A stretch of DNA of 32,000 nt. It comes from Nitrososphaerota archaeon. Lineage in GTDB: Archaea; Thermoproteota; Nitrososphaeria; Nitrososphaerales; UBA57. The stretch spans positions 16,237 to 48,236 of the forward strand of contig VHBL01000006.1 in the NCBI GenBank assembly GCA_016871995.1. Direction: 5' to 3'. Of this stretch, positions 1-32,000 are shown piece by piece; position 1 is the stretch's first letter, and every line of letters starts with the position of its first letter. A program made the position numbers and the translations under genes. Under the pieces are notes generated by a model. That model was not told where the DNA came from and made no database searches. It saw nothing but the letters and a program-made list of their open reading frames with translations.

Positions 1-332
1 TTTCTCTAAGGTTCAAGGACGATTATTCAAAGGTCAAAATTCCGATGATGCCGGTAATAACAAGTAATTCAACGGCGATCAGGGTAATTTCGTTCAGTTC
101 CATACTTCTAGTAGTATTTTCATTGATACCATACGTGCTTGAAATATTTGGGTTGGTGTATCTAGTCAGCGCTGTAGTTCTTGGTGCTGGAATAATCTAT
201 CTTAGCATAAAGTTGCTCTTCCTCCCTACAGAAGAAAGAGCTTGGACGCTTTTTAAGTTCACGAGCCCGTATCTAGCCATAATCTTCGTTGCAATGATGG
301 CCGATGCTGTGCTCAGGTCATCTTCTTTATAG
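1..332 (+). CDS. ctaB: Heme O synthase (protoheme IX farnesyltransferase), C-terminal part; 5' end outside the window
   Basis: Frame 3 is open from the window edge (SLRFKDDYSKVKIPMMPV...). This resembles the conserved Y-x-x-x-x-IPM-x-PV loop of UbiA-family heme O synthases and is followed by about 3 hydrophobic helices. Stop TAG at 330-332. Track ORF 45..332 covers only the part after an internal Met. Confidence 0.7.
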   Translation, partial: SLRFKDDYSKVKIPMMPVITSNSTAIRVISFSSILLVVFSLIPYVLEIFGLVYLVSAVVLGAGIIYLSIKLLFLPTEERAWTLFKFTSPYLAIIFVAMMADAVLRSSSL

Positions 333-636
333 CTTCTCTAAGCTCTTCTAAGCTCTTCCCTTCGACATCGATTCCCAGAGCTCTTGCAGCCTTTTCCAAT
401 TTCTCTCTTTCTTCTTCCGAGTCCTTTTTGCCTAGTTTTTCAGTTTCCTTTGCAGATTCCACCTTACCCTTCTCGAATTCTCCCTTCGCCTTCCCCATAG
501 ATCTTGCAAGTTCTGGTATCTTCTTAGCACCGAAAAGCAGAAGGACGACTATTACGATCAAGAAAACCAGCTCTGTTGATCCTAGACCAGGTATTATCAG
601 GATGTGTGTGTTAGACAACGCAACGAGATATAACAT
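313..636 (-). CDS. tatA: Twin-arginine translocase subunit TatA/E
   Basis: Single TM helix (LVFLIVIVVLLLFG) followed by the TatA hinge and amphipathic helix FGAKKIPELARSMGKAKGEFEKG, then a charged K/E-rich tail. The roughly 19-aa N-terminal extension suggests the true start may be an internal TTG. Confidence 0.8.
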   Translation of the reverse strand: MLYLVALSNTHILIIPGLGSTELVFLIVIVVLLLFGAKKIPELARSMGKAKGEFEKGKVESAKETEKLGKKDSEEEREKLEKAARALGIDVEGKSLEELREAIKKMT

Positions 637-694
637 ACATGTACTTTAGCATTACTAACAAAGAAATTAAAGTACCTTCACACCAGCTGAGCGC

Positions 695-967
695 ATGAGC
701 AAGAAACCTGCGGCTCGAAAGCCGAAGGAAAAAGCAGCTGAAAAGAAACCAAAGATGCAGAAGCCTTCTGCTCCTGCTCCAGTAGCCAAGATTAGCACAT
801 GGGAACTAAAGGAGCGATTCCGTTCGGGGCGTGGTTTTTCAATGCAGGAGCTCAAGGAGGCTAACATCTCTCTGGGCATGGCTAGGAAGTTAGGACTCTA
901 TGTTGACATTAAAAGGTCTACAAAAAGGGAAGAAAACATATCTGCACTGAAATCTTGGCTAAAGTAA
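695..967 (+). CDS. rpl13e: Ribosomal protein L13e (eL13) with a Lys/Ala/Pro-rich N-terminal extension
   Basis: Core SGRGFSMQELKEANISLGMARKLGLYVDIKRSTKREENISALKSWL matches the archaeal L13e pattern (GRGFS..EL...gi....Ar.lGi.vD.RR....EN...L). ATG start. Confidence 0.75.
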   Translation: MSKKPAARKPKEKAAEKKPKMQKPSAPAPVAKISTWELKERFRSGRGFSMQELKEANISLGMARKLGLYVDIKRSTKREENISALKSWLK

Positions 968-1867
968 AGTTCTTGCATAGTGGTAAATGTATTCTTGAGC
1001 ATATCCTGCATATTTACCAAAATAATCCCGCATGGTCTTCGATATTATGTCATAATCTTTGAAACTTAACGAACCTCTATGTCCTAGCTTGCTAAGAAAT
1101 TCTTTGTCGAACAATCTGGCATATTGGTTAACAATAGTCCTGAGTATCCACACATCTATAGGCAAAGCTTCAAGCTTGTCAAGCGAAAATAATAGCACAC
1201 AATCGGCTACTTTCGGACCTATTCCCTTGAAGATTTTCTTTTGCTGGAACTTTCTGAGTAATTCTTCTCTAGCTTCCCCGTAAGTATAAGTGCGGATTTT
1301 GTCGAAGATGGTAACGTCTTTAGCTATGACGTTTGCAGTAGCTTTAATGAACTCCGCCCTATATCCCGCCTTGCAGTCACGTATTGATGCGACGCTAGCC
1401 TTTGCAAGCGTATCTGCACTTGGGAATGTATAGAATTCCTTAGCATCGAATGTCATGCGTTCTCCGAACGTTCTGCAGAGATTATCGAGCATTCTTTCAA
1501 TTTGGGGTATGTTCGTGTTCGTAGCGCAAATGTAGCTCAGCATGCATTCCCATGGATCTTGACGCAGAATTCTAAGACCCCGGTACTTTTGCAGAGCGTG
1601 CGAAACGAACTTATCATGGCTTATTACCCTAGCGATTGATTTCAGGTCATCATCGAAACGGAAGTAGTTCTGGATTCTATCGTGCCAGTCTACTCCACTT
1701 GAGCCTGTAAATTCCAGATGCTCTCCAATCTGCCTGAGTTTTATTGCGCCATTGCCCAAAACACCATGCCAATATTCTCCAATCTTCTTCCAGTGGAATA
1801 CTTGCCCACATTCCAACGAATAATCAAGATTGAATGGTTCTGGAGTCTCAATCTTAGAAACTCGCAT
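959..1867 (-). CDS. ogg: 8-oxoguanine DNA glycosylase / AP lyase (OGG1-type HhH-GPD)
   Basis: HhH-GPD signature KGIGPKVADCVLLFSLDKLEALPIDVW (Lys in GPKVADC, Asp in PIDVW) and an OGG-like N-terminal domain (LECGQVFHW). Lies 2 nt downstream of the sHSP-like gene on the same strand. Confidence 0.85.
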   Translation of the reverse strand: MRVSKIETPEPFNLDYSLECGQVFHWKKIGEYWHGVLGNGAIKLRQIGEHLEFTGSSGVDWHDRIQNYFRFDDDLKSIARVISHDKFVSHALQKYRGLRILRQDPWECMLSYICATNTNIPQIERMLDNLCRTFGERMTFDAKEFYTFPSADTLAKASVASIRDCKAGYRAEFIKATANVIAKDVTIFDKIRTYTYGEAREELLRKFQQKKIFKGIGPKVADCVLLFSLDKLEALPIDVWILRTIVNQYARLFDKEFLSKLGHRGSLSFKDYDIISKTMRDYFGKYAGYAQEYIYHYARTLL

Positions 1868-1869
1868 TG

Positions 1870-2349
1870 CTAGGAATTCTGCTCACTTATCTTCCTAAGC
1901 CTTACGTTTAGTATTCCATTCACACATGTAGAACCTATTATTTCTACGGGATCAGCGAGTTCGATTTCCTTTGCAAAATCGCCTGAACTCTTGACCCTAA
2001 GTTTTCCCTTCTTCAACTCTACCGAGACACTGGAATCTGGTCCGGGAACCTCGGCGACAAAAATAATAGCATCGCTAGTCGGAATAAGATCGTACGTCCA
2101 TCTTCTCTTTTGGTTATCAAATGGATTTGTGTTCTGCCTGAATATCTTCTTAAGTTCGAAAAGCCAGAATATTAACAACGCTCCTGCAAGTGCCGAAAGA
2201 ACAATTGCCAGCAGTCCTCTTTGAAATCTTGTGATAACAACTACGATAACGCCAAGCATAGCTATTCCTGCAACCATTAGTATTGAGTTTAGTACTGTGG
2301 CATAATTGGCCCCTTTTTTATTCACGGTATCCTCCTTTTCCCTTGGCAT
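1870..2349 (-). CDS. Membrane-anchored alpha-crystallin-domain (Hsp20-like) protein
   Basis: Two predicted TM helices (ATVLNSILMVAGIAMLGVIVVVI; LLAIVLSALAGALLIFWLF). They are followed by an ACD-like segment YDLIPTSDAIIFVAEVPGPDSSVSVELKKGKLRVKS...FAKEIELADPVE..GSTCVNGILNVRLRK, which fits the Hsp20 pattern (D..e.ed.i.v.aelPG.....v.v.v.dn.L.i......f.r.i.LP..v......a...nGvL.i.l.K). Confidence 0.65.
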   Translation of the reverse strand: MPREKEDTVNKKGANYATVLNSILMVAGIAMLGVIVVVITRFQRGLLAIVLSALAGALLIFWLFELKKIFRQNTNPFDNQKRRWTYDLIPTSDAIIFVAEVPGPDSSVSVELKKGKLRVKSSGDFAKEIELADPVEIIGSTCVNGILNVRLRKISEQNS

Positions 2350-2572
2350 ACGATACAGACTTTATCACTATTAGAAGTCTTGCACATCATGTGTCCTTAA
2401 TATGATTATGTGCGTTATTCAGACATATTAAGCAAAGATAAACAGTCCACAATTAAAATAGGTGCAGGAATACGGTGAACGGGATACAGCAACTGAACAG
2501 TGTACCTGTTAATTCATTGATGAGTGAAGCCCTCTGACAGATCAGGAGACCGAGCTTTCTAAAGTAATAGGG

Positions 2573-3616
2573 ATGCTGAAGAAGAATGATTCCTACGAAA
2601 TCTTCTCTGTTCAAGCAGGTAAGGTTCTAATGGTTACAGTTCGTGATTTGCTCAACGCCAAGAATCTTTCAACGAGCAGGTTTTCAACCATAGCAGCAGT
2701 CGTACCAAAACTTTCTCCCGATGACAGGCTTGGCAGTGTAGTAAGGATTCTTAGCGAGTACAGAATACGTGCCCTTCCTGTCGTTCAGAAGGGGAAGGTG
2801 GAAGGGGCATTGAAGATTAGGGATATCGTCAAAATGATGCAAGATTCCATGTCTTCCAGCGTTAAGGTATCAGCTATAATGACCCCGAATCCAATAACTA
2901 TTGACTCTGGCGACACTGCTCTGAAGGCCAAGAATTTGATGCTGAGAAGAAAGATAGATCATTTGCCGATAATGAGGAATGGCAAACTTGCAGGCATTGT
3001 GGATTCGGATTCAATCTTATATGCCATAAGGTCTCCTGAAAGGCAGCCTGTGGCGTGGGGTTCTAGTACTTTTGAAATGAAAAGGACGCTGAACTTCCCT
3101 GTAGACGAAATAATGAGTGGTCATGCTCTGGAGGTTGCTCCAAATGATTCACTGCAGAAGCTTATCGCAGAGATGCTCAAGGCGGGGACCAACGCGGCTT
3201 TGGTAACATGGGCTCATGAGCTGCAAGGCATAGTTACGTTCAGGGACGTTGTCAAGATTCTTGCAGAGAAATCGAAACAAGAGCCGCAGGTGTATATTGT
3301 CGGTTTGCCAGACGACCCATTTGAATCTGAGACCGCAAAAACGAAGTTTTCCAGAATAGTGGCAACGCTGTCGAAGAGCATGAGGATAATCGAGGCTAGA
3401 GCCAAGATAAAAATGCAGAAGACTTCAAAAGATAGGGAAAGGCGAAGGTATCAAGTAATGGTTTCGATAGCGACAGTAAATAACATATACAACTTTTCTA
3501 GAGAAGGTTTTCAGCTATCTGATATATTCGATCAGCTGCAGCAGAGCATAAAGCGAATTAATGTAAAAAGGCCGAAGACGAAACCTACTGCACGTAAGAT
3601 GTCTGAAACTGAATAG
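2573..3616 (+). CDS. CBS-domain protein (at least 3 CBS motifs) with an HPF/YfiA-like C-terminal domain (aa ~239-335)
   Basis: CBS motifs include ...RIRALPVVQKGKVEGALKIRDIVKMM, VSAIMTPNPITIDSGDTALKAKNLMLRRKIDHLPIMRNGKLAGIVDSDSILYAI and VDEIMSGHALEVAPNDSLQKLIAEMLKAGTNAALVTWAHELQGIVTFRDVVKIL. For the C-terminal segment see the findings. The CBS call is confident; the HPF-like call is a hypothesis. Confidence 0.8.
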   Translation: MLKKNDSYEIFSVQAGKVLMVTVRDLLNAKNLSTSRFSTIAAVVPKLSPDDRLGSVVRILSEYRIRALPVVQKGKVEGALKIRDIVKMMQDSMSSSVKVSAIMTPNPITIDSGDTALKAKNLMLRRKIDHLPIMRNGKLAGIVDSDSILYAIRSPERQPVAWGSSTFEMKRTLNFPVDEIMSGHALEVAPNDSLQKLIAEMLKAGTNAALVTWAHELQGIVTFRDVVKILAEKSKQEPQVYIVGLPDDPFESETAKTKFSRIVATLSKSMRIIEARAKIKMQKTSKDRERRRYQVMVSIATVNNIYNFSREGFQLSDIFDQLQQSIKRINVKRPKTKPTARKMSETE

Positions 3617-3664
3617 AAATTAGAACCGAAGAGGCTTTATTCAATGGAGTCTATGTCTGCATGA

Positions 3665-5098
3665 TTGAAACTATTACTTTGCATGATGCTAGTATCGTTC
3701 CTCGTTCTTCCTACAGTCTTAGCCCAAGCCAACGATAATTCTCCATACATTGAGGAGTTTCCTGTTCCCAAACCATACCTCGGTCCTCTTGCGATAACCT
3801 ATCACGAAGGAAATATTTGGTTCACTCTTGATGGTTCAAATGCTATAGGCGTTTTTAGCACTAACAACAAATCTTTTAGAATGTACAGTCTACCTTGGCA
3901 GCCGACAAAACAGGCGGCACAGTATGGTATGGAGGGAATTGCTGTTGATAAAGATGGCATGGTTTGGTTCACTCATTCAAGTACATCACGAATAGGTAGA
4001 TTCAATCCGCAATCCCAGATGTTTTCTGGAATAGTTGTAAGGCCCAACGCATCAATATTCAGAGTACTTCCTGACAAGGCTGGTAATATTTGGTACAGCG
4101 ACGTTCAGAATAATAAGATAGGTCTTGTTTCACCCGAAGGTGCAGCAAGAGAATTTGATTTACCAACTGCAAAATCAGGCCCTGCTGGTCTGTTTTTTGA
4201 TTCGTCTGGCAAGTTGTGGTTTACTGAAACCTTTGCAAAGAAGGTAGGAGTGCTAGACATTCAGAGCAGTTCGATAACAGAGTTTCCCGCACCGCGAGAC
4301 TTCATCAACTCTCCTGTAGGCATAGTAGTCGACAACGCTGGCATTGTATGGGTCGCAGACCATGGGGGTGCTGCAATAGTGCGGTTCGATCCTAAAAACA
4401 ATACGTGGAACAAGTTTATCACTTCAAGGCCTCCTCCAGACTTGTTCCCTGTATCCCTTCCAAACGATCTTTTGTTGGACAGGCAGGGTAATATCTGGAT
4501 TACAGAGCATGGTGGGAACAAGATTGCAAGGTTCGACCCCAAAACGAGCCTTCTTACTGAATACCTCATTCCCAGTTTGCCTGCAATAACACTGTGGCTT
4601 ACAATAGATGATGCTGCAAATATATGGTTTGCAGAGGCCGAGGGAGGTAAAATAGGTAAGCTTGATACGAAAAAGCCGGTGCCGTTTACTATATCTATTC
4701 CTGCTGATACCGTTTCTATATCTGCGGGCAAAGAAGCAATCTTCTCTGCAAACGTAGAATCATCGCAAACTATTAACAAAATTTCTATGCTGAGCTATGG
4801 CTTTCCAACTGCGCTAAATGTCACCGCAAAGATCAAGGAACTTCCTGTTCAGCGTGGAGGTTCGCAGACTATTGATTTCTTGGTTAGCATCAGGCACGAA
4901 ATAGATCAGGGGAAATATGGCTTTGCGATCAGTGCGAGCGATGGAAAGGTTCTCCAGACCAGAACCATAACAATCGATGTCGAGGCTTCAAGACCTAATC
5001 AAGACTTGGTTGTCTACACTTCTGTTGGCATTGCAGGTGTGACTATTGCAGCAATAGTAGTGTTCTTACTCGTATTCAGACGCGTATGGAGAAGCTAA
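3665..5098 (+). CDS. Secreted, C-terminally membrane-anchored seven-bladed beta-propeller protein (Vgb / streptogramin-lyase-like repeats) plus an Ig-like stalk
   Basis: TTG start and signal peptide (MKLLLCMMLVSFLVLPTVLAQA). Seven units of about 42 aa of the type P.GI..D..GNIWFTE...NKIGRFDP......EF.lP. These are followed by a beta-rich region and a C-terminal TM helix with basic tail (VGIAGVTIAAIVVFLLVFRRVWRS). Confidence 0.7.
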   Translation: MKLLLCMMLVSFLVLPTVLAQANDNSPYIEEFPVPKPYLGPLAITYHEGNIWFTLDGSNAIGVFSTNNKSFRMYSLPWQPTKQAAQYGMEGIAVDKDGMVWFTHSSTSRIGRFNPQSQMFSGIVVRPNASIFRVLPDKAGNIWYSDVQNNKIGLVSPEGAAREFDLPTAKSGPAGLFFDSSGKLWFTETFAKKVGVLDIQSSSITEFPAPRDFINSPVGIVVDNAGIVWVADHGGAAIVRFDPKNNTWNKFITSRPPPDLFPVSLPNDLLLDRQGNIWITEHGGNKIARFDPKTSLLTEYLIPSLPAITLWLTIDDAANIWFAEAEGGKIGKLDTKKPVPFTISIPADTVSISAGKEAIFSANVESSQTINKISMLSYGFPTALNVTAKIKELPVQRGGSQTIDFLVSIRHEIDQGKYGFAISASDGKVLQTRTITIDVEASRPNQDLVVYTSVGIAGVTIAAIVVFLLVFRRVWRS

Positions 5099-5868
5099 AG
5101 CAGTTTTAGAGTCATCAGTATCCTGTCAAATGATTCTCTTGACCTGCCGTTTTTGTAGTTCCTCAAAACCGCAACAATGTCAGAAACATCAGTAAGCCCA
5201 AGCCTTCTCCTTATTGTTGATGCCACAGGTCCTCCGATGAGAAGGTACTGAGCGGCTGCAGTGACATTTGACACTCTTCGGGTAAGGCTTGCAGTTTCAA
5301 AATCAAGTATGGTTGTCCTATCGCCAACTATCACATGCTTTCGAAGGTTGCTCAACTCGCCATGATCTAGCCTTATAGAATCCAATGCAAAACACTGCTG
5401 CAGTATCTCCCGAATGCGACCTCTCAGCACGCCAGTCGAACCCTTGCCTTGGAGACCCTTGACCCATTGCAAGATATCGGTTCCATCTGCAAGCTCCATA
5501 GCTATTACATTTCTTGACGCTGCAAAGACCGTCGGCCCGACCCCTGCCTTGTTTGCAAGTCCCAGCAGTTGTACTTCCCTAGCAACACTGGGCCTGTTCG
5601 AATCGGTTCTGCGTATCTTCAATACAACCTTTCTCTCAGCTAATAGGGCCTTGACGACTAAGCTTGTGCACCCTTTGCCCAGCACTCGCACATTGCCTAT
5701 CCTGACATTGCCGGAGAATTCCACCTTTTTTACTCCTAAACTTCTGAGCTCGTTTATCCTGCTCTTGCACGTTCGAGAATCTCCTCTAGGGTATGCTAGA
5801 ATGTTATTCCAAGGTTGCTCAGCAAGACCTTCAATCGAAACAAGCGATGACTCTGTTTGTTGAAGCAA
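5095..5868 (-). CDS. RIO-like / atypical serine-threonine protein kinase (COG2112-type)
   Basis: VLGKGCTSLVVKA....VVLKIRR (glycine loop plus Lys), catalytic-loop-like LDHGELSNLRKHVIV, and ILDFETAS (DFG-equivalent). TTG start at 5866-5868 overlaps the cca 3' end by 38 nt. Confidence 0.65.
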   Translation of the reverse strand: MLQQTESSLVSIEGLAEQPWNNILAYPRGDSRTCKSRINELRSLGVKKVEFSGNVRIGNVRVLGKGCTSLVVKALLAERKVVLKIRRTDSNRPSVAREVQLLGLANKAGVGPTVFAASRNVIAMELADGTDILQWVKGLQGKGSTGVLRGRIREILQQCFALDSIRLDHGELSNLRKHVIVGDRTTILDFETASLTRRVSNVTAAAQYLLIGGPVASTIRRRLGLTDVSDIVAVLRNYKNGRSRESFDRILMTLKLL

Positions 5869-7216
5869 TCTCTGCTACGGCCTCCTTCAACCATTTTCTG
5901 CTATTTGCAAATTGCAAAATCTCTTTACCAACAAGTATGCGGTTCGTTGTCCTAACTTCTTCGCGCAGACCTGCGGAGATTCCTGATGATGCGATGCTGG
6001 AGCCTAGAATGAACTCCAGAGTGTCTGCAATATTTAGGAAATCTCTTTTATTCAATGAATGTACCTTTCCGTCCGTGCCTATCCATAGAAGATCTGACCT
6101 CCTTTTGTTTGCTTCAGCGAATTTTATGCTATCTTGGGAGAATGTAGTTTCTGGTCCTGCTCTATCCTTCCTTTGTGAAAGTTCGGTATCTTCTAAAAGG
6201 AACAGAAATGCGCTTTCCTTTTTGTCGCTACTGGCAGATATGCTACGCAACACGTGGAAGTCTTTCTCTGCTAAATGCATTTCAAGATGGTAGAGACTCT
6301 TATTCAGCTGCCCCCAAAGTTTATCGACTGTTCTTTCTTGATGTTTGAAGGTAACTACTACAACATTACCCAGATTCTGACTTTTTAATTGTAGAAGATG
6401 TTTTCGGCTAAAGAAACTTGCGCTTGGCCTCTCGAGGAAGAGGCCCGCACCAAATATGAACTCTGCTACTCTCTGCTTCGAAATAGCAGCTCCAAGATTT
6501 CTTCGGGGGTCTACAGGGTCTAGGATTATTAGCGGAGTGTTGTGTAGATTGGCATATATCTTGTCGCTCTCTGCAGGTACTATACTCTCGCCAAACTTGA
6601 TCGCACGGACGTTTCTCAAAACCTCAAGAAAGCTCCCAAATTTCAGAATCAAAACTTCGGCGACATATCCGCTGAAACCCCGTGTTTTAATTTCTGCACC
6701 ATAAATTCTCAAACCCTTCAGAAAACTCTTAAGCAGTCTAGTTTCTCGTTTCATATCAGCGTTGAATTTCCGCTTTATCAGTTCTGTGTGATATGGAGAC
6801 CTATCGGCAGCACTCTTCCATTCTCCAATTGGGACATCATAGCAAGCAACAATATTGGTCTTAATTCCTTCAACCCAAGCCTCAACGTACGGATGTTCAG
6901 AATAACGGAGATATGGAGAATACCCATGCAGCGCCTGCTTGCCTATTTCTATACCAAGTTTACCAAGCTCAGCCTTGTTTAGATCTGGTGGGACCTTTAC
7001 GAATATATCAATGTCAGCGTCCCCAGCAACCCATGTTCCTTTAGCAAAGGATCCTGCAAGCAAAGGTGTAATCTGCATCTTTTTGTTCTTGCTGGCGTTT
7101 TGAACCCTCCGCATAAGATGTTTTGTTATTTTGGCTATTCTTTCCTCTTCCTGTTTGGATGGTTCAGAGCGCTTTATTTGAGCTGCGATTATCTTTGCGA
7201 GAGTAGCCTGCGACAA
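5831..7216 (-). CDS. cca: CCA-adding enzyme (class I archaeal tRNA nucleotidyltransferase)
   Basis: Class-I nucleotidyltransferase motif LLAGSFAKGTWVAGDADIDIFV, and the size (461 aa) is typical. TTG start 2 nt after the thpR stop. Consistent with the tRNA in this window lacking an encoded CCA. Confidence 0.9.
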   Translation of the reverse strand: MSQATLAKIIAAQIKRSEPSKQEEERIAKITKHLMRRVQNASKNKKMQITPLLAGSFAKGTWVAGDADIDIFVKVPPDLNKAELGKLGIEIGKQALHGYSPYLRYSEHPYVEAWVEGIKTNIVACYDVPIGEWKSAADRSPYHTELIKRKFNADMKRETRLLKSFLKGLRIYGAEIKTRGFSGYVAEVLILKFGSFLEVLRNVRAIKFGESIVPAESDKIYANLHNTPLIILDPVDPRRNLGAAISKQRVAEFIFGAGLFLERPSASFFSRKHLLQLKSQNLGNVVVVTFKHQERTVDKLWGQLNKSLYHLEMHLAEKDFHVLRSISASSDKKESAFLFLLEDTELSQRKDRAGPETTFSQDSIKFAEANKRRSDLLWIGTDGKVHSLNKRDFLNIADTLEFILGSSIASSGISAGLREEVRTTNRILVGKEILQFANSRKWLKEAVAEIASTNRVIACFD

Positions 7217-7218
7217 AG

Positions 7219-7773
7219 TTATCCCAGCTTGAAACTGTAGAGGTCTGTGTATATAGGCCCTGCAGAGGTAAGTTCACTCTTTTTCAACTTGAACTCCTTG
7301 AGTTGTTGACCGCCAAACCGCATGGAGGAGTTGCTGCTAACAACATCTAGAATTTTCTCCCTGGCCTTCCCGCTTTTTATCCGTGCAACCGTTAGATGAG
7401 GTTCAAAAGGCTTGTCTGGCTTGAACCTTGAGCCTGAAAGTGCTTTCACGATGTTATCCGCTATGACCTTCAAATTATTTGCTACGTTACCATCTACACC
7501 TACCCACACAACGGTTACCCTGTTGGGATTAGGAAACACTCCAGTCCCTACAAGTTCCCCCTCGAAAGCTTGCTGCTTGACAGCAAACAATCTCTCTTTC
7601 AATGACAATGTCTCTTCTTCGGAGACTTCGCCAAGGAATAAGAGGGTAAAATGCATGTTCTGTGTGTCCACTATTTTCACGTCTCCTCCTGTCTGTTTTA
7701 TCTGCTCCTGAAACTTTTGTATCGCAGCAAGGGTTTCAGGGTTATCGATGTCCATGGCTATAAAGGCCCGCAT
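7219..7773 (-). CDS. thpR: RNA 2',3'-cyclic phosphodiesterase / 2'-5' RNA ligase (2H phosphoesterase)
   Basis: Two H-x-T/S-x motifs (HFTLLFLG and PHLTVARI). The most likely start is ATG at 7771-7773 (MRAFIAMDI...). The track ORF extends to a TTG at 7815. Confidence 0.85.
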   Translation of the reverse strand: MRAFIAMDIDNPETLAAIQKFQEQIKQTGGDVKIVDTQNMHFTLLFLGEVSEEETLSLKERLFAVKQQAFEGELVGTGVFPNPNRVTVVWVGVDGNVANNLKVIADNIVKALSGSRFKPDKPFEPHLTVARIKSGKAREKILDVVSSNSSMRFGGQQLKEFKLKKSELTSAGPIYTDLYSFKLG

Positions 7774-7859
7774 TAACAATTCACAAAAGTAAGGAGTATT
7801 TATCGGTGAATCCAAATAGAAACGGTATTAAGATCGTTGTGTAATGGTTTTGGGTTCTA

Positions 7860-8420
7860 TTGATTCAGCACAAGATTGTCTGCATCACTGGCATGCCAGG
7901 AGCTGGTAAATCTACGGTAGCAAGTATAGCTCAGTCTATAAGCTTTGAGATGATAAACATGGGTGATGCGGTCAGGGAGGAGGCCAGAAGACGGAATCTA
8001 CAACCGTCAGATGCAAATCTAGGCAAGATCATGCTGTCACTGAGGAGAAAATATGGCAAATCTGCAGTTGCAGAACTATGTGCAGAAAAAATCAAGAATT
8101 CAAAAAGCAGTTATTTTGTAGTAGACGGGATAAGAAGCACCTATGAAATTGACGCCTTTAGAAAACTTGGAAATGTTATCCTACTTTCAATACAGGCATC
8201 TCCAGCCACTCGATTCAGTTTTCTGACTTCGCGTAAGAGGAAGGATGCGCCTCTGGATGAGAAGTCTTTTGACTCGAGGGATTCAAGAGAGTTAAAGGTT
8301 GGAATTGGAGAAGCCATTGCCTTAGCAGACTTTGTTATAGTGAACAACGGAGTTACCATTGACGAATTAAAGAGGAAAGCGGAAGATTTCCTACGCCGTG
8401 TCAAAGAGGAAAAACAGTGA
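7860..8420 (+). CDS. P-loop nucleotide kinase-like protein, dephospho-CoA-kinase-like (archaeal UPF0200 family)
   Basis: Walker A motif ITGMPGAGKST, and the overall layout resembles CoaE-like archaeal UPF0200 proteins. TTG start. The stop overlaps the next gene's start (GTGA). Confidence 0.65.
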   Translation: MIQHKIVCITGMPGAGKSTVASIAQSISFEMINMGDAVREEARRRNLQPSDANLGKIMLSLRRKYGKSAVAELCAEKIKNSKSSYFVVDGIRSTYEIDAFRKLGNVILLSIQASPATRFSFLTSRKRKDAPLDEKSFDSRDSRELKVGIGEAIALADFVIVNNGVTIDELKRKAEDFLRRVKEEKQ

Positions 8421-8824
8421 AGAACTTAGATGCAGTGGTTCAGGTAGAGGTTTCCGCACATCTTAACAATTCTGAAAGCCTCGAGAAACTCTCCGCAGCG
8501 ATCGCTAACGTATTTACTGATTATCCAATTAAGCAAAATGAGAATTTTTTATTGGAATCAGACAGTGTTGGGAGTCTTTCAAAACTCTATGATTACATTA
8601 GATCTAAGCAGACAATAGGCGTGGTCCGAAGCAGGTTGTTGAGAAATCTTGCTGGAAATGAAACCTTTCTGCTTTTGAACAGACAAGCAGCTTACGCTGG
8701 GTCTATTGTAATTTGCGATAGCGAGGCAGAATCGCCTTTGGGTGCCATCAAACTCACCCTAAGATCTTCTGCCATTCCGAAAGTTATCGACTGGCTTGCA
8801 CCTCGTCTGGATAGGGAACATTGA
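8417..8824 (+). CDS. UPF0201 / COG1931-type predicted RNA-binding protein
   Basis: Family-like motifs NRQAAYAGSIVI, LGAIKLTL and VIDWLAP. GTG start overlaps the stop of the UPF0200 gene. As I recall, the two families are neighbours in other archaea. Confidence 0.55.
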   Translation: MKNLDAVVQVEVSAHLNNSESLEKLSAAIANVFTDYPIKQNENFLLESDSVGSLSKLYDYIRSKQTIGVVRSRLLRNLAGNETFLLLNRQAAYAGSIVICDSEAESPLGAIKLTLRSSAIPKVIDWLAPRLDREH

Positions 8825-9716
8825 TTCGCATCATGTCATCGGCTGCTATTGTGTCTGGATGAACTTCTCGAGCCTCTTCGACAAGAGAAGAGACGTCTTT
8901 GTACCTTGAGCTGAAATGTGTCAAAACGAGTTTCTTGACCTGTGCCTTCTTTGCGAGTTGTGCAGCTTCCCTCGCAGTCGAATGGTATCTTTCAATGGCA
9001 AGTTCTGAATGTTTTTCGCTGAAGGTAGAATCGAATATGAGCAAATCTGCTCCTCTAAAGAATTTTACAAGCTTCTCTGTTGGTCTTGTATCGCCAGATA
9101 TCCCTATCTTCCTGCTAGGCCTCTGATGACCCATTACGTCGCTCGGCTTGAATGTTTTTCCTTTGATCTTGATTTTTTTGCCGTGCTGAAGTATACCCCA
9201 TCTTTCCTTCGGAATGCCAAGTTTGACCGCCTTTTCTGGGTAGAAGACACCACCTCTGGGAAACTCTTCCAGCAAATATGCATAATTTATTGTGGTATGC
9301 ATTCCTTGGCAAGCTTTGATAGCATATTCGTCCGTCCTGACGATAATCCCCGCTTTTACTTCCTTGACAATCAGCTCATAAGTAAGGCCGAAACCCAGAA
9401 TCTCCCTGTTTCTCTTCACGAATTCGACTATGCCTTTGGGTCCAAAGACACGCACGGGTCTGCTTCTGTCGTACATTGCCATGCTCTGTAGAATTCCCAG
9501 CAACCCTATTGAATGGTCACCATGCATGTGGGTTACGAATATCTTTGTCTCCCTGTTCACGCCAACTTTGGCATTAAGCAAGTTCCTCTGGGCACCTTCC
9601 CCAGCATCGAAAACCATGAGTTCTGGACCCCTTCTAATCGCTATGCAGCTCAACCCCCGTTCCTTGGTGGGAACTGCAGAGGATGTCCCCAGAAACACGA
9701 TAGTGAGATCAACCAT
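8784..9716 (-). CDS. rnz: Ribonuclease Z (tRNA 3' endonuclease)
   Basis: Metallo-beta-lactamase motif HMHGDHSIGL, N-terminal FLGTSSAVPT, C-terminal LTHFSSRY, 310 aa. Confidence 0.9.
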   Translation of the reverse strand: MVDLTIVFLGTSSAVPTKERGLSCIAIRRGPELMVFDAGEGAQRNLLNAKVGVNRETKIFVTHMHGDHSIGLLGILQSMAMYDRSRPVRVFGPKGIVEFVKRNREILGFGLTYELIVKEVKAGIIVRTDEYAIKACQGMHTTINYAYLLEEFPRGGVFYPEKAVKLGIPKERWGILQHGKKIKIKGKTFKPSDVMGHQRPSRKIGISGDTRPTEKLVKFFRGADLLIFDSTFSEKHSELAIERYHSTAREAAQLAKKAQVKKLVLTHFSSRYKDVSSLVEEAREVHPDTIAADDMMRINVPYPDEVQASR

Positions 9717-9725
9717 ATTCTAAAA

Positions 9726-10766
9726 TCACGAACTATGTTGGTATTCCGCAATTACCCTTGTAAGACTCCTATGCACCCTTATCTTATGGTTAGCGATCAT
9801 GCTGAAACCTTCTACAGAGAATTTCATGGGTTCAGGATAAACTAATACCATGCGCTTACCTGGTTCTAAAATATCTACAGCGCTCTTGAAGAAATCCTCT
9901 AACATTTCTCGGCTGCTATTGCCCGTGAACGCGGAAGTCTTGCCATAAGGAATGTCTGTTGCTATCCCACTAACACTGTGTAATGGAAGGTTTCGTGCAT
10001 CGGCCTGAACTACTGTGTAAGTCGGTAATCCTAAAGCTTTCAAGTTCAGCAGGGATCCTCTACAGAGTTCGTCAAAAATGTCTATTCCTACGGCATCAAC
10101 TCCCATCAGTGTAGCTTCCGTGACAATGGTACCAGAGCCGCAGAAGGGATCAAGAAATGTTTCGCCTCCTCTGGCTTTAGTTAGATTGACCAAGCACCTT
10201 GCAAATTTAGGAAACAGAGCCGCTGCATAGAAAAACGGTCGTGTTTTTGGCCTCCTTCTTTCCCAATGCTGCTTGACCTTTTCTGCTAGAGAATAACCAA
10301 GATGTGCAATGCCATCCCTGATCGCAGCAACAAAAGTTGCGTCAGGACTTTTCATCGAAACCCTCAGTCTTGGATGATTTTGCTTGATTATTGCAGATAT
10401 CTTCCTTTCTACTAAGACCGATGAAATGATGTTAGCAAGGTCGTAGCAGTCGATGCGGAACGTTTGGATATTCTCCACGATGCTAGATAGGTCAACGCTC
10501 TGAAGTTTTTGCAGGTTATCCAGTTTGGCACTACCTAAATTTTTGCAGCCTGCCAAAACATAAGACCCCCTATCCAGAACTTCCTTTATGTTCTCTAGTT
10601 TCGTTGCTCGCAATGTTAGAAATCTGTTATTCCCAAACACTGCAGAAAAATCATTGCCGTAAGTTTCGAGCAAGGCATAAAGCTCAGAATGTGCCAGTGT
10701 TCCTCCATCTCCAGAAAAGACAAAGAAATATTCATCCTCAGGCCCCAGATTATTATAAATTATCAA
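9726..10766 (-). CDS. trm11: tRNA (guanine(10)-N2)-methyltransferase, Trm11/TrmG10 family (THUMP plus class I MTase)
   Basis: SAM-binding motif LDPFCGSGTI and catalytic DIPYG. The N-terminal ~170 aa are THUMP-like. Start overlaps the prs stop by 4 nt. Confidence 0.8.
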   Translation of the reverse strand: MIIYNNLGPEDEYFFVFSGDGGTLAHSELYALLETYGNDFSAVFGNNRFLTLRATKLENIKEVLDRGSYVLAGCKNLGSAKLDNLQKLQSVDLSSIVENIQTFRIDCYDLANIISSVLVERKISAIIKQNHPRLRVSMKSPDATFVAAIRDGIAHLGYSLAEKVKQHWERRRPKTRPFFYAAALFPKFARCLVNLTKARGGETFLDPFCGSGTIVTEATLMGVDAVGIDIFDELCRGSLLNLKALGLPTYTVVQADARNLPLHSVSGIATDIPYGKTSAFTGNSSREMLEDFFKSAVDILEPGKRMVLVYPEPMKFSVEGFSMIANHKIRVHRSLTRVIAEYQHSS

Positions 10767-11665
10767 CTGCTTTCAAGGCTTTTGTAGTGTTCCGCTATCA
10801 TCGGGGCAACATCTATTTTACTTGCTGGGCTGGGAACCGAATTCGTTGCTATCACTTCTTCTACACCTGAAGCCAAGATTTCTTGCATTGCATTACCCAA
10901 TAATAGCGCATGGGTACACAAAGTAATGATTCTTCCTGCACCGTTTTTCTTCAGAAACCTAGTTGCTCTTTGTATGCTTGTGCCTGTACTTATCATGTCA
11001 TCGACAATGATCAAATCCCTGCCCTCCAATGGAGGTATGCTGTCCTCTATTGTAACCTCACCAGTAACCCTGTCACGAACCTTCTTCAACGAAATACTTT
11101 CAAGATTGAGCAGCTTTGCAAATGCCTGAACCCTGTTCTGTCCTCCATAGTCTGGAGAAAGTGCCAATGGGTTTGAAAACTCGAAGTTCTTCCTGACATG
11201 CTCTGCAAGAAGTGGAATGGCTGAAGCGCTGTAGGCTGGAAATGTGAAATATCCTAAACCTCTGGTGCTGTGTATGTCGATCGTCAAAAGAGACTTTATG
11301 CCTGCCGAGCGCAATAAATGCGATAAAACGCCAAGACTGATTACTTCGCCTTTCTGGAACTCTCTGTCCTGCCTTGCATAGGCCAAGTATGGAATGAATG
11401 CGTAGACTTCTGCTCCCTCTTCACTTAGTTTGTGGCACAAAAGGAAGAGCTGCATAAGATGGGAATCAGCAGGATAATATGTGCTTTGTACAACGATCAC
11501 CTTCTTATTTCTCACGTCCGTAAGAAGGCGGACTTTGTTCTCCCCATCTGGGAAGACTTTGTACTCAAGACTGACGGTTTCCGTATTTAGAGCCTTGGCC
11601 ATCTTTTCACCCAGCTCGGGAGAGGCTGGTCCCGGGGCTACTAGCCAATTGCTCATCGCAGACAA
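10763..11665 (-). CDS. prs: Ribose-phosphate pyrophosphokinase (PRPP synthetase)
   Basis: PYLAYARQD and the PRPP-binding loop IIVDDMISTGTSI. The true start may be the ATG at 11654-11656 (MSNW...) rather than the TTG at 11665. Confidence 0.9.
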   Translation of the reverse strand: MSAMSNWLVAPGPASPELGEKMAKALNTETVSLEYKVFPDGENKVRLLTDVRNKKVIVVQSTYYPADSHLMQLFLLCHKLSEEGAEVYAFIPYLAYARQDREFQKGEVISLGVLSHLLRSAGIKSLLTIDIHSTRGLGYFTFPAYSASAIPLLAEHVRKNFEFSNPLALSPDYGGQNRVQAFAKLLNLESISLKKVRDRVTGEVTIEDSIPPLEGRDLIIVDDMISTGTSIQRATRFLKKNGAGRIITLCTHALLLGNAMQEILASGVEEVIATNSVPSPASKIDVAPMIAEHYKSLESS

Positions 11666-11806
11666 GAGAAGGGCGTTTGGAGCCCTTAATAACCCATATC
11701 CTAAAAATTTTTATGCATAGGATGCCGTAGTACTGGACTAATTTTTGGTTGTTGCAGGATTTTCTGCAGTTTCTTGAACTAATTCTGTCTTTACACGTGC
11801 AATAAA

Positions 11807-13132
11807 TCAGAAGTTTTCTAGCAGGTCTCCGCCTTCGTTCTTGAAGAGTTCATTTATTGTTTCGCCCTTCCGTATAAGTTGAATTTCCCCATTCATCCTG
11901 CGCATCAGAATTGGAGGTTTGGTCTGGCAGTGAAATGGCATATTGAAGACTATAGAATACGCCCCAATATTCTTGAAGACCACAAGTTTATCCTTTTCAG
12001 CACCAGCAAGATTGGACGCAGGCGAAGTTGGGAAGATGTCATATGTGTCGCAGAGCCTTCCTGCAAGATTTAGTTTCATCTCTTCAACCTTGTCAGACTT
12101 TGGAATCACTTCTTGGGGATACATCTGGTGCAATAAAGCAGCATCAAGGAGTAAATGATACCCTGCATCTACAATAATAAACTTCTGCCCTCCGTAGACC
12201 TTTGTATTTACAATCTTTGAAATTAATATTGCGGCTTCAGCAGCAAGATACCTCCCACTCTCGATGAAGAGTGTGAATCTTGAACCAAGAGCCTCACAAA
12301 GCGCATTGAGCCTTCCTGCCACTAGCAGTCCGATCTCCTCTGGCATTGGTACAGGTGTACCATAGAATACTGGAGTTCCTCCCCCGATGTCAAGAACATT
12401 AATCTCAAGGTCAGGGACATCCTTCCGCATTTTAATAACAAATGCTTCAAGCTTGTCCAGTGCATTGATGAAGCAAGTAGGATCCTCGATTTGTGAGCCG
12501 AGGTGGAAATGGAAGCCGTCAAATTTTAGTGATGGAGTAGCAACAATTTTTCTGATCATGTTCGTAGCGCTGTCAGTTGTATTTCCGTTGAACGGGACTC
12601 CAAACTTTCCGTGCCTGTATGAAGCTCTGACTTCTGCTTTTACGCCGACTTCTGGATTAATCCTAATCATCGTGCTTACTTGAATGCCGAGACCATCTGC
12701 AACTTCTATAAGATTGATAAGGCCGTTATAAGAACTTACGACGATTCTCTTGACACCAGATTTGATTACTGTTTCGTACTCTGGTTTCTCCTCCGTTACA
12801 CTAGTATAAATGACATTTTCTGCACCGCCTCCAGTTCTAAGGAAGAATTCCAACTCTCCTATTGATGTCAAATCGAAGATGATGCCTTCTGACTGGAATA
12901 CTTTCATCACTGCAGGATTGAAGTTGGCCTTTATCGAATATGCTACGCGTACTGGGCCGTTGAAGGTACTGTATGCATTCTCAAGCGTTGCTACTTTCTT
13001 TCGTAGTGTATACTCATCGATAATGTATATTGGAGTACCATATTTCTCGACGAGCTGCTGAATTTCCAGTTCTGAAAAAATTGGAATATACGAGTTGATC
13101 CGTGTTAACGGCTGATATGATGTTTCAACCAA
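11807..13132 (-). CDS. PLP-dependent group IV decarboxylase (diaminopimelate/ornithine/arginine decarboxylase family)
   Basis: PLP-lysine motif AYSIKANFNP, the glycine motif LDIGGGTPV, and C-terminal LAGRLCDTYD (the C-x-x-x-D of the family). TTG start. Substrate cannot be assigned from sequence by eye. Confidence 0.8.
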   Translation of the reverse strand: MVETSYQPLTRINSYIPIFSELEIQQLVEKYGTPIYIIDEYTLRKKVATLENAYSTFNGPVRVAYSIKANFNPAVMKVFQSEGIIFDLTSIGELEFFLRTGGGAENVIYTSVTEEKPEYETVIKSGVKRIVVSSYNGLINLIEVADGLGIQVSTMIRINPEVGVKAEVRASYRHGKFGVPFNGNTTDSATNMIRKIVATPSLKFDGFHFHLGSQIEDPTCFINALDKLEAFVIKMRKDVPDLEINVLDIGGGTPVFYGTPVPMPEEIGLLVAGRLNALCEALGSRFTLFIESGRYLAAEAAILISKIVNTKVYGGQKFIIVDAGYHLLLDAALLHQMYPQEVIPKSDKVEEMKLNLAGRLCDTYDIFPTSPASNLAGAEKDKLVVFKNIGAYSIVFNMPFHCQTKPPILMRRMNGEIQLIRKGETINELFKNEGGDLLENF

Positions 13133-13227
13133 TTTTGCTTGGTCATTTGCACTCCCTAGAAATTGCTTAAAAATATTATCCCTCTAGGAAATGAGGGAAG
13201 CCTCATTAAAATTGCTGTTGTATAAAG

Positions 13228-13250
13228 TAAAAAAAAGAAAATAAAAAATA
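13228..13250 (-). terminator. Oligo-T transcription terminator candidate downstream of albA
   Basis: The minus strand reads TATTTTTTATTTTCTTTTTTTT about 30 nt after the albA stop. Archaeal RNAP terminates at T-tracts. Confidence 0.5.
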
Positions 13251-13281
13251 GGCGTATGTAGAGTTAGGTTCGCCTAATTTT

Positions 13282-13605
13282 CTACTTCTTGCCGATGATT
13301 ATTTCGATCGTTGAAACGTTTCTTGCGTCTTGACCCTCTCCAACCCTCTCCGTATCTATCTTGATATCCTTGATCGAATAGCTGTCTGCTCCCAGTCTTT
13401 TCGTAGTTATTTGAGCTACATCGGCCGCTCTTGCTATGGACATTCCTCGAGCCTTAATTACAACTTCTCCCATTTGGGCAAGCTGAATCAATGCAGACAT
13501 TGCGTAGCTCATAACTGGCTTTTTGCCTATATAGATGTGGTTCGGAGGTGAGGTCCTTGGAGGTCTTACCTCGGCTGTATTACTGGTTTCTGATGCTGTT
13601 GACAT
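13282..13605 (-). CDS. albA: DNA/RNA-binding protein Alba
   Basis: NHIYIGKKPVMSYAMSALIQL..GEVVIKARGMSIARAADVAQI...IKIDTE.........VSTIEIII matches the Alba core. ATG start. About 20 aa of Ser/Thr/Pro-rich N-terminal extension. Confidence 0.9.
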   Translation of the reverse strand: MSTASETSNTAEVRPPRTSPPNHIYIGKKPVMSYAMSALIQLAQMGEVVIKARGMSIARAADVAQITTKRLGADSYSIKDIKIDTERVGEGQDARNVSTIEIIIGKK

Positions 13606-13635
13606 GTTTGATCTAAATGAAATAAACTTGGTTCT

Positions 13636-13647
13636 AATTATATAAAG
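13636..13647 (-). promoter_or_regulatory. TATA-box candidate for albA
   Basis: The minus strand reads CTTTATATAATT and ends about 31 nt upstream of the albA ATG, which implies a very short leader. Confidence 0.4.
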
Positions 13648-13712
13648 ATACTGTGATAGGCTTTAGGAAGCGTTATATTGTATTGCTCCGATTGTAATGA
13701 TGGTGCAAATTT

Positions 13713-14132
13713 CTGCCGTCCGAACAATATGATGCTTTACTTCATAGGTTAAGCGACAATCTGAAGAAGGTTACTACCGTTGGTAAGGTTACAAGACTTC
13801 AAGTCCCTAATCCAAGCGTATTCTGGATAGGTAATAAGAGCATATTCAGGAACTTTAGTGAATTCCCCAAGATTCTCCGAAGGGATGCAAACCATCTGTT
13901 GATGTTCCTTGCAAAGGAGCTTGCAACTGCTGCTTCTCAGGATGGTGACAGGGCCATATTTATAGGAAGAAAGGATCCCCAGTCGTTTTCTGTTCTAATC
14001 AACAGGTACATGAAGCGTTTTGTTATTTGTCCTGTGTGTGGCAGCCCCGATACACATCCAGACAAGGAGCACAGAGTCCAGATTTTGATCTGTGAAGCTT
14101 GTGGCGCTAGATCTCCTACTGGGCAAGGTTAA
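13713..14132 (+). CDS. eif2b: Translation initiation factor aIF2 beta subunit (5' boundary uncertain, no canonical start)
   Basis: C-terminal zinc ribbon CPVCGSPDT...CEACGA and central LAKELATAAS. Homology continues upstream of the track ORF (13899) to ...SEQYDALLHRLSDNL... In-frame TGA at 13698-13700. Coordinate 13713 is a CTG chosen provisionally. Confidence 0.8.
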   Translation: MPSEQYDALLHRLSDNLKKVTTVGKVTRLQVPNPSVFWIGNKSIFRNFSEFPKILRRDANHLLMFLAKELATAASQDGDRAIFIGRKDPQSFSVLINRYMKRFVICPVCGSPDTHPDKEHRVQILICEACGARSPTGQG

Positions 14133-14154
14133 TTTTGTGAAAGACGAATTCAGC

Positions 14155-14442
14155 ATGAGGATTATTGCAGGTAGTGAGGCTACCATAGTCAGCGTCTGCG
14201 ATGCCGAATTGTTAGGTACCACTGTAAAAGGTGATGGCCTTGTGATGAATGTTTCGAAGGAATATTATGGAGAGGAACTCGTCGGTGCAAATGATGCCCT
14301 GACGATGATAAAGAAATCGGACGTTGCCAACTTGGCAGGGGAGAGGATTGTAGATTTAGTCGTTAGTCATAATCTGGCTAGCGAAGAAGCGGTGAAATTT
14401 GTGGGCAAGACTGCCTTCCTTCTGATATACAGGTTTACTTAA
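14155..14442 (+). CDS. DUF424 / COG2412 family protein (conserved archaeal, usually next to aIF2-beta)
   Basis: MRIIAGSEATIVSVCDAELLG... is a typical DUF424 N-terminus. ATG at 14155. The track ORF start at 14092 would overlap aIF2-beta and adds non-homologous residues. Confidence 0.6.
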   Translation: MRIIAGSEATIVSVCDAELLGTTVKGDGLVMNVSKEYYGEELVGANDALTMIKKSDVANLAGERIVDLVVSHNLASEEAVKFVGKTAFLLIYRFT

Positions 14443-14462
14443 TCTGCAGAACTGATCAAGTC

Positions 14463-15281
14463 TTGAATTCTGAAGAAAGTACAAATGAGATTGTCATGAA
14501 GAGAGCACTCAGGCAGGTATTCAAGCATGAGAAGGAGAACCGCTTCCTGACTAGAAGATCTGAAGATTTTCAGGTCATTGAAGAGGTCTTTGACAAGCCT
14601 ACATTAATGACTCTCTATTCCATGATGAATTCTGGATTTTTTGCACACCTAAACGGCGTAGTAGGTTCTGGAAAGGAATCGAGGGTGTACTGGGGTGTCA
14701 GTAATGTGGGTAAGGACGTTGCAGTGAAGATTTACCTTATGGTTTCTGCAGACTACAAGAAAAGAACACTCTACATTTCTGGTGATCCTCGATTCAGAAC
14801 TACGAAACGTTGGTCGCATAGATTGGTGGAAATCTGGGCTCAGAAAGAATTTAGAAATCTTAAAACTGCATTTGTAAATAGCGTAAGAGTTCCAAGGCCT
14901 ATTGCCGTCAGAAGAAATATCTTGGTTACAGAGTTCATTGGGGAGAGGGGAAAACCTCCACCATTGCTTGCAGAAAGTGAGGTTACTAAATCTGACTACA
15001 AGAGCATCATTGAAATGATCACAAAGCTGTACAGGAAGGCGAAGTTAGTCCATGCAGACTTGTCGGAGTTTAATATATTCAAGGGAAGAGAGCTCGTTAT
15101 ATTCGATATGGGCTCTTCTGTCGATGTGCGACATCCTATGAGTCGAGAATTCTTGACACGGGATTTAACCAACATTAACCGTTTCTTTTCTAAAAACAGA
15201 ATACCTATAGTCCCGCTGGATGATCTTGTTAAGGAGATTGTTGGAGATGAGCTTTCGTCAATCAATTCGAGTCCCGTCTGA
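14463..15281 (+). CDS. rio1: RIO-type serine/threonine protein kinase Rio1
   Basis: EEVFDKPTLMTL, nucleotide loop GSGKESRVYWG, catalytic HADLSEFN, metal-binding IFDMGSSV. Start is TTG 14463 or ATG 14496. Confidence 0.9.
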   Translation: MNSEESTNEIVMKRALRQVFKHEKENRFLTRRSEDFQVIEEVFDKPTLMTLYSMMNSGFFAHLNGVVGSGKESRVYWGVSNVGKDVAVKIYLMVSADYKKRTLYISGDPRFRTTKRWSHRLVEIWAQKEFRNLKTAFVNSVRVPRPIAVRRNILVTEFIGERGKPPPLLAESEVTKSDYKSIIEMITKLYRKAKLVHADLSEFNIFKGRELVIFDMGSSVDVRHPMSREFLTRDLTNINRFFSKNRIPIVPLDDLVKEIVGDELSSINSSPV

Positions 15282-15816
15282 CAGGCTTGGTGCACTGGTC
15301 GGCAAACAGGGTAAGGTGAGGAAGTGGGTAGAAGAGATTTGCTCAGTAAAATTGGAGATAAACAGCGACTCTGGAGAGGTTAACGTAATTTCAGGTGCAG
15401 ATTTGGAGAAATCTGATCCTTTAAAGGCTGTTCAGATTGTCAATGCGATTGCCAAAGGTTTCTCTCCTGAAAGGTCTGCAAGGCTGCTGAAAGAGGATAA
15501 TTTGCTCGACATTATGGATCTCACTGCCTATGCTGGGAAGTCAAGGAATTCGATCGAACGCATTAAAGGGAGAGTTATTGGGTATCGGGGGAAGGCAAGG
15601 AGAGTAATCGAGGAATTGACAGGAACTTATGTTTCGGTTTATGGACATACCGTCGCTGTGATAGGAACTTCGAACCAGATCAGGCAAATGCAAGAAGCGT
15701 TAGATATGCTAGTTTCGGGAAGCCCCCACAAGGCGGTTTATTCGATGCTACAAAGAAAACGATCTCAAGCAAAGCTTGAAAGGCTAAAACTGTGGGAGGA
15801 GAGCCCGATTGGTTAG
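15247..15816 (+). CDS. KH-domain RNA-binding protein (Dim2/Pno1-like, COG1094)
   Basis: Two KH GxxG loops (LVGKQGKVRKWVEE; VIGYRGKARRVIEE). The likely ATG at 15247 overlaps the rio1 3' end. The Rio1-KH pairing is a conserved archaeal neighbourhood. Confidence 0.8.
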   Translation: MSFRQSIRVPSDRLGALVGKQGKVRKWVEEICSVKLEINSDSGEVNVISGADLEKSDPLKAVQIVNAIAKGFSPERSARLLKEDNLLDIMDLTAYAGKSRNSIERIKGRVIGYRGKARRVIEELTGTYVSVYGHTVAVIGTSNQIRQMQEALDMLVSGSPHKAVYSMLQRKRSQAKLERLKLWEESPIG

Positions 15817-17416
15817 CGCGCAAGTTTCTTTCAGCGAAATTTCTCCCAGTGAATTCTTCTATCGGAACAGAGACCTTGCTGGGTTCAGCAATCCTGCTAG
15901 GGCCCTATACATGGCTACGAGGGAATTGGTTGAGAATTCGCTGGATGCATGCGAAACTGGAGGCGTCTTACCTGATCTGTATACAAGGATAACTCCCCTA
16001 GATCCTAATGCAGAGGCTGCAGACCCCAGAGCTTACGTACTCAAGGTGCAAGATAATGGCCCCGGCATAGAACCCAAACATGCTCCAAACGCCTTCGGAA
16101 GGGTATTCTACGGTTCGAAGTTCAAACTAAGACAGGCAAGAGGAATGTTTGGTATGGGCGGCACTATGGCCATACTTTACGGCCAGATTACTACAAACAA
16201 ACCTGTTAAGATTACAACATCCATTGATGGCAAGAAGTTCTATTCTTTCACAATGCTTATTGATATTCAGGAAAACAAGCCCAATATACTTTCGCAAGAA
16301 ACCATTGAAGGTGATGGGCACACTGGAACTTCTGTTGAAATTATCCTTCAGGGAGATTTTCTTCGCTCCTCGCAGAAGATCGCCGATTATTTCAGGCAGA
16401 CAGCACTTGTGAACCCGTATGCAAATATAACTTATGTCGATCCCACTGGAAGGCTATCATCCTATGCAAAAGCTACTGAAACCATGCCAACTCCCCCACA
16501 GGAAACTGAACCACATCCTCACGGAATTGACGTTGAAGCCATGCGCAGGCTGCTTAGACAATCGGAGAAGAAGACATTGCTGAAACTGCTTGTTGAAGAT
16601 TTTCATAGAGTAGGAGAAAGGACTGCCATCAAGTTCCTTGAGTTCGCTAAGATTACTCCACAAATAGAGCCGAAGGCGCTGAACAATGAAGATATAGTCA
16701 AAATTGTGGACGCTATGCACAAGTTCGCTGAATTCCTTGCCCCCGATGCGAGCTGTCTTTCGCCATTGGGCGAGGAGATACTCAAGGCAGGTATTCAGAA
16801 GGAGCTCCAACCAGAGTTTCTGGCTACGGAGATAAGACCGCCATCTGCGTATTCTGGCTTTCCTTTCATAGTTGAAGTTGGGCTTGCCTATGGAGGTAAG
16901 TTCCTGCAAGAGGGGAAAAGACTGTTCAGGTTTGCCAACAGAATCCCATTGCTGTACGATGAGGCTAATGATGTTGCATGGAAGGTTCTAAACGAAGAGA
17001 TAGACTGGAGGAACTACAAGATACCTGAAAACGCTCCTATTGCTATTATAACTCACATCTGTTCGACAAAGGTTCCGTACAAGACCGTTGGGAAAGAATA
17101 CCTTGCAGACAGGCCAGAGCTAGAGAGGGAGCTGAAGAATGCGACAAGGGAAGTTCTGCGTCAGCTCAAGACCTACCTTTCAAGAAAGGGTTCTATGGAA
17201 ATGGTCAAGAGGAAAATGAACATTTACGGCAAGTATCTTCCTTTGATAGCAAGATTTGCGCAAGAGCTTTCTCAGGCCAGCAGACCCCCACGTTATCGAG
17301 CTTTGTTGGGAGAGCATACACGTGACGAAAAAACCGAAGTGCTAGGAGAGAGTCAAGTAGAGCAGGCGCAAGAAGAGGAGAAGCAAAGTAAACTTGAAGA
17401 ATTCGCAAACGTCTAA
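15809..17416 (+). CDS. top6B: DNA topoisomerase VI subunit B
   Basis: ISPSEFFYRNRDLAGF N-terminus and GHKL/Bergerat motifs ELVENSLDA and DNGPGI. 535 aa. TTG start overlaps the KH gene end. Confidence 0.92.
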   Translation: MVSAQVSFSEISPSEFFYRNRDLAGFSNPARALYMATRELVENSLDACETGGVLPDLYTRITPLDPNAEAADPRAYVLKVQDNGPGIEPKHAPNAFGRVFYGSKFKLRQARGMFGMGGTMAILYGQITTNKPVKITTSIDGKKFYSFTMLIDIQENKPNILSQETIEGDGHTGTSVEIILQGDFLRSSQKIADYFRQTALVNPYANITYVDPTGRLSSYAKATETMPTPPQETEPHPHGIDVEAMRRLLRQSEKKTLLKLLVEDFHRVGERTAIKFLEFAKITPQIEPKALNNEDIVKIVDAMHKFAEFLAPDASCLSPLGEEILKAGIQKELQPEFLATEIRPPSAYSGFPFIVEVGLAYGGKFLQEGKRLFRFANRIPLLYDEANDVAWKVLNEEIDWRNYKIPENAPIAIITHICSTKVPYKTVGKEYLADRPELERELKNATREVLRQLKTYLSRKGSMEMVKRKMNIYGKYLPLIARFAQELSQASRPPRYRALLGEHTRDEKTEVLGESQVEQAQEEEKQSKLEEFANV

Positions 17417-18476
17417 GAAGGAAGAGATAAAGTCAACTCTGAAGGAGATGGGGAAAAAGGTCTACAATGACCTTGACCAGAAAAGGTTCCCACAGGTTGA
17501 ATTTCCAAGCAGATCAGTGAGAAACATTGTGTACGATAACAAACTGAAACAGTACATACTCGGAGCTAATAATGTTACGCGCTCTACAGGTAACATCAAG
17601 CACGTTAGACCATTCACACAATTATTCTGGCTGGCTTACTTTGCTAACCAGCTGGTTTCTGAGTCTAAAACCTCTACGCTCAGGGATGTATTCTATTCAT
17701 CGCAGGCGTTTGACATTGACTTTGTTGACCAGCCTGAATCTGATGAAATCATAACGGATCTTGAAGCGGTAATTACAAGACCAAGAGAAGATTTCAATAT
17801 CTATCCAGAAGAAAGGTCTGCAATATTTGGCGACCTTACTATTGAATATACCGTGCCTGGTTATGAAGGCAAGAGGACTAACCTTTCGTCGCATCCAGAT
17901 GGCTATCTCATTGGTCCTAGTTTGAGTACCGCAGACTTTCACGATACATCAGCAGAGATGATCATTGCGATAGAGAAGGGTGGTCTATTTACAAGGTTTG
18001 TTGAAGAAAAAGTGCATTCACGCTACAAAGCCATAATCATAGACACTGCGGGACAGGCCCCCCGCTCGACAAGGTACATGCTCAGAAGGTTGAATAGAGA
18101 ACTCAAGCTCCCTGTGTATATTCTAACTGATGGAGATGTTTACGGAGAGCATATTGCCATGGTCATAATCTCTGGCTCTGTAGGCGCTGCTCACCTCCGA
18201 GAATTGACAGTTTCAGATGCCAAATGGATAGGCGTCTGGGGTTCGGATATCATAAAGTACAAACTTCCAACGATACCGATGACGGACATCGATATCAAGA
18301 GGATCTCTGAATTAAAGAAAGATCCCAGGTACAAGGGAGGAATATGGCAAAGAGAATTAGATGTATTTCTTAAGCTGAAGAGGAAGAGCGAGTTGGAAGC
18401 CTTCTCCAAATATGGCTTGACCACGATTACGGACAAATACCTGCCAGAGAAACTGCAAGAAGCGAAGAGTCTCTAG
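17394..18476 (+). CDS. top6A: DNA topoisomerase VI subunit A (Spo11 homologue)
   Basis: PSRSVRNIVYD, Toprim IAIEKGGLF and LTDGDVYG. Start is TTG 17394 (23-nt overlap with top6B) or ATG 17448. Confidence 0.92.
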   Translation: MKNSQTSKKEEIKSTLKEMGKKVYNDLDQKRFPQVEFPSRSVRNIVYDNKLKQYILGANNVTRSTGNIKHVRPFTQLFWLAYFANQLVSESKTSTLRDVFYSSQAFDIDFVDQPESDEIITDLEAVITRPREDFNIYPEERSAIFGDLTIEYTVPGYEGKRTNLSSHPDGYLIGPSLSTADFHDTSAEMIIAIEKGGLFTRFVEEKVHSRYKAIIIDTAGQAPRSTRYMLRRLNRELKLPVYILTDGDVYGEHIAMVIISGSVGAAHLRELTVSDAKWIGVWGSDIIKYKLPTIPMTDIDIKRISELKKDPRYKGGIWQRELDVFLKLKRKSELEAFSKYGLTTITDKYLPEKLQEAKSL

Positions 18477-18490
18477 AAATCATAGAGCGC

Positions 18491-18720
18491 AAATATAGTA
18501 ATTCTGCAATATTTTCTATCTTGCACTTTTTGAGCTTATGTGGGGGGGGGACCTAGTGGTTATACATAGATACATGCCATATTAGGGCTTTATATTGTAG
18601 CCCCCCGCCTATAGAAGTCAGCCTGAGGGTAAAGGCAGGCAACTAGCAACCAGCTATGGATATATAGTTCAAAATGGTAATTCGTCTGCTAGAAATGCAG
18701 TTCTATTCGCTTGCACTTCC
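18491..18720. repeat. Degenerate direct repeat (copy A 18491-18530, copy B 18671-18720) flanking a ~140-bp segment with a G9 run and a C6 run
   Basis: The two copies share colinear blocks GTAATTC / TGC / TTCTAT / CTTGCACTT. G9 lies at 18542-18550 and CCCCCC at 18601-18606. Read directly from the sequence. Confidence 0.45.
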
Positions 18721-18766
18721 CTTCCTATACTAGCGTGTATACTAAATTATTTCAGCAGTGATTATC

Positions 18767-20581
18767 ATGGTTCACCGTATCGCCGTTTTGGACAAGGAAA
18801 GCTGTCATTCAAGGAAGTGTCAGCAAGAGTGCATGAGGTTCTGCCCAGTCAACCTTGATGGTAGCGAATGCATAGTCCTTGGTGCTGATGCAAAGGCTGT
18901 AATCAGCGAAGAACTGTGCACTGGATGCGGTATATGCATCAAGAAGTGCCCTTTTGATGCCATAACAATACTGAACATAGCGGAGGAGATAGGGGAAGAC
19001 AAAATCCACCAGTATGGCATAAACACATTTAGGCTCTACAGACTTCCAACGCCAAGAAAAGGTTGCGTAGTTGGATTAGTTGGAAAGAACGGTGTAGGCA
19101 AGACAACAACATTGAACATACTTTCTGGGATGCAGAAGCCTAACCTTGGGAACTATGAAAATCCACCAGACTGGGACATAATACTCGGCGCTTTCAGCGG
19201 CACAGAATTAAGATCGCATTTAGAAAAAATCTCTCAGAACCAGCTTAGGGTTTCTCTAAAACCACAGGCGATTTATAGAATTAGAGAGTTCTGGAAGGGT
19301 GACGCATCATCGCTTTTGAAGAAGATGGACGGAAAGGGAGCATACTCAGACCTTGTCCAGGGCTTGAACTTGAAGAAGTGTATCGGCAAGAACGTTTCAG
19401 ATCTTAGCGGCGGAGAACTGCAGAGGCTGGGTGTGGCAATAACAGCTGCAAAGGAAGCCGATTTATACCTCTTTGACGAACCATCATCCTACAACGACGT
19501 CTTCCAGAGACTTGCGGTAGCTAAAGTCATCCATAGTCTGGCAGGGGCTGGCAAAGCCGTAATAGTTGTAGAACATGATTTAACATTTCTAGATTACCTT
19601 AGCGAAAGCATACACCTACTCTATGGAGAAGCAGGCGTATACGGGATAGCTTCAAGAGTACTGCCCGCAAGGACGGGTATCAACGTATTGCTTGACGGAT
19701 ATATCCCTGCTGAAAATGTCAGGTTTAGAGATCATAAGGTCAACTTTGATGTCTTCGCTCCAGTAGGAGAGGAAACCACTTTCCCTGAAATAGCCAGGTA
19801 TGAAGAATTGACGAAGAAATATACAGGCTTCACTCTGAAGGTTCACGCTGGTTCGATAAAGCAGGGGCAAGTTATAGGCATAATCGGTGCAAATGCACTC
19901 GGTAAGACAACTTATCTGAAGATGTTAGCAGGGGTAGAAAAGCCTGATAGTGGAAACATATTCAGTGGTGCCAGAATATCTTACAAGCCACAGTACCTTT
20001 CGTCTGATTACGATGGAGACGTAAGGACATTCCTCTGGAGTGTAGGAGGAGACAAAATCGACGATGCAACTTTTCAATCCGCTCTGATTCAGCCACTTTT
20101 GATACACAAACTATACGAGAAGAACGTGAAGAACCTTAGCGGAGGAGAACTGCAGAAGGTTGCCATACTGAGCTGCTTGATGCAGGATGTAGACATTTAT
20201 GCCTTGGATGAACCCTCAGCGTTCATCGATGTTGAAGACAGGCTCACCTTTGCCAGAGCGATTCAAAAGTTCGTAAAGTCGCAGGGCAAGACCGCTCTTA
20301 TCGTCGACCATGACATTCAGATGATAGACATAATTTCTGATTCTCTGATGATTTTTGCGGGGGCCTCTGGAGAATCTGGTTCCGCATCTGCCCCGCAAGC
20401 AAAGGAGGACGGGATGAACAGTTTCCTGAAATCTCTTGGCATAACTTACAGGAGGGATATTGAAACTGGGAGACCAAGGGTGAACAAACCTGGCAGCAAG
20501 CTCGACAGGGAGCAGAAGGATATGGGAAGGTACTACTATCTTGCAAGAATAGTTGAAGAGGAAAGGCCTGAAACCCTTTGA
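18767..20581 (+). CDS. abce1: ABCE1 / RNase L inhibitor-type ribosome-recycling ATPase
   Basis: N-terminal FeS cluster cysteines (CHSRKCQQECMRFCP; CTGCGICIKKCP). Two Walker A motifs (GLVGKNGVGKTT, GIIGANALGKTT) and two signatures (LSGGELQR, LSGGELQK). Likely ATG at 18767; the track starts at GTG 18758. Confidence 0.95.
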   Translation: MVHRIAVLDKESCHSRKCQQECMRFCPVNLDGSECIVLGADAKAVISEELCTGCGICIKKCPFDAITILNIAEEIGEDKIHQYGINTFRLYRLPTPRKGCVVGLVGKNGVGKTTTLNILSGMQKPNLGNYENPPDWDIILGAFSGTELRSHLEKISQNQLRVSLKPQAIYRIREFWKGDASSLLKKMDGKGAYSDLVQGLNLKKCIGKNVSDLSGGELQRLGVAITAAKEADLYLFDEPSSYNDVFQRLAVAKVIHSLAGAGKAVIVVEHDLTFLDYLSESIHLLYGEAGVYGIASRVLPARTGINVLLDGYIPAENVRFRDHKVNFDVFAPVGEETTFPEIARYEELTKKYTGFTLKVHAGSIKQGQVIGIIGANALGKTTYLKMLAGVEKPDSGNIFSGARISYKPQYLSSDYDGDVRTFLWSVGGDKIDDATFQSALIQPLLIHKLYEKNVKNLSGGELQKVAILSCLMQDVDIYALDEPSAFIDVEDRLTFARAIQKFVKSQGKTALIVDHDIQMIDIISDSLMIFAGASGESGSASAPQAKEDGMNSFLKSLGITYRRDIETGRPRVNKPGSKLDREQKDMGRYYYLARIVEEERPETL

Positions 20582-20583
20582 GG

Positions 20584-21411
20584 ATGCTTAAGCAGGCACT
20601 TTCAAACTTATTATCAGAAAGCGAACTAAGCGAACTTTATTCAGGTTTCGATATTGTAGGCGACATAGCGATAATCAAAATTCCAGATTCTTTACGGGTC
20701 AAAAAGAAACTAATCGGACCCATAATTCTTCAGAAGCTAAAACCAGTTAAGGTCGTTCTGATGCAGAGTGGCCCTGTGTCTGGCGAATATAGGATTCGCA
20801 AACTCGAACATCTGGCAGGTGAAGAAAGGACATCAACAATATACAAAGAGCATAGTTGCACATTCTTGGTCGATGTCACGAAGGCGTACTTCTCTCCAAG
20901 ACTCTCTACTGAAAGGCTCAGGATTGCAAAACTAGTAAAAGAGGGAGAAAGAGTTCTGAATATGTTTGCTGGGATTGGAATTTATTCGATCATTATCGCA
21001 AAAGTGCAACTAGAATGCGAGGTTATTAGCGTAGAAATCAACCCAGATGCGCACAGGAGCGCAGTCGAGAACACAAGGCTCAACAAAGTCAGCCAGAAAG
21101 TTAAGCCTATAGCAGGTGATGCAAGAGAGATTATCAAAAGTGACAATATTGGTAAGTTTGATCGGGTGTTGATGCCATTGCCAGAAAACGCCTCTGAATT
21201 CATTGGGGATGCAATTTCAGCTCTGAAACCTGCAGGTGGGTGGATCCATTACTACTGCCATACACAAGCTAAAGATAAAGAAGATGCAATCAGCAATTCA
21301 GAAAGAGAATTGTTAGAGAGGTTGCAGGGCAGGGGTAAGATAAATTATATGAAAGTTGTGCGGGAAGTGGGACCAAGATGGTTCCAAGTAGTGGTTGACA
21401 TAAAGTTCTGA
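20584..21411 (+). CDS. trm5: tRNA (guanine(37)-N1)-methyltransferase Trm5 / Taw2 family (Met-10+ like)
   Basis: FDIVGDIAIIKIP, SPRLSTER and the SAM motif LNMFAGIGIYS. ATG at 20584, immediately after the abce1 stop. Confidence 0.8.
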   Translation: MLKQALSNLLSESELSELYSGFDIVGDIAIIKIPDSLRVKKKLIGPIILQKLKPVKVVLMQSGPVSGEYRIRKLEHLAGEERTSTIYKEHSCTFLVDVTKAYFSPRLSTERLRIAKLVKEGERVLNMFAGIGIYSIIIAKVQLECEVISVEINPDAHRSAVENTRLNKVSQKVKPIAGDAREIIKSDNIGKFDRVLMPLPENASEFIGDAISALKPAGGWIHYYCHTQAKDKEDAISNSERELLERLQGRGKINYMKVVREVGPRWFQVVVDIKF

Positions 21412-21413
21412 GA

Positions 21414-23060
21414 TTACTTCTTTGTCATCTGCATCCTGTAGATTGTTTCCACTCGTTGTATGGTGTCTATCTCATCTACATTCTTGTCGAGCCTTATCCT
21501 CTTAATTCTTGGAAATCGTAGAGCGTAACCACTATCATGCCTATCGCTTTTTTGTATAGCATCAAAGGCAACTTCCAAAATGATTTCTGGTTTTACGGCC
21601 ATACGATAACCCAAATCCTGAACGAGCAGAGAGTTCACTCTCTCTGTCATATAGTCGATTTCTTCATCAGAAAGACCAGAGTAAGCTTTGCCGACTACTC
21701 TGAATTCTCCATTATCTCTCACTGCAAAAGTATAGTCAGAAATGGTTCCTGCCCTTTTACCATGACCATATTCTGCAGCAACTACAACAACATCTAATGT
21801 ATCAAGTTCTTTTTTGAGCTTAACCCAGTATTTCCCCCTTCTGCCTGGCCGGTAGGGAGATTCTGGGTCTTTTACGACAAGGCCTTCATATCCAAGTTTC
21901 TTGCTTTTCTCAAAAGCCCTCTGCAGAGCTTCTGCACTGCTTACAGTTTCAATTCGCGAAAGTTGGATTATGTCTGGAAGTTTAAGGCTTTCCAAAATCT
22001 TTCTCCTTTGCAAGAGTGATTTTTCTAGCAGAGGTCTCCCATCAAGATAGAGAATATCAAAGCATTTGTAGACCACAGGTACATCTTCCATTATTTCTTT
22101 AGTCGGGGACTTCTTCCTTATTCTTCTCTGTAATTCCTGGAATGGCAGGGGCCTGTCATCCTTGAAGGGCAAGATCTCGCCATCAAGCATTATTGTATTA
22201 GGAATCTTGCATATTGCCTGAGCAAGGTCAGGAAAACTCCAAGAAATGTCTTCAAGTCTGCGGGAATATGCTTTGACTTTGGAATCAAATTTGTGAACTT
22301 GTGCCCTTATGCCGTCATATTTGAATTCTGCATAGACCTCCTTTTGATAATACCGTGCTATGTCTGCTGCAGTTTCCATAGTTTCCGCAAGCATAAAGTT
22401 CGTAGGTCTGAATATCTGCACCGTTGCCTTGTGTAGTTCATTTTTCAGCGCTAGAGATGCTGCCTCACCAATATCACCTAAGGTAAGGTTTACAATTCTA
22501 ACCTCCTCAAGGGGCTTTCTTGAAACCTTTGCTAGAGACTCTTCCACCAATCCCTCCACGAGTCCTATTCGCATCTCACCGAGAAAGAGTTTGGTTAGGT
22601 ACTTAGCTTCGATAGGAGTGCAGTCAAGGAAAAGCCCTCTTAATACTTGTTTCCTCCCTTCTTGAGAGCCCTTGCCAGACATTCTTGACATGCTCTCAAA
22701 TATACGTTGTACATCCAATACAGCGAGATGTCTTTTAAAAAGTGGTTGAACGACTTTTTTTTCGAGCACTTCTTCTGCTACATCCCCAAGATCTCCGTAT
22801 TTTCTGTATACTTCACCAAGGTCTCTTGGGTTTACTGAACAAAGATCAGCAATCGTATTCCAAAGGAGTGAATAACCTGCGAAGACCTCCTTTTCCGTCC
22901 ATCTTGGAAACAAATAGCCTGAGAAGTATCTACAGACTACGGCCAGTTCTTCTTCATTCAATTTAGACAGGAAGGCACTAAGAATGGAAACTTTCCCATT
23001 TTTGCTTGGAGTTGCCTTTATGCTTTCAGCAACTTGGGCAAACTCCAGAAAACTTGTCAT
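21414..23060 (-). CDS. lig: ATP-dependent DNA ligase
   Basis: Adenylation motif I EFKYDGIRAQVH, motif EGLVVK, motif V-like KYWVKLK, and an N-terminal DNA-binding domain. 548 aa. Confidence 0.95.
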   Translation of the reverse strand: MTSFLEFAQVAESIKATPSKNGKVSILSAFLSKLNEEELAVVCRYFSGYLFPRWTEKEVFAGYSLLWNTIADLCSVNPRDLGEVYRKYGDLGDVAEEVLEKKVVQPLFKRHLAVLDVQRIFESMSRMSGKGSQEGRKQVLRGLFLDCTPIEAKYLTKLFLGEMRIGLVEGLVEESLAKVSRKPLEEVRIVNLTLGDIGEAASLALKNELHKATVQIFRPTNFMLAETMETAADIARYYQKEVYAEFKYDGIRAQVHKFDSKVKAYSRRLEDISWSFPDLAQAICKIPNTIMLDGEILPFKDDRPLPFQELQRRIRKKSPTKEIMEDVPVVYKCFDILYLDGRPLLEKSLLQRRKILESLKLPDIIQLSRIETVSSAEALQRAFEKSKKLGYEGLVVKDPESPYRPGRRGKYWVKLKKELDTLDVVVVAAEYGHGKRAGTISDYTFAVRDNGEFRVVGKAYSGLSDEEIDYMTERVNSLLVQDLGYRMAVKPEIILEVAFDAIQKSDRHDSGYALRFPRIKRIRLDKNVDEIDTIQRVETIYRMQMTKK

Positions 23061-23065
23061 GCAGA

Positions 23066-23587
23066 CTAAGATGCGTTAGGAACGAGCGACAAAGCCATGA
23101 GATATGCAGCCTCTCCATCTCTATAATAACCTGAAACCTTCGAGGCTATCTTGAAGTTAAGGTTCTGATATAGTGCAATAGCAAGTACATTGCTAACTCG
23201 CACTTCGAGATAAACTTCTCCACAGCCTCTCTGCACCATCCCATTGATAGCTTCGAGAACCAAAGATTTGCCCAAACCTTTTCCTCTATGTTGATCCAGC
23301 ACGGCAACTGAAACTATGTGTCCCTTTCTTGCAACCCCAAACTTCTTAAGATTTGAAAAACCATATTCTATCCTGCACATTATGTAGCCTACAATATTTC
23401 CTTCTAATTCTGCAACATAGAAGGTTTCTGGTGATTCCGTCAAGAGCTCATCGAAGAATGAATCAGAGTAATGCTCTGGTAAAGTAGTCAAGTTAATAGA
23501 AACTACTCTGGGTAGGTCTTCAGATTTGGCTGGCCTGACAGTGTATTCTCCTACTCTTTTGTAGTAAGTGTTCTGCAAGGCAAACAT
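23066..23587 (-). CDS. GNAT N-acetyltransferase (RimI / archaeal Nat, Ard1-like)
   Basis: Acetyl-CoA motif VLDQHRGKGLGKSL and a GNAT fold pattern. 5 nt upstream of lig on the same strand. Confidence 0.75.
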   Translation of the reverse strand: MFALQNTYYKRVGEYTVRPAKSEDLPRVVSINLTTLPEHYSDSFFDELLTESPETFYVAELEGNIVGYIMCRIEYGFSNLKKFGVARKGHIVSVAVLDQHRGKGLGKSLVLEAINGMVQRGCGEVYLEVRVSNVLAIALYQNLNFKIASKVSGYYRDGEAAYLMALSLVPNAS

Positions 23588-23639
23588 ATACGGGGATACA
23601 AGAAGTTTTAAAGGTTAGCTAATATCAATCGATTTCCAG

Positions 23640-24743
23640 ATGGAAAAAACCCCAGAAGACACATCTCTCGCGTTTGAGGAGATAGACAATCTTGTACGCT
23701 CCCAGTTTACAGTAAATTCAGTCATGCTTAGGGACAGTGATATGGTTGAATATACGATTGAAAGGGCGTCAACCGTTAAGAAGAATTTCGAGACATTAGT
23801 TGTGAGTCTGAAGCAGAGAGGAGGTGCTGCTGTACTAAGGTCTTCAGAGTCTGGTTTGACCCTGCTGGCTCGCAAACACATAACGTATCCAGCATCAACC
23901 TCAAGAATTCCAATGCTTCTTTTGTTCGCAACGATAGCAACGATAGCAATTGACGGCATACTAAGGTTTCTTGCTTTTGAGGGATCGATTACACCTATAA
24001 TAGTTCTCCTTTATACTGCAGGTCTTTTTGGGATAATTGGTACTCATGAACTAGGACATAAGATCGCCTCTGGATTGCATAAGACAAGATCTTCGATGCC
24101 CTATTTTATCCCAGGTCTCCCTACGGTCTGGCCTACGTTTGGCGCACTAATCAAAGCAACAGAACCTCCAGTCAATAGGGATTCATTGTTCGACCTTGGC
24201 ATATCTGGACCTCTAGCTGGATTAGCTGTAGCAATTGTTGTAGCTGTTGGAGGGGGCTTAACGGCTGTAAGCCTTTCAGCCGAAGAGATTGCAAAAAGGG
24301 CTGCTGATGGTACGTTTAAGGAGATTCCTCATATTGATATCTTCAGCAACTTTATTCTAGGCGTCTTCGCTAAGCAGACCGAAGGTAGCATACTCGTTCT
24401 CTCGCCTTTGACATTTGCAGCGTCTCTAGGCTTCTTGGTTACCTTCCTTAACCTTCTACCTGCAGTTCAGCTGGACGGAGGGCACGTTGCAAGAGCAGTA
24501 TTTGGCGAGCGTAAGCACATGTACTTCTCTTTTGGCAGTGCAGTTGTAATGTTTGCACTTGGTTTTTGGCTCATGGGAGTACTAGTTCTCTGGATGGCTA
24601 TGCGGGCTCCAGACATGAAACCGCTCGACGATGTGTCGGAACTGTCGCAATCAAGAAAATTTGGTTTTGTTCTAGTTCTGATTCTAACTATCGCACTTTA
24701 TTATTTTACAATCTTTAACAACCCATACTTCTCACTGTCATAA
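23640..24743 (+). CDS. Site-2 protease family (M50) intramembrane metalloprotease
   Basis: HELGHKIA (HExxH) in a TM helix and the second motif NLLPAVQLDGGHV. Multiple TM segments. Confidence 0.85.
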   Translation: MEKTPEDTSLAFEEIDNLVRSQFTVNSVMLRDSDMVEYTIERASTVKKNFETLVVSLKQRGGAAVLRSSESGLTLLARKHITYPASTSRIPMLLLFATIATIAIDGILRFLAFEGSITPIIVLLYTAGLFGIIGTHELGHKIASGLHKTRSSMPYFIPGLPTVWPTFGALIKATEPPVNRDSLFDLGISGPLAGLAVAIVVAVGGGLTAVSLSAEEIAKRAADGTFKEIPHIDIFSNFILGVFAKQTEGSILVLSPLTFAASLGFLVTFLNLLPAVQLDGGHVARAVFGERKHMYFSFGSAVVMFALGFWLMGVLVLWMAMRAPDMKPLDDVSELSQSRKFGFVLVLILTIALYYFTIFNNPYFSLS

Positions 24744-24745
24744 CT

Positions 24746-25882
24746 CTAGACTTTCAGCAGGGTCTCCGACGCTTGTGGAACTATCAGTGCCTTGGTTCGA
24801 GAACCCTTCGAAGAAAGTAAGTGGTTCAGGGCATCACTAGCCTTTTTTGCGCTTTTTAACCCGAACTTACTCTCAATATAGTAATTTGGTAAAGTCGACA
24901 CGAGAATCAGCTCATGAGCCTTTGCAATCTCTTGCAGGAATACTAAGTCTTCGATACCTTCGATATATTTGCCCAATCGCGGAAGGTTTGCGGAATCTAA
25001 CCTTCCTGTTCCGTAAAGCTTGAACGCATCTACACCCAAACCTTCACCACACTCCGCAAGAAGTACGACGGTACTCTTATCGCGTAACCCTTTTAAAATA
25101 TTCCAGAACGACTTGACGCTAGAAGAGAGGGTTTCACTTGCCCTGTTACTGCCAGGACTGATAATCGCTGCTCTCGCCTTCTCTGCAACAGTCTTTGTGG
25201 ACAGTGCTAGAAACTTTTCTTCTGCCTTCTTTTGACTGTCCAGCATATCTCCTATCTCAACATCGTTAATGTCCTCTTGCGAAGGCACAACGGATATCGA
25301 CAAAACATCTGTTAGTTGGTTCGCGTTTTCCCAGACCATTTTCGACGCTTCCGTATAAGTGCCTACGGAAGGTTCCAGAATCGGGTAGGTGAGAAACGAG
25401 TTTCCAATGACCAGGCTCTCTATAGCCCGCAGAATCGAAATGAGACCTCCTGAGAACCCAAACAATCCATCAAATCCAACTTGGGAGAGCAGTATTTTGG
25501 TCGTAGCCTCTCCATAAACTTCTGAAATTGGCTTACCTTCTGCAACTTGTGCTGTAGAAACTCTAAACGGTAATGCTTCCAACTTCTTCCTTACAGAAGT
25601 AACGCTTCTGTGTGGCACTAAGAACTGAATATCTGCACTATTGTAATTTTTTTCGAGTAACATCTTTCCCACAATCGCAGCTGCTTTCAAACAGGGTTCA
25701 TAGTCATCTGCGACTAAGATTCCAACTTTACCTGCGAAGTTAATTTGCGATAATTTCTGCTTGGTTTCATCCTCAGTAATTGGACGTACTGCTTTTTCTA
25801 TGCTTTCAAGGATGTTCTCTATCCGTATGTCTATGGCGACCTCTACAGACCCGTAAGGAACCCAGATTTCTGGCAACCGCAC
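24746..25882 (-). CDS. LarA-like (DUF2088, lactate-racemase-fold) protein, apparently non-canonical
   Basis: N-terminal VPYGSVEVAIDI, KVGILVADDYEP, and GFDGLFGFSGG paralleling the LarA H-F-F-A-G-F-S-G-G-R-K region. GTG start. Confidence 0.5.
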   Translation of the reverse strand: MRLPEIWVPYGSVEVAIDIRIENILESIEKAVRPITEDETKQKLSQINFAGKVGILVADDYEPCLKAAAIVGKMLLEKNYNSADIQFLVPHRSVTSVRKKLEALPFRVSTAQVAEGKPISEVYGEATTKILLSQVGFDGLFGFSGGLISILRAIESLVIGNSFLTYPILEPSVGTYTEASKMVWENANQLTDVLSISVVPSQEDINDVEIGDMLDSQKKAEEKFLALSTKTVAEKARAAIISPGSNRASETLSSSVKSFWNILKGLRDKSTVVLLAECGEGLGVDAFKLYGTGRLDSANLPRLGKYIEGIEDLVFLQEIAKAHELILVSTLPNYYIESKFGLKSAKKASDALNHLLSSKGSRTKALIVPQASETLLKV

Positions 25883-25935
25883 CTTTTGTTCAAAAGAACA
25901 TAAATTTAAGGCTGGGCTTGATAGACTGGGTATTC

Positions 25936-26589
25936 ATGATGCTGTTGACTACAAAAACTTGGGCTACAGAGAGGAAGGAGATAATTAGGAACTTGGGCAA
26001 GATCCTTGTGAAGAGCGGGGCGCTAAAATTTGGAGCTTTTACCCTTGCTAGCGGGAAGTTAAGTTCGTATTATATAGATCTACGGATAGTCCCTAGCTTA
26101 CCTTCGCTATTTGAGCAGGTGATCCATGCCTACAAATCCCTGATAAAGCAGAATATTCGTGGAAATGGGTTTGACATTATTGCAGGGATACCTACTGCAG
26201 GGCTGACTTACGCGTCGGCACTAGCGTATGAACTTTCAAAGCCTCTTATCTATATGCGAAAAGAAAAGAAGGAACATGGTACAGGGAAGGACGTCGAGGG
26301 ACTTCTGCCCCCTGGCGCAAAAGTTGTAGTGATTGATGATGTCATAACTACGGGTGGGTCGCTGATAACGGCTATCGATTTTGTCAGAAGAAGCGGAGGA
26401 ACCGTAGAAAAAGCAGTCGTACTTATTGACAGACTTGAAGAAGGTAAGAAAAATCTTGCAAAAATTGGCGTCGACCTTGTTTCTCTAACGTCTATAACAG
26501 AGATAACAGATTTCCTCTACAATATGAACATTATAGAGGACGCTCAGAGAAATGCCATTTATGTTCAGGCTGGTATCAGTAAATCATGA
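25936..26589 (+). CDS. pyrE: Orotate phosphoribosyltransferase
   Basis: GALKFGAFTLASGKLSSYYID and the PRPP loop VVVIDDVITTGGS. Likely ATG at 25936. The track ORF's upstream extension overlaps the divergent gene. Confidence 0.9.
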   Translation: MMLLTTKTWATERKEIIRNLGKILVKSGALKFGAFTLASGKLSSYYIDLRIVPSLPSLFEQVIHAYKSLIKQNIRGNGFDIIAGIPTAGLTYASALAYELSKPLIYMRKEKKEHGTGKDVEGLLPPGAKVVVIDDVITTGGSLITAIDFVRRSGGTVEKAVVLIDRLEEGKKNLAKIGVDLVSLTSITEITDFLYNMNIIEDAQRNAIYVQAGISKS

Positions 26590-27133
26590 GCTGCCGCTGC
26601 TCCAGTATATTGTGAAGATTGTTCACCGCCTTGTACACCTCTATTTCCTTCTTCGCACCTGTGCATACAAGCTTTCCGCTGGCGAAGAGTAGGATTACGG
26701 TCTTGGGCTCTGACATTCTGTGAATCAAGCCTGGGAACTGCTCAGGTTCGTACATTGATCTGGGGAGCTGCCTTGCAGCCTCTTCAAGGTGAACATTTCC
26801 TCCAAGGCTAGCAGAAGCTACGATATTCTGAATCACAATTTCGGCTTCGTTTACGATTTCGATTCCTCCCTTCCGAAGTTTTTGGACTACTGTTTTTACC
26901 GCCTTCATCGCTTGGTCTTCCGACTTGGCTCCAGTGCAAACCATCTTCCCAGAACTGAAGATCAGCGTCGCGGTCTTCGGTGTCTTTAGTCTGAAGACTA
27001 GACCTGGAAATTGATCTGGGTGATACTCGACATCGGTAAAAGTCCTGGTGATCTGGTTCAGATCAACTCTTTGGTTCACAGAAGCGGAGGCGACAACGTT
27101 TTCAATGCTGATTATTGGTTTTGTCTGCGGCAT
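26576..27133 (-). CDS. tbp: TATA-box binding protein
   Basis: Two TBP repeats (ENVVASASVNQRVDLNQI...PGLVFRL..PKTATLIFSSGKMVCTGAKS and QNIVASASLGGNVHLEEA...PGLIHRM..PKTVILLFASGKLVCTGAKK). Likely ATG at 27131-27133. Confidence 0.95.
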   Translation of the reverse strand: MPQTKPIISIENVVASASVNQRVDLNQITRTFTDVEYHPDQFPGLVFRLKTPKTATLIFSSGKMVCTGAKSEDQAMKAVKTVVQKLRKGGIEIVNEAEIVIQNIVASASLGGNVHLEEAARQLPRSMYEPEQFPGLIHRMSEPKTVILLFASGKLVCTGAKKEIEVYKAVNNLHNILEQRQLMIY

Positions 27134-27205
27134 ATAATACCGAGCAGCAAAAAGCAACCTGCCAGTATTTAAAGGGTATATATACTCTAATCGTTTGTTG
27201 GTTTG

Positions 27206-27739
27206 CTAATTATACATCTGTCTTCCATGTTTGGGCCTTAGTTCGACTGCAAGGATTACACAGATAATTATGATCATTAACCCATAGTTAAGAGGAGGAC
27301 TGAGCCATATAGCTGTGTATCCGATGTACGGCAGGCTAAATATGACAGTTCCAAGGTAATGCTGTGGCCTTACAGTCCAGCTGTCTTGGCTTGGGTTGTT
27401 GTCTCCTCTAGTTTTAACCCCTATCCCTTCTGCGTCATGCACTACGTCGTTGACCCTGTGCACTATGATCCTTTCCATGTTAATAGGGTATTTGTAAACG
27501 ATTATGTCTCCCACCTTCAGAGATTCGATAGAACCGCCATTTCTTATAGCGATGACATCGCCGACTTTTAGAGCAGGTACCATGCTCCCGCTGGAGACGA
27601 CGAAAAATGGAGTCTGCGTTCCCAGAGATGCAGTAAGGGTTAACCATCCTCCGAGGATTATCACTGCTACTATAGCTAGGCTAATCAGCTCGCTTTTCAA
27701 AGTCCTTCTTCGAGAAGTTTCGTGGGATGCGCCAGTCAA
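27206..27739 (-). CDS. Signal peptidase I, archaeal/eukaryotic Sec11 type (S26B)
   Basis: N-terminal TM anchor, catalytic Ser box VVSSGSMVPALKVGD, His box IIVHRV, GDNN box (TRGDNNPSQD). TTG start. Confidence 0.85.
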   Translation of the reverse strand: MTGASHETSRRRTLKSELISLAIVAVIILGGWLTLTASLGTQTPFFVVSSGSMVPALKVGDVIAIRNGGSIESLKVGDIIVYKYPINMERIIVHRVNDVVHDAEGIGVKTRGDNNPSQDSWTVRPQHYLGTVIFSLPYIGYTAIWLSPPLNYGLMIIIICVILAVELRPKHGRQMYN

Positions 27740-27969
27740 CTGCAGACATCTTGAAGTTCCTTTTTAATAAGCTATTATCTATTGCTATCTCGTGTGAAGC
27801 CATAAGTTAATAGGAATTCTCTGTGAGTTTGTTCTAAAAGGCAAAAATTACTAGTTGCTCTGATATACTAAAACGTATAGCATGTTATATTTAGAGTATT
27901 GTTCGGGTTAGTAAAGTACGATAGTAGTTGAATAGATAAAAACATACTTTTTAACCAGAAGCAAGGCGA

Positions 27970-29430
27970 GTGTTGCTCGTGCAACAAGACTACGACGTAA
28001 TAATTGCAGGAGGAGGGATGTCGGGGCTAATTTCAGCAGCCAGCGTAGCTACCTACTCCAAGCAGAAAGCGAGGATTCTAGTCGTCGATAGGAATTCTCA
28101 GCCAGAAGCAGGGAAGAAGACTGCAAACGGGTGGATTTGCGGTGATGCTGTCAGCAAGAACAGCGTCGATTATCTAGCAAACAGTATCGGGATAAGATAT
28201 GCAAAGCCAGAACTGGAGCATGATGTTAAAGGTGTGTATGTATATTCTCCAGATCACCAGACAAAAGTCCTTTTTGAGGGTGCTGGCTATACTATCAACA
28301 GGAAGATTCTGCCACAAAGACAGGTTAAGGATGCAAAGAAGCTTGGTGTAGAATTTCAGTTTGACGTTGCTTTGGAATCTCTCTTGCATGAGGATGGCTA
28401 TATTACTGGCGTGCAAGGGAGAAGCCTAATTGATGGAAAGACATTCAAGAAGACTGCTAGGATCGTCATCGATGCTACCGGCTCTGCATCCAAACTAAGG
28501 GCTAACTTGGCCATTGAAAGCTACATGCAGAAGGAAATCGACAAAGATGATATGGAGGCCACTGGTCGATACATCTACGATTTTGAGATTGGGAAGGAAG
28601 ACAAAACATATTTCGATCCTGATTACTGCATTATACATCTGGATGAATATCTGGCTCCAGGAGGCTACGCTTGGACTTTCCCGAAGGGGCCAAAAAAGGT
28701 GAATGTTGGACTTGGCATCCAAAAGAAAGCTCTTGAAAAGAGGAACAAACGCTATGCTAAAGATGATAATCTGCAGAGCCTTATCGACGAATACGTAAAG
28801 AGCAATGTTGCAATAAAAGAGCCTAGACTTGCGGAGGGAAAGAACGATGAAGGGAATGCTAAAGGGAGCTGGCAGGTTCCTGTTCGAAGGCAAAATGACT
28901 GTCTTGTAGCCAACGGCTATGCTCTGGTTGGAGATGCTGCTTGGATGCCCCGACCTATTGATGCTGGAGGGATAGGCCCTTCGATATATGGGAGCGTAAT
29001 TCTTGGGAGGATAGTTGCTACGGCTCTGGAGACGAAGGATGTCAGTCAGAAGGGCCTCTGGCAGTACAATATTGACTACATGAACCATTATGGCTACCAG
29101 ATGGCAAGCTTTGAGATCTTGAGAAGGTATCTGCAGACTATGACAAATGAGCAGATCAGCTATGGCATGAAGCACTTCCTTTCTGAAAACGATATTGCTA
29201 ACATTGTCAAAAGGCAGCACCCTAAATTCAACCGTGTTGCTTTACTGAACCCCATGATGTGGTTCAGGATTCTGGGCAATTTAGACCTTGCAAAAGACTT
29301 GAGATTTACCGCTACAAAGAGCGAAGAACTAATTCAGCACAACTTGAAGTATCCAAAGTCGCCGGAGGGTTTCTTGGAGTGGCAGAAAGGCTTGCACGCT
29401 TTGCTTCAGGAAGCCTATTCAAAATTCTAA
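27970..29430 (+). CDS. Geranylgeranyl reductase family FAD-dependent oxidoreductase (lipid saturase-like)
   Basis: FAD dinucleotide fold YDVIIAGGGMSGL...VVDR, CGDAVS, DATGSAS, and LVGDAAWMPRPIDAGGIG (typical GGR LxGDAAG motif region). GTG start region. Confidence 0.8.
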   Translation: MLLVQQDYDVIIAGGGMSGLISAASVATYSKQKARILVVDRNSQPEAGKKTANGWICGDAVSKNSVDYLANSIGIRYAKPELEHDVKGVYVYSPDHQTKVLFEGAGYTINRKILPQRQVKDAKKLGVEFQFDVALESLLHEDGYITGVQGRSLIDGKTFKKTARIVIDATGSASKLRANLAIESYMQKEIDKDDMEATGRYIYDFEIGKEDKTYFDPDYCIIHLDEYLAPGGYAWTFPKGPKKVNVGLGIQKKALEKRNKRYAKDDNLQSLIDEYVKSNVAIKEPRLAEGKNDEGNAKGSWQVPVRRQNDCLVANGYALVGDAAWMPRPIDAGGIGPSIYGSVILGRIVATALETKDVSQKGLWQYNIDYMNHYGYQMASFEILRRYLQTMTNEQISYGMKHFLSENDIANIVKRQHPKFNRVALLNPMMWFRILGNLDLAKDLRFTATKSEELIQHNLKYPKSPEGFLEWQKGLHALLQEAYSKF

Positions 29431-29448
29431 TTACAGTTGTACATTGAA

Positions 29449-29549
29449 CGCCGGGGGTGGGATTTGAACCCACGAGGCCCTTGCGGGCCACAGGCTTACA
29501 AGCTAGGAAGTTTCCAGGCCTGCGCCCTACCAGGCTAGGCGACCCCGGC
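29449..29549 (-). tRNA. tRNA-Ser (anticodon GGA) with a ~15-nt intron in the anticodon loop; CCA not encoded
   Basis: Minus strand: GCCGGGG-TC-GCC..GG..GGC-G-CAGGC-CTGGAA[ACTTCCTAGCTTGTA]A-GCCTG-T-GGCCC-GCAA-GGGCC-TC-GTGGG-TTCAAAT-CCCAC-CCCCGGC-G. Acceptor, T-arm (TTCAAAT loop), anticodon stem and a long variable arm all pair perfectly. A type II tRNA with G73 and a CU-GGA-AA loop indicates Ser. Confidence 0.9.
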
Positions 29550-29573
29550 CTGACATTACGCCCTTCAATATTC

Positions 29574-29581
29574 AGATTAAA
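29574..29581 (-). promoter_or_regulatory. TATA-box candidate for the tRNA-Ser gene
   Basis: The minus strand reads TTTAATCT and ends about 25 nt upstream of the tRNA 5' end, in the 41-nt gap after cbf5. Confidence 0.4.
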
Positions 29582-29590
29582 CTCTTCTGT

Positions 29591-30577
29591 TTAATTGGAA
29601 GCCTCTTCCTTTGGCTTGCTCTTCCACATCTTGGGGTATGTACCTTGCTTCATTATTACCCTGTTAGGCTCAGCAGCTATGCCTTTCTGCTGAGATCTTA
29701 TTTCGTCAGAACTCATTGAAGCTTCAGCAAGTGCTACGATCTCTCCCTTCAAAGTGTAAAACCCGACTGTGTCCCCCTTTTTTATATTACCAGAAACCTT
29801 CAGAATTCCAGGTATTGCAAGTTTGGCTCCATTGCATACCGCTTCTACAGCTGAATCCCTGATTACAACGCTTGGGATTGCCTGCATCCCATACTCTATT
29901 GACAGTATCAGTTTCTTCAATTTGCTTTCATCGCCTTTCTGATATTCGTAGTATGCATCAGCAAGGTCATGCAATCTGACAAGCCTATTCTGTTCACTCA
30001 AGTTGCTCACCCTCGTCCTCCTCAATTCGACCATGGTCGCACCGCAGCCGAAGACTTCGCCCATGTCGTAGACCAATTTCCTGATGTAAGTTCCAGACTC
30101 GCACAGAACCCTTAAGATCAGCAACCTTCCCTGCTGCTCAAGCAGTTCAAGCTCGTAGATCGTCCTTGTCCTAGTTACCCTCTTTACGGAAGACCTTTGG
30201 GGAGGCTTCTGAAAGATTTCTCCAGTAAATTCCTTGATCACCCTTTTTAGACTTCCGTCGTCAACTGGATCGTGCAGCCTTGCAACGGCAACGTACTCTT
30301 TTGAGCCCAGCAGCAATACGGAAAGGGCCTTCGTAGCTTCTCCCAAGCCTATTGGGAGCAGACCAGTTGCAGGAGGATCGAGAGTTCCGCTATGACCTGC
30401 CTTTTTGACATTAAGAATTCTCCTTACCCAAGCAACCACTTCATGACTTGTAGGGCCCTCAGTCTTGTCGAGGGGTATGAGCCCATAATCCAAGAGCTGC
30501 TTTACGCTTCTGTTCTGAGGTGCGCACCCATATTTTGGGTTGGTATCTTCGTGTGCTATTTCTATCAGGTTAGACAA
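29591..30577 (-). CDS. cbf5: tRNA/rRNA pseudouridine synthase Cbf5 (H/ACA RNP catalytic subunit)
   Basis: TruB motif II HSGTLDPPATGLLPI (catalytic Asp), a C-terminal PUA-like domain (KKGDTVGFYTLKGEIVALAEA), and a basic tail. Confidence 0.92.
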   Translation of the reverse strand: MSNLIEIAHEDTNPKYGCAPQNRSVKQLLDYGLIPLDKTEGPTSHEVVAWVRRILNVKKAGHSGTLDPPATGLLPIGLGEATKALSVLLLGSKEYVAVARLHDPVDDGSLKRVIKEFTGEIFQKPPQRSSVKRVTRTRTIYELELLEQQGRLLILRVLCESGTYIRKLVYDMGEVFGCGATMVELRRTRVSNLSEQNRLVRLHDLADAYYEYQKGDESKLKKLILSIEYGMQAIPSVVIRDSAVEAVCNGAKLAIPGILKVSGNIKKGDTVGFYTLKGEIVALAEASMSSDEIRSQQKGIAAEPNRVIMKQGTYPKMWKSKPKEEASN

Positions 30578-31127
30578 GCTGCTTCACTATTGTGAATACG
30601 ATCTCCCTGACCTTATTGCTCGGCAACCTGTCCGTAGAAATTACAAAATCAAATACTGAGAGGTCGTCCCCAAACCTTATCGCATACAATCTCTTATAGA
30701 GTTCTGCATTTTCCCTGTCCCTCTTTTTCACGACCTTTAGAGATTCATCGTAAGAGGTTTCATCCCTCTTCGACATCCTCTCTGCCCTGTTTTCTGCGGA
30801 GGCTTTGAGCCATATCTTCAGAGCATCATCGCATAACCACGCCAAAGGATAACTTGTTACCACAACGCCTCCAGCTTTAAGCTTTTTAATCAGTTTTGCA
30901 TCGACTTCTTTGTCGAACTGGGGGTTCTTTTGCCTCTCTGCAAGAAACTTCAGACCATCTTTAGTGTCCCACCAGTCGTCATCCCCAATTCTGTATCCTT
31001 TCTCCTCCGCAAGTTCCTTCAAAGCGTCCCCTCCAGAATAATATTCGAGACCAAATTCGGTGCATACAGCTCTTGCCAACGTAGTCTTGCCTACTGCTGG
31101 CATTCCCGATATGATGATGCTAATCAT
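30570..31127 (-). CDS. cmk: Cytidylate kinase, archaeal type
   Basis: P-loop ISGMPAVGKTT, and the size (185 aa) and pattern fit archaeal CMP kinase. The 3' end overlaps the cbf5 start by 8 nt, and the gene abuts adkA. Confidence 0.85.
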   Translation of the reverse strand: MISIIISGMPAVGKTTLARAVCTEFGLEYYSGGDALKELAEEKGYRIGDDDWWDTKDGLKFLAERQKNPQFDKEVDAKLIKKLKAGGVVVTSYPLAWLCDDALKIWLKASAENRAERMSKRDETSYDESLKVVKKRDRENAELYKRLYAIRFGDDLSVFDFVISTDRLPSNKVREIVFTIVKQLV

Positions 31128-31706
31128 CTATCTAATCGCTTCGAAGATCTCATTTGCACATTCGTCTGGCTTGCCTTCAGCATTGGTAACCATCTTTATC
31201 GCAGCACCAGCAATAACTGCCGAAGCAGAGAGCATGGATTTCGCAATCAACAATTCCATTTCTATAGTCCCACGCTCTATAATATCCCTGACCCTAGTAG
31301 GGTCGTTCTGCCTTCTTGAAATGATATCATTTGGGTTTGCTTCAACAAGAATGAGGTTTGTTGGTGAGAGCGCCTTCAGAATGTCGTTAGGGAGACCCGG
31401 CATGTAACCTTCTTTCGTGCTGATGAACAGATGAGTATCTACCAAGACTATTGGAGCGGTTTTCTTTGCAATTGCCGAAGCAGCGTTAATTTGCAATTGT
31501 TTCTGGGTTTTGACATCGAGCTTTCGCATATCATCCCTGCTCTTGACACCCATCTTCTGCGCCGCTTCAAACATCACTGTACCGAAGACTACATATGCTG
31601 TCTCTATATTCGCATCTTTGAGCATCTGTCCCAGCTTTGTCACCACTGTAGTCTTACCTACGCCGGGGATTCCAACTATGACTACTTTTTTGCTAGCGCT
31701 CACCAT
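31128..31706 (-). CDS. adkA: Adenylate kinase, archaeal type
   Basis: P-loop IVGIPGVGKTT, VLVDTH, and an archaeal AdkA-like length (192 aa). ATG start. Confidence 0.88.
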   Translation of the reverse strand: MVSASKKVVIVGIPGVGKTTVVTKLGQMLKDANIETAYVVFGTVMFEAAQKMGVKSRDDMRKLDVKTQKQLQINAASAIAKKTAPIVLVDTHLFISTKEGYMPGLPNDILKALSPTNLILVEANPNDIISRRQNDPTRVRDIIERGTIEMELLIAKSMLSASAVIAGAAIKMVTNAEGKPDECANEIFEAIR

Positions 31707-31714
31707 GTCTATCG

Positions 31715-31719
31715 CCTCC
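31715..31719 (-). promoter_or_regulatory. Shine-Dalgarno-like GGAGG upstream of adkA
   Basis: The minus strand reads GGAGG, 8 nt upstream of the adkA ATG. Confidence 0.4.
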
Positions 31720-31830
31720 TAGTTAAGCGGGTTAATACCTTTCTGACAAAGCGTTTTATGATCTGACACTATGTGCTTGCTAATTTACCTATAAGTTATT
31801 GCTGCAATTAATCAGGAAGTCCTTTTTCTC

Positions 31831-31867
31831 GAAAAAAGAAAAGAGTATTGGTTGCCCTAAGGCAACC
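31831..31867 (-). terminator. Hairpin plus T-tract terminator candidate
   Basis: Perfect 7-bp stem GGTTGCC / GGCAACC with a 4-nt loop (31850-31867), starting 8 nt after the stop of the upstream minus-strand ORF. On the minus strand it is followed by CTCTTTTCTTTTTTC. Confidence 0.55.
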
Positions 31868-31874
31868 TTTGCGT

Positions 31875-32000
31875 TTATGCCTTCTTCTTTCTGCTGAACA
31901 GTACTCCTGATATTACTACCAGAACTACTCCTATACCAATTGCGGCATATGAGATAGGGCTGATAGTTTCTACAGTTACTTCCTTTGGTACTTCCTTGAT
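31875..32000 (-). CDS. C-terminal end of a membrane-anchored (probably surface) protein; most of the gene lies outside the window
   Basis: The minus-strand frame reads ...IKEVPKEVTVETISPISYAAIGIGVVLVVISGVLFSRKKKA*, a C-terminal TM helix plus basic tail. No family can be assigned from 41 aa. Confidence 0.4.
   Translation of the reverse strand: MKEVPKEVTVETISPISYAAIGIGVVLVVISGVLFSRKKKA

Follow-up and report, generated by a model that had tools for sequence, protein, structure and literature searches.

What protein is encoded at positions 2573..3616 of this stretch of archaeal DNA (the window, 32,000 nt in all), and can it still act as a ribosome hibernation factor in the organism that carries it? 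The original prediction, made from the raw sequence, read the gene as a CBS module fused to an HPF-like domain and proposed a hibernation factor gated by energy charge. The open reading frame is present on the forward strand with exactly the translation quoted there, and the segment 3287..3616, to which the prediction was attached, represents residues 239 to 347 plus the stop codon of a 347-aa protein. We consider it likely, with a probability of about 0.85, that the gene belongs by orthology to the family of archaeal ribosome hibernation factors named HibA in Pyrococcus/Thermococcus and AHA in Haloferax. The call of a CBS plus HPF fusion is correct, but it describes a family that is already known and is no discovery. 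Three groups established the same experimentally in 2025-2026, and the view that no archaeal CBS-HPF fusion had been characterised is superseded by its publication as Hib/HibA and AHA in those years.

Family assignment and the CBS module

HibA, described by Madru et al. (Nat Commun 2026, PMC13324472; preprint 10.1101/2025.10.11.676729), is PAB0961 of Pyrococcus abyssi (UniProt Q9UYR4) and TK1186 of Thermococcus, with structures in PDB 9SR9-9SRF and 9T7H and evidence from cryo-EM, knockouts, and ITC (PMC13324472). AHA (AMPKgamma-HPF from Archaea) is HVO_2384 of Haloferax volcanii, studied by cryo-EM and knockouts (Souza et al., bioRxiv 2026, PMC12934967). Both are fusions of a CBS tetrad with an HPF domain that plug the channel for mRNA and tRNA in the 30S subunit and the peptidyl-transferase centre of the 50S subunit, silence translation, and preserve 70S ribosomes; they are present in about half of archaeal genomes (PMC13324472; PMC12934967).

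When a full-length profile of the gene's family was compared with the whole PDB, P. abyssi HibA (9SR9 chain H) was the best match (E 1.5e-32), and profile positions 8-362 and chain positions 5-373 formed one collinear alignment across both domains. The second match was 9L96 chain a (E 5.2e-32), with Sri, MJ1225, and AMPK-gamma scoring below. The 406-aa "CBS domain-containing protein" of PDB 9L96, 9L98, 9L9C, and 9L9V is probably AHA; a literature search found no source paper for these entries. Searched by itself, the 347-aa protein matched 9L96 chain a (E 2.9e-15) and 9SR9 chain H (E 4.2e-9), its residues 160-342 aligning to 208-388 of 9L96 chain a, i.e., through the C-terminal domain. Furthermore, 244 homologs of equal length and architecture were found. 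One homolog carries the JGI name [quoted passage not shown] The features of the gene are the following.

2573..3616, + strand: probable hibA/AHA-family gene in its present form; 347 codons and a stop codon, counted from the earliest ATG left to it
2573..2662, + strand: CBS1 remnant (aa 1-30; beta2-beta3-alpha2 only); AlphaFold2 strands 9-14 and 17-22 and helix 23-28, N-terminal alignment to full-length relatives
2693..2845, + strand: CBS2 (aa ~41-91); Pfam CBS stretches, AlphaFold2 helix 53-62, strands 67-72 and 75-81, and helix 82-89
2867..3031, + strand: CBS3 (aa 99-153); best Pfam CBS stretch, 99-153
3032..3100, + strand: extended loop after CBS3 (aa 154-176, SPERQPVAWGSSTFEMKRTLNFP); AlphaFold2 low-confidence segment 156-162
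3101..3268, + strand: CBS4 (aa 177-232); conserved columns and AlphaFold2
3287..3565, + strand: predicted HPF-fold C-terminal domain, with a YIVGLPDDPFE motif and a basic ERRRY hairpin; AlphaFold2 models, Foldseek, weak PF02482 and Staphylococcus aureus HPF signals
3566..3613, + strand: predicted disordered basic tail (aa 332-347, KRPKTKPTARKMSETE); pLDDT <50 for 332-347

The count of about three CBS motifs in the original prediction agrees with Pfam, which reports three CBS stretches (E 5.2e-29). The AlphaFold2 model of the 347-aa protein, built on a 58-sequence alignment, reached a pLDDT of 84.3. Relatives possess four CBS motifs. In the window copy, CBS2 to CBS4 are complete, and CBS1 is devoid of beta1-alpha1 owing to an ATG-to-ATA change and a 1-nt deletion; the incomplete CBS1 most probably reflects later damage to an ortholog and not another architecture. 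The module is homologous to that of HibA/AHA, and its predicted fold matches CBS tetrads at E 1e-15. Among the 58 relatives, D129, P132, G141, and S145 are invariant in CBS3; in CBS4, E216, G219, I220, and D225 are invariant and T222 and R224 nearly so, within a G-h-h-T-x-R-D motif. The conserved positions include S145, D129, T222, R224, and D225; adenine-nucleotide binding at CBS3/CBS4 is a putative property of this protein. The loop after CBS3 (aa 154-176) spans 23 residues and is paired in the profile alignment with HibA residues ~190-207, at the position of the "PTC loop" of HibA and "loop 3" of AHA.

The genomic context gave a mixed picture. Of the stress-type operon proposed for the neighbourhood, the Ogg gene was confirmed, whereas the "membrane sHSP" had only a weak HSP20 match (E 0.063). 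The neighbouring genes encode Ogg, a small membrane protein, and a beta-propeller like that of Vgb lyase, and they are syntenic in close relatives. An operonic or functional link to them was considered and rejected, as nothing connects these three products to translation.

The N-terminal lesion and the state of the gene

Two features lie upstream of the present ORF.

2452..2464, + strand: conserved element ATTAAAATAGGTG, A/T-rich and resembling a TATA box; the window and the three related loci L010, L011, and L012 have it in identical form
2484..2572, + strand: ancestral 5' coding remnant (~30 codons; beta1-alpha1 of CBS1), from three-frame translation and alignment to relatives

At the ancestral start (2484-2486), ATG has mutated to ATA, and a 1-nt deletion between 2533 and 2534 creates an in-frame TGA at 2535-2537. 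Past the deletion, the conserved peptide resumes in phase with the ORF as called (..LTDQETELSKVIG-M); the aligned relatives read MQQLNSVPINSLMSDVLLVDPETELSKVIG. Exactly this lesion recurs in 9 independent assemblies, and the in-frame extension of at least 30 codons is intact in 63 of the 66 related genomic loci. The TATA-box-like element precedes the ancestral start codon by ~20-30 nt, a spacing that suggests an mRNA that was originally leaderless or had a short leader. An in-frame ATG occurs just after the lesion.

Because the start codon was lost and the frame shifted, the first ~30 residues, half of CBS1, are absent; consequently, a role in this organism can be assigned with less certainty than in the relatives. 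At best, the product is made from the internal ATG, devoid of these residues. Read directly from the sequence, ATG 2573 shows no evident Shine-Dalgarno motif or leaderless start, and production of the protein may be poor or may fail altogether. Two other accounts of the lesion were rejected. Programmed frameshifting at GCC CUC UGA finds no slippery heptamer there, a prfB-like +1 shift would enter a frame closed by a stop after 8 codons, whereas the conserved frame needs -1, and the ancestral ATG is mutated as well. An assembly error is contradicted by the identity of 9 assemblies that come from different runs and samples.

The dN/dS of the remaining ORF against the closest relatives was 0.08-0.09, and the lineage-specific changes comprised 36 synonymous and 7 nonsynonymous substitutions, a ratio equal to that of the intact sister lineage. 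What is left of the coding sequence still evolves under purifying selection. These values bear on the possibility that the locus is a young pseudogene, i.e., that the HibA ortholog was inactivated just now in a lineage losing its hibernation factor, as reported for planktonic Nitrosopumilaceae. We lean against this possibility, while granting it appreciable weight. It draws on two independent lesions within the first 17 codons, on their fixation in all 9 assemblies, on the retention of the N-terminal extension by nearly all relatives (63/66), and on the lack of an evident ribosome-binding site at ATG 2573 once the leaderless start was gone; the Nitrosopumilaceae themselves have no identifiable hibernation factor according to the HibA paper (PMC13324472). 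On the contrary, the remaining 1044 nt are free of stops and frameshifts, the synonymous-to-nonsynonymous ratio is that of the intact sister, and substitutions have not piled up in the 89-nt remnant (7 each for the window lineage and the sister). Given the intact ORF, the sister-like ratio, and the absence of an excess in the remnant, any inactivation is therefore very recent, or the truncated protein is still used.

Tentatively, then, the 347-aa form may be a functional, derived HibA variant translated from the internal ATG and at fixation in a natural population of lake Thaumarchaeota, or else the first step of the hibernation-factor loss reported for planktonic Nitrososphaeria. In the former case, the damaged first Bateman module might alter docking on the large subunit or regulation. 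The new detail at this locus is a natural population in which the start and 30 residues have just been lost and the rest is under purifying selection, and the truncated copy could help to gauge what share of the CBS disc is necessary for HibA.

The C-terminal domain in fold and sequence comparisons

In the AlphaFold2 model, the C-terminal domain consists of strands 239-243, 272-283, 291-301, and 305-312 and helices 249-267 and 315-331, and a model of the domain by itself has the identical topology. The HPF/RaiA fold that had been proposed from residue patterns was borne out by Foldseek, the deciding fold comparison set by the original prediction, whose top 25 PDB matches were all HPF/RaiA/pY/PSRP1 hibernation factors (E 8.3e-7 to 1e-3), the best being chloroplast pY (6ERI chain BV). 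Escherichia coli HPF (2RQL) was matched by the C-terminal model at E 1.5e-4, with TM-scores of 0.59/0.68 and an rmsd of 2.7 A. Double-stranded RNA-binding domains (dsRBDs) and other folds appeared only from rank 26, at lower TM-scores and with E no better than 1e-3. As judged from the predicted models, the fold is like that of HPF/RaiA to a degree far above what chance would give.

In sequence, the likeness to bacterial HPF is only sub-threshold. The match to PF02482 that the original prediction led one to expect is absent, with zero hits in the C-terminal domain of this protein when E values as high as 10 were allowed. Scanned against Pfam and NCBIfam, the C-terminal 116 aa returned no S30AE and only chance-level BORCS8/DUF6304. 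Among the relatives, PF02482 was matched weakly in 8/34 (best E 1.3e-3) and any other Pfam family in at most 2; among standalone relatives, PF02482 was matched in 1/10 (E 0.038; 15.1 bits, the cut-off being 23.7). A HMMER profile of 34 C-terminal domains, run against PDB sequences, aligned with S. aureus HPF over nearly its full length (E 0.17-0.78) and did not recover the C-terminal domains of HibA (9SR9) and 9L96. Comparisons of the C-terminal profile by hhalign with HPF, RaiA, HibA, and 9L96 templates were in the right register with P of 0.006-0.064, none of them significant; the HibA and 9L96 templates were single sequences taken from HMMER output. Within this range, E. coli HPF, RaiA, and a 16-sequence enterobacterial alignment gave P of 0.006-0.021 on low-diversity templates (Neff <=1.85), the E. 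coli HPF homology search having yielded only close enterobacterial sequences (at least 76% identical) and no diverse template. For AHA, homology to bacterial HPF at the HHpred level has been reported (PMC12934967). Since no significant sequence test links the C-terminal domain to HPF or HibA/AHA, the assignment of the gene rests on fold, architecture, and CBS-module homology.

The gene belongs to a compact, sequence-divergent HibA subfamily of Bathyarchaeia and Nitrososphaeria, to which the motifs YIVGLPDDPFE and ERRRYEV are common and which comprises only 173 cluster representatives (50% identity, E up to 0.001). Because neither Pfam PF02482 nor NCBIfam recognises it, the subfamily is still annotated only as "CBS domain-containing protein." The contribution of the locus is modest in this respect, documenting a divergent HibA subfamily that these resources miss.

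Two other identities for the protein were weighed, both highly improbable. A generic CBS regulator with an unrelated C-terminal alpha/beta domain and no ribosome role (an HhpR-like transcription regulator, dsRBD-like, or ferredoxin-like) would fit the failure of Pfam, NCBIfam, and HMMER to recognise S30AE/HPF at curated thresholds and the weak partial NCBIfam matches to many CBS proteins, including HhpR; however, the 25 best Foldseek matches are all hibernation factors with dsRBDs only behind them, PF02482 is the only Pfam family recurring among relatives (8/34), the best PDB sequence matches are two ribosome-bound CBS+HPF proteins, and HhpR-type (CM-3) proteins have no C-terminal domain. Membership of a CBS-only archaeal hibernation family (SriA-D/ARC-A/P or Dri) rather than HibA/AHA would accord with the good alignment of Methanosarcina acetivorans Sri (9ZNF chain 5, E 3e-28; 9ZNG chain 7, E 2.5e-25) and the fold match of Dri (9E6Q chain 3) to the CBS module, yet these matches end with that module, Sri/ARC carry short occlusion elements and Dri two CBS tetrads, none with an HPF domain, whereas the window protein has a predicted HPF-fold domain of ~95 residues, and HibA and 9L96 score higher.

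Expected action and comparison with known systems

The mechanism proposed for the HibA/AHA ortholog is drawn by homology and was shown experimentally only for characterised members: ribosome action is known for HibA of P. abyssi/T. barophilus and AHA of H. volcanii (PMC13324472; PMC12934967). By analogy with these proteins, ribosome silencing by the window protein is putative, and its expected site is the decoding channel of the 30S subunit. The N-terminal CBS disc would dock on the large subunit, and the long loop after CBS3 would reach into the peptidyl-transferase centre, as the HibA "PTC loop" and AHA "loop 3" of CBS3 do (PMC13324472; PMC12934967). An idle 70S ribosome would be held by these contacts together, kept silent, and shielded from degradation.

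The CBS3/CBS4 pair would bind AMP, ADP, or ATP and may tune engagement or release. In HibA and AHA, adenine nucleotides are bound at the CBS3/CBS4 interface (PMC13324472; PMC12934967), AMP having been seen in the AHA maps at this junction (PMC12934967). The affinity of HibA follows the order AMP > ADP > ATP, with a Kd of 12 uM for AMP, and nucleotides left its ribosome binding unchanged in vitro (PMC13324472). Energy-charge gating is unproven even for the characterised members. Of the original reading, the CBS plus HPF hibernation factor is supported, with an HPF fold and HibA as the best PDB match, but the gating is not established.

Like HibA, the family of this gene conserves the CBS3/CBS4 motifs, which form the AMP/ATP site of HibA. 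It departs from HibA in an identity of roughly 20-25% (a rough estimate), in C-terminal domains with no detectable sequence similarity, and in motifs of its own (YIVGLPDDPFE and ERRRYEV), and the window copy in addition by the loss of ~30 N-terminal residues, half of CBS1. HibA comes from a hyperthermophile, whereas the host here is a mesophilic lineage of the Thaumarchaeota/Nitrososphaeria type known only from MAGs. The combination of CBS tetrad, here with an incomplete CBS1, and HPF is shared with AHA; the haloarchaeal sequence is acidic, while the window protein is basic, its two parts having a pI of 9.7 and, for the C-terminal part, 10.3.

With bacterial and plastid HPF/RaiA (YfiA, protein Y)/PSRP1, the predicted C-terminal domain shares fold and topology, with TM-scores of 0.55-0.63 and an rmsd of ~3 A over ~100 residues; the structures compared by Foldseek were E. 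coli HPF 2RQL, Vibrio cholerae HPF 4HEI, chloroplast pY 6ERI and 5MMJ, and Borrelia HPF 8FMW. Unlike bacterial HPF, its similarity lies below the Pfam gathering threshold (PF02482, Ribosomal_S30AE), its beta2-beta3 hairpin is longer, and it is fused to a CBS module, whereas bacterial HPF stands alone or carries the long-HPF dimerisation domain; 100S dimerisation is not expected for the window protein. Short standalone proteins of 113-145 aa consist of the C-terminal domain of this subfamily only, and standalone HPF/RaiA-like proteins have been reported in Nitrososphaerales and DPANN (PMC13324472). Such standalone HPF-like proteins and the CBS-only SriA-D/ARC-A/P/Dri each carry one module, whereas the window gene carries both.

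Domain layout and fold of the C-terminal domain

The open reading frame of the original prediction, 2573..3616 (+), exists, and its translation agrees with the sequence quoted there. In its 347-aa product, the roughly three CBS motifs first noticed correspond to three Pfam CBS stretches (E 5.2e-29; the best at aa 99-153), while the last 116 residues have no credible Pfam match and NCBIfam gave CBS-type partial matches only. The AlphaFold2 model, built from the full-length alignment A1 (58 homologs), is confident (mean pLDDT 84.3) and predicts the following layout:

E9-14, E17-22, H23-28: truncated CBS1
After truncated CBS1: three complete CBS motifs
aa 154-176: poorly ordered loop
Strand 239-243, helix 249-267, strands 272-283, 291-301 and 305-312, helix 315-331: C-terminal domain
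aa 332-347: disordered basic tail

The C-terminal domain and tail are exactly the segment 3287-3616 originally described as HPF/YfiA-like. A separate model of aa 236-347 (C-terminal-domain alignment A2, 34 sequences; pLDDT 78.8) was compared with the PDB using Foldseek, and the top 25 matches were all HPF/RaiA/pY/PSRP1 ribosome hibernation factors, with TM-scores of 0.55-0.63 over ~100 columns. LptE, dsRBDs, and COMM domains followed from rank 26 onward with clearly worse scores.

Foldseek matches of the aa 236-347 model among the top 25
Chloroplast pY, 6ERI chain BV: E 8.3e-7
5MMJ chain y: E 2e-6
Borrelia HPF, 8FMW chain W: E 1.2e-5
M. smegmatis, 5ZEP chain x: E 2e-5
E. coli HPF, 2RQL: E 1.5e-4, rmsd 2.7 A
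V. cholerae HPF, 4HEI: among the top 25

As modeled, the C-terminal domain is HPF-like in fold. Since these 25 matches are all hibernation factors, the structural comparison proposed at the outset found its HPF/RaiA match, and the absence of one, named as grounds for rejection, did not occur. At the sequence level, the signal for HPF is consistent, yet sub-threshold. The A2 profile reached S. aureus HPF at E 0.17-0.78 nearly full length, and PF02482 (Ribosomal_S30AE), the only Pfam family matched by several of the 34 relatives, matched the C-terminal domains of 8 of them (best E 1.3e-3, all under the gathering score). With hhalign, the C-terminal profile aligned to E. coli HPF, RaiA, and a narrow enterobacterial alignment in the right register, at a nonsignificant P of 0.006-0.02. 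The suggested profile test came out below threshold in HMMER and Pfam, speaking against the prediction only in this narrow sense.

Damage at the N-terminus

Relatives of the window protein start ~30 residues earlier, with MQ(E/Q)L..(M)S(D/E)xLLxDPETELSKVIG(M)LKK, and this ancestral peptide is still readable in the window DNA, with two lesions.

2452-2464 (+): TATA-like element ATTAAAATAGGTG, shared by the window and three related loci, ~20-30 nt before the ancestral start codon
2484-2572 (+): remnant of the ancestral 5' coding region, ~30 residues (beta1-alpha1 of CBS1), no longer in frame, from comparison with relatives

The ancestral ATG has become ATA at 2484-2486, and a single nucleotide has been lost between 2533 and 2534 (window GCC CT-C TGA CAG versus GCT/GTT CTG CTG/CTA ACA/GTA in the closest relatives), a deletion that creates a TGA at 2535-2537 and brings the remaining sequence in phase with the called ORF. 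The short distance between the TATA-like element and the ancestral start suggests that the original mRNA was leaderless or had a short leader. Of 66 related genomic loci, 63 retain 30 or more in-frame codons at this end, making the window lesion unusual.

Strong purifying selection still acts on the 347 codons that remain (dN/dS 0.08 versus the closest relative), with 36 synonymous and 7 nonsynonymous lineage-specific changes in the window lineage, compared with 35.7 and 7.3 in its intact sister. The 89-nt remnant shows no substitution excess either, with 7 substitutions in each of the two lineages. Together, these two results leave two readings: the lesions arose very recently, or ATG 2573 now serves as the start of a protein that is used without beta1-alpha1 of CBS1. 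That the gene is a young pseudogene is a reading that we entertain only tentatively. An assembly artifact was rejected as the source of the lesions, as nine assemblies from different sequencing runs and JGI samples show no difference across 1264 nt. Programmed frameshifting was dismissed: the sequence lacks a slippery site, shifting by +1 leads into a wrong frame, and the ancestral ATG is gone as well.

Relatives and genomic neighborhood

A homology search recovered 244 relatives (E <= 1e-5), whose names point to MAGs of Thaumarchaeota/Nitrososphaerota, Nitrosocaldus, and Bathyarchaeia; almost all have a length of 360-400 aa and CBS as the sole annotation, and one bears the JGI name [quoted passage not shown]. 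Scanning species-representative genomes for the motif [YF][IM]VGLP[DE]DP confirmed 88 loci, the best 80 of which belong to Bathyarchaeia, Nitrososphaerales, Nitrosocaldus, Gagatemarchaeum, and unclassified Thaumarchaeota; the closest among the matches listed is 76% identical and labeled "uncultured Nitrosopumilales archaeon". Two gene copies with identical N-terminal sequence (L044 and L045) lie near the two ends of one Nitrososphaerales contig, CBDAOC010000013.1 (84 kb; ranges 1-6928 and 51683-58684), which could reflect duplication or overlap of a circular/repeated assembly. Two full-length relatives occur on contigs of MAGs labeled as bacterial, Candidatus Acidiferrales and Methylomirabilota (L052, DATIYC010000034.1; L071, DATKOK010000102.1); their presence there could be due to binning error or horizontal transfer, and a few bacterial AHA-like sequences are mentioned in the AHA preprint (PMC12934967).

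When the C-terminal profile was run exhaustively with HMMER, only 173 cluster representatives of 1.84 billion matched (E <= 1e-3), among them full-length fusions and short proteins of the HPF-like domain alone. Ten of the latter (P0121, P0134, P0142, P0148, P0151, P0167, P0180, P0196, P0198, and P0215) are 113-145 aa long and consist almost wholly of this domain. They match the profile at E 1e-17 to 1e-40, are not recognized by PF02482 (best E 0.038), and are candidate standalone archaeal HPF/RaiA-like factors; such proteins have been described in Nitrososphaerales (PMC13324472). The profile does not reach the C-terminal domains of Pyrococcus or haloarchaeal HibA/AHA. The HPF-like domain of this subfamily evolves fast, and the "small size and fast evolution" ascribed to the HPF domain (PMC13324472) are consistent with that failure.

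The neighbor arrangement of the hibA-like gene is syntenic in close relatives, and no functional tie of the neighbor genes to translation was seen. Downstream lies a gene for a secreted or anchored Vgb-lyase/NHL beta-propeller. The divergent membrane sHSP/Ogg context of the original prediction held for Ogg, which is of archaeal type (OGG_N, 1.2e-21), whereas the HSP20 resemblance is weak.

1870-2349 (-): divergent membrane protein, 159 aa, N-terminal hydrophobic helices; C-terminal stretch versus HSP20/alpha-crystallin at E 0.063, below threshold
24746-25882 (-): uncharacterized 378-aa ORF, best Pfam match no stronger than E 0.036
29449-29549 (-): tRNA (Rfam, 47 bits, full model 1-71, across 101 nt)

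A 151-aa counterpart of the membrane protein is syntenic in two close relatives (L010, L012), and the "membrane sHSP" label appears plausible. ARAGORN found no tRNA in the whole window; the Rfam match probably represents an archaeal tRNA with an intron. Elsewhere, the window encodes archaeal housekeeping functions: LigT, Topo VI A/B, DNA ligase, TBP, and GGR, together with L13e, CCA-adding enzyme, Rio1 kinase, a KH/Pno1-like protein, ABCE1, Trm5/Tyw2, and Cbf5. The latter seven make the window rich in translation/ribosome-biogenesis genes (695-967, 5831-7216, 14463-15816, 18758-21411, and 29591-30577), and none of them adjoins, or runs co-oriented with, the hibA-like gene.

Relation to HibA and AHA

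Among PDB sequences, the window protein scores best against chain a of 9L96/9L98/9L9C/9L9V (E 2.9e-15), a "CBS domain-containing protein" of 406 aa, and its alignment to 9L96 (query 160-342, chain 208-388) extends through the C-terminal domain. Against the entire PDB, the A1 profile ranked first 9SR9 chain H (E 1.5e-32), in one collinear alignment (profile 8-362 to chain 5-373), and second 9L96 chain a (E 5.2e-32); CBS-only Sri proteins, MJ1225, and AMPK-gamma rank below both. Structures 9SR9-9SRF and 9T7H are Pyrococcus abyssi 70S-HibA complexes. The proposed CBS plus HPF-like fusion acting as an archaeal hibernation factor is thus supported, with HibA as the family profile's best PDB match and the HPF fold found by Foldseek.

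[quoted passage not shown] The Haloferax volcanii ortholog AHA, independently reported by Souza et al., has the same architecture as HibA, with two AMP molecules bound where CBS3 meets CBS4, CBS3 "loop 3" in the PTC, and a C-terminal domain homologous to HPF by HHpred/Foldseek (PMC12934967). Knockouts in T. barophilus and H. volcanii delayed stationary-phase recovery and depleted ribosomes (PMC13324472; PMC12934967). The family occurs in 47% of 4026 archaeal genomes (PMC13324472), and 3160 AHA homologs were counted in 2723 of 6968 species (PMC12934967). Since the CBS-HPF fusion is now published and widespread, novelty is low; the window gene is a new, uncharacterized, slightly damaged member of a divergent subfamily.

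Energy-charge gating, as originally proposed, is a reasonable hypothesis, and both the HibA and AHA papers treat it as such. The HibA CBS module binds AMP, ADP, and ATP (Kd 12, 65, and 113 uM) and neither GTP nor GMP; the distribution of ribosome-bound HibA states was unchanged by AMP or ATP, and its authors state that a direct nucleotide role in release cannot be concluded (PMC13324472). In HibA and AHA, nucleotides occupy a site at the interface of CBS3 with CBS4 (PMC13324472; PMC12934967), and both motifs are intact in the window protein, which retains their invariant residues D129, P132, G141, S145, E216, G219, and D225 and the near-invariant T222 and R224 (A1). By homology, the window protein would act through ribosome hibernation. 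We file it as a HibA/AHA ortholog because it keeps these CBS3/CBS4 residues and because every architectural element of HibA and AHA has its counterpart in the window protein, CBS1 in truncated form, with a 23-residue loop that aligns with the position of the HibA PTC loop.
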